Assembly (NCBI GenBank): GCA_963793035.1
Contig: CAWBYI010000004.1
Location: 4,175-68,174 of the forward strand
Direction: 5' to 3'
DNA length: 64,000 nucleotides
Origin: an uncultured Actinomycetes bacterium
GTDB taxonomy: Bacteria; Actinomycetota; Thermoleophilia; Gaiellales; Gaiellaceae
Shown: one piece after another, positions 1 to 64,000 of the stretch
How the letters are laid out: the number at the start of each line of letters is the position of its first letter
How positions within the stretch are numbered: the stretch's first letter is position 1
Translations under genes and position numbers: made by a program
The notes under the pieces: generated by a model
Seen by the model: the letters and a program-made list of their open reading frames with translations, nothing else
The model's database searches: none
What the model was told of the DNA's origin: nothing

Positions 1-2187
1 GCCGGCCTCACGGCGCATCTCCGACCAACTGTGGCCGCCGGCGTAGATGTCCTCGAGTTCGAGGCCGGTGCTCGTCGAGGAATTCACCGAGTCCGACGTC
101 GCCGAGCGAGCGGAGTTCGTTGCACCGCTCGCGCCACGTGCTCGGGATCGCGTCGCGGATGCTGCGGAGCACGATGTCGCGCGCCACCTGATCAAGCTGG
201 AAGCTGCAGCCGGCGGGGAGGAACGGGAAGTCGTGTCGAACCTGGCGCTCGACGTCGGCGCGTGACCCGCCGAGCAGCGCGCGCAAGCGCCGGTCGAATC
301 GGAACTCCTTGCGGTGCGTGCCGACGAAGTCGAGGACGGTGCAGACGCGCCTTGCCCGTCGCCTTCCGGAGCCCGCGGCCGAGCTGCTGCAGGAACAGCG
401 TCGGACTCTCGGTCGGGCGAAGAAGCAGCAGCGTGTCGACGCTCGGCATGTCGATGCCCTCGTTGAACAGATCGACGGTGAAGACGCACGCGGACTTCCC
501 TTCCGCGAGATCGCGCAGCGCCGCCCTGCGCTCGTCCGACGGCTGGTCGCCGAGACAGCTACGGCGGCGAGTCCGAGTTCGCGTGAACCGCTGGGCCATG
601 AAGCGGGCGTGCTCGATGCTGACGCAGAAGCCGAGGGCTCGCATCCGCGACGGTCGGCGACGTTCCGCCGAGCTCCTCGACCACCAGGCGAACCCAAACG
701 TCGTCGGCGGTGAAGACGTTCGTCAGCGCGGCGACGTCGTAGCCCTGCCCGCGGCGCCACGGCACATCGCGCAGGTCGAGGCCGTCATGGATCGCCGAAG
801 TACGCGAATGGCGCCAGGTACTGCTGGTCGATGGCATCCCACAGCCGCAGCTCGGCGGCGATCCGGCCGTCGAAGTAGCGGAGGACGTCGAGCCCATCGG
901 CCCGCTCGGGCGTGGCGGTCAGGCCGAGCAGCTCGACCGGCTCGACGTGTTCGAGCAGCGCCTCGTACGACGGCGCTGCGGCGTGGTGGAACTCGTCGAC
1001 GATGACGACGTCGAAGTGGTCGGGTCGAGTCGCGCGAGGCCGGCGCGTTGAGGCTCTGGATCGACGCGAAAACGTGCTCGAACAGCTGCGGGCGGTGCCC
1101 GCCGACCCACAACTCGCCGAAGCTCGCATCGCGCAGCGCGTGCCGGAAGGTCGCACGGCTCTGCTCGAGGATCTCCTGGCGGTGAGCGACGAACAGCAGG
1201 CGGGCTCGGGCAGGTCGTGCCGCAGCCGCGCGTAGTCGACGGCCGCCATGACGGTCTTGCCCGTGCCGGTGGCGGCGACCAGCAGGTTCCGGTGGTGGCC
1301 CTGGTGCCGGGCGACGGCGATCTGTTCGAGCAGGCGCTCCTGGAACGGGCGTAGGTGGATCTCGGTCGGGCTGGCAGCTCGAGTCGATCGGCCGCGACGG
1401 CCTGCGCTGCGCGTCGCGAACTCGGCGGCGTCGTAGGGCGCGAAGTCGTCGCTCTCCCAGTAGGAGTCGAAGACCGCCGCCATCTTGGCGACGACGTCGG
1501 GATTGCGCAGGCCGGACACCCGGACGTTCCACTCGAGCCCGGTCACCTGCGCCGAGTGCGTGAGGTTCGACGAGCCGATGTACGCGGTCGAGTAGCCGCT
1601 CGTGGCGGTGGAACATCCACGCCTTCGCGTGCAGCCGCGTCGTCGTCGTGTCGTAGGAGACCTTGATCTCGCGCCGATGCCGCCGAGCTGCGTCGAGCGC
1701 CGCTGCCTCGGTGCTGTTCGTGTAGGTCGTCGTCAGGACACGCGAACGGGCTTGCCTCGCCTCGCAGTGGCGCCGGAGCGCGTCCATCAGCGGGCGGACG
1801 CCGCTCCAGCGGACGAACGCCATGACAATGTCGATGCGTCCGCCGACGGGATCTCGGCGATCGAGCTCGTGCTGGATCGTCGGGCTCGCCCGGAGCATTG
1901 GTCAACATCGTCGTGTCGAGCAACGGGGTGAGCGGGCGCTCGATCGATTGTGGCCGTCCGTCCGGGAGAGGCTGCAGCAGCGAAACCAACACGCGTCCAG
2001 GGTCAACGGGTTCGTCGCCCCACAGATCGCCTCTTCCATCCGTGAGGGACCGGAGGCGATGTATCAACGCCGTGGCGATACGCACAGCCTCGCCGCTTCG
2101 CTTTCCTTCCGGCGCTCGCTCGATCGCTCGTGCGAGCATGCCTGCGAGGTGGCGTGATACCCGATCTGATGCTTCGGCGTCACGCAA
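1..2187 (-). pseudogene. PLD-nuclease / SF2 helicase / DUF3427-type protein. The frame is broken about 8-10 times and the 3' end runs off the left edge.
   Basis: Consecutive pieces lie in different minus frames. They include the HKD motif 'TTTRLHAKAWMF', 'GLEWNVRVS', Walker A 'LLVAATGTGKT', DExH 'FDVVIVDEFHH', 'LGLTATPER', helicase-C 'FTVDLFNEGIDMPSVDTLLLLRPTES', and DUF3427-like 'FRFDRRLRALLGG..FPFLPAGCSF'. Nt 1-60 read 'ELEDIYAGGHSWSEMRREAG' in yet another frame. Confidence 0.7.
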
Positions 2188-2410
2188 CTCGGCGACCTCG
2201 GCAAGAAGCGTCCCTTCGGGGATCCCGCGAGCAATTCCTGAAGCCTGCGCGTCAGCAGCGCTTCATGCAGTCCGGGTTTCAGAGAGTCGCTGCTGATGCT
2301 TCCGAGTTTCTCAGGCTCGGCATTTCCCGCCAAGCCGAGAAGGGGTTGCGCTCGGATCGCCGGCTCGGAAGGATCGCCCGCCCGAGCGGGCGGCGATAGT
2401 CGCATCGCGG

Positions 2411-4867
2411 TTACACGAGGGCGAGCTCGACCGCGTCCTCGAACGCCAGCGCGTGGCCCTCGGCCCAGACGGCTTCGGCCTCTGCGCCCAGGGCCTCGCG
2501 TGCACTGCCGATGTAGCGCTCGAGGAGCTCGTCCCAGAACGGGACCGAGATCGACACGCCCAGCGACTCCCACAGCGCCGCCGCAGACGCGGCCAGGCGA
2601 AGGGCGTTGTACGGGTCGGTGCCGGCGGCCGCCATCGCCACGCCCTGGACCTCGAAGCTCGTCTCGATGACGTCTCCGAGCGGCAGCGCCGCTCGGAGGC
2701 TCTCGCGGTAGCGTCTCCCGGCTTCCTCGGTATCGCCGCGTATCAGCGCGCAGTCGGCGAGGAAATGGAAGGCGAAGTGCACGGTGCGCGGGTCGCCGTC
2801 AGCCATCTCGAGCAACTCGTGTGAGAGCGACTCCGCCCGCTCGACGTCGCCCATGGCAACGAGCACCTGGCAGACGCCGACGAGCGCGCGGGTCTCACCC
2901 GGGTGGTCGCCGAGCTCTCGGCGAAGCGCGAGGCTCTGCTCGAACGCGGCGAGCGAGCCCGGGTTGTCCGCCGCGTGGTACATGAGCGTCCATCCGCGCT
3001 CGTCGAGCGCCGAGGCGAGCTCGGCCCGATCGCCCAACTCGTGCCAGAGCCCGATCCCGTCGCTGAGCCAGGCTTGCCCCCCGTCGACGTCGCCGTGCCG
3101 TGCGGTGAGCGATCCCAGCGCCGTGAGGGCGCGGGCCCGCGCTCGTCCCGTTGCCGACGAGTCGGCGAGCGCGCGATCCAGACGTCCGGAGCCCTCGGAG
3201 AGCAGCCCATGGGAGAGCCAGAACCAGCCGAGAGCGCCGGCGAGCTCGAGCGCACCGTCCGCATCGCTAGCGGTCAGCCAGTCGAGCGCAGCCCGAAAGT
3301 CGTCGTGGTCGAGCTCGAGTCGCCCGGCCCACTCCGCCTCGGCATCGAACCTCCGCTCGTACGCCTGCTCGGCGAGAGTGGAGAAGAAGTCAGCGTGCCG
3401 CTGCCGTAGCTCCTCTGCCTCTTCTGTTGCCGCGAGCCTCTCGAGCGCGTACTCGCGGATCGTCTCGAGCATCAGGAAGCGGTCGTCGCCGATCGGCTTC
3501 ACGAGGCTCGAGTCGACGAGCGCCGCGACGCCGTCGAGGTCGGCGCCCGAGACCTCCTCCGCAGCAGAGAGCGGGAAGCTGCCCGCGAAGACCGAGAGCC
3601 GCGCGAACAGCTCCTTGCTCCCGGAATCGAGCAGGTCGTAGCTCCACTCGATCGTGGCGCGCAGCGTGCGCTGGCGCTCGGGGGCGTCGCGCGCACCGCC
3701 CGTCAGCAGCGGAAGCGTCGAGTCGAGACGCTCGAGGAGCGGCTCGGGAGCGAGAAGCTTCGTGCGGGCGGCGGCGAGCTCGACCGCCAGGGGGAGGCCG
3801 TCGAGGCGGCGGCAGATCGCCTCGACGGTGGCGTCCGGCGCGAGCTCTCGCCCGATCGACCGGGCCCGTTCGACGAAGAGCGCGGCCGCATCGCTCGCCG
3901 GAAGCGGCTCCAGCCGGTACTCCCGCTCGGCCGACACATGCAGGGGCGACCGGCTCGTGACGAGCACACGCAGACCGCCCGAGGACGCGAGGACGGTGCT
4001 GACCGCCGGAGCAGCGTCGAGGAGGTGCTCGAAGTTGTCGAGCAGGATGAGCAGCTCCTTCCCGCGGAGGAAGCCGGCGAGGTCGTCGCGCGCCCCGATC
4101 GCCTGTGCGACCTCCGAGGACAGGAGGTCGGGGTCGGAGAGGCTCGCGAGCGGCACCCAGAAGACGCCGTCGCGCAGCGTGCCGACGAGCTCCGCCGCGA
4201 CCTGAAGCGCGAGGCGGGTCTTCCCGGTGCCTCCGGGCCCGGTGACGGTCAGGAGGCGCGTGCCGTTCGAAAGCGCGGCGACCAGCTCACCGAGCTCGTG
4301 CTCTCTCCCCACGAGAGGACTCGCGGCGACGGGCAGGTTCGTGGCGTCGAGCGTCTTGAGCGGCGGGAAGTCGCCAACGCCGAGCTGGTACAAGCGCTCG
4401 GCTCCGATCAGATCCTTCAGCCGGTGCTCGCCGAGATCGCGCACGCCGGTGTCGCTGTCGAGGAGCCCGCGAGTCGTCTCCGAGACGACGATCTGCCCAC
4501 CGTGGGCGGCCGCGGCGATCCGCGCAGCGCGATGCACATCGATCCCGACGTAGCCCTCGTCCGTGACGATCGGCTCGCCGGTGTGGATTCCCATGCGTAC
4601 CCGGATCAGGCCCGGCTCGAGCGCCTGCCGCGCCTCGGCGGCCGCCGCGACCGCGTCGGCCGCCCGGGAGAACGCGACGAAAAAGGCGTCGCCCTGGGTG
4701 TCGACCTCGACGCCGCCGTATCTCGAGAAGGCGTCCCTCAGCGCGCGCCGGTGCTCGTCGAGGAGATCCGCGTATCCCGCCCCGTGCTCCTGGAGAAGCC
4801 GAGTCGACCCCTCGACGTCCGTGAAGAGGAAGGTGACGGTGCCGGTCGGCAGCTCGGGCCGGCGCAT
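2411..4867 (-). CDS. Class III adenylate/guanylate cyclase fused to a STAND/AAA ATPase and TPR repeats
   Basis: An 818-aa uninterrupted ORF. The N-terminus 'GTVTFLFTDVEGSTRLLQEHG...VDTQGDAFFVAFS' is a cyclase catalytic domain. A P-loop 'VTGPGGTGKTRLA' follows, then long helical TPR-like repeats. Confidence 0.85.
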   Translation of the reverse strand: MRRPELPTGTVTFLFTDVEGSTRLLQEHGAGYADLLDEHRRALRDAFSRYGGVEVDTQGDAFFVAFSRAADAVAAAAEARQALEPGLIRVRMGIHTGEPIVTDEGYVGIDVHRAARIAAAAHGGQIVVSETTRGLLDSDTGVRDLGEHRLKDLIGAERLYQLGVGDFPPLKTLDATNLPVAASPLVGREHELGELVAALSNGTRLLTVTGPGGTGKTRLALQVAAELVGTLRDGVFWVPLASLSDPDLLSSEVAQAIGARDDLAGFLRGKELLILLDNFEHLLDAAPAVSTVLASSGGLRVLVTSRSPLHVSAEREYRLEPLPASDAAALFVERARSIGRELAPDATVEAICRRLDGLPLAVELAAARTKLLAPEPLLERLDSTLPLLTGGARDAPERQRTLRATIEWSYDLLDSGSKELFARLSVFAGSFPLSAAEEVSGADLDGVAALVDSSLVKPIGDDRFLMLETIREYALERLAATEEAEELRQRHADFFSTLAEQAYERRFDAEAEWAGRLELDHDDFRAALDWLTASDADGALELAGALGWFWLSHGLLSEGSGRLDRALADSSATGRARARALTALGSLTARHGDVDGGQAWLSDGIGLWHELGDRAELASALDERGWTLMYHAADNPGSLAAFEQSLALRRELGDHPGETRALVGVCQVLVAMGDVERAESLSHELLEMADGDPRTVHFAFHFLADCALIRGDTEEAGRRYRESLRAALPLGDVIETSFEVQGVAMAAAGTDPYNALRLAASAAALWESLGVSISVPFWDELLERYIGSAREALGAEAEAVWAEGHALAFEDAVELALV

Positions 4868-4939
4868 GGCGCGATCATCTCACCACGCCGCTCGAAGGCG
4901 TTACGCCTGTCGAATATGTGGGAGAAGTGACCGGGGAGG

Positions 4940-5944
4940 TCAGGCGCTCGCGCTCGCAGCGCGGTAGCGCGGCACGAGGCGCAGACCCGTCCGCCACGCG
5001 GCCGCGAAGAGCAGGATCGACCCGCCGACGAGAACCGCGAGCGCCTGCACCGTGACGGCGACTCCGACGGCCTGAGAGACCTCGGCTCCGGAAGCGATCA
5101 ACACTGCGGCACCGGCGCCCGCCTGTGTCACCGCTCCACCGGGAGCTATGGGGAGCGCCGCGGCGGCACAGCTCGCGCACAGGAAGAGCAGCGCGAGCGG
5201 GAGCGAGAACCCGACGCCTAGCGCACCGAGCACGATGATGAGCGCGACAACGCGGGTCATCCAGCAAGCGGAGACGAAAGCCCAGGCGAGGGCCGCGTGC
5301 CCAAGCGGGATGGTGCGCGGCTCGAGCCAGCGGCCGATCCTGTAGCGGAGGACTCGCTTGCTGCGCGTGAGGCGCGGAAGCGCCACGACGAGTGCCGCCG
5401 CTCCGACTCCCGCGACGGCGATGAGCCCCAGGCCGAGGCGCACGCCGAGCGACTGATCGGGAAGCACAGCGGCGCCGAACGCAAGCGGCGCCAGCGCGGC
5501 GGTGTCGATGAGGGCGAGCATGAAGAGCGAGAGACAGAGCGTCCGCACGCAGGCGGGGCAGCCCGGGTAGCGGCGTACGATCGCGACCCTGACGACATCG
5601 TCGAGGCGGCCCGGGAGCACGAGGCCCGTGACCGAGGCGCCTCCGCTCGCGGCCGCGAGCGCCAACGGTTGCGGCCGCTGATCGGCCGCGAACAGGCGCT
5701 GCCAGCCGAACGCCTTGAGCCCATAGCCGACGAGCGAGAGCGCGCCCGCCGCCACCAGCAGGCCTGGATGGCCGTCGGTGAGCGGCCACGGGGACTCGGC
5801 GAACTTGCGCGCGGCGAGCACAGTGATGACGATCGCAACCGTCCCCACGAGTCCGGAGAGGACGAGGCGGCCGTGGCCCGAGAGCGCGAGCCGAAGCACG
5901 CGTGAGCTTCCGAGCGCCTGGATCGGGGAAGTGAGCGAGCTCAA
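4940..5944 (-). CDS. Polytopic membrane protein, lysylphosphatidylglycerol-synthase-TM-region-like (UPF0104/flippase-like)
   Basis: Only the C-terminal ~334 aa of the 4940-6532 ORF look coding (multiple TM helices). A TTG at 5944 overlaps the upstream helicase TGA (TTGA). The N-terminal part of the ORF overlaps the DEAD-box gene in another frame. Start is uncertain. Confidence 0.55.
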   Translation of the reverse strand: MSSLTSPIQALGSSRVLRLALSGHGRLVLSGLVGTVAIVITVLAARKFAESPWPLTDGHPGLLVAAGALSLVGYGLKAFGWQRLFAADQRPQPLALAAASGGASVTGLVLPGRLDDVVRVAIVRRYPGCPACVRTLCLSLFMLALIDTAALAPLAFGAAVLPDQSLGVRLGLGLIAVAGVGAAALVVALPRLTRSKRVLRYRIGRWLEPRTIPLGHAALAWAFVSACWMTRVVALIIVLGALGVGFSLPLALLFLCASCAAAALPIAPGGAVTQAGAGAAVLIASGAEVSQAVGVAVTVQALAVLVGGSILLFAAAWRTGLRLVPRYRAASASA

Positions 5945-7131
5945 ATCTTGCGGCGAGGCCTCGGGTTGCCCCACTTCGAGCCGCCGCGCCGCGAGGTGTA
6001 CACGCGTCGTGCGGGCGCAACCTTCATGCCCGCGCTCGCGTACTGCTCGGTGTGCCCGGCGAGCCGCGCGACGCGACTCACCTCCTCCTGCTGCTCCGGG
6101 AGGACGAACGTGACGCCGACGCCCCCACGGCCGGCACGCCCGGTGCGGCCGACGCGGTGCACATAGCTGTCGTGCTCGTCCGGCGGATCGAAGTTGACGA
6201 CCTGAGTGATCTCGACCAGGTCGAGCCCGCGGGCCGCAACATCGGTCGCGACGAGCGTCGTCGCGTGCCCCGACTCGAACCGCTCGAGCGCCCGCTCGCG
6301 CTGCCTCTGGTTCATGTCGCCATGCAGTGCGACGGCCTTGACGCTCTGCTGCGCGAGCTTCCGCACGAGCCTGTCGGCTCCACGCCGGGTGCGGACGAAG
6401 ACGAGCGTGAGCCCGCGATCGCCGCGCAGAAGATCGACGAGCGTCTCGACCTTGCTGTCGGCCCTGACCGAGACGAAGCGGTGCTCGACCGCGTCGTGGT
6501 TCTCGTGCTTCGGCGGGAGCCCGGCCTCGCAACGAACCGGGTGGTTCGTGTACGCGCGGGCCAGCTCGCCGACCTCGTTGTCGAGTGTCGCCGAGAAGAA
6601 CATCGTCTGACGCTCTATCGGCAGATGGCGCACGATCCTGTCTACCTGAGGCTTGAAGCCCATGTCGAGCATCCGGTCGGCCTCGTCGAGGACGAGGATG
6701 CGCACGCCGCCCAGATCGATGGACTTGCGCTCGAGCAGGTCGTTCAGGCGGCCCGGCGTCGCGACGAGAACGTGCGCGGCGCGGGCGCGCTTCGCCTGCG
6801 AGTGGATCGGCACGCCGCCGTAGACAGCGGCCACTCGAAGGCCGTTCGAGGCGAGTGCTTGGAACTCACCGGCGACCTGGGTCGCGAGCTCGCGAGTCGG
6901 CACGAGGACGAGCGCGGCGGGCTTCCGCTCGCCGGGCTCGAGGCGCTCGAGGATCGGGATCGCAAAGCTGAGCGTCTTGCCCGATCCGGTCGGCGACTTG
7001 GCCAGGACATCGCGTCCGGCGAGTGCCTCGGGAAGAACCCGGGCCTGGATCGGAAAGGGCTCGTGGATGTCACGCGCGGCGAGCGTTTGCGCAATGCGCG
7101 CGGACACCCCGAGCTGGGAAAAGGACTGCAT
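5941..7131 (-). CDS. DEAD-box ATP-dependent RNA helicase
   Basis: Q-motif 'FPIQARVLP', 'AKSPTGSGKT', 'PTRELA', 'DEADRMLDMGF', 'SAT', 'HGDM.Q..R', 'ATDVAARGLD' and 'HRVGRTGRAG' are present. I prefer the ATG at 7131 (AGGAG ~10 nt upstream) over the TTG at 7140. Confidence 0.9.
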   Translation of the reverse strand: MQSFSQLGVSARIAQTLAARDIHEPFPIQARVLPEALAGRDVLAKSPTGSGKTLSFAIPILERLEPGERKPAALVLVPTRELATQVAGEFQALASNGLRVAAVYGGVPIHSQAKRARAAHVLVATPGRLNDLLERKSIDLGGVRILVLDEADRMLDMGFKPQVDRIVRHLPIERQTMFFSATLDNEVGELARAYTNHPVRCEAGLPPKHENHDAVEHRFVSVRADSKVETLVDLLRGDRGLTLVFVRTRRGADRLVRKLAQQSVKAVALHGDMNQRQRERALERFESGHATTLVATDVAARGLDLVEITQVVNFDPPDEHDSYVHRVGRTGRAGRGGVGVTFVLPEQQEEVSRVARLAGHTEQYASAGMKVAPARRVYTSRRGGSKWGNPRPRRKI

Positions 7132-7326
7132 TCGATTCAACTCCTGTCTTGCCCGGCTGACCGGGCTGTTGGGTCGAGATCCGTCTCATTCGACCCAGTG
7201 GAGGAACCGAAGAAGTCAAACCTCACGGGATAGCGGGGCTATCCGTGCCGCCCACGGTAGCAGTAGCCGGACGCTGCACGATTGCGCGGCGCTAAGGCGA
7301 CGAGAGCAGTTTGCGATGATCGGGAC

Positions 7327-8132
7327 GTGGCGGATGCCGAGCGCGACGGATCCGATGTCGTCAAGACGATCGGCCAGCTCCTCGGGCTCGCTGCCGGCTT
7401 TCTCGGGCTCGTGTACGCCGCCGGCGGCGGTGTTCTCGCACTTCGGCTGTACCTGGCCGACTTCCGTCGCGGACGATCGTCAGCCAGCTGCCTCGCGACG
7501 TGCTGATCTCGATCGGGCTTGCGCAGATCGTCCTGCCCGTGCTCGGAGTCGCTGCGCTCTACGTGATCTACCGACTCCTTCGAGGGCCGACGCCGCCCCC
7601 AACGCGGCTCGTCCGCGAGTGGACGGAGCGGTCGGCGCGCGGCTGGGCAACCCTCGCCGGCGCGAGCGCGATACCGGCGCTCGTCGTCGCCGGGACCATC
7701 GCGCTCGGCGCGGACGGCGTGCGAGGCGAGTCGCTGTGGCTCGTCCCCCTGGCATTTCTCGTCACCCTGCTCGCGGTGCTCGTGGCACTTCGCCTCAGGG
7801 CGGAGCTCGTCGCCCGCTACGGCGAGCCGCACGGACTCTGGAGCACGCGCCGCCCGATCGTCTGGATGACGCTCGTCGTCGCCCTGGCGGCGGTGCCGAT
7901 CTGCGTGCTCATCGCGGGGACGCTCTACACCTTGCTCGACGCGAAGGTCTGCACGAGCCAGTCCGAGGTCACGGGTGTCCTCATCGGTGAGACCAGCGAC
8001 CGCACGTACATCGGACAGACGGACCGACCTCGGGGCCCGCTTCTCGTGTTCTCGATTCCGAGCTCGCAGATCCAGCAGACGTTCATCGGGGGAGACGCCG
8101 ACCTGCGGCCGTGCTCGGCGCCGAGCTCGTAG
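7327..8132 (+). pseudogene. Hypothetical multi-pass membrane protein, one apparent frameshift near 7462-7466
   Basis: The 7282-7506 frame ('...GFLGLVYAAGGGVLALRLYLADF') continues naturally into the 7500-8132 frame ('PSRTIVSQLPRDVLISIGLAQIVLPVLG...') if one C is added in the ttcc run. No family recognised. Start (GTG 7327) is uncertain. Confidence 0.45.
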
Positions 8133-8145
8133 GCGCGCGCGCCGA

Positions 8146-8628
8146 CTACTCGAGCGAGAGCCGCGCCGCGATCCAGCCGACGGTGTCCTCGTCGAGCGGG
8201 CCCGCCGCCCGAACCCGCTCGACGAGATCTGCGGGATGCGTCACCAGCACCCCGTCCATCCAGAACGGCTGCGGGGCTCCGCCCCAGTGCTCCGCGTGGA
8301 AGCAGAGAGCCGCTCGGATCGGAACGTCTTTCGCCCGGCCGTTGACCGCGCTCGCCATGACTGCGACGTGCCGCTCGATCGCGTCGACCGACGCCGATGC
8401 GTCGCACGCGTCCACCTCGAGCTCGAGCTCGCCGCGGAGCGTCGAGTCGACGACCCAGATGCCCGTGGGCGCGACGACGACGTGGTCGACGCGCACCTCC
8501 GACCCGGGCACGTGGAGGTCATGCAGCACGATCGCGACGTCGTCCAGCTCACGTTCGAGAAGCGCGCCGACGCGCTCCTCCGCATCCTGCTCACGACCGT
8601 GCCGCATGACGTTCTGGCCTTGAGTCAT
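8146..8628 (-). CDS. NERD (nuclease-related) domain protein
   Basis: 160-aa ORF. 'VAIVLHDLHVPGSEVRVDHVVVAPTGIWVVDS' matches the NERD core pattern (LhdL.iPg...iDHvvv.p.Gv.vv). Confidence 0.6.
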   Translation of the reverse strand: MTQGQNVMRHGREQDAEERVGALLERELDDVAIVLHDLHVPGSEVRVDHVVVAPTGIWVVDSTLRGELELEVDACDASASVDAIERHVAVMASAVNGRAKDVPIRAALCFHAEHWGGAPQPFWMDGVLVTHPADLVERVRAAGPLDEDTVGWIAARLSLE

Positions 8629-8730
8629 CCACCGTCAGCGTTCCACGGCTCGCGCGCCGCGCCTACGCACCGACCGGACGGTTCCGCCCCGGCATTCGGC
8701 TAGTACGGGGTCTGGCTTACGATCGGCCGA

Positions 8731-9573
8731 ATGGATAGGGCCGAATACAAGCGCGCGGCGTGCGAGACCTGGGAGACGATGGCGCCCGGCTGGGAGCGCT
8801 GGCGCGACGCGATCGAGGCGACCTCGGTGCCGATCCGCGAGTGGATGCTCCGCGAGCTCGCGCCGAGCCCGGGCGACACGATCCTCGAGCTCGCGTCCGG
8901 CTTCGGCGACACGAGCCACGCGGCCGCCGAGCTCGTCGGGGAGAGCGGGCGCGTCATCTCCACCGACTTCAGCCCGACGATGGTCGACAGCGCGCGGCGC
9001 CGCGGCGAGCGAGCTCGGGCTCGAGAACGTCGAGTACCGGGTCATGGACGCCGAGCAGATCGAGCTCGAGGACGACTCGGTCGACGGCGTGCTCTGCCGG
9101 TTCGGCTACATGCTCATGCCGGACACGGCCCGCGCGCTCGCGGAGACGCGGCGCGTCCTGCGAGCCGGGTGGCCGCCTCACGCTCGCCGTCTGGCGCGAG
9201 GCCGAGCGCAACCCCTGGATCTCGATCGTCGGTCGGATGCTGCTCGAGCGCGGCCACGTCCCACCGCCAGAGCCCGGCGCGCCGGGGATGTTCACGATGG
9301 CGCGCGACGAGCGCGTCCACGAGCTGCTCGAGGGCGCTCGGCTTCACCGTCCTTCGGCTCGAGGAGATCCCCGTGCTCTTCACCTACGAGAGCCTCGACG
9401 AGTACATCGAGCGCGCGAAGGACACGGGTGGGATCTTCGCGCGGGTCTGGCGCGAGATGCCTGACGGCGAGCGCGAGGCGATGGAGTCGGCGTTCGGCGA
9501 GGCGTTCGCGCCGTACGAGCGCGACGGGCGTTACGAGTTCCCGGGCGTCGCCCTCGGCGTCGCGGCGAGCTGA
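8731..9573 (+). pseudogene. Class I SAM-dependent methyltransferase, middle third out of frame (three frameshifts, net zero)
   Basis: Motif I 'ILELASGFGD' is in the annotated frame. The sequence continues as 'ELGLENVEYRVMDAEQIELEDDSVDGVLCRFGYMLMPD' in the 9044 frame and 'GGRLTLAVWREAERNPW...' in the 8760 frame, then returns at 'GFTVLRLEEIPVLFTYES'. Shifts lie near 9000, 9160 and 9339. Confidence 0.75.
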
Positions 9574-9576
9574 ACC

Positions 9577-10567
9577 TCAGGCCGGCTTGCGGTACGTCGT
9601 CCAGGTCGCCACGACCTCGTAGCCGAGCCCCGAGTACAGGTCGAACGCGCCGTTCGGGTTCTCCGTGTGCACGCCGAGCGCGACCTCGGTCATCCCGCGC
9701 TTCGCGAGCTCGCGGATGCTCTCGACGATGAGCGCCTTTGCGACGCCGCGACGGCGCCAGCGGCGCGAGGTCGCGATCGCCTCCGTCCAGCCGCGCTCGC
9801 GGCCGTGCTCCGCGTTCTCCGCCGGGTTGATGAACGACTTGACCTGCCCAGCGACGCCCTCCTCGTCCCAGGCGATCTTCCAGAGCGAGTAGTCGTTGTA
9901 CGGGAACGCGAGGAACCGCTCGTACCCCTCCTCGCCCGGATCCACGAAACCCCAGTGGTCACGGAACGCCTCGACATCCGCGTCCCAGATCGTCCGCAGC
10001 TGGTCTTCGGTCACGGGCCTGATCTCGAGGCCTTCGGGGAGCGGGTGGTCGGGAAGGTCCTCGACGGACGGACGGATCATCTCGGCGGAGTAGGTGATCG
10101 GCTCGTAGTCCGCGCCGCGGATGAGCGCGGCGGCGGCCTCGTTGCGGTCGTTGCAGAACGCCTCGAACAGCTTCTCAGGAGCGTCGTCGTGCTCATCGGC
10201 GATCTCCCTCAGCCGCTGCTGATTCCAGGCGAAGAGCGACGGAGCCGATGCCGCGGCCGCCGAAGTCGGGGTCGAGGAAGCAGACCTGCTTGTAGACGCG
10301 CGGGCCGTCGGGCTCCTGGTCCCACCAGAGGCGGCTGTACGCGACGGGTTGCCCATCGACCTCGGCGACGAGCAGGTCACGGTCGGGATCGCAGCGGTCG
10401 AGATGGTCGTAGAACGACGCGAGTACGTCCGCGGTCTCGACGCGGTCCTGCCCCTCGCCCCTCGACGTCGCCGTGATGATGCGGGCGAAGTCCTCGTAGT
10501 CGGCCGCCCCGCGAAACGGCCGGAAGGCGACCCCTTGGAGTTGTGTGATCGTCGGCATTGGACTCAT
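9577..10567 (-). pseudogene. Two-domain GNAT N-acetyltransferase (mycothiol-synthase-like architecture), one frameshift near 10239-10243
   Basis: N-terminal part in the 10193-10708 frame ('MSPMPTITQLQG...FLDPDFGGRGIGS'). The C-terminal part is in the 9577-10380 frame ('LFAWNQQRL...RRWRRRGVAKALIVESI...'). A GGGAG RBS precedes the ATG at 10567/10558. Confidence 0.7.
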
Positions 10568-10673
10568 TCTCCCTCTCGTCTCGCATGACGTGACCTGCGC
10601 GGCTTCGCTTCCGGAGCGACGAGCACGCCCTCGTCTCTCCGGAAGCGCGCCGCTTCGTTCTCGGGCTCGGCCC

Positions 10674-10862
10674 TCAGGCATCGGCCTGCAGGCGGGCTCG
10701 AGCTCCACGGAAGAACCCGAACGCGGCTTCCAGGGCGAATCGCTGCCTCTGCCTGTGCCTGCGTCCGCGAGCCTCGCGGGCGAACCGTGCGGCGCTTGCC
10801 TCGCGCCTCAGGTGCTCACGATGCTCATGGCTCCGTTCCCGAAGTGCTTCGAACTCGAACAT
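10674..10862 (-). CDS. Small basic hypothetical protein (62 aa)
   Basis: ATG preceded by AAGGAGGAG. Arg/His-rich helical sequence, no family recognised. Confidence 0.35.
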   Translation of the reverse strand: MFEFEALRERSHEHREHLRREASAARFAREARGRRHRQRQRFALEAAFGFFRGARARLQADA

Positions 10863-11140
10863 GACTCCTCCTTCGCATGTGTTCTGGTGATCCAGCGAGT
10901 GACGATGTGGCTCCGCTCACGCGGGTACTCCTCTCCTGCGTCGGGGCTCGACGGGCGTCGAGCCGATTGGGCCCGAGGGGACCGACGTCCGTCAGGGACT
11001 ACCGAGGGACGAGCGGCTCGGGCGGATGCGAGTGCCGGTCTGTCTTCGCGGCGGGCGTGCTACGCCGCGTCGACGAGAGGCCAGCACTGAAGAGTGATGG
11101 GCGTCATGTACGCCAAAGCTGGCCTCCTTTCCGTCGATGA

Positions 11141-11159
11141 CGGGCAGCGGCGCTGCCCG
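11141..11159 (-). terminator. GC-rich hairpin downstream of the deacetylase gene
   Basis: CGGGCAGC-GGC-GCTGCCCG, an 8-bp stem ~50 nt after the stop at 11209. No clear U-tract. Confidence 0.3.
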
Positions 11160-11208
11160 ACAGAGTCAACGAGTGTGGCAGGCCGCGCGAGCCCGGTCAA
11201 GGAATCCG

Positions 11209-12258
11209 TTACCGGACCACGGCCAAGCGGAGGCCTTTAGCGCGGATCCCCGTCACGATCGCGGGGAGCGCCTTCACCGTCCGTGTCTGGTCGCCGCCGC
11301 CGTCGTGGAGGAGCACGATCGATCCCGGGCGCACGGCGCCGAGGACGCGCTTGACGATCTGCTTGGACGTCGTCTTCGCGTTCCAGTCTTCGGGGTCGAC
11401 CGACCAGAGGACGATGCGCTGGCCGTGCGCGCCGGTCGCCTCCTCGACGTACGGCGAGTAGGAGCCGCCGGGCGGGCGGAAGACCGTCGGCGTGTGCCCG
11501 AGTGCCTCGAGCACGTCGCTCCCGCGGTCGATCTCGCTGAGGATCGTCTCGTGCGGCTGCTGGTCGAACTGCGGGTGGTACGGGTGCGAGTACGAGTGGT
11601 TCGCGACGCCCATACCGGCGGCGAGCTCGCGCCGGACCAGCTTCGGGTAGCGCTCGACGACGTTCCCGACGACGAAGAACGTCGCGCGCGCGTGGAGCCG
11701 CTGGAGTGCTGCGAGAACGCGCGGCGTGTACCGGGACGGGCCGTCGTCGAACGTGAGCGCGACCTCCTTCGGCACCTTCGCGGGCCCGCTCGGGTCGAAG
11801 CGGACGAGCGCGACCTTGGCGGAGATGTCGCCCTTCGCGAACTCCTGCCGTCCCGGCGCCCGCGCGAGCGTGAACTGCGGGTTCGACGGCATGCCGCCGG
11901 GAACGCGCACGAAGAAGTGCTTCGACGGCTCCTCGCGGTCCGTGCCGTCGACCGAGCCGATGCGGTCGCCTTCCTCTAGCGGCGTGGATCCGGGCCGAGC
12001 GCGGCCGTTGACGCGGAGCCTCCCGGGGAAGGCGTCGCTCCGCAGGACCGCCTGCTGCACGTCGAGCAGGTCGCCCGCGGTCGGTTCGATCCCGAACTTC
12101 TCCGCGGCCTCCCCGAGCGTGGTGCCCTCGGACACCTTCTCGTCGATCCCTTCGACCTGCACGGCGATCGTCTTCGTGCGCAGCAGCTGGTAGCCGGCCG
12201 CGGTTGCGCCGGCAACGACCACGAGGACGAGCAGGGCGAGGAGCGCGACGCGGACCAT
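11209..12258 (-). CDS. Membrane-anchored polysaccharide deacetylase (NodB homology domain)
   Basis: N-terminal TM helix, then 'VALTFDDGP', 'HSYSHP' and 'FRPPGGSYS' NodB motifs. Confidence 0.85.
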   Translation of the reverse strand: MVRVALLALLVLVVVAGATAAGYQLLRTKTIAVQVEGIDEKVSEGTTLGEAAEKFGIEPTAGDLLDVQQAVLRSDAFPGRLRVNGRARPGSTPLEEGDRIGSVDGTDREEPSKHFFVRVPGGMPSNPQFTLARAPGRQEFAKGDISAKVALVRFDPSGPAKVPKEVALTFDDGPSRYTPRVLAALQRLHARATFFVVGNVVERYPKLVRRELAAGMGVANHSYSHPYHPQFDQQPHETILSEIDRGSDVLEALGHTPTVFRPPGGSYSPYVEEATGAHGQRIVLWSVDPEDWNAKTTSKQIVKRVLGAVRPGSIVLLHDGGGDQTRTVKALPAIVTGIRAKGLRLAVVR

Positions 12259-12328
12259 GAACGGCCTTTCCGTGTTACCCGACCGCCTCCTCTACGCGTC
12301 GGGCCCCGCGAGAGGTCCCGGTTGAGGC

Positions 12329-13354
12329 TCAGACTTCGCTCGACGCTGCCCAGATGTTGAGCGAGCTCTCGGTCGCGTGGCGGTCGATCGCGTCGAGCTC
12401 GTCGTCCGTGAAGTCGAGCCGGTCGAGCGCGCCGAGGTTCTCCTCGAGCTGCTCCACGCTCGAGGCGCCGATCAGCGCCGAGGTCACGCGCGCGTCGCGG
12501 AGCACCCACGCGATCGCCATCTGGGCGAGCGTCTGGCCGCGGCTCGCCGCGATCTCGTTCAGCGCGCGGATCTTCTCGAGGGCCTCGTCGGTCAGAAGGT
12601 CGGGCGAGAGCGAGCTCGGCCAGCTCGCGCGCGAGCCCTCCGGGATCCCGTCCAGGTACTTGCCGGTGAGCATCCCCTGCGCGAGCGGCGAGAAGACGAT
12701 GCAGCCGATGCCGATCTCGCCGAGCGTCTCGAGGAGCTCCGGCTCGATCCAGCGGTTCAGCATCGAGTACGAGGGCTGGTGGATCACGAACGGCGTCCGC
12801 AGCTCGGTCAGGATCTCGTACGCCTCGCGCGTCGTCTCCGCCGAGTACGAGGAGATCCCGACGTACAGCGCTTTCCCCGCTCGCACGGCGGAGTCGAGCG
12901 CGCCCATCGTCTCCTCGAGCGGCGTCTCCGGGTCGTAGCGGTGCGAGTAGAAGATGTCGACGTAGTCGAGGCCCATCCGCTCGAGGCTCTGGTCGAGGCT
13001 CGTCAGCAGGTACTTGCGCGAGCCCCACTCGCCGTACGGGCCCGGCCACATGTCGTAGCCCGCCTTGGTCGAGATCACGAGCTCGTGGCGATACGGACTC
13101 AGGTCCTCGCGGTAGAGGACACCGAAGTTCTCCTCCGCCGCGCCGTAGGGCGGCCCGTAGTTGTTCGCGAGGTCGAAGTGCGTGATGCCGAGGTCGAACG
13201 CGCGGCGGACGATCGCGCGGCTCGTCTCGATCGGACGATCGTGGCCGAAGTTCCACCACAGGCCGAGCGAGATCGCCGGCAGCAGGAGCCCGCTGCGCCC
13301 GGAGCGGCGGTACTGCATCCGGTCGTAGCGGTCATCGGCGGGGGCGTACGTCAC
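12329..13354 (-). CDS. Aldo/keto reductase (YghZ/Gpr-like)
   Basis: 341 aa. 'GLWWNFG', 'GITHFDLANNYGPPYG', 'LVISTKAGY' and 'YVDIFYSHRYD' are typical AKR motifs. Confidence 0.9.
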   Translation of the reverse strand: MTYAPADDRYDRMQYRRSGRSGLLLPAISLGLWWNFGHDRPIETSRAIVRRAFDLGITHFDLANNYGPPYGAAEENFGVLYREDLSPYRHELVISTKAGYDMWPGPYGEWGSRKYLLTSLDQSLERMGLDYVDIFYSHRYDPETPLEETMGALDSAVRAGKALYVGISSYSAETTREAYEILTELRTPFVIHQPSYSMLNRWIEPELLETLGEIGIGCIVFSPLAQGMLTGKYLDGIPEGSRASWPSSLSPDLLTDEALEKIRALNEIAASRGQTLAQMAIAWVLRDARVTSALIGASSVEQLEENLGALDRLDFTDDELDAIDRHATESSLNIWAASSEV

Positions 13355-13468
13355 GGTTCGAGCTTACAAGTGGCAGGACATCGCCCATCCGGCCACCTTG
13401 TGCGGCCCGCCACCGGCTGGCACCGTGACGATGTGGACGAAGAGGAAGGGATCTACCGAGGCGAAGTC

Positions 13469-13694
13469 ATGGCGATCCTGGGCGCGCTCGCCGACATCTC
13501 CAGCGACACGCTTCGGATCCTTGCCATCCTTCGAGGCGAAGACTACGAGGAGGACGACGGCGATGAAGAATTGGACGCCTGAGGAGTTCCGCGCGTACAG
13601 GGCGGCCCGCGAGCAGCGGATCAAGGCACTGCGCGCACGCGTCGAGCAGATACGCGCCGAGCTCGAGGCGAAGCGGCGCGAAAAGCCTGCCTGA
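13469..13694 (+). pseudogene. Small acidic/coiled-coil hypothetical protein, apparently split by a 1-nt insertion near 13570
   Basis: ORF 'MAILGALADISSDTLRILAILRGEDYEEDDGDEE' joins smoothly to 'WTPEEFRAYRAAREQRIKALRARVEQIRAELEAKRREKPA' if one T of gaattgg is removed. Both halves have SD-like sequences. An alternative GTG start is at 13433. Confidence 0.35.
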
Positions 13695-13698
13695 GGGT

Positions 13699-14718
13699 CT
13701 AGGACAGCCCGGCTTCGGCGAGCGGGCGTCGGCCCCACGCGAAGCGCGTCTCGTACCAGCCGGTCATCGGCGTGAGCGTCGTACCGCGGTCGGACGAGTG
13801 GGCCATCCAGCCGTTCCCGACGTAGATCCCCATGTGCCCGACCTCGGCCGGCTTCGACGCCTTGCCGCGTGAGCCGAAGAAGACGAGATCGCCGGGCTGG
13901 AGGCTCTCCCACGGGACGCGCGCCGCTCGCGGAACCTCGCCGCTCATGTCGAACGTCGTCCGTCCCCTGAGCACCGCGCCGAGCGCCTCGGACCCGCCGA
14001 AGGACTCGAGCTTGTAGACGCGCCAGACGAACCCGCTGCAGTCGAAGCCGCCTGGCTGCTTGCGCCCGAGCAGCACCTGCGGGCGTTCCGACGTGCCCGC
14101 CCACACGTACGGCGAGCCGACGAAGCGGAGCGCGCGGGCGAGGATCGCCTGCTGCCAGGCGTCGAGCTGCGGGAAGGTGAACACCTCGAGCTGGGCGCGC
14201 GCCGCCTCGAGCTCGAACTCGGAGATCGTCAGCACGCGGGCGATCGAGTACGCCGCCTCCGCGCGCGTCGCAGGCTGCCCGAGCTGGAGCTCGAGCTGCT
14301 CCTGCGTCTTCACGTGGTTGACGCGGAGGCCGAGCAGGCGGGCGACGGTCTCCGTCCCGAGCCACTGCTTCGGGGTGAGCCCGGCGGCGAGTGCGGCGAG
14401 CCGCAGGTTGCGCGCGTAGTCCCGGAACCCGATCGCCGTGACGAGCTGCGCGTCGAGCTCGCGGACCGAGACCGGCCGGTCGAGGTCCGTGACGGAGACG
14501 ACCGGAACGCCGAGCGTCGCGAGCACGATCGAGAGCTCGCCGGCCGTGAGCGGGTCGTCCGGCCGGAACTCGGCGGGGCTCGGCGCCATCAGGCCCGCGT
14601 CGACGACTGCCTGGATCTGCGGGGAGGCCCAGGAACGCGGCGCTGCGCCGGCGCTCGAGACGCCGAGGGCGACGAAGGAGAAGAGCAGGCACGAGAGAAC
14701 GAGGACCCGGCGCATCAC
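13699..14718 (-). CDS. Secreted NlpC/P60 (C40) cell-wall peptidase
   Basis: Signal peptide 'MMRRVLVLSCLLFSFVALGVSSAGA'. The C-terminal part has 'GGFDCSGFVWRVY', 'GDLVFF' and 'HMGIYVGNGWMAHS' catalytic Cys/His motifs. Confidence 0.9.
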   Translation of the reverse strand: MMRRVLVLSCLLFSFVALGVSSAGAAPRSWASPQIQAVVDAGLMAPSPAEFRPDDPLTAGELSIVLATLGVPVVSVTDLDRPVSVRELDAQLVTAIGFRDYARNLRLAALAAGLTPKQWLGTETVARLLGLRVNHVKTQEQLELQLGQPATRAEAAYSIARVLTISEFELEAARAQLEVFTFPQLDAWQQAILARALRFVGSPYVWAGTSERPQVLLGRKQPGGFDCSGFVWRVYKLESFGGSEALGAVLRGRTTFDMSGEVPRAARVPWESLQPGDLVFFGSRGKASKPAEVGHMGIYVGNGWMAHSSDRGTTLTPMTGWYETRFAWGRRPLAEAGLS

Positions 14719-14797
14719 GCCGAGTATCGGACGATTCCTGCTGCGCCAACAGATCTCTTAAGAGAACCCGAACAGGGGCCACGCCTACAGTTGCAGC

Positions 14798-15295
14798 GTG
14801 CGTGCGGTCCTCGTTCTCGCCTTCGTCGTCGCGCTGGCTGCAGCTGGATGCGGCGGCGAGAAGGAAGCGACCGCGCCGCCTCCGGACACGAGCGCGCAAC
14901 AGGCGCCCGAGGTCGAGGGCGTCACGATCGACGGCAAGCGGCTCTCACTCGCGGACTTCCGAGGACAGCCGGTGTTCGTGAACGTCTGGGCGGCCTGGTG
15001 ACTGACCTGCCAGAGCGAGGCGGTCGCCTACGCAGAGTTTCAGGAGGATCACCCCGAGTTCGCGTACCTCGGGATCGCGGTCGCGAGCACGCCTGAGGAG
15101 GCGAGAGGCTTCGTCGAGCGCTATGGCTGGACGTGGCCGTCGATCGTCGACCGAGAGCGCGAGCGAGCGCGGAGCCTCGGCGCCGAGTACCAGCCGCACG
15201 TGATCGTGCTCGACGAGGACGGTCGCATCGTCGGCTCCTTCGAAGGCGGCGGCGAGGACGCGGACTGGGAAGCGCTCGCCGACCGCGTCTCCTGA
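14798..15295 (+). CDS. TlpA/ResA-like thioredoxin-fold lipoprotein with an in-frame TGA at the first Cys of CxxC (candidate selenoprotein, UxxC)
   Basis: Lipobox 'ALAAAGC'. '...GQPVFVNVWAAW-TGA-LTCQSEAVAY...' is followed by 97 more open codons with thioredoxin-fold sequence ('YGWTWPSIVD', 'EYQPHVIVLDEDGRIVGSF') up to the TGA at 15293-15295. The in-frame TGA is at 14999-15001. Confidence 0.6.
15015..15033 (+). promoter_or_regulatory. Candidate bacterial SECIS hairpin
   Basis: GCGAGGC-[GGUC]-GCCU(A)CGC, 7 bp with one bulged A. The apical GGUC loop begins 20 nt after the UGA, which is similar to the E. coli fdhF SECIS geometry. Confidence 0.45.
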
Positions 15296-15322
15296 TCAGC
15301 GAGGTCGCTAGGCTCCGCGCGG

Positions 15323-15685
15323 ATGAGCAGCGCCGAGACGAGGAAGCTCGCGAGCGACTGCCTCTCGGCGTCGTGGCTCGCCGAACGGTGGGCGGTCGAT
15401 CCCGGGAAGATCGAGGCCATGCGGCGCGGAGGCGAGCTCATCGCCGTGCACGCGGAGGGCTCGACCGAGTGGCTGTACCCGACGTGGCAGCTCGACGGTC
15501 GCGAGCCGCGGCGCGTGGTCGCACGCATCGTCGCCGCGGCGCGCGAGGCCAGGCTTGACGAGGCGCGCCTCTACGAGGTGCTCACGGGGCGGCTCGGCCT
15601 GCGCGGCGACAGGCGCCTCGTCGATCTCGTGCTCGAAGGTCGCGACGACGAGGTCGTCGAGGCCGTGCGCTCGGCGAATCCCTAG
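15323..15685 (+). CDS. Hypothetical protein, C-terminus weakly resembles the Xre/MbcA/ParS-type antitoxin (DUF2384) domain
   Basis: 120-aa ORF. '...ARLYEVLTGRLGLRGDRRLVDLVLEGRDDEVVEAV' resembles the DUF2384 pattern. No toxin partner is adjacent. Confidence 0.45.
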   Translation: MSSAETRKLASDCLSASWLAERWAVDPGKIEAMRRGGELIAVHAEGSTEWLYPTWQLDGREPRRVVARIVAAAREARLDEARLYEVLTGRLGLRGDRRLVDLVLEGRDDEVVEAVRSANP

Positions 15686-15702
15686 CTCGCGAGATCGCCG
15701 CG

Positions 15703-16533
15703 CTAAGCGGCGCGCTCGATCGACACGTCGCCGCTGACCGTCTTCACGTGGACGGGCACGACCTCGCCCGGCGTCTCCGACTCCGCCTCGGCCACCGCAA
15801 CCTCGGCGTCCATGGCGAGATCGGAGCGCATGTCGCCTGAGATCGATGACGCATCGACCCAGATGCGCGTCCCGCGCCCGATGCCGATGCGGCTGTCGCC
15901 CGACACGGACTGGACGCGGAGCTCGCCGGCTTCGAGGGAGCGCAGGCTCACGTCACCCGACGTCGTCGATACGGCGACCGGGCCGCGGATGGTGCCGAGA
16001 TCCACGTCGCCGGATACCGTCCTGAGCGTCAGGTCGGCTTCGACATGGCGGATCTCGACGTCCCCCGAGACCGTCTGGAGCGACGAGCCGTCGGCCAGGA
16101 CTCGCTCGAGGTTGACGTCTCCGCTCGCAGTCTTCACCTCGAGCTTGCCGTTGACCTCGCCGAGCCACACGTCGCCGGAGGCGGTTCGCGCCGAGACCCG
16201 CCCGTACTGCCCCTCGGCGCGGAATTCGGTGGAGGCGCCGTTCAGCTCGAGCTCCGACCCGACGGGGCAGTTGACCCGCACTTCCACGTCGCCGCCCCAG
16301 CTGATCTGGATCGGGCCCCACTCGATCCGGTTGCGCTGCTCGACGAGGACGACGTGCCGGCCGCCGCGCTCGTGGTGCTCGATCTTGATCTGCTCGAGGG
16401 CCTCTTCGCCGCGCCGGCCCATCGGGACGACCTCGACCTCGGTGACGGGCGCCTCGGTCGTCCCGACGACGACTCGGCCGGAGGGAATCCGAACCTGGAC
16501 GCTGACCTCGCCAGGTGTCTCGAAGATCTCCAC
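15703..16533 (-). CDS. DUF4097 beta-strand-repeat protein
   Basis: Repeated 'SGDV.L' units occur (TASGDVWL, TASGDVNL, TVSGDVEI, TVSGDVDL, TTSGDVSL, SVSGDSRI, TVSGDVSI). GTG start. Confidence 0.85.
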   Translation of the reverse strand: MEIFETPGEVSVQVRIPSGRVVVGTTEAPVTEVEVVPMGRRGEEALEQIKIEHHERGGRHVVLVEQRNRIEWGPIQISWGGDVEVRVNCPVGSELELNGASTEFRAEGQYGRVSARTASGDVWLGEVNGKLEVKTASGDVNLERVLADGSSLQTVSGDVEIRHVEADLTLRTVSGDVDLGTIRGPVAVSTTSGDVSLRSLEAGELRVQSVSGDSRIGIGRGTRIWVDASSISGDMRSDLAMDAEVAVAEAESETPGEVVPVHVKTVSGDVSIERAA

Positions 16534-16536
16534 GGT

Positions 16537-16674
16537 CTAGTCCTGGGGCTTCCCGGGCGAGCGGCGGACACGCGTGCCCGTCGGCCGGGACTGCGCCCGG
16601 CGCTTGCGCTCGCCGGGCTCGTTGTGGTGGTCGAGGTACGAGACGTATTCGAATGGCAACGGTGCGAGGAGCAT
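16537..16674 (-). CDS. Micro-ORF (45 aa) between the RHH gene and the DUF4097 gene
   Basis: Not in the ORF track (<60 aa). GGGAGGG lies 3 nt upstream of the ATG. It reads 'MLLAPLPFEYVSYLDHHNEPGERKRRAQSRPTGTRVRRSPGKPQD', and its TAG is 3 nt before the DUF4097 GTG. Confidence 0.4.
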   Translation of the reverse strand: MLLAPLPFEYVSYLDHHNEPGERKRRAQSRPTGTRVRRSPGKPQD

Positions 16675-16695
16675 GGTCCCTCCCTTCTCGCGGGC

Positions 16696-17154
16696 TCAGC
16701 CCTGGGCGTAGCCCTGAAGTCGGTTGTGCCGGCCGCGCCTCGAAGGCCGCGACTCGACTGCCTGCGCGATCGTGCGAACGAGCCAGGTGTTCGCCGAGAT
16801 GCCTTCCTGTTCGGCGGCCGCCTCGACGACGGTCTTGAGCTTCTCGGGGAGCCGGAGCGTGATGCGCCCCTTGAGCTCCTCCCCGGCGACGAGCTGGGTC
16901 GCGTCCGGCGCCTCGTCGATGACGACGACGAGCTCGGGATCGCGGCCCGCGAGCCGCACTTCGACGCGGCCCGACGAAAGCTGGGAGCCGATCTCGGCCG
17001 CCGCCTCGCCCAGAAGGTCGAGGAGGCGGAGATGCAGCGTCGAGGCGAGCGCCTCGCTCATCCGGCGAGCGGCTTCGGCGGTTGCCTCGTCCCCGAGACC
17101 GGCTGTGGTGGCGAGATCCTGCTGGATCGCCTGGATGTGCACTTCCAACTGCAT
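16696..17154 (-). CDS. HicB-like / ribbon-helix-helix domain protein
   Basis: 152 aa. The C-terminal 'GRITLRLPEKLKTVVEAAAEQEGISANTWLVRTIAQAV' is a typical Arc/CopG RHH. It is the first gene of the operon with DUF4097. Confidence 0.7.
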   Translation of the reverse strand: MQLEVHIQAIQQDLATTAGLGDEATAEAARRMSEALASTLHLRLLDLLGEAAAEIGSQLSSGRVEVRLAGRDPELVVVIDEAPDATQLVAGEELKGRITLRLPEKLKTVVEAAAEQEGISANTWLVRTIAQAVESRPSRRGRHNRLQGYAQG

Positions 17155-17156
17155 CG

Positions 17157-17192
17157 TGACATCACTATGACATCACTTGTGGTGCCTGTCAA
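17157..17192 (-). promoter_or_regulatory. Putative leaderless promoter with overlapping direct-repeat operator
   Basis: On the minus strand: TTGACA (17192-17187), a 17-nt spacer, CATAGT (17169-17164), then the ATG at 17154. The 10-nt direct repeat AGTGATGTCA occurs twice, 11 nt apart (17157-17166, 17168-17177), covering the -10 and the predicted TSS. Confidence 0.45.
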
Positions 17193-17298
17193 GCACCAAT
17201 TTCCAGCCACTTCGCGTCGGAACGCGTTTGCAGCGCCGTCAGAGCGCCGTGGACGGCCCGAAATTCCGCATTAGCAGGAGGTTTTGACCGTCTCGACG

Positions 17299-17321
17299 CC
17301 TAGTGTCAATTTGACACTAGG
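17299..17321. promoter_or_regulatory. Perfect 23-bp AT-rich palindrome (operator-like)
   Basis: CCTAGTGTCAA-T-TTGACACTAGG has 11-bp arms. It lies ~145 bp upstream of the RHH start. The half-site TAGTGTCA resembles the AGTGATGTCA repeats at the promoter. Confidence 0.4.
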
Positions 17322-17338
17322 TACGACCGGAGAATGGC

Positions 17339-18761
17339 CTAGTCGAGCTCGGTGCTGTCGGAGCCGAGCTGCACGACCCGCTCGACGCTGTGGCCGTGCT
17401 CGTCTGCGGCGGTAAGGACGATTTCCGGCCCGTCGCTCGAGATCGGGACGTCCAGCCACCCATCCTGGCCGAAGCGGTACCGAAACCGCCTCCCCCGTGC
17501 CGGTCGTCACGTCGATGGGCGCTCCGGCCGGAACGTCGTACGCGAGCTCGAGCGCGGGAACGCGCGCGACCTCCGCGTCCGACGGCAGGACTGGGTTGCG
17601 CGGGTCGAGCTCCTCGGCGATCGCGGCGAAGCGCGCGTAGGACGGCTTCGGGGTGCCGTCCGTCGCGATGAGGCCGCTCTGCCAGGGCTCCGTGACGCGG
17701 TCGACGAGCGTGAACCAGATGAGCAGGCGCACGCGCGGGTTGCCGGCGGCGAGCGCAAGCGCCTCCTCGGCGAACTGCGCCTGGGTGTCGAGCGAGATAC
17801 CCGCGGCGTCCGGCACCGTCTCGTGCCCGTATTCGGTGACCCAGATCGGCGTGCTGCTGCGGCCGAACCAGGAGTCGAGCGACTCGCCGAAGCGCTCGAG
17901 GTTGCCCATTGCAACGCGCGGCCACCGGACCGGCTTCGCGGGGGCGACCCCGGGCCGCGGCGGGTACGGGTGCTGGCCCCACGCGTCGAACCGGAGCGCC
18001 GGGCGCTGTTCCGAGACGAGTCGCGCGAAGAGCGCCGGCGAATGGCTGTCCTGCACGGCGCCGCGGCTCGGGCGGTCCTGCCCTCGCGGCGACGTCTCGC
18101 CGATCGCGACGAGCGCGTCCGGGTTCGCCTCCTTCACGCCGTCGTCGATCGCGCGTGCGATCTCGGCGTAGATGGCGGGCGACGCGGACTGGCCGGCCTC
18201 GTCGAACTGCGGCGCGAGAAACTGCTCGAGGTTCGGCTCGTTCCACGCGGTGAACAGCCGGACGGCCGGATACCCCGAGTGCCGGCCCGAGTAGCGGTCG
18301 GCGAGCGCGTAGGCGAAGTCCTCGAGATCCCGCGCGACGGTCGGCGGATGGTTCGGCGTCTGCCCGCCGTTTGCCCACTCCGGCGTGCCCCAGATGCTGA
18401 GCAGCAGCTCGATTCCGCGCTGCTGGCCACTCCGGACGAGGTCGTCGAGATCGTCGAAGTGGTACGCCGGATCGAAGGAGTCCCGCGGGTTCGCCGGCCG
18501 CCTCGTCGCCGCGTCCTGCCAGGCGACAATCGTGCGGATCACGCCCGCGTTCGCGTCGCGGGCGGCGTCGAGCGCGACCGCGCGGTCGGTCGCCCAGCGG
18601 AACGACGCGTCGTCCTGGAACCCGACGAGCAGGCGCCCGGGCATCGCGTGCTCGGGGAGCGTGACCGGGTCGTTCGAGTCGGCGCCACGGCTGTACGCGA
18701 ACGCGAAGACGGCGCCCGCCGCGACGACCGCGACGCCGAGCGCGGCGAAGACCCACCTCAT
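17339..18761 (-). pseudogene. Secreted clan-A (GH5-like TIM barrel) glycoside-hydrolase-like protein, one frameshift near 17483-17485
   Basis: Signal anchor, then 'FTAWNEPN' and 'IWVTEYGHE' (acid/base and nucleophile Glu motifs). The C-terminus continues as 'RYRFGQDGWLDVPISSDGPEIVLTAADEHGHSVERVVQLGSDSTELD*' (stop 17339-17341) if one A/T of the aaa run is removed. It is a paralog of 26382-27800. Confidence 0.7.
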
Positions 18762-18808
18762 CTTGCAGTTGTAGCTGGCGAGGTTCGGCCAGCGTCAGGA
18801 GAGCTGCG

Positions 18809-20050
18809 TCAGTCGAGCTGCCAGACGTCGCCGCGGATGATCGGCGTCGCGTTGCCGTCCCGATCGAGCCCGTCGACGTCGACGTCTTCTCCGCCGATCA
18901 TGAAGTCGACGTGGATCCCTGAGACGTTGACCCCGTGCGCGAGGAGCTCGTCGCGCGGAATGTCGGCGTCGAGCGTCTCTGGCATGCCGTCGCCGAGCGC
19001 CATGTGGCAGGTCGCGTTCTCGTCGAAGAGCGTGTCGCAGAAGACGAGGCCGGTCCGCTTCACGGGCGAGGAGCCGTCCACGAGCGCGATCTCGCCGACG
19101 TACGGGGCCTGCTCGTCGGAAGCGATCTGCTGGCGGATGATCTCGGCGCCGGAGTCGGCGTTCACGTCGACGACCTTTCCGCCCTCGAACCGGAGCTCGA
19201 GGCCCGAGACGCGCGCTCCGGCCGTGAGCAGCGGATACGTCGAGCGGACCGTTCCCTCCGTGCGGCGCCAGTCCGGGCTCGTGAAGACCTCTTCCGTGGG
19301 GACGTTCGGGATGTGCTCGATCCCTTTCGCCGTCGACGTCGACGCGCACTGCCATTGCGTCCCGGGCAGGAGACCGACCTTGAGATCCGTTCCCGGACCG
19401 CTGAAGTGGAGAGCGTCGAAGCCCAGCTCGTTCAGCGCGTCCGCGCGGCGCTGGAGGTTCTCCGCATGCGCCTTCCACGCGGCGACGGGGTCCGCCTCGA
19501 AGAGCCGCGTCGCCGTGGCGACCGCGTCCCACAGGCGCTCGACGTCGGGCTCCCCGAAGACCTGCGTCGCCCAACCTTCGTTCGGCGCCGCGACGATGAC
19601 CCAGTTGATGTGGCGCCCCCGGATGCTCTCGAGATACGCGAGGCGGAGGTCCTTGGGCTCCGAACGGCCGACGAGCGCGGGATCGAGTCCGGCGAGCAGG
19701 TCGGGGTCGGGGTTTCCGGTGAGCGAGATGAGCGCGGGATTCTCCTCGTCCCAGCGGCCTACCCAGTCGAGCATGTAGGGGGCCGACCAGCCGAGCTCCT
19801 CCTCGGGGCCGAGCTCGATCGCCGCACGCCGCGTGTGGAGGTCGCCGTACTGGACGATCACGTGCTTCGCGCCCGCTCGGTACGCCTCGCGCACGATGGC
19901 TCGCGCGATCTCGGCGTGCTCGACGAGGCAGGTCACGACCACGTCCTGGCCGGGGTGCACGTTCGCGCCGACGCGCACCGCGAGCTCCGCGTAGCGCCGG
20001 AGGCGCTCGTCGCCGGTCAGCGCGACGGACGGGACGGGAGCCGCAGTCAT
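18809..20050 (-). CDS. M29 family aminopeptidase (AmpS/PepS-like)
   Basis: 413 aa. 'LRRYAELAVRVGANVHPGQDVVV', 'VIVQYGD' and 'HMALGDG' are typical of aminopeptidase T/S. Confidence 0.85.
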   Translation of the reverse strand: MTAAPVPSVALTGDERLRRYAELAVRVGANVHPGQDVVVTCLVEHAEIARAIVREAYRAGAKHVIVQYGDLHTRRAAIELGPEEELGWSAPYMLDWVGRWDEENPALISLTGNPDPDLLAGLDPALVGRSEPKDLRLAYLESIRGRHINWVIVAAPNEGWATQVFGEPDVERLWDAVATATRLFEADPVAAWKAHAENLQRRADALNELGFDALHFSGPGTDLKVGLLPGTQWQCASTSTAKGIEHIPNVPTEEVFTSPDWRRTEGTVRSTYPLLTAGARVSGLELRFEGGKVVDVNADSGAEIIRQQIASDEQAPYVGEIALVDGSSPVKRTGLVFCDTLFDENATCHMALGDGMPETLDADIPRDELLAHGVNVSGIHVDFMIGGEDVDVDGLDRDGNATPIIRGDVWQLD

Positions 20051-20075
20051 CGGCGCGACACCCGCGGGCGGGTGC

Positions 20076-20414
20076 TCAGTCGCCCCAGTCGAAGTCGCGT
20101 GGCCGGCCCGTCCAGAGCGCCTCGTCGAGGGCCGGGCCCTCGGCGACGTCCTCGACGGTCTCCTCGCCCGGCCACGGCAGCCGCTCGGAGCTCAGCTCGG
20201 CCGCCGGCTCGCCGTCGAGCGTCTCCTCGATCCGCGCCTGCTCCTCGCTCTTGAACAGCGGATGGTTCTCGAGCGGGTCGCCGTCGAGGTAGGGGTCGAG
20301 GGGCATGTCTCCGTCCAGCGTCGAGTTCCGCGCCTTGAGCTCGAGGTGCTCGCGGATCGCGTCAGCGAAGAGTGAAGCCGGGTCGGAGGTCGTGAAATCG
20401 AGGTCTTCGGGCAT
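20076..20414 (-). CDS. Acidic hypothetical protein (112 aa)
   Basis: Clean ORF with coding-like composition, immediately downstream of the aminopeptidase. No family recognised. Confidence 0.5.
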   Translation of the reverse strand: MPEDLDFTTSDPASLFADAIREHLELKARNSTLDGDMPLDPYLDGDPLENHPLFKSEEQARIEETLDGEPAAELSSERLPWPGEETVEDVAEGPALDEALWTGRPRDFDWGD

Positions 20415-20526
20415 GGGCTAAGCGACGGGGCAGTCTAGCTGACGGTACTTCCGAAACCGGCTTCTAGCAACGGCTCTCGACACATTCGGCACGTTTGCGA
20501 ACGAGCTCCGTGTGCGAGGATGCAGC

Positions 20527-20691
20527 ATGTTCTTCGCCCGCAGGATCGTCATCGCGCTGCTGCTCGCGGCGTTCCGGATCTGGCGTCGGCTGCCCCCCGA
20601 GGAGCGGCGCCGTGTGCTCGACCAGGTGCGCACGCACGGGCCTCGCGTCGCGGCCTCGCTCAGGGAGCGGGCACGCGGCGGGCGCGCGTAG
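20527..20691 (+). CDS. Small hypothetical membrane-anchored protein (54 aa)
   Basis: Not in the track in this frame. GAGGA lies ~8 nt upstream of the ATG. It reads 'MFFARRIVIALLLAAFRIWRRLPPEERRRVLDQVRTHGPRVAASLRERARGGRA'. Confidence 0.3.
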   Translation: MFFARRIVIALLLAAFRIWRRLPPEERRRVLDQVRTHGPRVAASLRERARGGRA

Positions 20692-20697
20692 ATACGT

Positions 20698-23646
20698 CTA
20701 GAGAGCGCCCAGCGCCTCGCGGACGATCCGGTCCTGCTCGCGCTGGTGGAGCGTCGGGTAGCCCTCGCTCGGGCTCGCGCGCCACGGACGCCCGATGTAG
20801 CTGACCCGGTCGGCGCGGGAACTCGACGCCGCTTCCTCGAGGCGATGGCGGATCGAGCGCCAGGCGCCCATGTTCTGCGGCTCCTCCTGGGCCCACACGA
20901 TCTCCTGCAGATTGGGATAGGCGCCGACGAGATCGCGGACCTGGTCGAGCGGGAACGGGTACAGGAACTCGATGCGCGCCACCGCCACGTTCGGCGCCGC
21001 GTCGCGCGCCTCGTGGCCGACGATGTCGTAGTAGAGCTTCCCGGTCGTCAGGACGAGCCGGCGCACGTCCTCCGGCTGCACGGAGGAATCTCCGAGCACC
21101 GGCTTGAACGACCCGCTCGAGAGCTCGTCGAGCGTGGACGTCGCATGACGGAGCCGGAGCAGGCCTTTCGGCGTCATCACGACGAGCGGACGGGCGGTCG
21201 CATCGAGCGCCTGCCGGCGGAGCAGGTGGAAGAACTGCGCCGCGGTCGTCGTGTTCGCGATGCGGATGTTCTCCTGCGCCGCGAGCTGGAGGAACCGCTC
21301 GAGGCGCGCGCTCGAGTGCTCGGGGCCGTTCCCCTCGTAGCCGTGCGGCAGCAGCAGGGTAAGACGTGAGGTCTGGCCCCACTTCGAGCGGCCCGAGACC
21401 ATGAACTGGTCGACGACGATCTGGGCGCCGTTGATGAAGTCCCCGAACTGCGCCTCCCAGAGCACGAGTGCATCGGGCGCGGCGATCGAGTACCCGTACT
21501 CGAACGCGAGCGGCGCGTACTCGGAGAGCGGCGAGTTGTAGATCTCGAACGACGCGGCCGCGGTCGGCAGGTTCTGGAGCGGCGTGTACGTCTCGCCCGA
21601 GACGGGGTCGTGGAGCACCGCGTGCCGGTGCGAGAACGTGCCGCGCTCCGTGTCCTGGCCGGAGAGCCGGATCGGGATGCCCTCGCCGAGGAGCGAGGCG
21701 AACGCAAGCGACTCGGCCTGGCCCCAGTCGATGCCTCCCTCCCGCATGGCCTCACGCCGCCGCTCGAGCTGCTTCGCGAGCTTCGGGTTCACGGTGAAGC
21801 CCTCCGGTACCGCTAGGAGCTGCTCGTTGAGCTCGGTCAGGCGGTCGGCCGGAACGGCGGTGACGACCGCGGCACCGGTGTCCATGAGTGGACGCCGCTC
21901 GAGCGGCTGCTCGGGCGTCGCCAACGACGTCTTCAGCTCGTCGTGCGCCTCTCGCACGCGACGAAGGGTCTCGTCGAAGAGCTCCGTCGCCTCCTCGTCA
22001 GTCATGACGCCGTCGGAGACGAGCCACGCCGCATAGCGCTCGCGCACGGTCGGCTGCCGCTCGATGCGCTCGGCCATGAGCGGCTGCGTGTACGAGGCCT
22101 CGTCCTGCTCGTTGTGCCCGAAGCGCCGGTAGCCGACGAGGTCGATCACGACGTCGTGGCCGAACTCCTCGCGGAAGGCGAGCGCGAGCCGTGCGGAAGC
22201 CAGCGCGGCCTCGGGATCGTCGGCGTTGACATGGATGATCGGGACGTCGAAGCCCTTCGCGAGGTCGCTCGAGTACCGCGTCGAGCGCCCTTCGGCGGGG
22301 TCGGTCGTGAAGCCGACCTGGTTGTTGACGATGACATGCAGCGTCCCGCCCGTCGAGTAGCCGTCGACCGAGTGCAGGTTGAACGTCTCCGCGACCACGC
22401 CCTGGCCGGGGAATGACGCGTCGCCGTGGATCAGGATGGGGAGCGCCACCGTCGGGTCGTGGAAGCCCGCGCCGCGCGAGCGGTCGGTCTGCTCCGCGCG
22501 CGCACGGCCGACGACGACCGGGTCCACCGCCTCGAGGTGGCTCGGGTTCGGCGAGAGCGTGACCTGGATCTCGCCGGTGCGGGTCTGGCGCGACTCCGAC
22601 GCGGCGAGGTGGTACTTCACGTCGCCCGTGCCACCTTCCGGGTCGGAGATGAGCGCGTCGATCGTGCGCTCGCCCTCGAACTCGCGCAGGATCGAGGCGT
22701 AGTCGCGGCCCACCGTGTGCGTGAGGACGTTGAGCCGGCCGCGGTGCGCGATGCCGATGACGACCTCGTGGGCGCCGCCCTCGGCCCCGAGCTCGATCGC
22801 CTCGTCGAGCATCGGCACGAGCGAGTCGAGACCTTCGATCGAGAACTGCTTTTGCCCGAGGAACGCGCGACGGAGGTACGTCTCGAACGCCTCGACCTGC
22901 GAGAGCCGCTCGAGCAGCTGCTTCCGCTCCTCCGCGTCGAGCTCCTTGCGGAAGCGGCCGGACTCGATCGCCTGCCTGAGCCAGACGCGCTCCGCGTGAT
23001 CCGAGATGTGCTCGATCTCGTAGGCGATCGTCCCGGTGTAGACCTCGCGGAGCCGCGGGAGGACGTCGAGCAGCGTCTCGCCGGGGACGTACAGGCGCAG
23101 CAGCTTGGCGGGAATGCGCGCCTGGAGCTCGGGCGTCAGCGCCGGACGAAGCCTCGACTCGTCGAGCGCGGGGTCGCCCATCGGCTCCGAGCCGAGCGGG
23201 TCGAGCCGGGCGTTCAGGTGACCGTGCGTGCGGTAGGCCTTCACGAGCGCCATCGCGGCCGCGACGCCGCCGAGCAGCTCCTCGTCGACGGCAGCCGGTG
23301 TCGGGCGCCTCCTCGGCGAGCTCCTCGCCTGCAGCGGCGGTCGAGGGCGGGACCCTCCTCTACCTCCACCGGCTCTTCCGGCGCGGCGGCGGGCGCTGGC
23401 GCGACCTCGACGGGGGGGCGCGGGAGGCGGCGGGGCCACGGCGGCCGCGCCGCCGTTTCCACCGTTCCCCGCCTGCGACTCGACGAGCCGCGCGAGGCCG
23501 GGAAGGGAGGCGAGAACGTCGCCGTCGCCGCGCTCGAAGAACTCGCGCCAGGCGGGGTCGACCGCTTCGGGGTTCTCGAGGTACTGCTCGAGCAGCGAGC
23601 CGACGTAGCCTGCGTTCAGGTCGGATTGCTTGGCGGAAGTCGCCAC
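20698..23646 (-). CDS. sucA: 2-oxoglutarate dehydrogenase E1 component. The linker region is locally out of frame (three compensating frameshifts around 23290-23420).
   Basis: 'SAKQSDLNAGYVGSLLEQYLENPEAVDPAWREFF', 'RTHGHLNARLDPLG' and the ThDP region 'PILIHGDASFPGQGVVAETFNL' are present. GTG 23646 follows AAGGAG. The linker reads naturally as 'PVEVAPAPAAAPEEPVEVEEGPPSTAAAGEELAEEAPDTAAVDEELLGG' only by switching frames, once at the G8 run 23408-23415. Confidence 0.85.
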   Translation of the reverse strand: MATSAKQSDLNAGYVGSLLEQYLENPEAVDPAWREFFERGDGDVLASLPGLARLVESQAGNGGNGGAAAVAPPPPAPPRRGRASARRRAGRAGGGRGGSRPRPPLQARSSPRRRPTPAAVDEELLGGVAAAMALVKAYRTHGHLNARLDPLGSEPMGDPALDESRLRPALTPELQARIPAKLLRLYVPGETLLDVLPRLREVYTGTIAYEIEHISDHAERVWLRQAIESGRFRKELDAEERKQLLERLSQVEAFETYLRRAFLGQKQFSIEGLDSLVPMLDEAIELGAEGGAHEVVIGIAHRGRLNVLTHTVGRDYASILREFEGERTIDALISDPEGGTGDVKYHLAASESRQTRTGEIQVTLSPNPSHLEAVDPVVVGRARAEQTDRSRGAGFHDPTVALPILIHGDASFPGQGVVAETFNLHSVDGYSTGGTLHVIVNNQVGFTTDPAEGRSTRYSSDLAKGFDVPIIHVNADDPEAALASARLALAFREEFGHDVVIDLVGYRRFGHNEQDEASYTQPLMAERIERQPTVRERYAAWLVSDGVMTDEEATELFDETLRRVREAHDELKTSLATPEQPLERRPLMDTGAAVVTAVPADRLTELNEQLLAVPEGFTVNPKLAKQLERRREAMREGGIDWGQAESLAFASLLGEGIPIRLSGQDTERGTFSHRHAVLHDPVSGETYTPLQNLPTAAASFEIYNSPLSEYAPLAFEYGYSIAAPDALVLWEAQFGDFINGAQIVVDQFMVSGRSKWGQTSRLTLLLPHGYEGNGPEHSSARLERFLQLAAQENIRIANTTTAAQFFHLLRRQALDATARPLVVMTPKGLLRLRHATSTLDELSSGSFKPVLGDSSVQPEDVRRLVLTTGKLYYDIVGHEARDAAPNVAVARIEFLYPFPLDQVRDLVGAYPNLQEIVWAQEEPQNMGAWRSIRHRLEEAASSSRADRVSYIGRPWRASPSEGYPTLHQREQDRIVREALGAL

Positions 23647-23884
23647 GACTCCTTTGTACCAGGGTGGAGGCACCGCTCCTCCCCGCAGAGGGAAGCGGGG
23701 CCCGGCCGAGAGCATCTCGGCGACCGGGTTCCCGACGCACCGCGACCTGGGAGCCGACCCTGAAGAGCGACCTTGGTCTGCGTGTTCGAGCTGACAACGA
23801 GAACGGGTATAGGATCAGCCCGCAGATCGCCGGCCCCAGCCCTGCGATCCCAGCGTCCACCACCGATTCCGTGGAGGTCACGCG

Positions 23885-25621
23885 ATGAGCCGACTTCGGC
23901 GTTCCCTTGTTCTTACGACCATGCTGGCCCTCTTGCTCGGGGTATCCGGCGTCGCGCTGAGCGGCATCGCCGAGGACCCGACGAATACCAAGGTCGCCGG
24001 CGTTGACGTCGACGCGACGACGATCCCGGAGCTCCAGGAGCTGATGAACTCGGGCCGGCTGAGCTCCGTCGACCTGACGAACTTCTACGTCAAGCGCATC
24101 AACCAGCTCCAGAAGGAGCTCCACGCGGTGATCACGATCAGCCCGACGGCCCGCGCCGACGCGCGAGCAGCCGACCAGGCGCGAAGCAACGGCGACGACC
24201 GTCCGCTGCTCGGGATTCCGATCATCGTCAAGGACAACGTCAACACCACCGGCATGCCGACGACAGCCGGCTCCTTCGCACTCGCCAAGAGCACCCCCGC
24301 GGACGCGTTCATCGCGGCGAAGCTGAAGGCCGCAGGCGCGATCATCATCGGCAAGGCCAACCTGTCCGAGTGGGCCAACTTCCGTTCCGGCCCCTCGTCG
24401 AGCGGCTGGAGCGGCATTGAAGGCCAGACGAACATGCCGTACGTCCTCGATCGCAACCCGTGCGGCTCGAGCTCCGGCTCCGGCGTCGTCGCGGCTGCCG
24501 ATCTCGCGGTCGCCGCGGTCGGCACTGAGACGGACGGCTCGATCGTCTGCCCGTCGGGCGCCAACGGCGTCGTCGGGATCAAGCCGACCCTCGGGCTGTG
24601 GAGCCGTGCAGGCGTGATTCCGATCAGCGCCGACCAGGACACGGCCGGCCCGATGGCCCGCAACGTGACGGATGCCGCCGTCCTCCTCGGCGCAGCTACC
24701 GGCATCGACCCGGCGGACGCCGCAACGGCCGAGCAAGCCGGCCACGCTTTCACCGACTACACCGAGTTCCTCGATGACGAGGCGCTCGATGGGGCTCGCA
24801 TCGGTGTCTGGCGCGCCGGTACCTATGACCCGGCGCTGGTCGGGCCGGTCGTCGAGCCGATCCTCGACGACGTGACGGAAGCACTCGAGAACGAAGGTGC
24901 GACCGTCATCGAGGGGACCGACATCGACCTGTCGGCGACGGCCAACGAGTTCCCAGCGCTCCTCTGCGAGTTCAAGACGGACATCGCGACGTACCTCCAG
25001 ACCTACGTCCACGGGACGAACCCGAAGACCCCCGGACGGGCGTATCCGCAGACGCTCGCCGAGCTGATCGCGTTCAACCAGCGCCATCCCAGGCTGGAGG
25101 GTCCCTGGAACGACGCGGTCTTCGAGGCTGCCGAGGCGACGAACGGCCGCGACGCCGCATGCGCGGCCCTCCGGGAGGCGACGACGCCGCCCGTTCAGGA
25201 CGCGATCGACGAGCTCATGGCCGACAACGACCTCGACGCGATCATCGCCCTGACGAACGGTCCCGCCTGGCCCACGAACGACGACCCCGCCGAGGGCGAC
25301 CTCGACGGCCACTTCGAGTTCTTCGTCGGCTCGTCGTCGGCGGCCGCGGTGTCGGGCTACGCCGACATCACGGTGCCCGCCGCCTACATCGAGGGCCTGC
25401 CGATCGGGATCACCTTCATCGGCGGCCGCTGGGCCGAACCGGAGTTGCTCGGGCTTGCCTACGACTACGAGCAGGCGACGAAGGTTCGTGTTCCGCCGAA
25501 GTTCATCCCGACGATCGGCGACGCTCTGTTCCCCGGCGTCCCGAATCCGCCGGATCTGCTGCGGGCGCAGCCGCAGCAGCCGACTCAGGGTCAGCGCGAT
25601 CTCGTCGTGCGCTTCCGCTAG
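23885..25621 (+). CDS. Secreted amidase (amidase-signature family)
   Basis: Signal peptide, then 'GIPIIVKDNVNT' and 'GGSSSGSG'-type AS motifs ('CGSSSGSGVVAA', 'GTETDGSIVCP'). Confidence 0.9.
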   Translation: MSRLRRSLVLTTMLALLLGVSGVALSGIAEDPTNTKVAGVDVDATTIPELQELMNSGRLSSVDLTNFYVKRINQLQKELHAVITISPTARADARAADQARSNGDDRPLLGIPIIVKDNVNTTGMPTTAGSFALAKSTPADAFIAAKLKAAGAIIIGKANLSEWANFRSGPSSSGWSGIEGQTNMPYVLDRNPCGSSSGSGVVAAADLAVAAVGTETDGSIVCPSGANGVVGIKPTLGLWSRAGVIPISADQDTAGPMARNVTDAAVLLGAATGIDPADAATAEQAGHAFTDYTEFLDDEALDGARIGVWRAGTYDPALVGPVVEPILDDVTEALENEGATVIEGTDIDLSATANEFPALLCEFKTDIATYLQTYVHGTNPKTPGRAYPQTLAELIAFNQRHPRLEGPWNDAVFEAAEATNGRDAACAALREATTPPVQDAIDELMADNDLDAIIALTNGPAWPTNDDPAEGDLDGHFEFFVGSSSAAAVSGYADITVPAAYIEGLPIGITFIGGRWAEPELLGLAYDYEQATKVRVPPKFIPTIGDALFPGVPNPPDLLRAQPQQPTQGQRDLVVRFR

Positions 25622-25642
25622 GAGGCACGTCACGGAGACAAC

Positions 25643-25668
25643 GAAGCCCGGCCACTCGGCCGGGCTTC
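25643..25668. terminator. Bidirectional hairpin between convergent genes
   Basis: GAAGCCCGGCC-ACTC-GGCCGGGCTTC, a perfect 11-bp stem, followed by GTGCTGTT on the plus strand. Confidence 0.55.
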
Positions 25669-25711
25669 GTGCTGTTGGCCGCCTGCGTGCCGAGGCGGCT
25701 CAGAACGGCAG

Positions 25712-25972
25712 CTAGAAGAGCGCGTTGTCCGTCGAGATGGCGACGGTCATCCCGACGAGAAAGGCGGTCGTCGCGATGCCGACGGTCCACGCTGCGAGTT
25801 TCTGATGCGCCTCGCTCATGCGCGCGGCGACGATGCCCACGAGGATCGCGACCGGCGCCAGCAGCGCGGGGGTGCGGGCGATCGCGACGAGGGACAACGC
25901 GAGCGCGAATGCGCAGAGGAACCCTGCGATCCTGTCCGCGGGACGCGGCTGGTGCTGCGGGACGGCGCTCAT
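25712..25972 (-). CDS. Small membrane protein (86 aa)
   Basis: 'MSAVPQHQPRPADRIAGFLCAFALALSLVAIARTPALLAPVAILVGIVAA...' has three hydrophobic helices. The ATG overlaps the upstream stop (ATGA). Confidence 0.55.
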   Translation of the reverse strand: MSAVPQHQPRPADRIAGFLCAFALALSLVAIARTPALLAPVAILVGIVAARMSEAHQKLAAWTVGIATTAFLVGMTVAISTDNALF

Positions 25973-26208
25973 GCGGCGTCGGCCAGGACCTGCTGCGCTC
26001 GGAGGCGAGGAATCCAGCTGTTGGGGCGAACGGGCCGACCGCCGCGACCGCCACCTCGGCCGCGCTTCCAGTCGTCCCATCCGCAGGGCGTCAGGGAGAC
26101 GGGTGCGCCGCCGTCCCCGGAGCCGCTCTCAGCGGTGGGCTCGGCACGAATGGCCCACCACACGACCACGCAGAGATAGATCAAGGGGATCTTGAGGACG
26201 AGGAGCAT
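25969..26208 (-). CDS. Small membrane protein (~79 aa)
   Basis: 'MLLVLKIPLIYLCVVVWWAIRAEP...'. It is translationally coupled to the next gene. The start is either 26208 ATG or 26235 GTG. Confidence 0.45.
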   Translation of the reverse strand: MLLVLKIPLIYLCVVVWWAIRAEPTAESGSGDGGAPVSLTPCGWDDWKRGRGGGRGGRPVRPNSWIPRLRAQQVLADAA

Positions 26209-26381
26209 GAAGATGCCTTCCCAGGCCGCGTCCACGGAGTGAGTTTACGCGAACCCGTGTCGGGCACTCTCGGCGGGCGCTCCGGTTCTAACACGACGCT
26301 CACACTCGAGCCGCTAGGGTGCCGCGAAGTCCTCGTGCCGTTCGCTCCCCCACCTTCATCCACCGACCGCCGAGACCCCAC

Positions 26382-27800
26382 ATGAGACGCACAGTCCGCC
26401 TTGCCCTGATCCTGTCCGTGCTTGCTGCCGTCCTGGCGCCTGCGACCATGGCCGCCGAGCGCATGTGGGTCGGATTCCACGACGACCCCAGCTACCGCTG
26501 GGTCAACGACCGCGAAGTGCGGATCGACCGCTCCGCGAGCGACGGCTCGACGATCGTCCGGCTCCTCGTACAGTGGAACCTCGTCGCGCCGCAGCGCCCG
26601 AACCGGGCCACCGACCCGTTCGACCCCGTCTATCGCCTCGACGACATCGACGAGGCGGCGCGCTCGGCCCAGGCGATGGACCAGGAGGTCATGCTCACGA
26701 TCTCGGGCACGCCGCGCTGGGCGAACGGCGGGCAGAACCCGAATCGCATGCCGCGAAACCTCCGCGACCTCACGAACTTCACGCGCGCGATCGCGGCGCG
26801 CTACTCGGGGCGCAACCCTGGCTACCCCTACGTCCGCTTCTGGTCGGTCTGGAACGAGCCGAACCTGCAGCGGTTCCTCGCTCCGCAGTTCGACAGCAAG
26901 GGCCGCTCCGTCGCGCCCGCGAACTACGCGAAGCTGTACGCGGCCGCCTACGCAGGGCTCAAGGCCGGCAACCGGACCGCGCAGGTGGCGATCGGCGAGA
27001 CCTCCGCCCGCGGTAGCGACAAGCCGACGGGCATTCGCCCGACGCACTCGCCCGGCAAGTTCGCGGAGCTCGTGGCAAAGGCGAACCCGCGCCTCAAGTT
27101 CTCGGCCTGGGCACACCACCCGTATCCGTCGACGCCGAACCTCCGGCCCGGCCAGATCGTGCGGTGGCCGAACGTCTCGCTGGCCTCCCTGCCGCGCTTC
27201 CAGCAGAGCCTGAAGCGCTGGTTCCGCCAAAGCAACCCGCAGATCTGGGTCACGGAGTACGGGCACCAGACGCGGCCGCAGGATTCGCTCGGCGTGAGCT
27301 ACGCAACGCAGTCCGCGTACATCACGCAGGCGATCAACCTCGCGAAGCGCTACCCGTTCGTCGGGATGTTCATCTGGTTCGTCTACCAGGACGACCAGGG
27401 GCAGGAGTGGGAGTCGGGCCTCTACACGCAGAACGGGACGCCGAAGGGACGGTCGCCGGACCGGTTCTCCGCGAGCGCGCGGCCGCTCGACGCCCGGAAC
27501 TCCGTCTACACGTTCCGCCGAGGGACGACGACGCCGCTCGTCAAGCTCTACACCCGCCGCTACTGCGTCGCGGACAAGCCCGGCACCGGAATCGGGATGA
27601 CCTGGCGCGTGTACCGCGGCAGCAGGCTTCTGGCCGTCGACCAGCAGACGTCGCCGCTCCAGCGGGACTGCACGATCTCCGCCCGCCTGCGCTTCCCGGG
27701 CGGCGGCATCGCCCGGGGCGTGACCTACACGGCGACGTTCGAGCTGAACGACATCAACGGCGACAAGCTGAACCGTCGCCTGACGATCCGCGGCACCTAG
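26382..27800 (+). CDS. Secreted clan-A glycoside-hydrolase-like protein (paralog of 17339-18761)
   Basis: Signal peptide 'MRRTVRLALILSVLAAVLAPATMAAE', plus 'SVWNEPN' and 'IWVTEYGHQ'. It is collinear with the other copy along the whole catalytic domain. Confidence 0.8.
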   Translation: MRRTVRLALILSVLAAVLAPATMAAERMWVGFHDDPSYRWVNDREVRIDRSASDGSTIVRLLVQWNLVAPQRPNRATDPFDPVYRLDDIDEAARSAQAMDQEVMLTISGTPRWANGGQNPNRMPRNLRDLTNFTRAIAARYSGRNPGYPYVRFWSVWNEPNLQRFLAPQFDSKGRSVAPANYAKLYAAAYAGLKAGNRTAQVAIGETSARGSDKPTGIRPTHSPGKFAELVAKANPRLKFSAWAHHPYPSTPNLRPGQIVRWPNVSLASLPRFQQSLKRWFRQSNPQIWVTEYGHQTRPQDSLGVSYATQSAYITQAINLAKRYPFVGMFIWFVYQDDQGQEWESGLYTQNGTPKGRSPDRFSASARPLDARNSVYTFRRGTTTPLVKLYTRRYCVADKPGTGIGMTWRVYRGSRLLAVDQQTSPLQRDCTISARLRFPGGGIARGVTYTATFELNDINGDKLNRRLTIRGT

Positions 27801-27831
27801 CCCTAAGCGTCACGCCCAGCTGCCGCTCGCT

Positions 27832-29027
27832 TCAGAGGTGGCTCGTCACACCGGCGAGGTCCGCATCGTCCGAGGGCGGGTCGTACCACGACAGCGCGTA
27901 GTGCCCGTCGTCGAGGTCGCGTGCGAGCGTCGACAGCTTGAGCGGCCGGAACGTGTCGCACATGACGGCGAGCTCCGTCGTCTCGCGCACGCCGAGCGCC
28001 TTCTCCGCGAGGCCGGGTGCCGGTCCATGCGGGAGGCCGGACGGATGCAGCGTGATCGACCCGACCGAGACGCCCTTGCGCGAGCCGAAGTTCCCGGACA
28101 CGTAATAGATCATCTCCTCGCTCTGGAGATTGCTGTGGTGATACGGGATCGGCACGGAATCCGGGTCGAAGTCGAGGTGCCGCGGGCAGAACGAGCAGAT
28201 GACGAAGTTCGGCCCCTGGAACGTCTGGTGCGATGGCGGCGGCTGATGGATGCGGCCCGTGATCGGCTCGAAGTCGTGGATCGAGAACGTCCACGGGTAG
28301 AGATAGCCGTCCCAGCCCACGACGTCGAAGGGGTGGTAGTCGAGGACGTAGTCCTGGTAGCCCCGCCGGACACGCACCTTCACCAGGAACTCGCCCTCGT
28401 CGCGGTGCGTCTTGAGCTCCGCCGGCGGGTGGATGTCCCGGTGGTAGTACGGCGCGCCCTCGAGGATCTGCCCGTACTGGTTGCGATAGCGCCGTGGGAT
28501 CTCGATGAGGCCGGGCGTCTCGAAGACGAGGTACCGCTGCGGCGGCCCTCGGGGACGAACCGGTATGTCGTACCGCGCGGGATGACGACGTAGTCGCCGT
28601 CCTTGTACAGGACCTCGCCGAACGTCGTCTCGAGCGTACCGCTGCCCTCGTGGACGAAGACGACCTCGTCGCCCTCGCCGTTTCGGAAGAAGTAGTCCAT
28701 GGTCGTCTCGGGCCGGCAGAGCGAGATCTCGACGTCGTCGTTCCACATCAGTGTCCGGCGGCCTGAGATCTCGTCGCCCTCCGACGCGACGTCGTACGTG
28801 TTCATGCGCCGGTGCGCATGCGCCTCGGGAACCCACTCCTCGCGCTCGATCGGCGTGAACGCACCGAGCTCCTTCACCCGGCACGGGGACTGGAGGTGGT
28901 AGAGGATCGACTCGTTCCCGGTGAAGCCCTCGAGGCCCATCACCTCCTCGGTGAGGAGCCGTCCGTTCTCGCGGAAGACGATGTGGCGCTTCCGTGGCAC
29001 GTCGCCGCGGCGCTGGTAGAAGGGCAT
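27832..29027 (-). pseudogene. hmgA: Homogentisate 1,2-dioxygenase, one frameshift near 28548-28554
   Basis: The N-terminal 28380-29027 frame ('MPFYQRRGDVPRKRH...YVVIPRGTTYRFVPEG') joins the 27832-28884 frame ('PPQRYLVFETPGLIEIPRRY...HHSNLQSEEMIYYV...ITLHPSGLPHGP') if one G is added to the ggg run. Confidence 0.85.
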
Positions 29028-29083
29028 GGCCGTCCCTTTCCGTTTCGCTGTCAGAGAGGTTCTAGCGAACCACGCCCCAGGGC

Positions 29084-29109
29084 GGGGCCGGACAGGTCCC
29101 GGCCCCTAC
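29084..29109 (-). repeat. REP-like palindromic element overlapping a TAG stop codon (imperfect copy)
   Basis: GGGGCCGGACAGGTCCCGGCCCCTAC. The CTA at 29106-29108 is the permease stop. It is related to the copies at 48405-48430 and 51315-51340. Confidence 0.6.
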
Positions 29110-30362
29110 GCGAGCCCGCGCGCCACCCGGCGGCGCTTCGCGTACGCGTCGACCAGCACGGCGGCGAGGAGAACGAGGCCCGTAATCACGAACTTCGTGC
29201 CCGAGCTGATGTTGAGGAGGTCCAGCCCGTTGCTGATCGAGACGATGACGAGGGCTCCGAAGAGCGCGGAGACGACGCGGCCGACTCCGCCGAAGAGGCT
29301 CGTCCCGCCGATCACGGCCGCCGCGATGACGTTCAGGAGCAGGTCTCCGCCACCGGTGTTCGTCGCGACGGACCGGAGTCTCGACGCGAGCATGATCCCG
29401 CCGACGCCTGCCATGAAGCCGCCGATCATGAAGACGAGGATGCGCACGCGGTCGACGTCGATGCCCGCGCGCCGGGCGGCCTCGGCGCTGCCGCCGACGG
29501 CGTACACGTGGCGCCCGAAGCGGGTGCGCGAGGCGACGAACGACCAGAAGACGAGGAACACGCCGAGGATCACGACCGCCTTCGGGACACCGCGATCCTG
29601 GTTCGCGTACCCGACCGCGGCGAGGGTGACGACCGCGAGGCCGACGGTCTGGAGGACGATGAGCGAGATCGGCTTCCCGTACAGCCCGCCCGCCCGGCGG
29701 GAGCGGACGGTGTTCAGTTGCGAGAGCGCGAAGGCCACCACGACGACCACAGCGAGGATCCACCCCACTGTCTCGCTGAGGAAGTCGTTGGCGAAGCCGA
29801 TCACGACGTCGTCCTCGATTCGGACCGTGCCGACGCTCGAGACGCTCGTCGTGAGGATGAGCACGACGCCGGACCAGATGAGCAGCCCCGCGAGCGTCAC
29901 CACGAACGACGGGACGCCCGCTTTCGTGATCACCAAGCTCTGGGCGAAGCCGATCGCAGTTGTGCAGAGAAGGCCCGCGCCGACGGCGGCCCACCACGGC
30001 CAGCCGGGATTGTCGGGTCGGAGCAGGAGCGTCATGACGACGCCGCCGACAGCGCTCACGTAGGCGACCGACAGGTCGATCTCGCCGATCAGGAGCACGA
30101 AAACGACCCCGATCGCGATGGTCGCGATGGCCGACATCTGCAGGAGCAGGTTCGTGAAGTTCCGCTCGGTGAGGAACGTGTCGTCGAGGAGCCCGAACAC
30201 GACGACGATGACGCCGAGCCCGACGATGATCGGCAGCGACCCGAGCTCCCCGAACTTGACGCCCTGCCACCAGGTGTGGAGGTAGCCGGAGAGCGTGTCG
30301 GGCCGGTGCTCGTCGCCCGTGCGCGCGGCGACTTCGGCGATCTGGTCGGCGCCGCCGCTCAC
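29106..30362 (-). CDS. Sugar ABC transporter permease (CUT2 family, XylH/FrcC-like)
   Basis: 418-aa polytopic protein ('...GEIDLSVAYV...GRHVYAVGGSAEAARRAGIDVDRV...'). The GTG start overlaps the ATPase stop (GTGA). The rest of the 670-aa track ORF is an artefact. Confidence 0.85.
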   Translation of the reverse strand: MSGGADQIAEVAARTGDEHRPDTLSGYLHTWWQGVKFGELGSLPIIVGLGVIVVVFGLLDDTFLTERNFTNLLLQMSAIATIAIGVVFVLLIGEIDLSVAYVSAVGGVVMTLLLRPDNPGWPWWAAVGAGLLCTTAIGFAQSLVITKAGVPSFVVTLAGLLIWSGVVLILTTSVSSVGTVRIEDDVVIGFANDFLSETVGWILAVVVVVAFALSQLNTVRSRRAGGLYGKPISLIVLQTVGLAVVTLAAVGYANQDRGVPKAVVILGVFLVFWSFVASRTRFGRHVYAVGGSAEAARRAGIDVDRVRILVFMIGGFMAGVGGIMLASRLRSVATNTGGGDLLLNVIAAAVIGGTSLFGGVGRVVSALFGALVIVSISNGLDLLNISSGTKFVITGLVLLAAVLVDAYAKRRRVARGLA

Positions 30363-31156
30363 GACTGAATCGCCTCCGAGTCGTCCATGCCGGGCACGCT
30401 GGCGAGACTCCCGGCCGTGATCGCGTGCACGACGTCCTGCTGCGTCGTCTGGCTCCGCTCGAAGAGCGCCACGCGCTGACCGAGCCGGAGCACGGTGATG
30501 CGGTCCGCCACCTCGAAGATGTCGTGGAGGTTGTGCGAGATGACGACGACCCCGAGGTCCCGCTCGGCGAGCCGGCGCACGAGATCGAGGACCTGGCGCG
30601 TCTGAGCGATGCCGAGTGCGGCGGTGGGCTCGTCCAGGATCACGAGCTTCGAGTCCCACATGACCGACTTCGCCACCGCGACCGCCTGGCGCTGGCCGCC
30701 CGACAGGCCCGCGACCCGCTGGCGAACCGAGCGCAGCGTCGTCACGGACAGGCTGTCGAGCGCTTCCCGCGAAGCCTTCTCCATGCTCGATTCGTCCAGG
30801 GAGAGGAGGTTGTGGACGCGCTCGCGCCCGAGGAACATGTTCGCGACCACGTCGAGGTTGTCCGCGAGCGCGAGGTCCTGGTACACGACCTCGATCCCGA
30901 GGTGCGCTGCGTCGCGCGGGCCGTGGATGTTGACGCGGTCTCCCTCGAAGGAGACCTGGCCGTCGTCGAAGGGGTGGATGCCGACGATCCCCTTGATCAG
31001 CGTGGACTTGCCGGCGCCGTTGTCTCCGACGAGCGCCATGACTTCGCCCCGGCGGACCTCGAAGTCGACCTTGTACAGCGCCTGGACGGCACCGAACGCC
31101 TTCGAGACGCCACGGCACTCGAGAAGCGGTGGGCGAGTCTCTGCGGCGTTCGCCAT
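30359..31156 (-). CDS. Sugar ABC transporter ATP-binding protein (single NBD, FrcA-like)
   Basis: Walker A 'GDNGAGKST', signature 'LSGGQRQ', Walker B 'LVILDEPT'. Confidence 0.9.
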   Translation of the reverse strand: MANAAETRPPLLECRGVSKAFGAVQALYKVDFEVRRGEVMALVGDNGAGKSTLIKGIVGIHPFDDGQVSFEGDRVNIHGPRDAAHLGIEVVYQDLALADNLDVVANMFLGRERVHNLLSLDESSMEKASREALDSLSVTTLRSVRQRVAGLSGGQRQAVAVAKSVMWDSKLVILDEPTAALGIAQTRQVLDLVRRLAERDLGVVVISHNLHDIFEVADRITVLRLGQRVALFERSQTTQQDVVHAITAGSLASVPGMDDSEAIQS

Positions 31157-31169
31157 GGGGTCAAAGAGC

Positions 31170-31197
31170 GGTGGGGACGCCCAGGGGCGTCCCCACC
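31170..31197 (-). promoter_or_regulatory. Intercistronic 12-bp stem-loop between the binding-protein and ATPase genes
   Basis: GGTGGGGACGCC-CAGG-GGCGTCCCCACC is perfect. It lies 13 nt after the SBP stop and 13 nt before the ATPase start. Confidence 0.5.
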
Positions 31198-31210
31198 GTT
31201 GGCCTCTAGA

Positions 31211-32443
31211 TCAGCCGTTCTCCTGGCACCAGTCGGTGCTGGCGGACTCGCCGGTGCAGATCTCCTCGACCGTCCGGAAGTCGTCCGCGATGACGGTGTC
31301 CGCGATGTTGTCTTCCGTGACCGCAATGGGCTCGAGAGCGATGAAGGGAATCGACCCTTCCTCGTCGGCCGACTCGGTCGCCTCACCCGTCTCGGTGTCG
31401 ATCCCGATGATCGTTGCGCCCGAGCCGCCGGAGGCGAGCTTCGACTCGTAGTCCGTCGCGGCCGCTTGGAAGTCCTCGCCCGAACAGAGCGCGAGCGCTA
31501 CCTCGGCAGCGACTCCCGCCTCGTCCGGGAACGGCTTGTAGACGCTCATCGTCTGGTTCCCGAGGACGACGTTCTGCATCCCGGCGGCACTCGCGTCCTG
31601 CCCGCTCACGGGGACGGGACCGGCGACGCCGGCTCCCTCGAGAGCGTTGATCGCCTGCTGCGCGAGGTTGTCGTTGGCCGCGAAAACGCCGTTGATCTCG
31701 TTGTTCGCGTCGGTGAGGATTCCCTCCATGATCCCCTGGCCTTCGCCGTTCGCGCCCCAGCCCGGAACGTGCTGGTCGGCGGCCAGCGTCCAATCGCCGG
31801 CGTCGACCTTCGCCTCCACGGTCTCGGCGTAGCCCGCCCGGAACTGGAAGGAGTTGTTGTCCTCCTCGCCGCCGTTGAGCATCACGACCGCCGGCGTGTC
31901 GACGTCGAGCGCGTCGATCTCGGGCTCGAGCGACTCGGCCATCGTCCTGCCCACTTCCTCGTTGTCGAAGCTCACATAGGCCGCTCCGCCCGAGCCGCCG
32001 GTGTTGAAGCGGTCGTACTCGATGACCTCGACCCCGGCGTCCTTCGCCTGGTCGACGATGGTCGCTCCCGACCCCGTGTCGATGCTCGTGAGCACGATGA
32101 CGGCGGCGTCGTCGGCGATTGCCTGCTCCGCCTGCGACTGCTGCGTCGCGGCGTCGCCCTCGGCGTTGACGATGTTGAAGTCCACGCCGGCCTCCGTGAA
32201 CGCCTCGGTGAAGTACCGGCGGTCGTCGGTCTCCCAGCGCGGTGATGTCGTGCTGTCCGGGAGGAGGACCCAGATGCTCTGGTCGCACTCCCCGGTCCCT
32301 CCGGTCGTCTCGGTGTCGGTCCCTGTTGCCTCGTCGTCGTCTCCGCCACAGCCGGCCGCGACGACGGCCAGAGCTGCAACCAACGCGAGTAGGGCCAACC
32401 ACACAAGGCGTCGACTCTTAAGCACAGATCGTCGATCCTCCAT
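31211..32443 (-). CDS. Sugar ABC transporter substrate-binding lipoprotein (CUT2, periplasmic-binding-protein type I)
   Basis: 'MEDRRSVLKSRRLVWLALLALVAALAVVAAGCGG' has a lipobox, and a PBP-I fold sequence follows. GGAGGAG is upstream of the ATG at 32443. Confidence 0.85.
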   Translation of the reverse strand: MEDRRSVLKSRRLVWLALLALVAALAVVAAGCGGDDDEATGTDTETTGGTGECDQSIWVLLPDSTTSPRWETDDRRYFTEAFTEAGVDFNIVNAEGDAATQQSQAEQAIADDAAVIVLTSIDTGSGATIVDQAKDAGVEVIEYDRFNTGGSGGAAYVSFDNEEVGRTMAESLEPEIDALDVDTPAVVMLNGGEEDNNSFQFRAGYAETVEAKVDAGDWTLAADQHVPGWGANGEGQGIMEGILTDANNEINGVFAANDNLAQQAINALEGAGVAGPVPVSGQDASAAGMQNVVLGNQTMSVYKPFPDEAGVAAEVALALCSGEDFQAAATDYESKLASGGSGATIIGIDTETGEATESADEEGSIPFIALEPIAVTEDNIADTVIADDFRTVEEICTGESASTDWCQENG

Positions 32444-32616
32444 CCCTGCTCTCCTCCTGTCGGTATCAGTACGAGCGCGAGCGCGATGGACGGAACCCTG
32501 CGCGCACGCGTGGGTAGCCCTCATCGCGAGACACAGGGCGAGAATAGTCAGATCGCGGACGAGAAGGCAACGTGGAGCCGTCGCTCCACGTCGCCTCGAG
32601 CTCGTCGATCTCGCTT

Positions 32617-32992
32617 CTACGACTCCGGCATCGACGCGTTCGGGTCGGTGCTGCCAGAGCCCGAACTCGTTCCCCTCGGTGTCCTTGCAGATCGAGAACC
32701 AGCCCATGCCGGGCACAGGCAGCGCGTCTCCCGCCTCGCCGCCGAGCTCCGTCACGCGCGCGTTCCCTGCGTTGATGTCGTCGACGTCGAAGTAGACACG
32801 CGTGCCACGCTTGTTGGCCGGATCGGGCGCATAGATGGCGCCGCCGGTCGTGTCCGAGAACCGCGTCGTGTGGTACTCGCTCGGCGAGCCCTCGAACGTC
32901 TCCCACTGCCAGTCGAAGAGCGAGCCCCAGAACTCCCGCGCCTTCGCGGTGTCGCCGGCGGGGATCTCCAGGTGCACCATCTGTCCGGGCAT
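32617..32992 (-). pseudogene. Glyoxalase/VOC family protein with its stop lost by a 1-nt indel near 32648-32652
   Basis: 'MPGQMVHLEIPAGDTAKAREFWGSLFDW...GWFSICKDTEGNEFGLWQ'. The other frame ends '(S)TDPNASMPES*' (TAG 32617-32619). As written, it reads through into the SBP gene (611-aa track ORF). Confidence 0.7.
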
Positions 32993-33082
32993 GACTCCTC
33001 CTTCGGTCGTCGCGCGACGAAGCTCCCACTCCGCCGCTGTCGTCACTATGACGAACCGCCTCCGGGCAGATCGACAGCCCGG

Positions 33083-36000
33083 CTACGGCTTCACCACAAC
33101 GACGCGATCGGCGCGGACGTCGCGAAGCCGGGTCGTGCGGCCGCCGGAGTAGCGCACGACGAGCTCGCGCACGGTCCGCGCGCGTCCGAGCCCGAAGTGC
33201 ACGCGCGGGTCTTCGGAGGAGAGGTAGCTGCTCCCGCTCTGGACCTCGCGCACCAGCCTCCGCCCCGACGGGAGCACGGCGGTGACACGCGCGCCCGGCG
33301 AGAACCTGGGCAGCTTCACTTCGAGCCAGTGTGCGCGCGCTCCGTCGTTGCGGAGGAGCACGAGCGGGCCGCCGATCGAGTTGATGGCGGCATCCAAGTC
33401 GCCGTCGTTGTCGTAGTCGGCCGCCGCGAGCCCGCGTCCGTTCAAGTACGGGCCGGCTGCGACGCCGACCGAGCGGCTCGCGTCGTCGAAGCGCCCGGCG
33501 CGCCCGTTCTCGAAGATCTGGACCGGCTCGGCGTCGCGCATGAGATCCGTCACCGGGATGGCGCCGTTCGCGACCACCAGATCGAGACTCCCGTCGAGGT
33601 CGAGGTCCGCCCAGGACGCACCCCAGCCCGCGAGCGTCGTGTCGAAGGCGCCGGCGAAGCGCGGCCGCGCGTCCTCGAAGCGGCCGGCCGCACGGCTCGC
33701 GAAGACGCCGTGGAGCTGCCGGTGCGAGTTCGTCACGAACAGGTCCTGCCGGCCGTCGGCATCGAAGTCACCCGCGGCGACGCCCATGCCCGCGTTTCTG
33801 TCCGCCACGCCTTCCTGCGCGCCGCGCTCGACGAGCCGGAAGCCGAGCCCCGCGGGATCGGCCTTCCCGCCACCCGGCCGCGGGACGTTCCGGTACAGCC
33901 GGTTCGGGTCGAGGTCGTTGGCGACGTAGAGGTCGCTGCGGCCGTCGCCGTCGTAGTCGGTGAACACGGCTCCGAGACCGTGCTCGACCCGTGTCCGCTC
34001 GATGCCCGCCTGCCGTCCGACCTCGCGGAACCGCACGTGTCCCTCGCGGTCGCGGCCGAGGTTGAGGTAGAGGCGGTCGCGGACGCCTGCATACGACAGC
34101 GGGAACGAGTCGCCCGCGCGGCTCGGGATGGGCGCGTTCAGGTCGGCGTAGCCCGCGACGAAGAGATCGGGTAGCCCGTCGCCGTTCACGTCTCCGACCG
34201 TCGCGGCGGTGTGCCAGCCGTACTCGTCGATGCCCGCCGCGCGCGCTCCCTCGACGAACCGTCCGTCGCCCTGGTTCCAGAGGAGCGCGTCGTACCCCGC
34301 CGCCGTCACGTAGAGGTCGGTCCGGCCGTCGAGGTCGAAGTCCGCGGCGACGCAGCCGTTCCCGCGCAGCGCGACGTCCGTCCCGGAGCGTCGGCTCACG
34401 TCGACGAACCTGCCCTTGTCGTTACGGTAGAGCGCGCTGCGCGGCAGGCCGCCCTGCTTCTTCCATCTCGCGACGTCGACCACGATCGAGTGCGAGTTCA
34501 CGGCGTAGAGGTCGAGCCAGCCGTCGTCGTCGTAGTCGATCCAGCACAGACCGCCGCCCATCATCGCGACGGTGTCGTGCGACATCCGGAAGCGGAACGC
34601 CCCGTGGCGGAAGTCCAGGCCGACCTTCTGCGCGACGTTCGTCAGGCGGATGCCCGAGAGCGCCGATCCGGGCTGCTGCCCGGAGGCGATCCCGCTCGGG
34701 GCGACCGGCTCCGCGGGCGCCTCGCCCCGGTCGCGCTGGATGAGGTAGCGCTCGTCCTGCAGGACGAGCTCGAACGTCTGCTCGACCAGCACCGGGTCGC
34801 TGCGGCTCTGGAGCACTGCTGGGGATCCGGTGTAGGTCGCGCGCACGACCGTGCCTTCGACTGCGACGACGGCAACCGGCGGCGCCTGGTCGTCGGAGCG
34901 CTCGAGCGACACGCTCAGCTCGTCGAGGTCGTAGTCCGGGACGACGACGCTGCCGCCGGAGGCACGAATGCGCTCCCAGAGCGCGGCGAGCCGCTCGCCC
35001 GTCGCACCTGACGTCGCCCGGTCGAGGTCGCGCTCGACGAGCGCCTCGGCCTCGATGCGCAGATCCTCGACGAGGTCGCTCGCGATCCGCCGCGCCGTTC
35101 GCCGCGTCGAGCCGTGAAGCGATCTCCTCCGACTGCAGGACGGTGACCTCGGGCAGATCGCCGGCCATGCTCTGCGACGGCGTCGTCGCCGCGGCACTCG
35201 GCCGGGCGGGAATGCCCGCGAGCAGGACGAGGCCCGCGAACACCACGGCACCTATGACGCCCACCGCCCCGAGCGCGGCCCTCCGGGCTTCGGCTCCGCG
35301 CGCGGCGACCGGCGCGAAAAGGCCGTCGAGGGAGCGCGCCCGCGAGCGCGCCAGCAACGCCAGCGGCCGCACGGCGCAGACGATGGTCAGCGCGCCGAGG
35401 ACCGCCACCTTCGTCGCGAACTCCGTCGTCTGCGGCGCGATCAGCAGCACGGCCAGCAGTCCGATGCCTATGGCGTACGCACGGCGCCCGCGGGCGGTGT
35501 CGGGAATCGTTCTGGGGTCGGTGATCATGAAGAACAGGAACACGAGCACCTCGGGCGAGAAGACCAGCGTGTGCCAGAACTCCCACCCGGAGATCGGGCC
35601 GAGGTGCCAACGCGCCGTCATCTCGTGACCGCTCGCCGCCAGCACCGCGAGTCCCGCTGCGAATGCGACCCAGAAGCCGACCGCGATGTGCAGCAGGTGG
35701 AGCCGCAGCAGGATCGCGAAGCCGCCGACGACGATGATCGCGAGCGCGAGCGCCATCCACGCCGACATCGGCCCCCACCAGAACTCGAGCGGATCCGCCC
35801 TCTCCGGGCCGAGCAGGAGGAAGCAGAGGACAAGGCCGAAGTTCGAGGGGTTGAAGACGTGACGCCCGCGGAACGTGATCAGGTACTTCGAGAGCAGCGC
35901 CACCGCGGCCGTGCCGGCGAAGATCCACCAGCCGTGCATGCTCCACCAGTCGCCGTGCTCGGTTCCGGGCACGCGCAGGATGAAGGCGACGCCGTTCCCC

Positions 36001-36269
36001 GTCAGGAGCGCGCTCGCGGGCCACATGATCACCCGCTGGCGCCGGAATGCGATGCCGACCTCGAGCACCGCGCACGTGACGAGCGCGACGAGGATCTGTG
36101 CGATCGAGAGCCGGAACTCGAACGCGACCTGGCCCAGGACCTGCAGCGAGACGATCACGACCGCGAGATGCAGGCGCGGGTCGCGCCACGACGGAAGCAA
36201 CACCGGGTACGACCTGCCTCGAACGCGAAGCGTCGGCCGGCCACGGTCGACGGCGGGCGCGCCAATCAC
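33083..36269 (-). pseudogene. RnfD/NqrB-like polytopic membrane domain continuous with an FG-GAP/VCBS + ASPIC/UnbV (CRTAC1-like) region. One frameshift near 35088-35105.
   Basis: The membrane part ('HVFNPSNFGLV', 'FFMITDPRTIP') runs without a stop into a TM helix 'AVGVIGAVVFAGLVLLAGIP' and '...EEIASRLDAANGAA'. It then continues in the 33083-35251 frame as 'RRIASDLVEDL...' with repeated 'DYDGDGRSDLYV'-type FG-GAP units and the ASPIC C-terminus 'GSSYLSSEDPRVHFGLG'. Confidence 0.6.
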
Positions 36270-36314
36270 CTGGAAAATCCTACTCAGGTGTCGACAAGGG
36301 CTGGTACTTCTGGA

Positions 36315-36387
36315 TGGAGCCAGCCGGGATCGAACCGGCGACCTCCACGCTGCCAGCGTGGCGCTCTCCCAGCTGAGCTATGGCCCC
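36315..36387 (-). tRNA. tRNA-Ala (anticodon GGC)
   Basis: The minus strand reads GGGGCCATAGCTCAGCTGGGAGAGCGCCACGCTGGCAGCGTGGAGGTCGCCGGTTCGATCCCGGCTGGCTCCA. It forms a cloverleaf with the G3:U70 identity pair, a CTGGCAG anticodon loop and a TTCGATC T-loop. CCA is not encoded. Confidence 0.93.
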
Positions 36388-36432
36388 ACGGGAAGCCGTC
36401 AGTCTAGCGGTGGTCGGCGAGAACGTCGGCCG

Positions 36433-36843
36433 CTAGACGGCCGCGACCTCGACCGACGGCACGTCGTCCCAGAGCTCCTCGAGCCGATAGTAGGAGCGCG
36501 TCTCCGGCGTGAAGAGGTGCAGGACGACGTCGAGGTAGTCGGCGACGATCCAGTCGCCTTCGCGTAGGCCGGCGGACGAGCGCGGGATCAGCGAGTGGCC
36601 CTTCTTCAGGCCCTGCGCGACCTCGTCGTAGATGGCCTTCGTCTGCCTCGTGTTGCGGCCCGTCGCGATCACGAAATAGTCGGTGAAGTCGCAGACGCCC
36701 TGCATGTCCAGGATCGTGACGTCCGTCGCCAGCTTCTCCTGGCAGAGGGAAGCGGTCTCGCGTGCTTGCTCGAGCGGTGTCAGTTCTCTACGCGTCCTCT
36801 CGTCACGGACGTTCGGAGTGTAGCCCGCACGGCACGCGCTCAA
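36433..36843 (-). CDS. rsfS: Ribosome silencing factor RsfS
   Basis: 'KLATDVTILDMQGVCDFTDYFVIATGRNTRQTKAI...DWIVADYLDVVLHLFTPETRSYYRLEELW'. The start (TTG overlapping the nadD stop) is uncertain. Confidence 0.85.
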   Translation of the reverse strand: MSACRAGYTPNVRDERTRRELTPLEQARETASLCQEKLATDVTILDMQGVCDFTDYFVIATGRNTRQTKAIYDEVAQGLKKGHSLIPRSSAGLREGDWIVADYLDVVLHLFTPETRSYYRLEELWDDVPSVEVAAV

Positions 36844-37430
36844 GCCTCGCGGTACAGGCCAAGGCGCTCGATCGCATCCGCGACGGCCGGCGGAACGAGA
36901 CCGTCGATGGGCTCGCCACGAGCGACGCGCGCGCGGATGTCGTTCGAGGAAACCGATGTGGGCGTCATCGCGAAGAAGGAGATGCGGTCGGGCGCGGGGA
37001 GTCGAGCGCGCGCCTCGCGCAGCTCAGATTCGGAGACGCCCGGCCGCATGGCCACGCCGAGGGGCACGAGCTCCAGGACGCGCTCCGGGTCCTTCCAGCG
37101 CTCGAAGGCCGCGAGCTCGTCTCCGCCGAGGAGGAAGATCGAAGCCTCGGGCTTGCGCTCCTCGAGCGAATCGACCGTGCGCGTGTGCCGGTCGAGCTCG
37201 ACGCGGGCGTCCGGGACGTCCGCGAACGCGAGCCGCGCGAGCTCGAGGCGGTCCGTGGCCGAGGCGGACGTCCGCTTGTGCCCAGGATCGACAACGACAA
37301 GGACGAGCAGCTCGTCGAGGCCGTAGTGATCACGCGCCGCGCGGGCGAGCTCGACGTGGCCGATATGCGGGGGATCGAACGCGCCGCCGAGAATCCCGAG
37401 CCGCGGCTTCGACTGGCTCACTCCTGCCAC
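36840..37430 (-). CDS. nadD: Nicotinate-nucleotide adenylyltransferase
   Basis: 'LGILGGAFDPPHIGH', 'SSNDIRARV'. Confidence 0.9.
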   Translation of the reverse strand: MAGVSQSKPRLGILGGAFDPPHIGHVELARAARDHYGLDELLVLVVVDPGHKRTSASATDRLELARLAFADVPDARVELDRHTRTVDSLEERKPEASIFLLGGDELAAFERWKDPERVLELVPLGVAMRPGVSESELREARARLPAPDRISFFAMTPTSVSSNDIRARVARGEPIDGLVPPAVADAIERLGLYREA

Positions 37431-38614
37431 TCGAGCACCTCGCCGTCCACCTCCACCTCCACGCCGCTCCGGATCCCGGCCGCCCGCAGGGCCTCCTCGA
37501 GCTCGGCCGGCGGCGGCGTCCGGCCCGCGATCCGGTAGCCGCGGTCCGTACGCAGGATGCGAAACGCAGGGCCACGGCGCGGCTTCGGCCGGTATTCGAG
37601 GAACTCCGGGAGCTCGGGCTCGTCGTCGTCCTTCGGGGGCTCCACCGGGCAGAGCTCGAAGAGCGCATGCTTCAGCTCGTCGATCCCCGCGCCCGTCACC
37701 GTGGACGTCGGGACGATTCGCACGACGCGCTCGTCCTCGAGCTCGAACGCCGGCGGCGACTCCAGCAGGTCGATCTTGTTCAGGACGACGATCTGCGGCC
37801 GCTCGTCGAGGCCGGCGCCGTAGGCCGCGAGCTCGCGAGCGATGGCGTGAAAGCGCTCGACGGGGTCTTCGTCGGCCGCGTCGATCACGTGCACCAGGAG
37901 ACGCGCTCGCTCGAGGTGCGCAAGGAACTCGTGACCGAGGCCGGCGCCGTCTGCGGCGCCCTCGATAAGCCCTGGGACGTCTGCGATCGTCAGCTGGCGC
38001 GCGTCCGGTCCTTCCACCGTGCCGAGCACCGGCTCGATCGTCGTGAACGGGTAGTCGGCGACCTTCGGCTTCGCGTTGGAGATGCGACGCAGGAGCGACG
38101 ACTTGCCCGCATTCGGGAGCCCTGCGAGCGCGGCATCCACGACGAGCTTGAGCCGAAGCGTGAGGTCCGCCTCCTCACCTGGAAGCCCGGTCTCCGCGAA
38201 GCGTGGCGTCTGGCGGGTCGGGGTGGCGAAGCGCGCGTTGCCGCGACCCCCGCCGCCGCCCTTCGCGACGACGAGCCGCGCGTCCGGCGAGGTCAGGTCG
38301 GCGACGAGCCGCCCGTCGACGTCGAGCACCTGCGTGCCGAGCGGCACGTGGATCTCAACATCCTTCCCGTCGGCGCCGTGCTTCCGGCTTCCGCCGCCGC
38401 CCCCGCCCTTGCCGGCGTTCACCTTGCGGGTGCGCCGGAGCGTCGAGAGATCGCGGAGCGCAGGGTCGGCGATGACGATGACGTCGCCGCCGCTTCCGCC
38501 GTCGCCGCCGTCCGGCCCGCCCTTCGGCACGTACTTCTCACGCCGAAAGCTGAGCGCGCCGTGGCCGCCGCCGCCCGCCTGGACGTGTATCTGCGCGCGA
38601 TCGTGAAACGGCAT
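37418..38614 (-). CDS. obg: GTPase Obg
   Basis: Glycine-rich Obg fold 'AGGGGHGALSFRREKYVPKGGPDGGDGGSGGDV'. G1 is 'GLPNAGKSSLL' and G3 is 'DVPGLIEGA'. Confidence 0.93.
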   Translation of the reverse strand: MPFHDRAQIHVQAGGGGHGALSFRREKYVPKGGPDGGDGGSGGDVIVIADPALRDLSTLRRTRKVNAGKGGGGGGSRKHGADGKDVEIHVPLGTQVLDVDGRLVADLTSPDARLVVAKGGGGGRGNARFATPTRQTPRFAETGLPGEEADLTLRLKLVVDAALAGLPNAGKSSLLRRISNAKPKVADYPFTTIEPVLGTVEGPDARQLTIADVPGLIEGAADGAGLGHEFLAHLERARLLVHVIDAADEDPVERFHAIARELAAYGAGLDERPQIVVLNKIDLLESPPAFELEDERVVRIVPTSTVTGAGIDELKHALFELCPVEPPKDDDEPELPEFLEYRPKPRRGPAFRILRTDRGYRIAGRTPPPAELEEALRAAGIRSGVEVEVDGEVLEWQE

Positions 38615-38646
38615 CCCCGCCTCCGGCGAGGGAGCCTAGAGGGGGA

Positions 38647-38901
38647 TCACTCCGGCTCGGCGACCGAGATGAAGCGCTTCTCGCCGCTCCGGCGAAACTC
38701 GACCGTGCCCTCGCGGAGCGCGAAGATCGTGTCGTCGCGGCCGCGGCCTGCACCGGGACCGGGTCGGAACTTCGTCCCGCGCTGGCGGACGATGATCATG
38801 CCGGCCTTCACCGGCTGGCCCGCGAACACCTTGACGCCGAGACGCTTCGACTGGGAGTCGCGGCCGTTGCGAGAGGAGCCGAGACCCTTCTTGTGCGCCA
38901 T
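38647..38901 (-). CDS. rpmA: 50S ribosomal protein L27
   Basis: '[29 protein letters not shown]...[10 protein letters not shown]'. Confidence 0.95.
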
Positions 38902-39504
38902 TTACGAATCCTCCTTCGCTGCGATCGCCGACTCGATCGCGGCCAGCGCGCCCTTGCGCTTGCCGTGAGCCTGCTCGTACTCGAGGGCCGCGGCCAGCAT
39001 CGGCGCGTTCCAGCCGGGAGCTGCTTCCTTGATCTGGGCAACCGTCAGGTCCTCGTAGTCCGCCGGCATCCCCTTCGGCCGGTCGTCCTTCGCCTCGGGC
39101 GCGTCTGCCTTCGCCTCGGGCGCGTCTGCCTTCGCCTCGACTGCGGGAGCCTCTTCCTCCGCCTGCTTCGCGGCCTGCTCTTCCTTGGCGGGAGCCGAGC
39201 GCTTCTTCCCACCGATCGACTCGATCTCGATCTGGGTGAGCGAGGCACGGAACCCCGTGTGCCGGCGGTAGCCCGTGCGCTTCTTGTACTTGCCGATACG
39301 CACCTTCGGGCCCTTTACGCCGCCGAGGACGCGCGCGGTGACCTTGACGTCGGGCGCAAGAGACGGGGAACCGTCTCCGCCGACGAGCAGGACGTCCGGC
39401 GTGAACGTCGAGCCGTCATCGGCGTGGAGTCGGTCCACGAGCAGCCGCTCGCCCTCGCGAACGCGGTACTGCTTCCCGGCAACCTTGATGATGGCGTAGG
39501 TCAC
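38902..39504 (-). CDS. rplU: 50S ribosomal protein L21 with a ~95-aa C-terminal extension
   Basis: GTG start, then 'TYAIIKVAGKQYRVREGERLLVDRL...GPKVRIGKYKKRTGYRRHTGFRASLTQIEIESI'. A Lys/Ala/Glu-rich repeat and a helical tail follow: 'DLTVAQIKEAAPGWNAPMLAAALEYEQAHGKRKGALAAIESAI'. Confidence 0.9.
   Translation of the reverse strand: MTYAIIKVAGKQYRVREGERLLVDRLHADDGSTFTPDVLLVGGDGSPSLAPDVKVTARVLGGVKGPKVRIGKYKKRTGYRRHTGFRASLTQIEIESIGGKKRSAPAKEEQAAKQAEEEAPAVEAKADAPEAKADAPEAKDDRPKGMPADYEDLTVAQIKEAAPGWNAPMLAAALEYEQAHGKRKGALAAIESAIAAKEDS
39088..39140. repeat. 21-bp tandem repeat (2.5 copies) inside the rplU extension
   Basis: CTTCGCCTCGGGCGCGTCTGC x2 plus a partial copy. It encodes the reiterated 'EAKADAP'. 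Confidence 0.8.
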
Positions 39505-39514
39505 GACGTCTCGT

Positions 39515-39543
39515 CTCGAAAGAATCGCGGGCGGGCGCCCGCG
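39515..39543 (-). terminator. Hairpin plus U-rich tail between rne and rplU (terminator or L21-leader attenuator)
   Basis: The minus strand reads CGCGGGC-GCCC-GCCCGCG followed by ATTCTTTCGAG. It lies ~55 nt after the rne stop and ~10 nt before the rplU GTG. Confidence 0.45.
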
Positions 39544-39599
39544 AGCCGCCGAATGATAGCGAAGGGGCGCATCAGGGAGTGCTCCGGGCGGGTGTCTCG

Positions 39600-42389
39600 T
39601 CAGGCGGACCGCGAACGGGAGCGCGAGTCGAAGTCCTCGATCCACTCGGACATCGGAACGTACTCCGGCTCCTGCTCCTGCTCGGCAGACGCGTCGTCTT
39701 CCGCGACGGCCTCACCTTCGCTCTCGTCGGCGGCAGGCGCGTCGTCATCCGCCTGGTCGTCTGCGCCGTTCGTCGCGGGCTTCTTGCGCCGTCGCCCGCC
39801 ACGCGAGCCCCGCCGCGTGCGCTTCTTCTTCGGCTGTCCGTCGGCCTCCGCGGTCTCGACGACCGGCTCGACCACGGGCTCCTCCTGGGCCCCCGGCTCA
39901 GGCTCTGTTCCTGCTCCGTCGACCTCCGCCTCCTCGGCCTCGACGCCGAGGTCCGGTGGCGGGATATGGATCGTGGGCTTGGCCCGTGCGCCGTTGCCCG
40001 CTGCGTCGTCGCCCTCGGCCGCGGCCCCCGCGGTCGCCGGCTTCTTCTTACGGCCACGCCCGCCGCGCGTCCCGCGGCGCGTGCGCTTCTTCGGCGCAGC
40101 GCCGCCCGCGGCGGCCTCGTCGGTCGCCTCATCGGCGACCGCCATGACCTCATCCTCCTCGGCCTCGAGCTCCTCCTCCTCCTCGTCCTCCTCCTCGGGC
40201 TCCGGCTCGGCCGCAGCCTTCTTCGCGGGCGTGGGAGCCGGCTTCTTGCGGCTCGGCGCACGAGTCGGCTTCTCGGCCTCCGCCTCGAACGTGATCCCGC
40301 CGTCCGCCGACACCGCCTCGGCCGGGACGGCGAACGCGATGCCGTCGAGCACGCGGCCGATCGTGACGGACACCTTCTTCCCGACCAGCTTCGCCGCGTC
40401 GGCGACGACCACGTCGTAGCCGTCGACCTTCCCGACGCCTGCGGACGCGTCGTACAGGCCGACCTCGACGAGCTTCACGGAGATCGTCTCTTCCTCGGCG
40501 AACGGCGCCGACGGCTTGAGCGCATCGAGCTTGCCCTGCTCGAGGACGTCGAAGTGGTCGAGGTGGACGTGGCCGTTCTCGGCCGGAACCAGGAAGAACC
40601 GCCGCCGCGCGGCAGCCTCGATCGCGGCCAGCCGTGCGCCTCCCTGGCCGGCGAGCAGGGACAGAACGCGCGGATTGACGGCGACCCGGAACGCCTGTGC
40701 GCGTGCGCCGCCCGCGGCGAGCGCGCGCAGCCGGCGCTCGATCTCGATCGCCATCGTCTCGTCGGAGACGACGAACCCGTCGCCCTCGCAGACGGGGCAC
40801 CGCCGCGTGAGGATCTCGCGCGGGCCGTCGGTGACGTTCTGCCGCGTCATCTCGACGAGGCCGAGCGGCGAGATCTCGACGACGTACGTCTTCGTCCGGT
40901 CGCGCTCGAGCTCCGTACGCAGCGCGTCCTCGACCGTCTCCCGGTTCCTCGGGTTCGACATGTCGATGAAGTCGATGACGATGATCCCGCCGATGTCGCG
41001 CAGCCGGAGCTGGCGCACGACCTCCTTCACCGCCTCGAGGTTGTTCTTCACGATCGTGTCCTCGAGCCGGCCGGCCGAAGACTTGCCGCGCGAGCCGACG
41101 AAGCGACCCGTGTTCACGTCGATGACCGTGAACGCCTCGGCGTAGTCGAATACGAGATAGCCGCCCGAGGGAAGGTTGACCCTGCGCTCCAGCGTGGACT
41201 GGATCTCCTTGTCCACGCCGTATGCCTCGAACAGCGGCGGCTTCTCGCGGTAGCGCTGGACGCGCTCGATCATGTGCGGCGACGTCTTCTTCAGGTAGCT
41301 GACGATCCGCCGGTACGTCTTGTCGTCGTCGATGAGCGCGCTCGAGAAGTCGCCCGCGAAGAGATCCCGGACGATTCGCAGCGGGAGCTCCGCCTCCTCG
41401 TAGACGATGCTCGGCGCCGTCGCGTCCTTCGTCTTCGTCTGGATCGTCTTCCAGAGCCGCTGCAGGAAGACGAGATCGCGCTCGATGTCCTCGGCCGACG
41501 CGCCCTCGGCTGCGGTGCGGACGATGATCCCGCCGCCCTTCGCGTCGAGGCCCTTCACGATCTCCTTGAGGCGTGTGCGCTCGTCGTCCTCGAGCCTCCG
41601 CGAGACGCCGTAGCCCTCGCCGTTCGGGACGTACACGAGGAAACGGCCCGGGAGCGAGATCTCGGTCGTGAGCCGCGCGCCCTTCGACTTCATCGGGTCC
41701 TTGACCGCCTGGACGAGAACCGTCTCGCCGCGGCGGATCAGGTCCTGGATCTTCCTCGCGCCCTTCCGGCCCTCGAGCTCGGGGCCGACGATCTCGTCGA
41801 CGTAGAGGAAGCCGTTCTTCTCGAGTCCGATCTCGACGAACGCCGCCTCCATGCCGGGCAGCACGTTGTCGACGACGCCGAGGTAGATGTTCCCGGCGAT
41901 CGAACGGCGCTCGGGCCGCTCGAGGTAGACCTCGGCGACGCGGTCGTCCTCCATGATCGCCACGCGTTGCTCGCCGACGTCCACAGAGATGACGAGGTCG
42001 CGCTTCGCGGTCGGCAGGGGTGCGCGCCGCGTCGCGGTACGACGGCGGCCGCCCTTCGCCGATTTGCGGTCCTGCGTCTTCCGCGCCTGCTTCCGCTCGG
42101 GACGCCCGCGTGCGGGCTCCTTCCCATCGGCCTTCTCCGCCGTCGCGCCCTCGACCGCATCGGCCGCCTCGGGCGACCCGCCGGGCTGCGTCGGCTTCTT
42201 CTTTCCGCGCCCGCCGCGGCTACCGCGGCGGCGCCTCTTCTTCGTCGGATCCGTCGCCTCTTGCGGCGCTACGGCATCCGTACCTTCCTCAGGCCGGCCC
42301 GGCTCCTCCTGGGCGACCTCCACTTCCGCGACGGCACTCGCCGCGGGCGTCTCTTGCTTCTTTCCGAAGCGGAACCACAGTCTTGCCAA
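39600..42389 (-). CDS. rne: Ribonuclease E/G
   Basis: S1 domain 'GNIYLGVVDNVLPGMEAAFVEIG' and catalytic core 'GGIIVIDFIDM' are present, plus the Zn-link 'CPVCEGDG'. Arg-rich modules 'KKR(T)RRGSRGGRG(K/R)KKP' occur once N-terminally and twice C-terminally. TTG start follows GAGGAG. Confidence 0.92.
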   Translation of the reverse strand: MARLWFRFGKKQETPAASAVAEVEVAQEEPGRPEEGTDAVAPQEATDPTKKRRRRGSRGGRGKKKPTQPGGSPEAADAVEGATAEKADGKEPARGRPERKQARKTQDRKSAKGGRRRTATRRAPLPTAKRDLVISVDVGEQRVAIMEDDRVAEVYLERPERRSIAGNIYLGVVDNVLPGMEAAFVEIGLEKNGFLYVDEIVGPELEGRKGARKIQDLIRRGETVLVQAVKDPMKSKGARLTTEISLPGRFLVYVPNGEGYGVSRRLEDDERTRLKEIVKGLDAKGGGIIVRTAAEGASAEDIERDLVFLQRLWKTIQTKTKDATAPSIVYEEAELPLRIVRDLFAGDFSSALIDDDKTYRRIVSYLKKTSPHMIERVQRYREKPPLFEAYGVDKEIQSTLERRVNLPSGGYLVFDYAEAFTVIDVNTGRFVGSRGKSSAGRLEDTIVKNNLEAVKEVVRQLRLRDIGGIIVIDFIDMSNPRNRETVEDALRTELERDRTKTYVVEISPLGLVEMTRQNVTDGPREILTRRCPVCEGDGFVVSDETMAIEIERRLRALAAGGARAQAFRVAVNPRVLSLLAGQGGARLAAIEAAARRRFFLVPAENGHVHLDHFDVLEQGKLDALKPSAPFAEEETISVKLVEVGLYDASAGVGKVDGYDVVVADAAKLVGKKVSVTIGRVLDGIAFAVPAEAVSADGGITFEAEAEKPTRAPSRKKPAPTPAKKAAAEPEPEEEDEEEEELEAEEDEVMAVADEATDEAAAGGAAPKKRTRRGTRGGRGRKKKPATAGAAAEGDDAAGNGARAKPTIHIPPPDLGVEAEEAEVDGAGTEPEPGAQEEPVVEPVVETAEADGQPKKKRTRRGSRGGRRRKKPATNGADDQADDDAPAADESEGEAVAEDDASAEQEQEPEYVPMSEWIEDFDSRSRSRSA

Positions 42390-42424
42390 GGTGTGAATCT
42401 CCTCTGGTTGTCGCGCGCGTGAAA

Positions 42425-42445
42425 GGAGACGCCCCAGGCGTCTCC
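42425..42445 (-). promoter_or_regulatory. Stable hairpin plus UUUC in the rne 5' leader
   Basis: The minus strand reads GGAGACGCC-TGG-GGCGTCTCC then TTTCACG. It lies 35 nt upstream of the rne start and ~110 nt downstream of the preceding stop. Confidence 0.45.
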
Positions 42446-42552
42446 ATCGCGCTGCGTGTGTCGAAAACTCCGGCCATTGTCATCAAGCCTGTCACCAGCC
42501 TACCAGCCGACGTGGCCGATCCGGGCGTCCCGGGGAGCCGGTGCTGGGACGC

Positions 42553-42747
42553 TCAGGCAGCCGCAGGCCGAAGACGGGAGCGCCTCGCGCGGACCGCGCG
42601 GAGCCGTTGCGAGAGCCGCGCCCATGCCCACGGCTCGACCTCGCCGTACCGGGTCAGGGTCTGACCCCGCGTTGCCTCGAGGTACTCGAACCACGCATCT
42701 GCCTCTTCGAGCTGAAGCAGCTCCTCGGCCAGCTCCGTGTTCGGCAT
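42553..42747 (-). CDS. Small hypothetical protein (64 aa)
   Basis: GGGAGGAG precedes the ATG. It reads 'MPNTELAEELLQLEEADAWFEYLEATRGQTLTRYGEVEPWAWARLSQRLRAVRARR...'. Confidence 0.5.
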   Translation of the reverse strand: MPNTELAEELLQLEEADAWFEYLEATRGQTLTRYGEVEPWAWARLSQRLRAVRARRSRLRPAAA

Positions 42748-42829
42748 CGCTCCTCCCATTGGGTCGTACCTGGGACTGTCGCCCGCGATCCTAGGTCCAG
42801 GACCGGACGGACTGAGCAGGGGCGCGGGG

Positions 42830-43627
42830 CTACGCGAGACGGTTCGAATACCGGCGGACGGCCTCGCCGAGGGCCCACGTTCCGGCCGCCGCGATGCCGG
42901 CATCCGTGATGGGTCCGGGCAGCACGCGCCTTGCCACGATCGCGGCCTGGCGGAAGACGAAGCCGGCCCCGAGCGCCGCCGCGGCGAAGGGCGCGGCATC
43001 CTTCAGTGCGTCCTGGCCAGAAGCGGGAGTCGTCTGCTCGAGCCGCCTGAGCTCCGCGAGCATCCGGATCTGCTCGAGCGTGATCAGCGGCCGTGCCGGA
43101 CGCGAGCGCTTCCCCAGCGTGGCGAGGACGGCCGTGCGCACGATCGACGTACCCACGACGGCCTCCGCCGCCTTCTCGTGCAGCACCGGCACGCGGCGCG
43201 CAAGGTCGACGGGGTGCTCGACCGCTTCGACGATCCGGACGGCGATCTCATCCACCGGGAAGCCTTGTCCCGCCCGGCACTCCACGACAAACGGCGTGAG
43301 GACGAACGGCTTCGCCCACTCCGCCTGCGGCCAGAGCTGCACCAGGATGACCGGCACGCCCTCGCGGTCGGCATCGCGCACGAGCGCGTCGTCCTCCTGA
43401 CTCGGATCGCCTGCGATCACGTGCACGAGCACGGAGCTCCGCGAGAGACGCGAAGCGTCCACGGCGACGACGGCGCCCGGGTCCGCGCCCTCGCCGAGCT
43501 GCTTGGCGAGCTGCTCCGCGAGCATTCCCGTCACGAGCACGGGGCCGACGCGGGCAGGCTCGGTCTCGTCACGCAGCGCGCCGACGATGCTCCGCACCTC
43601 GCCGAGCGCGGCGCTCGCGCGCTTCAA
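42830..43627 (-). CDS. Hypothetical protein, degenerate GTPase-like N-terminus with a DUF697-like hydrophobic C-terminus
   Basis: 265-aa clean ORF whose start overlaps the rodA stop. No intact P-loop. The family assignment is weak. Confidence 0.55.
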   Translation of the reverse strand: MKRASAALGEVRSIVGALRDETEPARVGPVLVTGMLAEQLAKQLGEGADPGAVVAVDASRLSRSSVLVHVIAGDPSQEDDALVRDADREGVPVILVQLWPQAEWAKPFVLTPFVVECRAGQGFPVDEIAVRIVEAVEHPVDLARRVPVLHEKAAEAVVGTSIVRTAVLATLGKRSRPARPLITLEQIRMLAELRRLEQTTPASGQDALKDAAPFAAAALGAGFVFRQAAIVARRVLPGPITDAGIAAAGTWALGEAVRRYSNRLA

Positions 43628-44811
43628 GGCGCCCGCCCCGGGGGGATGCCGCGCGCGTGGATCCCCTGAAGCACGCCGATGAGCACGAGGTTCGCGACCA
43701 TCGACGTCCCGCCTACCGCGATGAACGGCAGCGGAATGCCCGTGACCGGCGCCACGCCCATCGTCATGCCCGCGTTCACGAACACCTGGAAGAGGAACGC
43801 AAAGACGAGCCCGCCTGCGACGACCGCGCTGTAGAGGTCACGGGCGACGGTCACGACGCGAAGCCCCCGCCAGACGACGAGCAGGTAGAGGAGCAGCAGC
43901 ACGGAGCATCCGACGAAGCCACGCTGCTCGCCGAGCGACGCGAACGCGAAGTCCGTCGCGTGCTCCGGGAGGTAGTCGAGCCGTGTCTGGCTCGCCTCGA
44001 CGACTCCACGGCCGTCGAAGCCGCCGGAGCCGATGGCGGTGATCGACTGGTTCACGTTCCACGTCGCCCCGCTCGGATCGTGGGTGGGATTCACGAGCAC
44101 CGTGAGGCGCTCGGTCTGATACGGCTGCAGGACCTCGATGCCCGCAGCGGGCAGCCACCAGAGGACGGACAGGATCACGACCGCGGCGGCGACGAGCAAC
44201 GTCAACAGCTGGCGCCAGCGCACGCCCGCGAAGAAGAGGATCGCGAAGAGGGCGGCCGCGTAGACGAGCGCCGTCCCGAGGTCCGGCTGCTGGAACACGA
44301 GGAGGATCGGGATCGCGCCCAGGCCGAGTGTCTGGAGAACGGTCTTCCACCGCGACACCCGGTTCGCGCGCTCGACGACGAACCCGGCGATCGCGAGCAC
44401 GAAGAGGACCTTGCCGAGCTCGGAGGGCTGGAACTGGATGACGCCGATGTCGATCCAGCGCTTCGAGCCACGGATCGTCTCGGCGGCGACGAAGACGATC
44501 ACCATCAGCGCCAGCGTCGCGCCGTAGACCACCTTCCAGTAGCGGCGGACGAGATCGAGCGGGACGAGAGCGGCGACGATCATCCCGCAGACGCCGAGGA
44601 CCGCCGCGATCGCCTGCCGCGTCACGTAGTAGTTCTCCTCGCCCGGCACGTCGAAGCGCGTGATCCCGTCGACTACCCAGAGGCCGTAGCCGACGAGCAC
44701 GCCGGCGGCGATGAGGAGGACCCAGTCGAGGCTGCGGATGAACGCGATCGGCTTCGACGTGGCCCGCGGGCTCCGGACGGCGACGGGAGGACGGCCGGCG
44801 ACGTCGATCAT
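43624..44811 (-). CDS. rodA: SEDS peptidoglycan polymerase RodA
   Basis: Polytopic FtsW/RodA sequence ('QPSELGKV', 'QPDLGTA', 'LPEHATDFAFASLGEQRGFVG', 'VGGTSM'). The ATG overlaps the mrdA stop (ATGA). Confidence 0.9.
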   Translation of the reverse strand: MIDVAGRPPVAVRSPRATSKPIAFIRSLDWVLLIAAGVLVGYGLWVVDGITRFDVPGEENYYVTRQAIAAVLGVCGMIVAALVPLDLVRRYWKVVYGATLALMVIVFVAAETIRGSKRWIDIGVIQFQPSELGKVLFVLAIAGFVVERANRVSRWKTVLQTLGLGAIPILLVFQQPDLGTALVYAAALFAILFFAGVRWRQLLTLLVAAAVVILSVLWWLPAAGIEVLQPYQTERLTVLVNPTHDPSGATWNVNQSITAIGSGGFDGRGVVEASQTRLDYLPEHATDFAFASLGEQRGFVGCSVLLLLYLLVVWRGLRVVTVARDLYSAVVAGGLVFAFLFQVFVNAGMTMGVAPVTGIPLPFIAVGGTSMVANLVLIGVLQGIHARGIPPGRAP

Positions 44812-46829
44812 CAGTCGGTCTCCTCCAGCAGGCCCGTGTCGAGCGGCGCGTTCTGGCCGAAGAACTTCTCGAACACCTTGAGCGCTGCGGGCGCCGCGGC
44901 AGTCGACCCGTGCCCACCGTTCTCGATCAGGGCGCAGACGACGAGCCTGGCGTTCTCCGACGGCCCCCAGCCGCACCACCACGACTGGTCCTCGAGGTGG
45001 TCGGACGGATAGCCCGGCAGCGGGACGACCTTCTCGGCCGTTCCCGTCTTGCCCGAGATCGGCACCGAGTAGTTCCCGAAGATGCTGGACGACGTGCCGC
45101 TTGCGGAGTGCGTCGCGAGGTAGAGGCCCTCGCGGACGACGCGGACGGCCTCCGGATCGAGGCCCGCCGACTTCGGCGGCAGCGGCGCGAGCCGGCGCTC
45201 GATCACGCGCGGCGAGTTTTCGCTACCCGGCCGCTCGACGTCGGAGACGAGATACGGCGACACGACGTTGCCGCCGTTCGCGAGCATCGCGTAGAACGAC
45301 GCCATCTGGAGGGGCGTGACGAGCAGGTCCTTCTGGCCGATCGCGAGCTGGATCGAGTCGCCCGGGTTCCAGGCGCGGTCCCAGTCGCTCTGGAACGTCT
45401 GCTTGCGCCAGTCCGGCGTCGGCAGGAGCCCCTCGGCCTCGCCGCCGATGTCGAGCCCCGTCGGCTGGCCGAAGCCGAAGCGGCGTGCCCACTGCTGGAG
45501 GCGCACACGGCCCTCCCCGCCTCGCTCGTAGAAGCGGTTCCCGATCTCGTAGAAGTACGTGTCGCACGACTCGGCGAGCGCCTCGACGAGCGTCATCGGG
45601 CGGTCGACGTACGGGTTCCAGTTCACGAACTTCTGCCTGTCGAGGCCGTAGTACGCAACCGGCGAGCACTGGATCGAGTCGTAGGCGGAGAAGACGTGCT
45701 CCTGCATGCCGGCGAGCGCCGTCACGGGCTTGAACGTGGACCCGGGCGGGTAGAGCGCGGCGGTCGCGCGGTTGAGGCCGGGGTAGTTCGCGCGCCTGGC
45801 CGCCTCGTCCTCGAGCAGCGGGGCGAGCTTCTTCGGGTCGACGCGGCCGACGTAGACCGACGGCTTGTAGGTCGGGTTCGAGGCCATCGCGAGGATCGCG
45901 CCGTCACGTGGGTCGAGGGCGACGATCGCGCCGCCGTCCGCAGCCCAGTGGTCGTTCTGGTGCGCGAGGTCGATCCCGTACACGAGCGCCTGCTCGGCCG
46001 CCCGCTGGAGCTGCACGTCGAGGGTCAGGCGGAGCGCGAACCCGGCCCGGGCCTCCTGTGTCGGGACATAGGCGCCGACCTGCCGGCCCATGGAGTCCAC
46101 GCGGATCTGCCCGAGGCCGTGCCGGCCGCGGAGCTCGGAGTCGTATGAGGCCTCGATCCCCGCCTTGCCGAGCCGGTCACCACCGCGGTATCCATCCCTG
46201 CGCAGGACCTTCAGCTCCTCCGGCGAGATCTCGCCGATGTAGCCGAGGATCTGGGCGGCGAGCGCCCCGTAGCTGTAGTCGCGCAGGTACGTCTGCACGA
46301 TCCGCACGCCCGGGAACTCCGCGCGGTGCTCGTACAGGTAGTTGACCTGGGCCTCGTGGACGGCCGTCTTGACCGTGATCGGCGTCAGGGGATCGGATGC
46401 GCGGGCGGCCACGTCGCGCGCGAGCTCGCGCGGCGGGACGTCGAGCACGGTCGAAAGCCTGCGGACGATGTCGCGGCGGCGGCCGAGGGAGCGCGGCATG
46501 TCCCCGACCCAGAGCTGGACCGCGGTTCCCGCCACGTTCCCGACGATGACTCGGCCGTCACGGTCGAGGATCGGCCCGCGCGGCGCCTCCTCGCGGATGA
46601 GCCGGATCTGGTTGTTCTGGGCGGCGGTCAGGTAGTTGTCGCCGGAGAGCACCTGCAGCGACCAGAGCCGGAAGAAGAGGATCCCGAAGACGACGAGCGC
46701 GAGAGCGCCGAGGACTCCCACGCGGATCGCGAGCGACGGCGTCAGCCTGTACGGCTCACGGACCTTGGGATCGGGCGGCAGGAACCGTCCCGAGCCGGAG
46801 CGCGGCTCCTCGTATGCGCCCTCAGGCAA
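44811..46829 (-). CDS. mrdA: Penicillin-binding protein 2 (elongasome transpeptidase)
   Basis: N-terminal TM anchor, active site 'PGSTFKP', and SxN/KTG motifs ('SGKTGTAE'). Confidence 0.9.
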   Translation of the reverse strand: MPEGAYEEPRSGSGRFLPPDPKVREPYRLTPSLAIRVGVLGALALVVFGILFFRLWSLQVLSGDNYLTAAQNNQIRLIREEAPRGPILDRDGRVIVGNVAGTAVQLWVGDMPRSLGRRRDIVRRLSTVLDVPPRELARDVAARASDPLTPITVKTAVHEAQVNYLYEHRAEFPGVRIVQTYLRDYSYGALAAQILGYIGEISPEELKVLRRDGYRGGDRLGKAGIEASYDSELRGRHGLGQIRVDSMGRQVGAYVPTQEARAGFALRLTLDVQLQRAAEQALVYGIDLAHQNDHWAADGGAIVALDPRDGAILAMASNPTYKPSVYVGRVDPKKLAPLLEDEAARRANYPGLNRATAALYPPGSTFKPVTALAGMQEHVFSAYDSIQCSPVAYYGLDRQKFVNWNPYVDRPMTLVEALAESCDTYFYEIGNRFYERGGEGRVRLQQWARRFGFGQPTGLDIGGEAEGLLPTPDWRKQTFQSDWDRAWNPGDSIQLAIGQKDLLVTPLQMASFYAMLANGGNVVSPYLVSDVERPGSENSPRVIERRLAPLPPKSAGLDPEAVRVVREGLYLATHSASGTSSSIFGNYSVPISGKTGTAEKVVPLPGYPSDHLEDQSWWCGWGPSENARLVVCALIENGGHGSTAAAPAALKVFEKFFGQNAPLDTGLLEETD

Positions 46830-47349
46830 GGAGCTCCACCTCCCCCGCCGGCTGGTAGACCGTCCGCTCGCCGATGATCGTGCGCACGAGGGCGTAGACG
46901 GGCACCGCGACGACGAGATTGAGGATGACCGCCGGCCAGAGCGCCGTGAAGAGCGCCTGCCGCGCGACCACGTCGTCGCCGAGCATGTAGTGGAGGGCGA
47001 AGCCGAAGAACGCCGCGAGCACGGTCAGGACGCCGACGGCGAAGAACAACGGGAGCCAGCGACCGCGAGCCGTCGTCTCCGCATAGCGCCCGGCCCAGAA
47101 GCCGGCGAGCGTGAGGACGAGCGACGTGAGCCCGAGGGTGTCGAGCGTCAGCAGGTCGACGACGAGGCCGCCCGCGAACCCGAGCACCGCCCCTGGAACG
47201 GCGCCGCGGAGCAGGCCGAGCGAGATCACCGTCACGAGGAGCACGTCAGGCGCCCCGCCGAGGATCGAGAACGACGAGAAGATCGCCGCCTGGAAGAGCG
47301 CCGCCACGAAGACGACCGCGCCGGCGCGCGTCGCGTCGCCGAGCGTCAC
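46822..47349 (-). CDS. mreD: Rod shape-determining protein MreD
   Basis: 175-aa polytopic protein between mreC and mrdA. Confidence 0.8.
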   Translation of the reverse strand: MTLGDATRAGAVVFVAALFQAAIFSSFSILGGAPDVLLVTVISLGLLRGAVPGAVLGFAGGLVVDLLTLDTLGLTSLVLTLAGFWAGRYAETTARGRWLPLFFAVGVLTVLAAFFGFALHYMLGDDVVARQALFTALWPAVILNLVVAVPVYALVRTIIGERTVYQPAGEVELLA

Positions 47350-47359
47350 GCGCGCCCCG

Positions 47360-48298
47360 TCATCGCGGCCGGATCGTCGGGACGAGGACGAGGACGGCGT
47401 CGAGCGCGCCGAAGTCGACGTAGGGGTCGACCTGGACCTGCTGGTAGAGATCGGTGTCCGTCTGGCCCACGCTCGTCACCTCGCCGACGGGGATCCCCTT
47501 GGGGTACAGCGAGCTGAGCCCGCTAGCGCTCCACCCGGCAGTCACGAGCTCGTCGCCGACCTTGACCACGTCCTCCTTCTGCACACGGTCGAGCACCAGC
47601 GTCTCGCGCGTGCCACGCGCATGACGGACGATTCCGGGCGCGCCCGTGCGCAGGTCGATGGACGGCACGGCGAGCTGCTGGTCCGTGAGGAGCTGGATGC
47701 GGGCGGTGCCCGGCGTGACCCGTGTGACGAGGCCCACCAGCCCCTCCGGCGCGACGACCGGGTCGTTCACGCGCACGCCGTCATCGGAGCCGACTGCCAC
47801 GACGACCGCCTGCGTGAAGGCGCCCGCAGGCCGGGCGATGACCTCGGCGGCGAGGCCGCGGAAGTCGCGCGGGAACCGCGGGCCGTCCCGGTACTCGAGG
47901 AGCCGGCGCAGGGTCACGTTCTCCTGAAGGGCGAACTCGTTCTGGATCGCGCGCTGCCGGAGCTCCTCGACCTCCGTCCGCAGCGTCTCGGCGTCCGAGC
48001 GCGCGGTGAACAGGCTGTCGAACCAGCTATACGCGTCGCGGAACGGCTGTGCCACCCGCTCGACACCGACGGCGAACGGCCGCAGCACGGTCGCTCCCGT
48101 CGACTGGATTCCGCCCAGGGATCCGTCGGAGCCGGAGCGGAAGGAGAGCGAGATCAGCACCAGGGCGAGGACGACGAGAAATCCTACGATCAGTCGTCGG
48201 CGCAATGGTCCCGTGCCTCGCGAGCCGAGAGGGGAGGGCGGAACGCGCCGGACGGTCACGCCCAGCGCCGCCGAACGAGCGCTGCGATGCCGGGGCAC
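47360..48298 (-). CDS. mreC: Rod shape-determining protein MreC
   Basis: TM anchor 'LIVGFLVVLALVLISL', a coiled coil, then beta-rich 'GLVGLVTRVTPGTARIQLLTD'. Start uncertain. Confidence 0.85.
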   Translation of the reverse strand: MPRHRSARSAALGVTVRRVPPSPLGSRGTGPLRRRLIVGFLVVLALVLISLSFRSGSDGSLGGIQSTGATVLRPFAVGVERVAQPFRDAYSWFDSLFTARSDAETLRTEVEELRQRAIQNEFALQENVTLRRLLEYRDGPRFPRDFRGLAAEVIARPAGAFTQAVVVAVGSDDGVRVNDPVVAPEGLVGLVTRVTPGTARIQLLTDQQLAVPSIDLRTGAPGIVRHARGTRETLVLDRVQKEDVVKVGDELVTAGWSASGLSSLYPKGIPVGEVTSVGQTDTDLYQQVQVDPYVDFGALDAVLVLVPTIRPR

Positions 48299-48380
48299 GA
48301 CGGCCCAGTCTAGCGAGGCGGGAAGCGGTCTTCCTCCGCGCCGGCTCCGTTAGCGCGGCTGCAACACAGCGGCCGTCGCC

Positions 48381-48430
48381 GGGGGCCGGACAGGGGGTCG
48401 GACAGAGGGCCGGACAGGTCCGGCCCCTAC
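48381..48430 (-). repeat. REP-like element in the mreB-mreC spacer: three tandem 12/13-mers ending in a perfect palindrome
   Basis: GGGGGCCGGACAG / GGGGTCGGACAG / AGGGCCGGACAG, then GTCCGGCCCCTAC. The palindrome GGGCCGGAC-AG-GTCCGGCCC is at 48407-48426. The 26 nt at 48405-48430 are identical to 51315-51340. Confidence 0.75.
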
Positions 48431-48434
48431 GGCC

Positions 48435-49493
<1,059 letters not shown>

Positions 49494-49511
49494 GAGGGGA
49501 GACGAGTGTAC

Positions 49512-50093
49512 CTACGTGTTTTCCAGCAACTTCGGAGCGCGTTGCTCCAGGAGCGAGAGGAGGAGCGCCCCGGGGAGGCCGACGACGTTGAGGTAGTCGC
49601 CCTCAATCCGGTCGACGAGGCGCCCGCCCAGTCCCTGGATCGCGTACGCGCCCGCGCGTCCCTCCCACTCCCCGCTCTCGAGGTATGCGTCGAGGAGCTC
49701 TGGTCCGAGCGGACGGAACGTGACATCGGTTGTCACGTGCTCGACGACGTCGGCGGGGCCGAGCAGGCAGACGCCCGAGACCACGGTGTGCGTCCGGCCG
49801 GAGAGCTCACCGAGCATGCGCCGCGCGTCGTCGCAGTCGGCCGCCTTGCCGTAGACGCGGTCATCGAGGACGACGGTGGTGTCGACCCCGAGGGTGACGA
49901 GGCCGTCCGCGTGGACCGAGCGCGCCTTGCCTTCGGCGTGCCGGCGCACGAGCTCGACCGGATCGGCGTCGGGCGGGTCGTCCTCGACGTACCTGGGCGG
50001 GACGACCTCGAAGGGGATGCGCAACTGCTCGAGAATCGCCTTCCGCTGCGGCGAGGTCGACGCCAGGATCAGCCGGTCTTGCGCGCCACCCAC
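49512..50093 (-). CDS. maf: Maf-like nucleoside triphosphate pyrophosphatase
   Basis: 'LILASTSPQRKAILEQL', 'LGVDTTVVLD', 'GAYAIQGLGG'. The GTG start at 50093 is uncertain. Confidence 0.85.
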   Translation of the reverse strand: MGGAQDRLILASTSPQRKAILEQLRIPFEVVPPRYVEDDPPDADPVELVRRHAEGKARSVHADGLVTLGVDTTVVLDDRVYGKAADCDDARRMLGELSGRTHTVVSGVCLLGPADVVEHVTTDVTFRPLGPELLDAYLESGEWEGRAGAYAIQGLGGRLVDRIEGDYLNVVGLPGALLLSLLEQRAPKLLENT

Positions 50094-50836
50094 AGGTCTT
50101 CGCTCGGCCACTTGCGCGCCCACTCGGCCGTCGCCGTGTCGTAGAACGCGTGCGTCTCGGCATCGTCGGGCGCGTAGAGCTCGACGAGGCGCTCGACCTC
50201 GAATCCCGCTCCGCGGAGGACGTCGATCCACTCGCCGTGACCCAGGTGGAACTCCACCCCGTCCTCGACCTCCCACGTCACCGCGTACATCCCGCGCTGG
50301 GGACGCTGGAGGCTCTCGGTCGCATGCCCCGGGCCCGAGGGGACACAGAGCGTCGCGAGCATGCTGTTCGTCAGGAAGACGAGCCGCCCGCCCGGGCGCA
50401 GAAGCCTCGCCGCCTCGGGGATCCAGCGAGCCGGATCGCACCAGAGGCTCGCGCCGTACTCGGAGACGGCGAGGTCGAACCCCGCGTCGGGCAGCGGCAC
50501 GTCCTCTGCATTCGCCTCGACGAGCGGGAAGACGAGGCCCGTCTGTTCCTGCATCCTGCGCGCCGTCTCGAGCTGCGCCGGGGTCACGTCGACGCCGACC
50601 GGTCGCGCTCCCTGCCTCGCGAGCCACGCCGCGACATACGCGGTCCCACACCCGAGCTCGATCACGTCGAGGCCTGCCACGTCGCCAAGCGCGCCGAGCT
50701 CCGTCTCGGGGACCCCGAAGACGCCCCAGGTGAACGGTCGGTCGGACCACGCGCGCTCGGCGGCACCGTCCGTGTACTCGGCGTTCGTCTCCGTCCAGAG
50801 CGCGCGGTTGCGCGCAACGTGGTCCGGCTCAGACAA
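50069..50836 (-). CDS. Class I SAM-dependent methyltransferase
   Basis: Motif I 'VIELGCGTAY' and 'LLRPGGRLVF'. Confidence 0.8.
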   Translation of the reverse strand: MSEPDHVARNRALWTETNAEYTDGAAERAWSDRPFTWGVFGVPETELGALGDVAGLDVIELGCGTAYVAAWLARQGARPVGVDVTPAQLETARRMQEQTGLVFPLVEANAEDVPLPDAGFDLAVSEYGASLWCDPARWIPEAARLLRPGGRLVFLTNSMLATLCVPSGPGHATESLQRPQRGMYAVTWEVEDGVEFHLGHGEWIDVLRGAGFEVERLVELYAPDDAETHAFYDTATAEWARKWPSEDLWVARKTG

Positions 50837-51245
50837 GACCGTCTGGGAAGAACAGCGCGAGCTCCCTTTTCGCGCTCGCCTTCGAGTCCGACCCGTGCAC
50901 GATGTTCTCGGACAGCTCGAGCGCGAAGTCGCCGCGGATCGTCCCGGGCGCGGAGTCGAGCGGGTTCGTCGCCCCCATCATCGTCCGCACGACCGAGATC
51001 GCCGACTCGCCGCTCACCGCGAGGGCGAGCACGGGCCCCGAGCTGATGAAGTCGACGAGGCCGGAGAAGAACGGCTTGCCCCGGTGCTCCGCGTAGTGCT
51101 CGCGGCCCATCGACTTCGACACCTTGAGCAGCCGGGCGCCGCGGAGCTCGAGCCCCCGCCGCTCGAGGCGGGCGACGATCTCGCCGGCGAGGCCACGGCG
51201 CATGCCGTCGGGCTTGACGAGGACGAGGGTGGTCTCGCGGGCCAT
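50829..51245 (-). CDS. ndk: Nucleoside diphosphate kinase
   Basis: 'TLVLVKPDG', 'NIVHGSDS'. Confidence 0.95.
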   Translation of the reverse strand: MARETTLVLVKPDGMRRGLAGEIVARLERRGLELRGARLLKVSKSMGREHYAEHRGKPFFSGLVDFISSGPVLALAVSGESAISVVRTMMGATNPLDSAPGTIRGDFALELSENIVHGSDSKASAKRELALFFPDGLV

Positions 51246-51261
51246 GCGGCTCGCCAGTCTA

Positions 51262-51340
51262 GTAGGGGCGGGACCTGTCCCGCCCGCGAGGACGGTCGCA
51301 CCTGTCCCGCCCGCGAGGGCCGGACAGGTCCGGCCCCTAC
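51262..51340. repeat. Composite REP-like region: inverted pair of related palindromes flanking an 18-nt direct repeat
   Basis: GTAGGGGCGGGACCTGTCCCGCCC (51262-51285) and GGGCCGGACAGGTCCGGCCCCTAC (51317-51340) are in opposite orientation. ACCTGTCCCGCCCGCGAG is repeated at 51273-51290 and 51300-51317. The CTA at 51337-51339 is the stop of the upstream gene. Confidence 0.75.
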
Positions 51341-51846
51341 TCGCTCGCGCGCGTCCTTCGGGGCGGGCTCGTGGGCTGGCTCACGTCCTCGAGCACCGGC
51401 AGCACGGGCGGCACGACGGCCGCGCAGTACGGGCAGATCTGCCACAGCGCCTCGAGCGGCTGGCCACACGACGCGCACGACTGCTTGAGCCTCGTCGTGC
51501 AGACAGGGCAGACGAGGTAGGTCGGCTCGACGCGCGCGCGGCAGACGGGGCAGCGGTGGTCGAGCTGGGCAAGCCGCTCCTCCATCGCCTTGATCTCGAG
51601 ATCGCGTTCGCGCACGTCCTGGAGGTACTCCGGAGGCCGGAAGAAGAGGTAGATGATCGGGCCGAGAAACGGCGGGAAGAGGCCGATCAGCGTGGCGAGC
51701 GCGATGAGCCACGGCTCCTGGATGCGGCGGCGCGCGTCCTTGAAGGTCCAGAACGCGGTCGCAAGCCAGAGCAGGACGAGGACGAGAAACCCGAGGTTCC
51801 GGGCGAGCGTCCAGTTCGGGTCGGCGAAGAGGACGGCGATGTTCAC
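51337..51846 (-). CDS. Membrane protein with a PLDc_N-like N-terminal TM pair and a double zinc ribbon
   Basis: 'FWTFKDARRR...PFLGPIIYLFFRP', then 'CPVCRARV..CPVCTTRL..CASCGQPL..CPYC'. The GTG overlaps the upstream stop (GTGA). Confidence 0.75.
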   Translation of the reverse strand: MNIAVLFADPNWTLARNLGFLVLVLLWLATAFWTFKDARRRIQEPWLIALATLIGLFPPFLGPIIYLFFRPPEYLQDVRERDLEIKAMEERLAQLDHRCPVCRARVEPTYLVCPVCTTRLKQSCASCGQPLEALWQICPYCAAVVPPVLPVLEDVSQPTSPPRRTRASE

Positions 51847-51956
51847 AGCAGTAGCTTGCCCACGAGATAGCCGAGTGCAAAGGCCCCGCCGACGATCATG
51901 GCGACGACGACGGTCGCAAAAGCCAACACGCCAAGGCGTTCGCCCACCCGCGTCAT
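51843..51956 (-). CDS. Micro membrane protein (37 aa)
   Basis: 'MTRVGERLGVLAFATVVVAMIVGGAFALGYLVGKLLL'. The ATG overlaps the folC stop (ATGA) and its own stop overlaps the next start. Confidence 0.45.
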   Translation of the reverse strand: MTRVGERLGVLAFATVVVAMIVGGAFALGYLVGKLLL

Positions 51957-53008
51957 CTTTCCTGCTCGGTCTGCGCGAGGTCGCCGAGGAGGTACAGCGA
52001 GCCCGTCACCAGCACCGGCTCTCCGAGCTCGTGACCGCGCTCGAGCGCGCTCGCGGGCGGCTCCACCACCTCGACGTGGTCGAAGTGCGGGCGCGCGAGG
52101 CGGGCGAGCTCGGCGGCAGGAAGCGCGCGGGCCGACGAGGACGCGGTCGCCACGAGGCGCGAGCCCGCCCGTCGCAGCTCCTCGAGCATCTTCGCGGCGT
52201 CCTTGTCGGCGAGGATCGAGACCACGAGCGTGAAGTCGAAGGCGGGCAGGCGCTCGACGAGGAAGCGAACACCGTCCGGATTGTGCGCACCGTCCCGGAT
52301 CTCCGCCTCCCGCTCCTCGAGACGTCCGGGGAGCACGACCTGCACGTCGGCCGCGATCTCGTGACCGACGAACGCCTCTGCCGCCTTGCGCGCCCCGCCG
52401 TAGCTGACCTCGTGCCCGGCGACCAGCGGCGCGTACGTCTCGTCCGGGAGGACGACGACGGAGCCTTCCTTCGCGACCGCGAGCTTCTCGCGGGCGATCT
52501 GGTCGAGCGTCTCGCCGAGGACCTCCGTGTGCTCGAGCGAGACGTTCGTGAGCAGGACCACCCGTGTATCGAGGACGTTCGTCGCGTCGAGCCTGCCCCC
52601 GAGGCCCGCTTCGACCACGGCCGCGTCGACGCCCGCTTCGGCGAAGCTCGCGAGCGCCGCCGCGGTGACCGTCTCGAACTGTGTCGCGCCGAGCCGTTCG
52701 GCGACGGGCCGCACAAGGGCGACCGCGTGCTCGAAGTCGGCATCCGCGCCGTTCAGCCGGATGCGCTCGCTCCAGCCCCTGACATGCGGCGAGATCGTCG
52801 TTCCGACGCGGAGACCCTCGCCGAGGAGCAGCTGCTCGACGGTCACTGCGGCCGTCGACTTGCCGTTCGTCCCCACGACGTGCACCGCCGGGTAGGCGTC
52901 CTGCGGGTTCCCGAGCTCCGCGAGCATCGTGTGCATTCGCTCGAGCCCGAACCGGTGCGGCCACGGGGAGAGCGAATCGAGCCAGTCAACCGCGCTCACG
53001 CCCGGCAT
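51953..53008 (-). CDS. folC: Folylpolyglutamate synthase / dihydrofolate synthase
   Basis: 'VHVVGTNGKSTAA', 'VVEAGLGGRLDATNV', 'DGAHNPDG'. Only the last 351 codons of the 749-aa track ORF are coding. Start is uncertain (a short N-terminus). Confidence 0.85.
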   Translation of the reverse strand: MPGVSAVDWLDSLSPWPHRFGLERMHTMLAELGNPQDAYPAVHVVGTNGKSTAAVTVEQLLLGEGLRVGTTISPHVRGWSERIRLNGADADFEHAVALVRPVAERLGATQFETVTAAALASFAEAGVDAAVVEAGLGGRLDATNVLDTRVVLLTNVSLEHTEVLGETLDQIAREKLAVAKEGSVVVLPDETYAPLVAGHEVSYGGARKAAEAFVGHEIAADVQVVLPGRLEEREAEIRDGAHNPDGVRFLVERLPAFDFTLVVSILADKDAAKMLEELRRAGSRLVATASSSARALPAAELARLARPHFDHVEVVEPPASALERGHELGEPVLVTGSLYLLGDLAQTEQER

Positions 53009-53086
53009 CGTAGGCTCGTGCGCAACCGCCTTGAGGGATCGTTGAGCGACGTGGACGAGGCTTCCGCAGACACCAGGAGGTGATCT

Positions 53087-54357
53087 GTGCTCCGCCGATC
53101 CGTGAATCCCGTGCTCCTCGTCCTCGCCGCCGCAGCGGTGCTCGCAACCGCATCCTCGAGTGCCGGTGCGGCACGCCAACAGTCCGCCGCCTGCCCGCTT
53201 CGCGTGCAGGCCGTCTTCTGGACCTCGACCGACTGGGAGCTGCTCGGCGAGGAGCTGAAGGGCCAGCTCTCCCCGTGCGCCGACTACTACATCTCGATCC
53301 CGCCGCTCGCGAACGACAAGACCGCGCTGCGGGCGCAGCAGGACGACGTGATCAGGCAGCTCGGCCCTCGCTTCCACCCCGTGGCCGAGGTCACGCTCGC
53401 CGGAGAGACCGGCTGGGACGCGTGGGTCACCGGCGCGCCGGGCCGGACCTGGCTCGACGCAGGCGTCGAGTTCCGCAGGCGAATGGTCGCCGCCGGATAT
53501 CGACCCGACCTCGGCGAGACCTGGCTCCTGAACGAGCTCGAGCGCAGCACGCGGCGGGACGAGCCGCCGCACACGCGCGCCGCGATGTCCGACCTCCTCC
53601 GCGGGCTCCATCTCGGCAACGGAAGCGGGCCGCGCATGCCCGGCATCGTCGAGATCGGGATCGCGTACACGCACCAGAACATCCCGGACGTTCCGGGCTA
53701 CAAGACGGAGATGAAGTCGTGGCTCCAGGATTCGGCGTTCTGGAGCAGTGTCGCGCCGGCGATCTCCGTCCTGACGAAGGAGGTCTACCCCGACGCACGC
53801 CACTGGGGCGTCGCCGGGACGGCGCGCAACCAGCGCGCGCGGCGCCTCAACCAGTACATGCAGCACTCGATGAATCTCGTCTCTGCCGGCCCGGGATCGG
53901 TCGACGCCGCCCGCGCACTGTTCAGGCGCGCGTACATGCCGCTCGGGAGCGCGACCTGGCCGGCTCGCGGGCCCGATCCGTTCACGCCTCCCTTCTGCTG
54001 CGGCCACGGCTGGACCCTGATGCCGCACGAGGCGATGCTGAACTTCGTCTCCGAGCAGATCTACGCGACCCGCCGCTACGTCGGAAACCACAGGGGCGGC
54101 GCGCCTGCCGGACGGATCGGCTTCTCCTGGCAGCCGACGAACAACTTCGACCTGCCCCAGGCGGAGTGGGACACCGCGAAGCGGGCGCATCGCCGCGCGC
54201 ATCGGCGAGGCAATCCGCTTACGGGTACCGCCCAGGGCTCGCGTCGGCCAATCTCGCGTGCCGGCCGCCAGGCGGCGCGACGGACTGGTGCCTCGGCGCG
54301 AATATCCAGGACGCCGCGTTCACGACCGAATGGGAGCCGTTCGCGCGCTGGAACTGA
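53087..54357 (+). pseudogene. Secreted hypothetical protein of unrecognised family, with 1-2 frameshifts near 54185-54225
   Basis: Signal peptide 'MLRRSVNPVLLVLAAAAVLATASSSAGA' and ~365 aa of coding-like sequence. The C-terminus is best read as '...EWDTAKRA/IAARIGEAIR/SAYGYRPGLASANLACRPPGGATDWCLGANIQDAAFTTEWEPFARWN*' across three frames. Confidence 0.55.
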
Positions 54358-54375
54358 GGCGTATCGTGCATCGCC

Positions 54376-55650
54376 GTGAAGGACGACGCGAGGACGGGTG
54401 AGCTCTCGCGCCGAGACCTCGTCGCGCGCGCCGGGGTCGCCGCCGCCGCGGTCGCGCTCGGACAGCCACTCGTCGCCGAGGCAGCGCCCGACCTGCGCCG
54501 CTGGAGCGGCGTGCGCGCGCAGTTCGCGCTCGATCCGCGGCGCATCCACCTGGCGTCCTTCCTGCTCGCCGCCCATCCACGCCCCGTGCGAGACGCGATC
54601 GAGCGTCATCGTCGGGGACTCGATCGAGACGCGGTCTCGTACCTCCATGGGAACGAGGGCCGGCTCACCGCCGCCGCGCGCTCCGCGGCAGGTCGGTACC
54701 TCGGCGTGCCTGCGAACGAGGTCGCGCTCACGGACTCGACGACGATGGGCCTCGGCCTGCTCTACGCACGGCTCGCGCTGAAGCCGGACGAGGAGGTCGT
54801 GACGACCGAGCACGACTTCTACGCGACGCACGAGGCGCTGCGCCTGTCCGGCGCGACGGTGCGGCGCGTCCGTCTGTACGACGACCCGCGCCGTGCCTCG
54901 GTCGACGAGATCGTGACGCGACTGCGCCGCGGGATCTCGGGTCGGACTCGCGTCGTGGCGTTGACCTGGGTGCACTCGAGCACCGGCGTGAAGCTTCCGA
55001 TCCGGGCGATCGCGGACGCGCTGCCCGATCGCGTGCTCCTCTGCGTCGACGGCGTGCACGGGTTCGGCAGCCAGGCGGCGTCCGCGCGCGAGCTGCGCTG
55101 CGATGCGTTCGCGTCCGGGTGTCACAAATGGCTCTACGGCCCCCGCGGTACGGGCGTCCTGTGGGCGAACGAGCGCGTGCGCGAGCTCGTCCGGCCGACG
55201 ATCCCGTCCTTCGACGACGGTGCGAGCTACGGCGCCTGGCTGTCGGGGACGACCCCGTCCGGGATCCCCGACGGCGCACGCCTGACGCCCGGCGGCTTCC
55301 ACTCCTTCGAGCACCGCTGGGCGCTCGCCGAGGCGTTCCGCTTCCACGACGCAATCGGGCGCAGGCGGGTCGAGGCGCGGGTGCGCGCGCTCGCCGCCAG
55401 GCTGCAGGCGGGGCTCTCGGAGATCCGCGGCGTCCGCCTCCGAACGCCGTCGTCGGGCGCGGTGTCGGCGGGCCTCGTCTGCTTCGAGGTCGCAGGGCTC
55501 GACCCCGACGCAGTCGTGCAGCGGCTGGCCGCGCGCCGGATCGTCGCGAGCGTCACGCCCTACGCCGAGCGGTACGTGCGGCTCGGCCCGGGCATCGTCA
55601 ACACGCCGGCCGAGGTGGACGCCGCCGTTCGCGCCGTCGCCGCGCTCTGA
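54376..55650 (+). CDS. Tat-signal aminotransferase class V (isopenicillin-N-epimerase-like PLP enzyme)
   Basis: 'SRRDLVARAGVAAAAVALG' is a twin-arginine-like signal. 'ALTWVHSSTGVKLP' and 'ASGCHKWLYGPRGTG' (PLP Lys) follow. Confidence 0.8.
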   Translation: MKDDARTGELSRRDLVARAGVAAAAVALGQPLVAEAAPDLRRWSGVRAQFALDPRRIHLASFLLAAHPRPVRDAIERHRRGLDRDAVSYLHGNEGRLTAAARSAAGRYLGVPANEVALTDSTTMGLGLLYARLALKPDEEVVTTEHDFYATHEALRLSGATVRRVRLYDDPRRASVDEIVTRLRRGISGRTRVVALTWVHSSTGVKLPIRAIADALPDRVLLCVDGVHGFGSQAASARELRCDAFASGCHKWLYGPRGTGVLWANERVRELVRPTIPSFDDGASYGAWLSGTTPSGIPDGARLTPGGFHSFEHRWALAEAFRFHDAIGRRRVEARVRALAARLQAGLSEIRGVRLRTPSSGAVSAGLVCFEVAGLDPDAVVQRLAARRIVASVTPYAERYVRLGPGIVNTPAEVDAAVRAVAAL

Positions 55651-55663
55651 GCCGCCTCAGCTG

Positions 55664-56152
55664 TCAGCCGCTCGCGGGCGGGGGCACCAGGCGGGAAACG
55701 AAGCAGCAGTCCCCGCTGACGCCGTCCACCAGGAAGATCGCGTCGACGCGGGCGCCCTCCGGCCAGTCGCCGAGCCGCGCGAGGGCCGCGCCCGTCTGTC
55801 CGCGCCACGCGACGATCCAGGCAGGGACGTCCTTCTCCACTGGCACCTCGATCTCCCCGGACGGCGGCACGGCGAGCGGCCCCCGCGAGAACCGGCCGCC
55901 GACGAGCGCGGGCATGACGACCGGGTCCTCCTCGGGAGCGTCGTCGAGGAAGAGCGCCCGCCGGACCGCGCGAAGTGCGAACTCGCCTGTGACCGGGAGC
56001 TCCGAGGCAGCCGCCGGGCGGACCGTGAGCCCGCCCAGGTCGGAGCGGATCCAGGCCGGCACGGACGCGGCGGCTGAATCGCGATCCCGTGCAGCGAGCA
56101 CGACGGCGACGACGAGAAGCGCGACGGAGCACGCGATCGCCGCGGCTCGCAC
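55664..56152 (-). CDS. Membrane-anchored hypothetical protein (162 aa)
   Basis: This is the C-terminal portion of the 971-aa track ORF. GTG 56152 is followed by the TM helix 'AAAIACSVALLVVAVVLAA' and a coding-like domain. It lies 8 nt downstream of the valS stop. Confidence 0.5.
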   Translation of the reverse strand: MRAAAIACSVALLVVAVVLAARDRDSAAASVPAWIRSDLGGLTVRPAAASELPVTGEFALRAVRRALFLDDAPEEDPVVMPALVGGRFSRGPLAVPPSGEIEVPVEKDVPAWIVAWRGQTGAALARLGDWPEGARVDAIFLVDGVSGDCCFVSRLVPPPASG

Positions 56153-56160
56153 GCGCCGCG

Positions 56161-58579
56161 CTACCCCTCGAGAGCGGCGAGCTCGCGGCGGTAGCGCTCG
56201 AGCTTCTCCCGCTCCGCAGCGACGACGTGGTCCGGCGCGTTCTGCACGAAGCGCTCGTTCGCGAGCATTTCCTCCGCGCGGGCGACCTCGCCGCGCAGGC
56301 GCGCGATCTCGGCATCGCGGTTGCCGTCGACCCGCTGGCGCTCGGGCCGCACGACCGCGGCGAAGATGCGGCGCTCGTCCTCCGACCCCAGCTCGACCTG
56401 GACGCCGCTCCTCCGGAAAATCTGGGCCGCCTCCTGCACGCGCTCGAGTGCGCCCGCATCGTCCGCGAACCGTGAGTCGGGCTCCGGCCACGGCGAGACG
56501 ATGAGGCGCGCGCTGCGGTCCGGCAGCTGCGTCCAGATCTCCTCGGTCACGTGCGGCATCACCGGGTGCAGGAGCGCCAGCAGCCGCTCGAGCGCGGCGA
56601 GCGCGGTTGCCGAGGCCTCGTCGTCCTCGGCATAGAGCCGCGGCTTGATCGCCTCCGCGTACCAGTCGCAGAAGTCGTCGTATGTGAGGTGGTAAAGCGC
56701 GTCGACGACCGCGGCGAAGTCGTAACCCGGCGAGGCCTTCCTCGACGTCGGCTCGCACGCGCTCGATACGCGCGAGGATCCAGCGCTCCTCGAGATCGCG
56801 CGGGCTCGCCGCCGGCGACAGGCCCTTTGCGTTCTGGATGATCAGCCGCGAGACGTTCCAGAGCTTGTTCGCGAGCCGGCGGCCCTCCTCGATCGCCTTG
56901 ACCGCGAGCCGCGCGTCCTGCTGCGAGGACATCTTCATCAGCCCGTAGCGGGTCGCGTCGGTGCCGTGCTCCCCGATGAGGTCGAGCGGGTCGACTCCGG
57001 TGCCGAGCGACTTCGACATCCTCCGCCCGTCGTGTGCCAGCACCGTCGAATGGATGATCACGTCGCGGAAGGGAATGTCCCCGACGAGCTCGAGGCCCGA
57101 GAAGATCATCCGGTTCTCCCAGAGACGAATGATCTCGCGTGCCGTGATGTTGAAGTCGCCGGGGTAGAAGCGCCGCAGATCGGGCGTGTCGTCCGGCCAC
57201 CCGAGCGTCGCGAACGGCCAGAGTGCAGACGAGAACCACGTGTCCAGGACGTCCGGGTCGCGCTCGAGCTCGGTCGAGCCGCATTCCGCGCACGTCTCGG
57301 GCTCGGACTCCGCGACCGTGATGTGGCCGTTCGGGCAGTACCAGACGGGCAACTGGTGCCCCCACCAGATCTGGCGCGAGATGTTCCAGTCGGGCGCGTT
57401 CTCGAGCGAGTCGATCGCGAACCGGTGCTGCGACTCGGGGTGATACCGGACGCGGCCCGAGCGGAGGGCCTCGAGCGCCGGCTCCTTGAGCTCTTCCATT
57501 CGGCACCACCACTGAAGGGAGATCAGCGGCTCGATACGGCTCGCACAGCGCTCACACACCGCGACGGTGTGCCTGTACGGCTCACGCTTCTCGAGCAGTC
57601 CACGCTCCTCGCACCACGCGAGGACGCGAGCGCCGGCCTCCTCCTGCGTCATGCCCGCGACCTCGGGAACGACGTCGTTCATGCGCCCGTCGCCGCCGAT
57701 CACCATCGGCTCGGGGAGGCCGTGGCCACGTCCGATCTCGAAGTCCACCGGATCGTGGCCCGGGGTGACCTTGAGCGCACCCGTGCCGAACTCCGGCTCC
57801 ACGCGCTCGTCGGCGATGATCGGGACCCGTCGCTCGACGAAGGGCACGATCGCCTCCTTGCCGACGAGGTCGCGGTAGCGCTGGTCGTCCGGGTGCACGG
57901 CAACCGCGACGTCCGCGAGGATCGTCGCCGGCCGCACGGTCGCAATCGTGACGTGCCCGCTGCCGTCGGCGAGCGGGTACCGGATGAAGAAGAGCTCGTC
58001 GTCGGTTTCGACGTGGTCGAGCTCGAGATCGGAGAGCGCGCTCTCGTGGAACGGGCACCAGTTCACGATGCGGTTGTCCCTGTAGAGATAGCCCTTGTTC
58101 CAGAGATGGACGAAGAACCGGAGCACCGCCCGCACGTAGTCGTCGTCCATCGTGAACCGCTCGCGGCGATAGTCCATCGACGCGCCCATGCGCCGGAACT
58201 GGCTCATGATCGTGCCGCCGTAGAGACGCAGCCACTCCCAGACGCGCTCCTCGAACGCCGCCCGGCCGAGCTCGTGACGCGACAGCCCGTTCCGTTCGAG
58301 CTCCTTCTCCACGACGCTCTGCGCCGAGATGCCCGCGTGGTCGTATCCGGGCTGGAAGAGCACGTTGTACCCCTGCATTCGACGCCAGCGGACGAGCGCG
58401 TCCGCCAGCGCGAGCTGGAGCGCGTGCCCCATGTGCAGCTCGCCAGTGACGTTCGGGGGCGGGAAGGCAACGACGAAGGTGTCGCGCGGATCGTCCGCGT
58501 CCGCCGCGTACAGGCCTTCGTCCTCCCACGTCTTCTGCCAGCGCTCCTCGACGCCTTCCGGGCGGTACAGGGTCTCCAT
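56161..58579 (-). pseudogene. valS: Valine--tRNA ligase, one frameshift at the C3/G3 run near 56726-56730
   Basis: 'PPPNVTGELHMGH' (HIGH) and 'RMSKSLGT' (KMSKS) are present. After '...RADVEEGLA' the sequence continues in the 56161-56562 frame as 'GYDFAAVVDALYHLTYDDFCDWYAEAIKPRLY...HPVMPHVTEEIW...' through the C-terminal coiled coil. Confidence 0.9.
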
Positions 58580-58710
58580 CGGCGAGGAGTCTACGGCGGC
58601 TCTACGGGGCGTTCCGGTGTCGCCTAGCGCGCGTCCGTGAGCAGCCCGGATACCGGGAACCCAGGTACGAAAGACGAACGGCCCTTGGCGTCGCGGAACA
58701 CGTGCTCAGG

Positions 58711-59208
58711 TTAGCGCCCGCCGCCGCCGAGGACGAGGATCGTGCTGGTCCCGTGGGCGTAGAGCTTGCCGGCCGCGTCCTCGACTCGCGCCTCGGTCGT
58801 CGCGACCGTGCGGCCCGGGTGGACGACGGTCCCCGTACAGCGAACCAGGCCCGTCTCCACGGTGATGGCCCGCGTGAAGTTGGACTTGACCTCGAGCGTC
58901 GTCCAGCCGGCCGGCTCGTCGAGGCTGGTGACAAAGGCGCAGCCCATGGCCGAGTCCATGAGCGTCATCGCCAGCCCGGCGTGGGCGATCCCGATCGGGT
59001 TGTAGTGGTACTCGGCCGGCTCGCACTCGAAGACGACGCGTCCGCGCTCGGCCTCCGAGAGCCGGAATCCGAGCGTCTCGGCGATCGGCGGCGGGGAGAC
59101 CTCACCGGCCACCATCAGCCGGATCAGCTCGAGCCCGGACTGCCCCGCCATGCGTTCGGCGAGAGCGAAGGGGTCGTCCCAGGAGTAGGTCCGCGTACGC
59201 TCGGTCAC
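58711..59208 (-). CDS. PaaI-family hotdog thioesterase
   Basis: 'PIAETLGFRL', 'NPIGIAHAGLAMTLMDSAMGCA' and 'GRTVATTEARV' are present. GTG start 59208. Confidence 0.8.
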   Translation of the reverse strand: MTERTRTYSWDDPFALAERMAGQSGLELIRLMVAGEVSPPPIAETLGFRLSEAERGRVVFECEPAEYHYNPIGIAHAGLAMTLMDSAMGCAFVTSLDEPAGWTTLEVKSNFTRAITVETGLVRCTGTVVHPGRTVATTEARVEDAAGKLYAHGTSTILVLGGGGR

Positions 59209-59218
59209 GGTCGAGACG

Positions 59219-60895
59219 CTAACGACCGACGGCGTAGCCCTGCATGCCCCGCGGGTTCGCGCCCGCCTTGAGCAGACCATCGGGCTCGCGCGCGACCGCG
59301 CTCACGCGCCCGAGCGACCACGCGGGCCAGAGCTGCACGTCGTGCCCGCGCTTCTGCAGGTCGGCCACCGTTCGCGAGCCGAAGCGCGCCTCGAGCGAGA
59401 GCGACCGCGGCGCGATCCCGCGCGGGTAGAACGACGAGATGAGGTGATCGGTGTGGAACTCCGGCGCGTCGATCGCCGCCTGCAGGTCGAGGCCGAGGTC
59501 GACGTGGCGCAGGAAGACGTGCAGCGCCCACTGTTCCTGCTGGTCGCCGCCGGGCGTCCCCCACGCCAGATACGGCTTGCCGTCCCGGAGCGCGAGACCG
59601 GGCGACAGCGTCGTGCGCGGCCGCGTGCCCGGCTGCAGGGAGGACGCGAGACCCTCCTCGAGCCAGAACATCTGCGCCCTCGTGCCGAGCGGCCAGCCGA
59701 GCGCAGGGATCACGGGCGAGCTCTGCAGCCAGCCACCGCTCGGGGTCGCGGAGACGACGTTGCCGAAGCGGTCCGCGACGTCGAGATGCACGGTGTCGCC
59801 GCGCGTCGGCTCGCCGGAGCCCGCGACGGCGACGGCCTCGCGGATGCGGGGGAAGCTACCGCGACCCGGCTGGACCTCCGCAGCCGACTCGTCCCCGACG
59901 AGGGCGCGGCGCTCCTCCGTGTACCCGGCCGAGAGCAGCGTGTCGAGCGGGACCTCCTCGGCGTCGCCGTAGAGGGCGTCGCGGTCGGCGAACGCAAGCT
60001 TCGCGCACTCGGTCACGACGTGGACGAACTCGGCCTCGGACAGCTCGGCAAGGTCGTACGCCTCGAGCAGCGCGAGCTGCTGGAGCGCCGCAGGCCCTGT
60101 CCCCCACGGGCCTGTCTTGCAGACCGTGAGCCCGCCGTAGTCGAGCATCGCCGGCGGCTCGAGCGTCGCCCCCCACGAGGCCAGGTCGTCGCCCGTGAGC
60201 AGGCCGCCTTCGGCCTCGCAGAAGCTCGCGATCTCCTCGGCGACGAAGCCCTCGTAGTACGCCTTCCGCGCGCGCTCGATCTCCTCCTCTCGGGAGCCGC
60301 CGCTGCTCTCGTCGACGATGCGTCGATACGTCGCCGCGAGCGCGGGGTTGCGGAAGAGCGCGCCTGCCGCCGGAGTCGGAAAGTAGAGCTCCGCCGAGCC
60401 GGGCCACGACTCGAGCAGCCCCCGGTTCGCCTCGATCGTCGCCGGGATGCGATCGACGAGGGGGTAGCCGTGCTCCGCGTATCCGATCGCGTACTCGAGG
60501 ACGTCGCCGATCCGCCACGTCCCGAAGTCGCGCAGGAGCAGGAGCCAGCCGCCGAAGGCACCGGGAACGCACGCCGCGAGAACGCCGGTGCCCGGGACGA
60601 GCTCGTGGCCGAGCTCCCGGTAGCGGTCGATCGTGGCAGCCGCGGGTGCGACACCCTGGCCGCAGAGGACGAGCGGCTCCTCCCGTTCCACGGACGAGAA
60701 GATCGCGGGCACCTCGCCGCCGGGCCCGTTCAGGTGCGGCTCGACGACCTGGAGGACGAACCCCGTCGCACAGGCCGCGTCGAACGCATTGCCGCCGCGC
60801 TCCAGCACCGACATCCCGGCCGCCGAGGCGAGCCAGTGCGTCGACGCGACCATCCCGAACGTGCCGCGGAGCTCTGGTCTCGTGGTGAACGTCAC
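59219..60895 (-). CDS. ggt: Gamma-glutamyltransferase family protein
   Basis: 'GMVASTHWLASAAGMSVLERGGNAFDAA' and autoprocessing-site region 'GDTVHLDVADRFGNVVSATPSGG' are present. The start is uncertain. The upstream part of the track ORF overlaps the divergent gene. Confidence 0.85.
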   Translation of the reverse strand: MTFTTRPELRGTFGMVASTHWLASAAGMSVLERGGNAFDAACATGFVLQVVEPHLNGPGGEVPAIFSSVEREEPLVLCGQGVAPAAATIDRYRELGHELVPGTGVLAACVPGAFGGWLLLLRDFGTWRIGDVLEYAIGYAEHGYPLVDRIPATIEANRGLLESWPGSAELYFPTPAAGALFRNPALAATYRRIVDESSGGSREEEIERARKAYYEGFVAEEIASFCEAEGGLLTGDDLASWGATLEPPAMLDYGGLTVCKTGPWGTGPAALQQLALLEAYDLAELSEAEFVHVVTECAKLAFADRDALYGDAEEVPLDTLLSAGYTEERRALVGDESAAEVQPGRGSFPRIREAVAVAGSGEPTRGDTVHLDVADRFGNVVSATPSGGWLQSSPVIPALGWPLGTRAQMFWLEEGLASSLQPGTRPRTTLSPGLALRDGKPYLAWGTPGGDQQEQWALHVFLRHVDLGLDLQAAIDAPEFHTDHLISSFYPRGIAPRSLSLEARFGSRTVADLQKRGHDVQLWPAWSLGRVSAVAREPDGLLKAGANPRGMQGYAVGR

Positions 60896-60974
60896 GCGCC
60901 GGAATCTACGTGGCCCGTACAGGGGGCCGTCGCGGAGGTCGCAATATGCGAGACGGCCGACGTAGGCTTCGCAC

Positions 60975-63032
60975 GTGCCGACCTGCCCGAACTGCGGCCA
61001 GGGGAATCCGGAAGGCGCCCGGTTCTGCAACGCCTGCGGCTCCGCGCTCGCGGACGCGGGACGTCCCGGCGAGGAGCGCCGGCTCGTATCGGTGCTCTTC
61101 GTCGACCTCGTGGGGTTCACGCCGCAGGCGGAGAAGCTCGACCCGGAGGACGTGCGAGCGATCCTCACGCCGTACTACGAGCGGGTGCGCGCCGAGCTCG
61201 AGGGCTACGGAGGCGTGGTCGAGAAATTCGTCGGCGACGCCGTGCTCGGGCTCTTCGGGGCGCCGACGGCCTACGGCGACGACGCAGAGCGGGCCGTTCG
61301 CGCCGGCTTCGGAATCCGGGACTGGGCGGAGCAGGAGGGTCTCCAGATCCGCGTCGCCGTGAACACGGGCGAGGCGATCGTCGAGCTGAACGCGCGGCCC
61401 GAGCTCGGCCAGGCGATGGTCGCCGGAGACGTCGTCAACACCGCCGCGCGACTCCAGTCCGCGGCTCCGGTCGGCTCGGTGCTCGTCGGCGAGGAGACGT
61501 ACGTCAGCACCCGGAACGTCATCGAGTACCGCCCCGCCCAGCCCGTGCTCGCAAAGGGGAAGAGCGCGCCGGTGAGCGCGTGGGTCGCACTGCGCCCGAC
61601 TTCGGCCGTCGGCGAGCGCCCGACGACGCCCGTGCCGATGATCGGCCGCGAGCGCGAGATCTGCGTCCTCACCGAGACATGGGAGCGCGTCGCGGGCGAG
61701 GGCCGTACGCACTTCGTGACGGTGTTCGGCCCGGCCGGGATCGGGAAGTCCCGCCTCGGCCTCGAGCTGGCCGAGCTCGTCGCGGACAAGGGCGGTCGGG
61801 TGGTTCGCGGACGCTCGACGCCCTACGGGGCGAGCGAGCCGTACAGCGCCTTCGCCCAGCAGATCAAGCAGGTTGCCGGCATCTTCGACAGCGACGAACC
61901 GGCCGCCGCGCGTGATCGGCTCGACGCCGGAATCGCGGAGCTCTCCGGCCCGGCCGCGGCGGAGGAGCACGCGCCGCAACTCGCGGTCCTGCTCGGGCTC
62001 GCGGGTGCGAGCGAGTCGGTCGACCGCGAGTCGCTCTTCTTCTCGGCGCGCGTCTTCGTGGAGTCGCTGGCGCTGAGCGGGCCGACACTGCTCCTGTACG
62101 AGGACATCCACTGGGCCGACGAGAGCCTGCTCGACCTGCTCGAGATGCTGGCGGCGCGGGTCCGCGAGGTTCCCGTGCTCTTCGTCGCGCTCGCACGGCC
62201 GGAGCTCCTCACCGACCGTCCGGGCTGGGGCGGCGGCCTCCCCGCGTACACGGCCCTCCCGCTCGAGCCGCTCACCGGCGCGTCGAGCCGGGAGCTCGCG
62301 GAGGAGCTCCTGGCCGAGGCGGGTCACACGACGGACGGAGCGCACGCGGTCGCCGAGACCGCGGACGGCAACCCGCTGTTCATCGAGGAGCTCGCGGCGG
62401 CGATCGCCGAGCGCTCGACCGCGGGCGAGCTGCCGACGAGCATCCGCGCGATCATCGCCGCGCGGCTCGACTCGCTCCCCGCCGCCGAGCGCAGCGTGCT
62501 CGTCGACGCGGCGGTCGTCGGCCGGGTCTTCTGGCGCGGCGCGCTCGCGCGTATCGCCGAGCGGGACGACATGAGCAGGCTGCTCGGGTCACTCGAGGAA
62601 CGAGACCTGATCCGGCGCGAGGCGGTGTCGCGCATCCGCGGCGACCAGCAATTCGGGTTCAAGCACGGGCTGATCCAGGACGTCGCCTACCAGTCGCTGC
62701 CGCGCGCCGCGCGCCGCGAGCGTCACGCGGCCGTCGCCGAGTACCTCGAGTCGACGACCGATGTCGGCCAGTCGCACGAGGCGCTCGGCCAGCACTGGCT
62801 CGAGGCCGGCGAGGCGAGCCGTGCCGTGGACCACCTCGTCGCCGCCGCCGACCAGGCGGCGCGGGGCTGGGCGAAAGAGCGCGCGCTCAAGCTGTTCGGC
62901 GAGGCGCTCGCGCACGTCGACGACAGCGACGCCCGCTACCGGCAGATCCGGATGCGCCAGGCGGTCACGGCGCAGGCGCTGTACCACTCGCGCGACGCGG
63001 CGCAGCTGCGCGGCGCCGAGCCCGGTGCCTAG
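60975..63032 (+). CDS. Zinc-ribbon + class III adenylate/guanylate cyclase + STAND/AAA ATPase protein
   Basis: 'CPNCGQGNPEGARFCNACG', 'VSVLFVDLVGFT...KFVGDAVLGLFG', P-loop 'VFGPAGIGKSRL', and helical C-terminal repeats. It is a paralog in architecture of 2411-4867. Confidence 0.85.
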   Translation: MPTCPNCGQGNPEGARFCNACGSALADAGRPGEERRLVSVLFVDLVGFTPQAEKLDPEDVRAILTPYYERVRAELEGYGGVVEKFVGDAVLGLFGAPTAYGDDAERAVRAGFGIRDWAEQEGLQIRVAVNTGEAIVELNARPELGQAMVAGDVVNTAARLQSAAPVGSVLVGEETYVSTRNVIEYRPAQPVLAKGKSAPVSAWVALRPTSAVGERPTTPVPMIGREREICVLTETWERVAGEGRTHFVTVFGPAGIGKSRLGLELAELVADKGGRVVRGRSTPYGASEPYSAFAQQIKQVAGIFDSDEPAAARDRLDAGIAELSGPAAAEEHAPQLAVLLGLAGASESVDRESLFFSARVFVESLALSGPTLLLYEDIHWADESLLDLLEMLAARVREVPVLFVALARPELLTDRPGWGGGLPAYTALPLEPLTGASSRELAEELLAEAGHTTDGAHAVAETADGNPLFIEELAAAIAERSTAGELPTSIRAIIAARLDSLPAAERSVLVDAAVVGRVFWRGALARIAERDDMSRLLGSLEERDLIRREAVSRIRGDQQFGFKHGLIQDVAYQSLPRAARRERHAAVAEYLESTTDVGQSHEALGQHWLEAGEASRAVDHLVAAADQAARGWAKERALKLFGEALAHVDDSDARYRQIRMRQAVTAQALYHSRDAAQLRGAEPGA

Positions 63033-63044
63033 TCGCTCGAGCGC

Positions 63045-63344
63045 CTAGGCCGGCGGAGGCTCGGTCAGCGGGAAGTCGTCGGGCGTCACGTCGCCGGCGA
63101 TCTCCCAGATCTGCTCGATGAAGTGGTCGCCGAACTGCCTGCCGTGCTCGCGGACCATCTCCTCGGAGGGAGCGACGTAGACGCAGTACGACTTCGGCGT
63201 GCCGTCCTCGGCGAGGACGACATGGCTGTGCTCCCACACGATCTCGGGGAAGCGGTAATGGCCGATGGACTTCGAGCGCGTCGCGACCGTCGGCAGCGTG
63301 TCGATGTCGACGGTGTACGTGCGCTCTACGAGGTACCGCGGCAC
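63045..63344 (-). CDS. DUF4242 family protein
   Basis: 'PRYLVERTY...VWEHSHVVLAEDGTPKSYCVYVAPSEEMVREH'. GTG start 63344. Confidence 0.7.
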   Translation of the reverse strand: MPRYLVERTYTVDIDTLPTVATRSKSIGHYRFPEIVWEHSHVVLAEDGTPKSYCVYVAPSEEMVREHGRQFGDHFIEQIWEIAGDVTPDDFPLTEPPPA

Positions 63345-63496
63345 GCGGCGATCCTCACAGATCGAGGGGCGCGAGTCCAGGCCGGCTCTTCGCCGAGCTG
63401 CTCGGGGGAAGCGCGCAGGAAGCCGCGCGTCGAACGCTTGGAAGTTGCTTGTGCGCGTCGTAACATTCTTCGGAGCGGTCGGAGGCCTTGCCGTCG

Positions 63497-63883
63497 ATGT
63501 CCGAGCACGCCACCATGTCACTCCGCGTCGGCCTTCCCGACGACGCCGACGCTGCCGAGCTCGATGAAGCTACGGCGCGTCTGCGACGCGATCTGCTCGA
63601 GCTCGACGTGGACAAGGTCGAGCGGGCGACGGGTGCGGAGGCGCCGCCCGGAACGAAGGCCGTCGAGACGATCCTCATCGGGACGCTGCTCGTCACGCTC
63701 GCAAAGAACGCCGGAGCGATCGGCGACGTCGTCAAGGCGGTGCAGGGCTGGCTCGGCGATCGGCCGGGCCGCACGGTCAGGCTCGAACTGGACGGCGATG
63801 TGATCGAGCTGTCGAACGTGTCCTCGGCAGAGCAGAAGCAGTTGCTGGACGTCTGGATCGAGCGGCACTCGAAGCGCGCGTGA
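63497..63883 (+). CDS. EACC1-like small protein (effector-associated constant component)
   Basis: 'MSLRVGLPDDADAAELDEATARLRRDLLELDV...PPGTKAVETILIGTLLVTLAKNAGAIGDVVKAVQGWLGDRPGRTVRLELDGDVIELSNVSSAEQKQLLDVWI' matches the pattern I recall for EACC1. That pattern is an acidic N-terminus, P.G.K, a hydrophobic segment, W, then 'V.L..dG..i.L'. Start is 63497 or 63515. Confidence 0.5.
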   Translation: MSEHATMSLRVGLPDDADAAELDEATARLRRDLLELDVDKVERATGAEAPPGTKAVETILIGTLLVTLAKNAGAIGDVVKAVQGWLGDRPGRTVRLELDGDVIELSNVSSAEQKQLLDVWIERHSKRA

Positions 63884-64000
63884 GCGACGGTGCCCGCAGA
63901 GCGCTCGTCGTCTCCTGCGACAGGTACGAGGACTCGAAGCTGCGCACGCTTCCGGCAACGAGCGCCGACGCAGACGCGATGGCACGCGCTCTCGGCAACC
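63880..64000 (+). CDS. Caspase-like (peptidase C14) protein, 5' fragment only (runs off the right edge)
   Basis: The GTG overlaps the EACC1-like stop (GTGA). 'VSDGARRALVVSCDRYEDSKLRTLPATSADADAMARALGN' matches the typical start of bacterial caspase/orthocaspase domains (ALliG...Y.d..l..L......Da..la..L). Confidence 0.5.
   Translation, partial: MSDGARRALVVSCDRYEDSKLRTLPATSADADAMARALGN

Follow-up and report, generated by a model that had tools for sequence, protein, structure and literature searches.

The window (the whole 64-kb stretch of DNA analysed here) contains at 14798-15295 of the forward strand what reads as a single gene for an exported thiol-disulfide oxidoreductase, a lipoprotein of the ResA/TlpA fold. 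The TGA at 14999-15001 within this gene is very probably a selenocysteine (Sec) codon, and the gene a real selenoprotein gene. Judging from its orthologues, it appears to be an order-wide and hitherto unannotated addition to the known class of UxxC TlpA-like selenoproteins.

A ResA/TlpA-like gene with an internal UGA

The frame is initiated by GTG, and its first part (14798-15001) ends with the internal TGA, past which the frame stays open for 97 codons (15002-15292) up to a second TGA. Both the in-frame TGA and the 97 further open codons had been pointed out in an earlier note on this DNA, the coordinates of which are borne out by the sequence. The translation around the internal codon reads ...FVNVWAAW-*-L-T-C-QSE (Table 1). 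A scan of 14650-15400 for promoters and terminators returned nothing. The hexamers TACAGT and TAGGCT occur upstream of two start codons; a promoter role for them is speculation.

Table 1. Positions of the predicted selenoprotein gene and its features in the window.
Feature	Position	Strand	Remarks
Complete recoded CDS (predicted)	14798..15295	+	165 codons + stop; TlpA/ResA-like thioredoxin-fold lipoprotein, redox motif U-L-T-C
Predicted signal peptide with lipobox (MRAVLVLAFVVALAAAG-C18)	14798..14851	+	Cys18 codon 14849-14851; read directly from the sequence
UGA, predicted to be read as Sec (codon 68)	14999..15001	+	Corresponds to the nucleophilic first Cys of CxxC; orthologue and Cys-type alignments
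TGC, resolving Cys (C71) of U-x-x-C	15008..15010	+	Column invariant in alignments A1 and A2
SECIS-type hairpin GCGAGGC-GGUC-GCCU(A)CGC	15015..15033	+	4 + 3 bp, A15030 bulged, loop 15022-15025
Conserved proline codon (P133)	15194..15196	+	Invariant in A1; 'yqPh' opposite ResA 'plPt'
Genuine terminator TGA	15293..15295	+	Sequence; stop codon varies among orthologues

With C in place of the asterisk, the 165-aa product matches the Pfam families Redoxin (3.4e-18) and AhpC-TSA (1.5e-17), and its sequence matches in the PDB are ResA (6.3e-14), CycY, TlpA, and DsbF. In the alignment to the ResA and CycY structures, the TGA column coincides with the first Cys of WCxxC. The AlphaFold model of the read-through product of the orthologue P0001, which stands in for the window protein, has a pLDDT >95 across residues 50-178. 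Its best Foldseek matches are ResA, DsbE/F, and CcmG, with TM scores up to 0.90 and ResA 1st9 at the top (TM 0.90, rmsd 1.8 Å); the product models as a complete, compact ResA-like domain. Pfam, the PDB matches, and this model agree on a ResA/TlpA-type thioredoxin fold. The Sec column is residue 81 of the model, immediately ahead of helix 82-97 and hence at its N-terminus. Where the fold has W-C-x-x-C at the start of helix 1, the protein has W-U-L-T-C, and the proline loop is represented by the invariant P133, which we take to be the cis-Pro loop residue of the thioredoxin fold.

Export and membrane anchoring, as expected for TlpA/ResA-like oxidoreductases, are suggested by sequence pattern alone. 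The window protein begins with a hydrophobic segment that ends in an AAG-C lipobox (AAGC), and 111 of 159 distinct orthologue N-termini have a hydrophobic segment followed by the lipobox-like motif [AG][GAS]-C-G-[GS]. These patterns fit the assignment as a lipoprotein in the earlier note.

Relatives with a Cys in place of Sec complete the picture of a Sec/Cys pair. The UGA aligns with the catalytic Cys not only of ResA and CycY, but also of P0038 and P0043, two close Cys-type relatives with 47% and 44% identity, respectively, and of P0008-P0010. The Cys-type genes have TGC at the column, and the 19 nt homologous to the hairpin region in the closest of them form no such hairpin; they fold with different pairings at -2.8 and -4.6 kcal/mol. 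Within the genes compared, the hairpin is shown to be restricted to the UGA type, as the selenoprotein reading predicts.

Conservation of the UGA, the downstream frame, and the hairpin

All 87 orthologues, that is, the window gene and 86 further loci collected through protein homology or with peptide patterns that left out the Sec column, carry TGA at this column, at protein identities down to about 45%. The 80 named genome records among them all belong to Gaiellaceae, Gaiellales, Thermoleophilia, or unclassified actinobacterial MAGs; complete Gaiellales genomes with the gene include OY970267.1, OY970171.1, OY969104.1, and OY969787.1. While the internal codon is invariably TGA, the true terminator varies (TGA 69, TAG 63, TAA 15; n = 147). 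The base after the internal UGA is A in 109 cases, C in 40, and G in 12, and never U. Beyond the TGA the frame is open and conserved in every one of the 87 orthologues, with about 30 invariant columns that include WxWPSI, YQP, and the resolving Cys, which argues for purifying selection on the sequence 3' of the codon. The comparison with orthologues proposed in the earlier note thus comes out in favor of recoding at all three levels, namely the TGA column, the downstream frame, and the protein encoded there, and it extends to other species.

The family is characterized by the signature W-[SA]-[SA]-W-U-x-x-C-[QN]-[SG]-E-A-V-A-Y-A. A search of metagenomes with the DNA pattern NVW[SA][SA]W + TGA alone retrieved about 80 further members, and the hairpin was found in each of them that is long enough to be assessed. 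Moreover, the gene order NlpC/P60, Sec gene, 120-aa gene, DUF4097, HicB-like is present at at least 57 of the 80 genome loci, and this synteny supports the predicted orthology of the family loci.

The hairpin begins 13 nt downstream of the UGA, and its GGUC loop starts 20 nt after it; its sequence reads GCGAGGC-GGUC-GCCUACGC. Folding of 15015-15033 reproduces the 7-bp stem with one bulged A and the GGUC loop at 20 nt that had been described in the earlier note. As a single sequence, the region is unremarkable: a 65-nt fold has a z of -1.5, which is not beyond chance, and a 60-nt fold begun at the UGA favors a different structure. The significance of the hairpin therefore derives from comparative data only. 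RNAalifold, applied to 30 diverse members, gives it as the sole consensus structure, and the identical 19-mer occurs in 146 of 165 family instances. Variants of the GGUC loop are GGGU (7), AGUU (3), and AGGU (1), always with a G within the first two loop positions; the bulged A is replaced by U in five cases, and the stem has one compensatory double change from G-C to A-U (L079) and one A.C mismatch. With so little variation in the stem, covariation is weak: there is one compensatory pair, and 11 of 500 column shuffles score at least as high as the alignment itself.

Codon usage within the hairpin is equally uniform. The top-codon fraction is 0.99-1.0 for the hairpin codons AGC, GAG, GCG, GTC, GCC, and TAC, compared to 0.45-0.95 at 31 other conserved four- or six-fold degenerate columns, and all four such degenerate columns inside the hairpin rank above the 31 outside, which by our own rank arithmetic corresponds to a chance of 1 in 52,360. 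The synonymous sites under the hairpin appear to be constrained, which points to selection on the RNA element itself.

According to the published bSECIS model, the apical loop has 3-9 nt with a G in its first two positions, the upper stem has 4-16 bp, the distance from the UGA is 16-37 nt, and the minimum free energy is -7.5 kcal/mol or lower (PMC13188914). With a loop of 4 nt starting GG, a stem of 4 + 3 bp, a distance of 20 nt, and -9.1 kcal/mol for the 19-mer folded alone, the hairpin lies within all of these limits. Together with its retention in the orthologues, synonymous positions included, this upholds the earlier description of the hairpin as SECIS-like. Rfam, searched with 14900-15150 at E-values up to 10, gave no match to any family, SECIS families included, and for the whole window at gathering thresholds it reported tRNA-Ala only. 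The missing match does not count against a function, because bacterial SECIS elements are diverse.

Other explanations of the internal UGA

The comparative sequence data prove recoding of the UGA and a conserved RNA element downstream of it, but do not identify the inserted residue. A residue other than Sec could be placed at this one site either as Cys, by a tRNA-Sec-like tRNA(Cys) acting via SelB, or by hairpin-stimulated decoding through near-cognate tRNA-Cys or tRNA-Trp. There are described cases in which a tRNA(Cys) that resembles tRNA-Sec inserts Cys at UGA with the help of SelB, and the machinery for Sec was not found in the sequence searched for selA, selB, selC, and selD, namely the 64-kb window plus some 2 Mb from related loci: ARAGORN detected no tRNA-Sec there, and tblastn with SelA, SelB, and SelD of E. 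coli and Tsukamurella yielded no true matches. With an actinobacterial SelA (Tsukamurella plasmid) as query against the protein collection, the best 120 matches belong to Tsukamurella, Mycobacterium, and related genera; being of Mycobacteriales type, they give no information on a SelA of Gaiellales. However, the hairpin fits a SelB-type SECIS in every constraint and has the GGUC loop in common with fdhF, the codon occupies the single position where exchange of Sec and Cys is the rule, and Trp would destroy the redox motif. Moreover, UGA is kept throughout the orthologues although one change to UGC or UGU gives Cys, so that the inserted residue is presumably not simply Cys. Taken together, insertion of a residue other than Sec is improbable.

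It is still less probable that the UGA ends a lipoprotein fragment of 67 residues and that a separate C-terminal polypeptide starts just downstream. Public gene calls do show such pairs, for example P0023 and P0007, with N-terminal fragments that end in ...VNVWASW and 96-aa fragments that begin with VCQSE. The internal GTG start, however, is confined to the U-G-V-C subgroup (L001, L030), while most members have AGC ACC or CTG ACC at this place, and the members share neither a ribosome-binding site nor a start codon. A split at this point would also fall within the CxxC motif and separate strand from helix in one compact modelled ResA-like fold, and two separate polypeptides leave both the synonymous-site constraint on the hairpin and the exclusive use of TGA unexplained. 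Least credible of all, and to the same degree, are a defect of the gene or its sequence and a general change of the code. A nonsense mutation in a pseudogene or a long-read base-calling error might be considered for a window in which the frame seems to be disturbed elsewhere (the coding-frame signature of the ValRS gene shifts over about 56161-56841) and whose closest relatives are long-read MAGs, but 86 assemblies, independent of one another and produced by different projects on different platforms, have the same TGA, with downstream purifying selection and conserved synteny; the comparative data refute both. The deposited proteins P0001-P0005, with W at the column from JGI gene calls, would imply that UGA has been reassigned throughout the genome (code 4 or 25). 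The DNA of P0002-P0005, however, reads TGA, and under code 11 it does not give the deposited product. UGA also terminates this gene itself, both in the window copy and in 69 of the 147 orthologues, and in about 1.6 Mb of sequence other in-frame UGAs by coding-like sequence looked like ordinary gene ends or antisense frames and had no comparable hairpin. Global reassignment is refuted, UGA being an ordinary stop in these genomes.

Proposed mechanism and relation to known selenoproteins

Under the preferred reading of the codon as Sec, Sec-tRNA(Sec) brought by the elongation factor SelB would decode the UGA, with SelB recruited by the hairpin 13 nt past it in the arrangement known from E. coli fdhF. 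Sec would take the place of the nucleophilic Cys of the CxxC motif, and after export and lipidation the resulting selenolate/thiol pair could reduce or exchange disulfides at the outer face of the membrane. Re-reduction would probably proceed via a membrane protein of the CcdA/DsbD type. Genes of the DsbD_TM (CcdA) family adjoin the Cys-type relatives L210-L213, and a DsbD_TM gene also adjoins several loci of the Sec-type U-P-[IV]-C subclade; in L078 and L081, for example, it lies upstream at a distance of about 150 nt. The window itself contains no CcdA homolog across its whole length, and neither resB nor resC is among its Pfam-scanned ORFs.

The comparison with E. coli fdhF drawn in the earlier note holds. 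In fdhF the TGA is codon 140, and, as in the window gene, the in-frame UGA is followed by a hairpin within the coding region that has a GGUC apical loop, at 18 nt there versus 20 nt here. One bulged base interrupts the stem in both; in fdhF, however, it is a 5' U after 3 bp instead of a 3' A after 4 bp, and the stem sequences are unrelated. The proteins differ as well: FdhF is a cytoplasmic molybdoenzyme, whereas the protein described here is predicted to be an exported thioredoxin-fold lipoprotein, for which dependence on SelB is likely.

Families of TlpA-like UxxC selenoproteins have been listed before (PMC13188914, Table 1; PMC1794560). Those named in PMC1794560 are tabulated mainly for Deltaproteobacteria, and the 'thiol-disulfide isomerase-like' family is credited to a Sargasso Sea study in PMC13188914. 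They share with the present family the fold class, the U-x-x-C in place of CxxC, and the kind of evidence, namely a Sec/Cys pair together with a bSECIS. Going by their descriptions, the present clade is set apart from them by its specificity for Gaiellales-type Actinomycetota, its lipoprotein signal, and its own signature. The best-scoring selenoprotein model is NCBIfam NF041054 ('ResA-like WAxxUGC motif-containing protein'), which likewise describes a ResA-like domain with Sec in the redox motif; however, it is a model of 354 positions compared to 165 residues, its motif is U-G-C rather than U-x-x-C, and the protein scores 52.8 bits where the cut-off is 300, which led us to reject membership. 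The ResA/TlpA equivalogs NF002854 (57.6 versus 170 bits) and NF047696 (45.9 versus 230 bits) do not reach their cut-offs either, and no curated NCBIfam family does so for the Gaiellales Sec clade. Compared to the Cys-type reductases, namely ResA of B. subtilis and B. anthracis, TlpA and CycY/CcmG of Bradyrhizobium, DsbE and DsbF of M. tuberculosis, and the Etrx lipoproteins of S. pneumoniae, the protein has the same fold (TM 0.80-0.90, target-normalized), the same position of the W-C-x-x-C motif, the proline loop, and a membrane or lipid anchor, but differs by the predicted Sec in place of the nucleophilic Cys and by an identity of just 20-30%.

Outside this gene family, no near-copies of the 19-mer with an upstream UGA were found in about 2 Mb, and no other UGA read-through frames with a GU-loop hairpin in about 1.6 Mb (window and L001-L086). 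That the exported TlpA-like protein is the core, perhaps the only, client of the Sec machinery of Gaiellales is a rather unlikely proposition. If it were true, a dominant soil actinobacterial order would keep selA, selB, selC, and selD for a redox enzyme of the cell envelope and would therefore have a selenium requirement, and the 19-nt SECIS would be nearly invariant as a result of co-evolution with a SelB dedicated to one target. Such a selenoproteome would depart from the pattern in PMC1794560, where FdhA or SelD is present in every selenoproteome examined.

Our literature search returned no paper that links Gaiella, Gaiellales, or Thermoleophilia with selenoproteins. Recognition of the Sec gene adds a predicted selenoprotein, and with it Sec decoding, to the Gaiellales-type Thermoleophilia. 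UxxC proteins of the thioredoxin fold are already common in bacterial selenoproteomes, and the gene leaves this general picture unchanged. The protein would permit a comparison of Sec with Cys in an exported UxxC enzyme, for which nature provides sister genes of the Cys type, and the sharply defined SECIS, identical over 19 nt in most family instances, might be used to probe the specificity of SelB and as a rule in annotation. Gene callers systematically mis-annotate the gene: all its close relatives in the public protein collection are either full-length proteins with a spurious Trp from code-4 calling or fragments, N-terminal ones that stop at the UGA and C-terminal ones.

An in-frame TGA in a TlpA/ResA-like gene

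In the window, which has a G+C content of 70%, the frame of a TlpA/ResA-like lipoprotein gene runs from a GTG start into an in-frame TGA at codon 68 and stays open beyond it to a second stop (see table), both as read in the earlier note. The N-terminus, MRAVLVLAFVVALAAAG-C, constitutes a signal peptide with lipobox, and the internal stop is flanked by FVNVWAAW-stop-L-T-C-QSE. Once Cys is substituted for this stop, the product (165 residues) gives matches to the Pfam families Redoxin (3.4e-18) and AhpC-TSA (1.5e-17) and to solved structures of ResA, CycY/CcmG, TlpA, and mycobacterial DsbF. In alignments to these structures, the stop coincides with the first Cys of W-C-x-x-C, the nucleophilic site to which the earlier note had assigned it. 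The AlphaFold model of an orthologue (P0001) forms one confident ResA-like domain (pLDDT >95 across residues 50-178) with the critical residue at the start of helix 82-97, and its top Foldseek match is ResA 1st9 (TM 0.90, rmsd 1.8 Å).

Close relatives retrieved by protein search were of three kinds: products of ~165 aa ending ...VNVWASW, 96-aa products with the N-terminus VCQSEAVAYAEF, and products of full length whose residue at the critical column, the alignment position of the TGA, is Trp. On the DNA level, the first two kinds come from a single gene, one contig carrying both of its halves. In the four Trp products with readable DNA (P0002-P0005) the codon is TGA, and translation with code 11 does not give the deposited product; the Trp is thus artefactual and stems from gene calling under code 4, the caller apparently having picked the code-4 model because the two halves get joined thereby. 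This artefact could be mined systematically for selenoprotein genes. When the last 97 residues served as query in an exhaustive search, most of the sequences retrieved were 80-96-aa fragments, which are the signature of truncated gene calls, and such N- and C-terminal fragments among the relatives bear out the expectation that automated annotation would truncate the gene.

A scan of one genome per species, using two peptide patterns that left out the critical column, found 487 relatives. The best 80 of these all belong to Gaiellaceae, Gaiellales, Thermoleophilia, or unclassified actinobacterial MAGs, and many carry "MFD" isolate names, which we take to denote long-read MAGs. The window and one related locus (L007) share ~89% DNA identity over 19 kb. 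Gene order is conserved in at least 57 of the 80 loci, with a divergent NlpC/P60 gene upstream and the 120-aa gene, a DUF4097 gene, and a HicB-like gene downstream, and the genes at these loci are orthologues. In the orthologue alignment proposed by the earlier note, TGA occupies the critical column in the window and all 86 loci (87/87) and the downstream frame is conserved; conservation of the protein 3' of the TGA is strong and covers, among others, WxWPSI, YQP, and the resolving Cys. The genuine terminator differs among members (TGA 69, TAG 63, TAA 15).

Coordinates of the gene under study, its hairpin, neighbouring features, and related loci (L-prefixed positions refer to DNA loci of relatives)
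Feature	Position	Strand	Remarks
ORF with GTG start	14798 to TGA 14999-15001	+	sequence reading
Continuation in same frame	97 codons past internal TGA, up to TGA 15293-15295	+	sequence reading
Hairpin GCGAGGC-GGUC-GCCU(A)CGC	15015-15033	+	4 + 3 bp, A15030 bulged, loop starts 20 nt after UGA
TACAGT hexamer	14786-14791		6 nt ahead of GTG of selenoprotein gene
TAGGCT hexamer	15309-15314		8 nt ahead of ATG of 120-aa gene
120-aa gene directly downstream	15323-15685	+	conserved in 62/80 genome loci
Class-V aminotransferase	54358-55650	+	Pfam Aminotran_5, 4e-32
Valyl-tRNA synthetase-like ORF	55664-58705	-	frame disturbance about 56161-56841
JGI-called Trp products P0002-P0005	L002:1310-1828, L003:389-922, L004, L005, L006		short contigs; DNA has TGA
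DsbD_TM (CcdA-type) genes adjoining Cys-type genes	L210:4199-4942; L213:988-1710
CcdA homologues directly upstream, ~150 nt	L078:9139-9852; L081:9152-9859
Second TlpA-like family	L189:770-832; L198:1484-1546	-; +
U-G-V-C subgroup	L001:3595-4386; L030 around 10136

A selected hairpin downstream of the UGA

The GGUC hairpin and its spacing were confirmed, and the likeness to fdhF of E. coli drawn in the earlier note proved correct: there, TGA is codon 140 and the GGUC loop lies 18 nt beyond it, as against 20 nt in the window gene. A SECIS is a hairpin signal for selenocysteine at UGA, and the element fits the published bacterial model (PMC13188914) in each of its four constraints, having a loop of 4 nt, a stem of 4 + 3 bp, a loop-initial GG, and a distance of 20 nt from the UGA, with -9.1 kcal/mol. 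The base following the UGA is never U in family members. The region 14900-15150 has no Rfam match, and a 65-nt fold gave z = -1.5, the hairpin alone being statistically unremarkable in G+C-rich DNA.

A comparison of 83 distinct sequences from genomes shows variable flanks around a hairpin whose 19 nt hardly differ at the nucleotide level. When the sequences are aligned by codon, the hairpin segment (AGC GAG GCG GTC GCC TAC) has top-codon fractions of 0.99-1.0, as against 0.45 to 0.95 in the gene's 31 other conserved columns of four- or six-fold degeneracy. The four degenerate columns within the hairpin rank above all 31 outside (1 in 52,360 by rank, in our own arithmetic), and the synonymous constraint ends at the hairpin's 3' edge: only 77% of sequences use GCA for the Ala that follows. 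Since EAVAY formed part of one of the two patterns used in the genome scan, which was thus biased, metagenomes were searched with the DNA pattern NVW[SA][SA]W plus TGA only; about 80 of 120 contig matches were family members, and the hairpin was present in every one long enough to assess.

The 19-mer is identical in 146 of 165 family instances. The loop is changed from GGUC to GGGU in seven (L125, L148, L155, L190, L191, L193, L202), to AGUU in three (L084, L131, L177), and to AGGU in one (L103), every variant keeping the GU dinucleotide and a G within the first two loop positions; the bulged A is U in five, one stem G-C pair is A-U on both sides in L079, and L039 has an A.C mismatch in the stem. 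These natural loop variants alter the encoded residue (Val to Gly) with the stem untouched, and make up a mutant series, already at hand, for SelB recognition. For 30 diverse members, RNAalifold predicted this hairpin as the only structure; the stem is so constant that formal covariation is weak.

Cys-type relatives and the identity of the recoded residue

The C-terminal search also returned two close full-length relatives with Cys at the critical column, P0038 (47% identity, WCGPCNDEAAEYAEF) and P0043 (44% identity, WCPKCRSVAAEYAEF). Their genes have TGC there and no hairpin at the homologous 19 nt, which fold at -2.8 and -4.6 kcal/mol with other pairings; UGA and hairpin thus occur together or not at all. 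The earlier note had named relatives with TGA lacking both a conserved hairpin and a conserved frame as evidence against its reading; the relatives with TGA keep both. Both Cys-type genes adjoin a DsbD_TM (CcdA-type) gene. A CcdA homologue also lies near the gene in UGA-containing loci of the U-P-[IV]-C subclade (L078, L081, L083, L105, L116, L172, L201, L204), several kb away in L083, and none was found anywhere in the 64-kb window or in its subclade. The putative electron-donor gene seems uncoupled from the UGA-containing gene in most of the order. The protein would act on disulfides at the membrane's outer face, and CcdA would act as electron donor.

The UGA is recoded, and a selected RNA element is tied to it. 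The conserved TGA, the downstream conservation, and the single ResA-like domain cannot be accounted for by a pseudogene, by a sequencing error, or by a split gene. Global reassignment is excluded: UGA is a normal stop in these genomes, and in ~1.6 Mb (window and loci L001-L086) there is no other coding frame that reads through a UGA with such a hairpin behind it. The main rival holds that UGA is recoded to another residue, e.g., to Cys via a SelB-dependent route, but this is hard to reconcile with the retention of UGA in 87/87 species although one base change would give Cys directly. From the conserved TGA and frame and the selected hairpin absent from Cys-type relatives, all of which support the selenoprotein reading of the earlier note, we infer that the inserted residue is selenocysteine. 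Very probably, the UGA encodes selenocysteine by a SelB/SECIS-type mechanism, and the product is an exported TlpA/ResA-like lipoprotein whose redox centre is U-x-x-C; decoding of the UGA would depend on SelB.

Neither the window nor ~2 Mb of related loci yielded tRNA-Sec, selA, selB, or selD, a result uninformative on the rest of these genomes (several are 3-Mb chromosomes), and a search seeded with actinobacterial SelA gave only Mycobacteriales-type sequences among the matches listed. In ~2 Mb, no near-copy of the 19-mer has a UGA ahead of it.

Thioredoxin-fold UxxC selenoproteins are long-predicted families, including "thiol-disulfide isomerase-like" (cd02966, TlpA-like), "Prx-like thiol:disulfide oxidoreductase," and "thiol:disulfide interchange protein" (PMC13188914 Table 1; PMC1794560). 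NCBI curates a ResA-like WAxxUGC selenoprotein family, but the window protein is not a member (52.8 bits vs. a cut-off of 300) and reaches no NCBIfam cut-off. Rubrobacter xylanophilus, placed under Actinobacteria, is credited with five selenoproteins (PMC1794560); for Gaiellales or Thermoleophilia no selenoprotein literature was found. We therefore class the gene as a new, order-wide, unannotated member of the known UxxC selenoproteins. The finding is real and well supported, and is no surprise to the specialist; the gene is useful for annotation and for Sec-versus-Cys studies.

Other features of the window and related genes

The 120-aa gene has no Pfam or NCBIfam match. The hexamer preceding it is resembled by that ahead of the selenoprotein gene; judging from sequence, both may be -10 boxes of leaderless transcripts, and a consensus promoter scan (14650-15400) found nothing. 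Within the ORF resembling valyl-tRNA synthetase, the G+C signature by codon position shifts to another frame for ~650 nt and then back, the long ORF being open throughout. This suggests a pair of compensating indels, in keeping with the earlier description of other disruptions in the window as indels, and this essential gene is less likely to be truly disrupted than to contain assembly errors of a long-read MAG. The class-V aminotransferase family includes cysteine desulfurases and selenocysteine lyases; this gene shows no sign of a connection with selenium metabolism.

Another TlpA-like family, LLNVWASW-U-G-[GA]-C-REELPR, not related to the first, comes from organisms of lower G+C content (57-59%). 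Its hairpin, GCGAGG-AGUUG-CCUCGC, is a different one with a perfect 6-bp stem and begins 13 nt from the UGA codon's first base; the family is probably another UxxC selenoprotein lineage. In the U-G-V-C subgroup, an RTX/HemolysinCabind repeat region of ~120 residues before the TlpA domain replaces the short lipoprotein linker, resulting in a different N-terminal architecture with the same selenoprotein domain.

Follow-up and report, generated by a model that had tools for sequence, protein, structure and literature searches.

Pairs of an EACC1 gene and a caspase gene were described in 2020 by Kaur et al. (PMC7159879). The arrangement termed 'System 4', which is prevalent in actinobacteria, consists of a 5′ EACC1 gene followed by a 3′ gene for a caspase, whose C-terminal domain is one of about 50 alternatives. 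Transmembrane (TM) helices are present in at least 33 % of these caspase proteins. The authors tie EACC1 systems to a multicellular habit (650 of 671 organisms), and report fusions of STAND NTPases to EACC1-associated caspases as well as systems in which a cNMP cyclase takes the place of the caspase. EACC1 was proposed to be the sensor and the C-terminal domain of the caspase protein to be the effector.

One member, from Ktedonobacter racemifer, has since been studied experimentally (Evans et al. 2025, bioRxiv 10.1101/2025.11.14.688446). The KrAvs12 caspase was found to cut KrEACC1, with a putative site at Asp49; toxicity was confined to the C-terminal KrEACC1 fragment (7.2 kDa), and cleaved EACC1 permeabilised liposomes. 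Domains fused to the caspase serve as sensors. The tested member responds to a phage protein, and a role in stress response was suggested for versions fused to DnaK. By analogy with this member, Kaur et al. probably assigned the two roles the wrong way round. The initial annotation of the locus examined here described such modules as essentially uncharacterised experimentally, which is outdated, and took the caspase to be the effector, whereas the Evans et al. study indicates that EACC1 is probably the death effector and the caspase its activator.

The DNA analysed here (the window) is a stretch of 64 000 nt from an uncultured member of the Gaiellaceae. It ends in what is likely a complete two-gene EACC1-caspase module, corresponding to System 4 of Kaur et al. 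2020, in which the caspase would release a pore-forming part of EACC1. Our confidence in the identity of the module is high; in the mechanism, extrapolated from one distant homologue, it is moderate. The features of the locus are listed in Table 1.

Table 1. Features of the EACC1-caspase locus (nucleotide positions in the window, or residues of the caspase protein)
Feature	Position	Strand	Details
Cyclase-STAND ATPase gene	60975–63032	+	685 aa; zinc ribbon, Guanylate_cyc and AAA_16 domains
PF14026 (SCO4226-like) gene	63045–63359	-	Found by domain scan
Ribosome-binding site	63481–63485	+	GGAGG, 11 nt 5′ of the EACC1 ATG; seen directly in the sequence
EACC1 gene	63497–63883	+	ATG start, 128 aa; predicted latent pore-forming effector
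Disordered loop with predicted caspase cleavage site	63644–63667	+	EACC1 codons 50–57, PPGTKAVE; motif P-x-G-[TSA]-[KR]-x-x-[DE]
Hydrophobic segment with many Gly and other small residues	63668–63760	+	EACC1 codons 58–88, TILIGTLLVTLAKNAGAIGDVVKAVQGWL; conserved 'TM helix' of Kaur et al.
GTGA overlap	63880–63883	+	EACC1 TGA stop (63881–63883) and caspase GTG start (63880); translational coupling; seen directly in the sequence
First 40 codons of the caspase-HEAT-8TM gene	63880–64000	+	GTG start; 40 codons plus 1 nt (121 nt), open to the end of the window
Caspase domain, cytoplasmic (predicted)	residues 1–246		Catalytic His83/Cys133
HEAT-like helical linker	residues 258–318		Weak HEAT_2 match, E=0.005
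Disordered flexible tether	residues 321–340		AF2 model
Eight-helix membrane domain	residues 347–613		AF2 model and hydropathy

The EACC1 protein

The EACC1-like reading frame of 128 codons that had been noticed near the right end of the window very probably encodes a member of the family. The ATG at 63497 was preferred over a TTG at 63488 as the start codon, as homologues begin at the same residue ('MSE...'). The protein scored 20.9 bits (E=3.6e-4) against Pfam PF19953, slightly below the gathering score of 23.6, with positions 9–99 of the 107 in the model covered, and EACC1 was its sole Pfam match. Orthologues that are 84 % (P0004) and 81 % (P0005) identical to it scored above the gathering score, at 24.6 and 25.1 bits, respectively, and 11 of the 18 members of the family matched the model at E<=0.01. 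On these profile scores the 128-aa protein is very probably an EACC1 family member. Its exact sequence was also matched in two short Logan contigs.

The AF2 model of the protein (pLDDT 75.8) has a β-α-β unit, a disordered loop and a β-α-β-β-α unit. The layout is typical of EACC1: a small protein with a central hydrophobic stretch of Gly and small residues and alpha and beta elements on either side. The hydropathy maximum lies at residues 58–76, and G62, L64, V66 and W85 are invariant in the alignment of homologues. In the AF2 model the hydrophobic segment belongs to a soluble fold and does not form a TM helix, and a Foldseek search of the model against the PDB returned only weak, generic ferredoxin-like matches, such as ribosomal protein S6 (TM ~0.4, E>1e-3). 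The segment is predicted to form the start of the toxic C-terminal fragment.

The caspase

The initial annotation had read the 40 codons at the edge of the window as the N-terminus of a caspase, and profile searches bore this out. The fragment matched NF047832, the NCBIfam model named 'caspase, EACC1-associated type', with E=2e-4 and the Peptidase_C14 model of Pfam with E=0.02, and it is identical to the N-terminal 40 residues of P0023, a 431-aa product of the same contig. The open reading frame thus runs on well past the edge of the window, and intact orthologues of 625–628 aa are found in the same position in four sister contigs (L001–L004). Against NF047832, P0023 scored 171.3 bits and the L001 orthologue 170.7 bits (cutoff 140), and residues 1–247 of P0023 scored 62.7 bits against Peptidase_C14. 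A Pfam scan of the full-length 628-aa protein missed Peptidase_C14, presumably because of filters or the bias of the TM region.

The catalytic dyad, His83/Cys133, lies beyond the end of the window, in P0023. H83 (within SCHG) and C132 and C133 (within DCC) are invariant among 38 caspase homologues, and C133 aligned with the catalytic C152 of KrAvs12. A sequence search of the PDB with the caspase domain found nothing at E<=0.01. When the AF2 model was used with Foldseek, the best match was the MALT1 paracaspase and caspase-7 was also found, with E values down to 3e-8 and target TM-scores of ~0.7. Judged by sequence and modelled fold, the downstream gene encodes a caspase (C14) with a His/Cys dyad, and its activity is predicted. 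With the metacaspases and MALT1 (clan CD, family C14) it shares the fold, the dyad and an Asp (D131) that precedes the catalytic Cys by two residues, and it differs from them in being bacterial, membrane-tethered and paired with a gene for a small protein that is presumably its dedicated substrate.

The AF2 model of the caspase protein (pLDDT 80) and hydropathy both gave eight TM helices. In the predicted topology, the Arg-rich loops (475–487 and 552–555) and the C-terminus would lie inside, as would the caspase, which fits the positive-inside rule. No NTPase domain was found in the 628-aa protein, either in domain scans or in the AF2 model.

Extent of the module

The stop codon of the EACC1 gene and the start codon of the caspase gene overlap, as had been seen when the locus was first annotated. 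To place this arrangement in context, 80 genome loci were retrieved with the caspase alignment out of more than 566 genomes with relatives, mostly Actinomycetota. The closest match in GTDB, from an Actinomycetota MAG, is only 45 % identical. In about 65 of the 80, an EACC1 open reading frame directly precedes the caspase gene in the same orientation, and the C-terminal regions of the caspase proteins vary across them. The same 4-bp overlap is the commonest arrangement, present at 23 of 67 related loci, and EACC1 and caspase share one open reading frame at 10 more, making 33 of 67 together. The pairing of the two genes is not due to chance. The 10 loci with a single uninterrupted frame (L022, L025, L034, L047, L061, L070, L072, L073, L081 and L084) are from Actinoplanes, Micromonospora, Plantactinospora and Lentzea; there, the substrate and its protease seem to be parts of one polypeptide.

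The cyclase-STAND ATPase gene upstream of the pair and the reverse-strand gene next to it, called a DUF4242 gene in the initial annotation, are both present as described. PF14026, the family matched by the latter, was formerly called DUF4242. In the sister contigs L001–L004, clpX, clpP and tig are found 3′ of the caspase gene, on the opposite strand. Among these contigs the cyclase-STAND/SCO4226-like block (window positions 60975–63359) is shared by L001 and L002. Both of its genes are absent at the orthologous loci in L003 and L004, where ggt directly adjoins EACC1 across a gap of 176 bp and the EACC1 proteins are 84 and 81 % identical to that of the window, respectively. Next to the conserved module there is hence a variable insertion site, where the block between ggt and EACC1 is present in some sister contigs and absent from others. 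The pair itself holds a fixed slot between ggt and clpX-clpP-tig in the four sister genomes, with EACC1 identity of 81–99 %, and is bounded upstream by ggt, or the variable insert, and downstream by clpX on the opposite strand.

Of the 80 unrelated loci, only four have a homologue of the cyclase-STAND gene no more than 6 kb away, in each case in the opposite orientation, and it is absent at the other 76. The locus had been described as a fragment of a STAND/effector system. From this comparison of loci the unit is instead a self-contained pair of EACC1 and caspase genes, and the STAND ATPase is a variable neighbour and bystander.

A promoter and terminator scan of the locus gave nothing above shuffled expectation. 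PADLOC, which holds no EACC1 model, did not recognise the pair; its generic 'caspase' match was weak (E=4e-4), and it returned weak PycC matches for the upstream cyclase, which arise from the cyclase fold alone.

A putative cleavage site in EACC1

In the AF2 model of EACC1, pLDDT falls below 50 solely at residues 50–57. This loop carries a motif that is found across the family. Among 77 aligned proteins, P50 is present in 73, G52 in 70 and an acidic residue (D/E) at position 57 in 59, while every one of the 74 proteins with a residue at position 54 has R or K there. In the alignment with KrEACC1, R46 corresponds to K54 of the window protein and the putative cleavage site, Asp49, to E57. Because the family-wide motif lies in the sole disordered loop and aligns with R46 and D49 of KrEACC1, cleavage is predicted within residues 50–57, after K54 or E57. 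E57 would be the counterpart of the published putative P1 site.

A candidate site at the invariant LELD37|V motif was rejected. The motif is inside a helix-strand junction that is modelled with confidence (pLDDT ~85), and the Kr site is not aligned with it.

An Asp two residues before the catalytic Cys is a feature of the Arg/Lys-specific metacaspases and MALT1. Together with the invariant basic residue at position 54, the presence of D131 in the caspase would fit a specificity for Arg or Lys at P1. The true scissile bond may, from these sequence features, follow the basic residue at position 54, which is a poor fit with the published putative Asp P1 of KrEACC1.

Comparison with described systems

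The locus resembles System 4 of Kaur et al. 2020 in having a standalone 5′ EACC1 gene, a 3′ gene for a protein with an N-terminal caspase and a variable C-terminus, TM helices on the caspase protein and no separate NTPase, and in its actinobacterial-type distribution. It differs in that the available part of the Kaur et al. 2020 text does not include the eight-helix (8-TM) domain, the HEAT-like linker or the sharing of the membrane domain with CHAT and TIR proteins reported below.

The K. racemifer system is a distant relative. KrEACC1 scored 28.2 bits against PF19953, which is above the threshold, and the EACC1 protein of the window is assigned to the same family on a score slightly below it. 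Both caspases match NF047832 and contain the DCC motif (C152 equivalent to C133). In both systems the EACC1 gene is upstream of the caspase gene and a [KR]-x-x-[DE] motif occurs right before the hydrophobic segment. Residues 50–109 of KrEACC1 were aligned by hhalign with the C-terminal half of the EACC1 family of the window (E=7.6e-4, probability 25 %, 23 % identity to the protein of the window), whereas the N-terminal halves could not be aligned by this method. The KrAvs12 caspase scored 84 bits on NF047832, below the cutoff of 140, compared with 171 bits here. The two also differ in the part fused to the caspase, which is an Avs-type STAND ATPase sensor in KrAvs12 and the 8-TM membrane domain, a presumed sensor, in the system examined here.

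In outline the proposed mechanism is like that of bacterial gasdermins with their proteases and of the mammalian caspase-gasdermin pathway, where a protease strips off an inhibitory part and a small protein oligomerises into pores. There is no relationship in sequence or fold, EACC1 is far smaller and its toxic part is C-terminal.

The eight-helix membrane domain

No Pfam model matches the 8-TM domain. Residues 336–627 of P0021, an orthologue of the product of the downstream gene, were used as a query for HMMER against 1.84 billion representative sequences. The domain is rare, with 78 proteins found at E<=1e-3. Besides the orthologue and fragments, the full-length matches (within P0141–P0217) have three types of N-terminal domain. 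One is CHAT, identified by Pfam at E ~1e-27 in P0141, P0143, P0146 and P0166. Another is TIR_2, identified by Pfam in P0155, P0157 and P0174 and by phmmer in about 19 proteins, and the third is an unnamed domain of ~150 aa. A profile search with the 8-TM alignment added further TIR_2 fusions, among at least 15 proteins scored. The 8-TM HMM also spans end to end the C-termini of EACC1-linked caspases from Nocardioides, Microlunatus and an Actinomycetota MAG (L005–L010, L012 and L015–L017).

Several motifs are common to the proteins in the alignment, namely GLLxGFG..KY, PFNGG, W..DP, LWxRYxGxP and GGxxGLAG. Of these, PFNGG, W..DP and LWxRYxGxP, together with a PWD..GRSW stretch in loop 1, are on the outer face in the predicted topology.

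As TIR and CHAT are output domains, the most economical explanation is that the 8-TM domain has a shared role in sensing or anchoring. From its distribution it may be a shared membrane sensor; it could also be a mere anchor. A more specific proposal is that it is a dedicated sensor of the envelope or membrane that is interchangeable across outputs, with the EACC1-caspase pair (pore), the CHAT protease and TIR as alternatives. We put this forward tentatively, as possible but somewhat short of probable. If it is true, these proteins would form a family of suicide switches that sense the membrane and detect their trigger on its outer face and not in the cytoplasm.

No EACC1 gene was found beside the TIR-8TM or CHAT-8TM genes at the two loci inspected (L085 and L086). 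The neighbours of the CHAT-8TM gene in L086 (positions 469–4934) are an alpha/beta-hydrolase gene, a gene for a 125-aa protein with one TM helix and a convergent gene for an MBL-fold-like protein (THVDSDHVGG). Alpha/beta-hydrolases and MBL proteins are two of the protease-activated effector classes in Evans et al. 2025 (bioRxiv 10.1101/2025.11.14.688446); their presence next to this CHAT-8TM gene may be a coincidence.

An apparent frameshift in the caspase gene

In the contig that includes the window, the reading frame of the caspase gene shifts after codon ~331, shortly ahead of the part for the membrane domain, and the gene was called as 431 aa. The last 100 residues of P0023 correspond to another frame of the intact L001 gene with 94 % identity, which indicates an indel of 1 nt. 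The window and L001 are 97.7 % identical at the nucleotide level over the last 10 kb, with 71 indels in this 10 kb. Many of the indels fall inside housekeeping genes such as that for ValRS, and the broken genes differ between sister contigs. An assembly error is, on this pattern of indels, more likely than a genuine pseudogene. The assembly seems to be rich in single-base indel errors, and hence the frameshifted genes of the window are not readable as pseudogenes without read support.

In the part of the window from 54000 to 58600, the ValRS open reading frame (55664–58579, reverse strand) turns into Arg/Ala/Pro-rich nonsense about midway.

Discussion

We propose that EACC1 would be a soluble, autoinhibited pro-toxin of 128 aa. 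The 8-TM domain would perceive a signal in or at the membrane, for example when phages attack the envelope or the membrane is under stress, and the signal would activate the caspase, probably through association of its protomers. Next, the caspase would cut EACC1 in the exposed loop, after K54 or E57, and the freed C-terminal fragment (residues 55/58–128, ~7.7–8 kDa) would oligomerise into membrane pores, with the result that the cell is killed or arrested. The cleavage, the toxicity of the C-terminal fragment and the permeabilisation of membranes are carried over by analogy from the distant K. racemifer homologue. Family membership, the dyad, the architecture of the caspase protein, the gene coupling, the loop motif and the absence of a conserved STAND partner come from the present analysis. 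A sensor role for the 8-TM domain is supported by its fusion to CHAT and TIR elsewhere and by the conserved motifs on its predicted outer face. Some observations go against the module and mechanism proposed here. The EACC1 protein of the window scores slightly below the Pfam gathering score, its similarity to the one characterised EACC1 is weak and limited to the C-terminal half, and PADLOC does not recognise the pair. The surroundings of the locus are housekeeping genes, and it is syntenic in the sister genomes, unlike a typical mobile defence island. The frameshift after codon ~331, if real, would delete the membrane domain.

The closeness of the cyclase-AAA_16 gene, 465 bp upstream on the same strand and also present in the nearest sister contigs L001 and L002, raises the question of whether the pair supplies the effectors of a larger STAND system, dependent on NTP, in which this ATPase senses the invader and controls the caspase, perhaps through a cyclic nucleotide. 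The STAND-caspase fusions and the occasional replacement of the caspase by a cNMP cyclase noted by Kaur et al. (PMC7159879) are in keeping with this, as are the weak PADLOC matches of the cyclase domain to PycC. However, the STAND versions known so far have the NTPase and the caspase in one protein and not separately encoded, an oppositely oriented gene separates the cyclase-STAND gene from the pair, L003 and L004 lack both the cyclase-STAND and the SCO4226-like genes, and a homologue within 6 kb is present at only four of the 80 unrelated loci, each time in the opposite orientation. We consider such a system very improbable. The model put forward by Kaur et al. (PMC7159879) makes EACC1 a single-pass membrane sensor that causes the caspase to cleave itself and free its C-terminal domain, which here would be a multi-TM pore or membrane disruptor, and the disordered linker at 321–340 between the HEAT and TM parts could be the site of self-cleavage. 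It is distinctly unlikely, given that the KrEACC1 experiments (10.1101/2025.11.14.688446) identify EACC1 as the substrate and toxic component, that AF2 models the hydrophobic segment of EACC1 within a soluble fold and that the 8-TM domain is also joined to TIR, a typical effector, so that a role as sensor or anchor fits it better.

Two further possibilities concern the state and the purpose of the module rather than its parts. The 431-aa length of P0023 and the displaced frame of its last 100 residues would be explained if the module were a decaying remnant in this genome, leaving a protease without its membrane domain and a system that is inactive or deregulated. With intact genes of 625–628 aa in four sister contigs, and with a density of indels and a scatter of broken genes that are the pattern expected of assembly error, decay is quite improbable. 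It is rather unlikely, if less so, that the same biochemistry serves a purpose other than phage defence, as a chromosomal, vertically inherited switch for cell death in envelope stress or development. The fixed position of the pair in the four sister genomes, the level of EACC1 identity among them, the multicellular habit of organisms with EACC1 systems (Kaur et al., PMC7159879) and the stress-response roles suggested for DnaK-fused versions (Evans et al., 10.1101/2025.11.14.688446) all point in this direction. On the other side, the sole tested member responds to a phage protein (10.1101/2025.11.14.688446), the TIR and CHAT partners of the 8-TM module are typical immune domains, and the adjoining site varies in whether it carries the cyclase-STAND insertion.

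The locus is one more uncultured actinobacterial example of a family that was described in 2020, that has its own NCBIfam model and for which a mechanism has been available since 2025. Its value is mostly corrective: the two-gene module is complete, the small protein is likely to be the killer and the caspase the trigger, and the STAND ATPase has no part in it. What deserves most attention is the 8-TM domain, as a shared module, and a trigger at the level of the membrane. Experimental work so far has dealt with a cytoplasmic STAND sensor, yet a large share of EACC1-associated caspases are membrane proteins. The 8-TM domain, which is found in cultured Nocardioides species, Nocardioides luteus BAFB (L010) among them, and in TIR and CHAT proteins, offers a tractable route to what a membrane-embedded immune sensor of bacteria detects.
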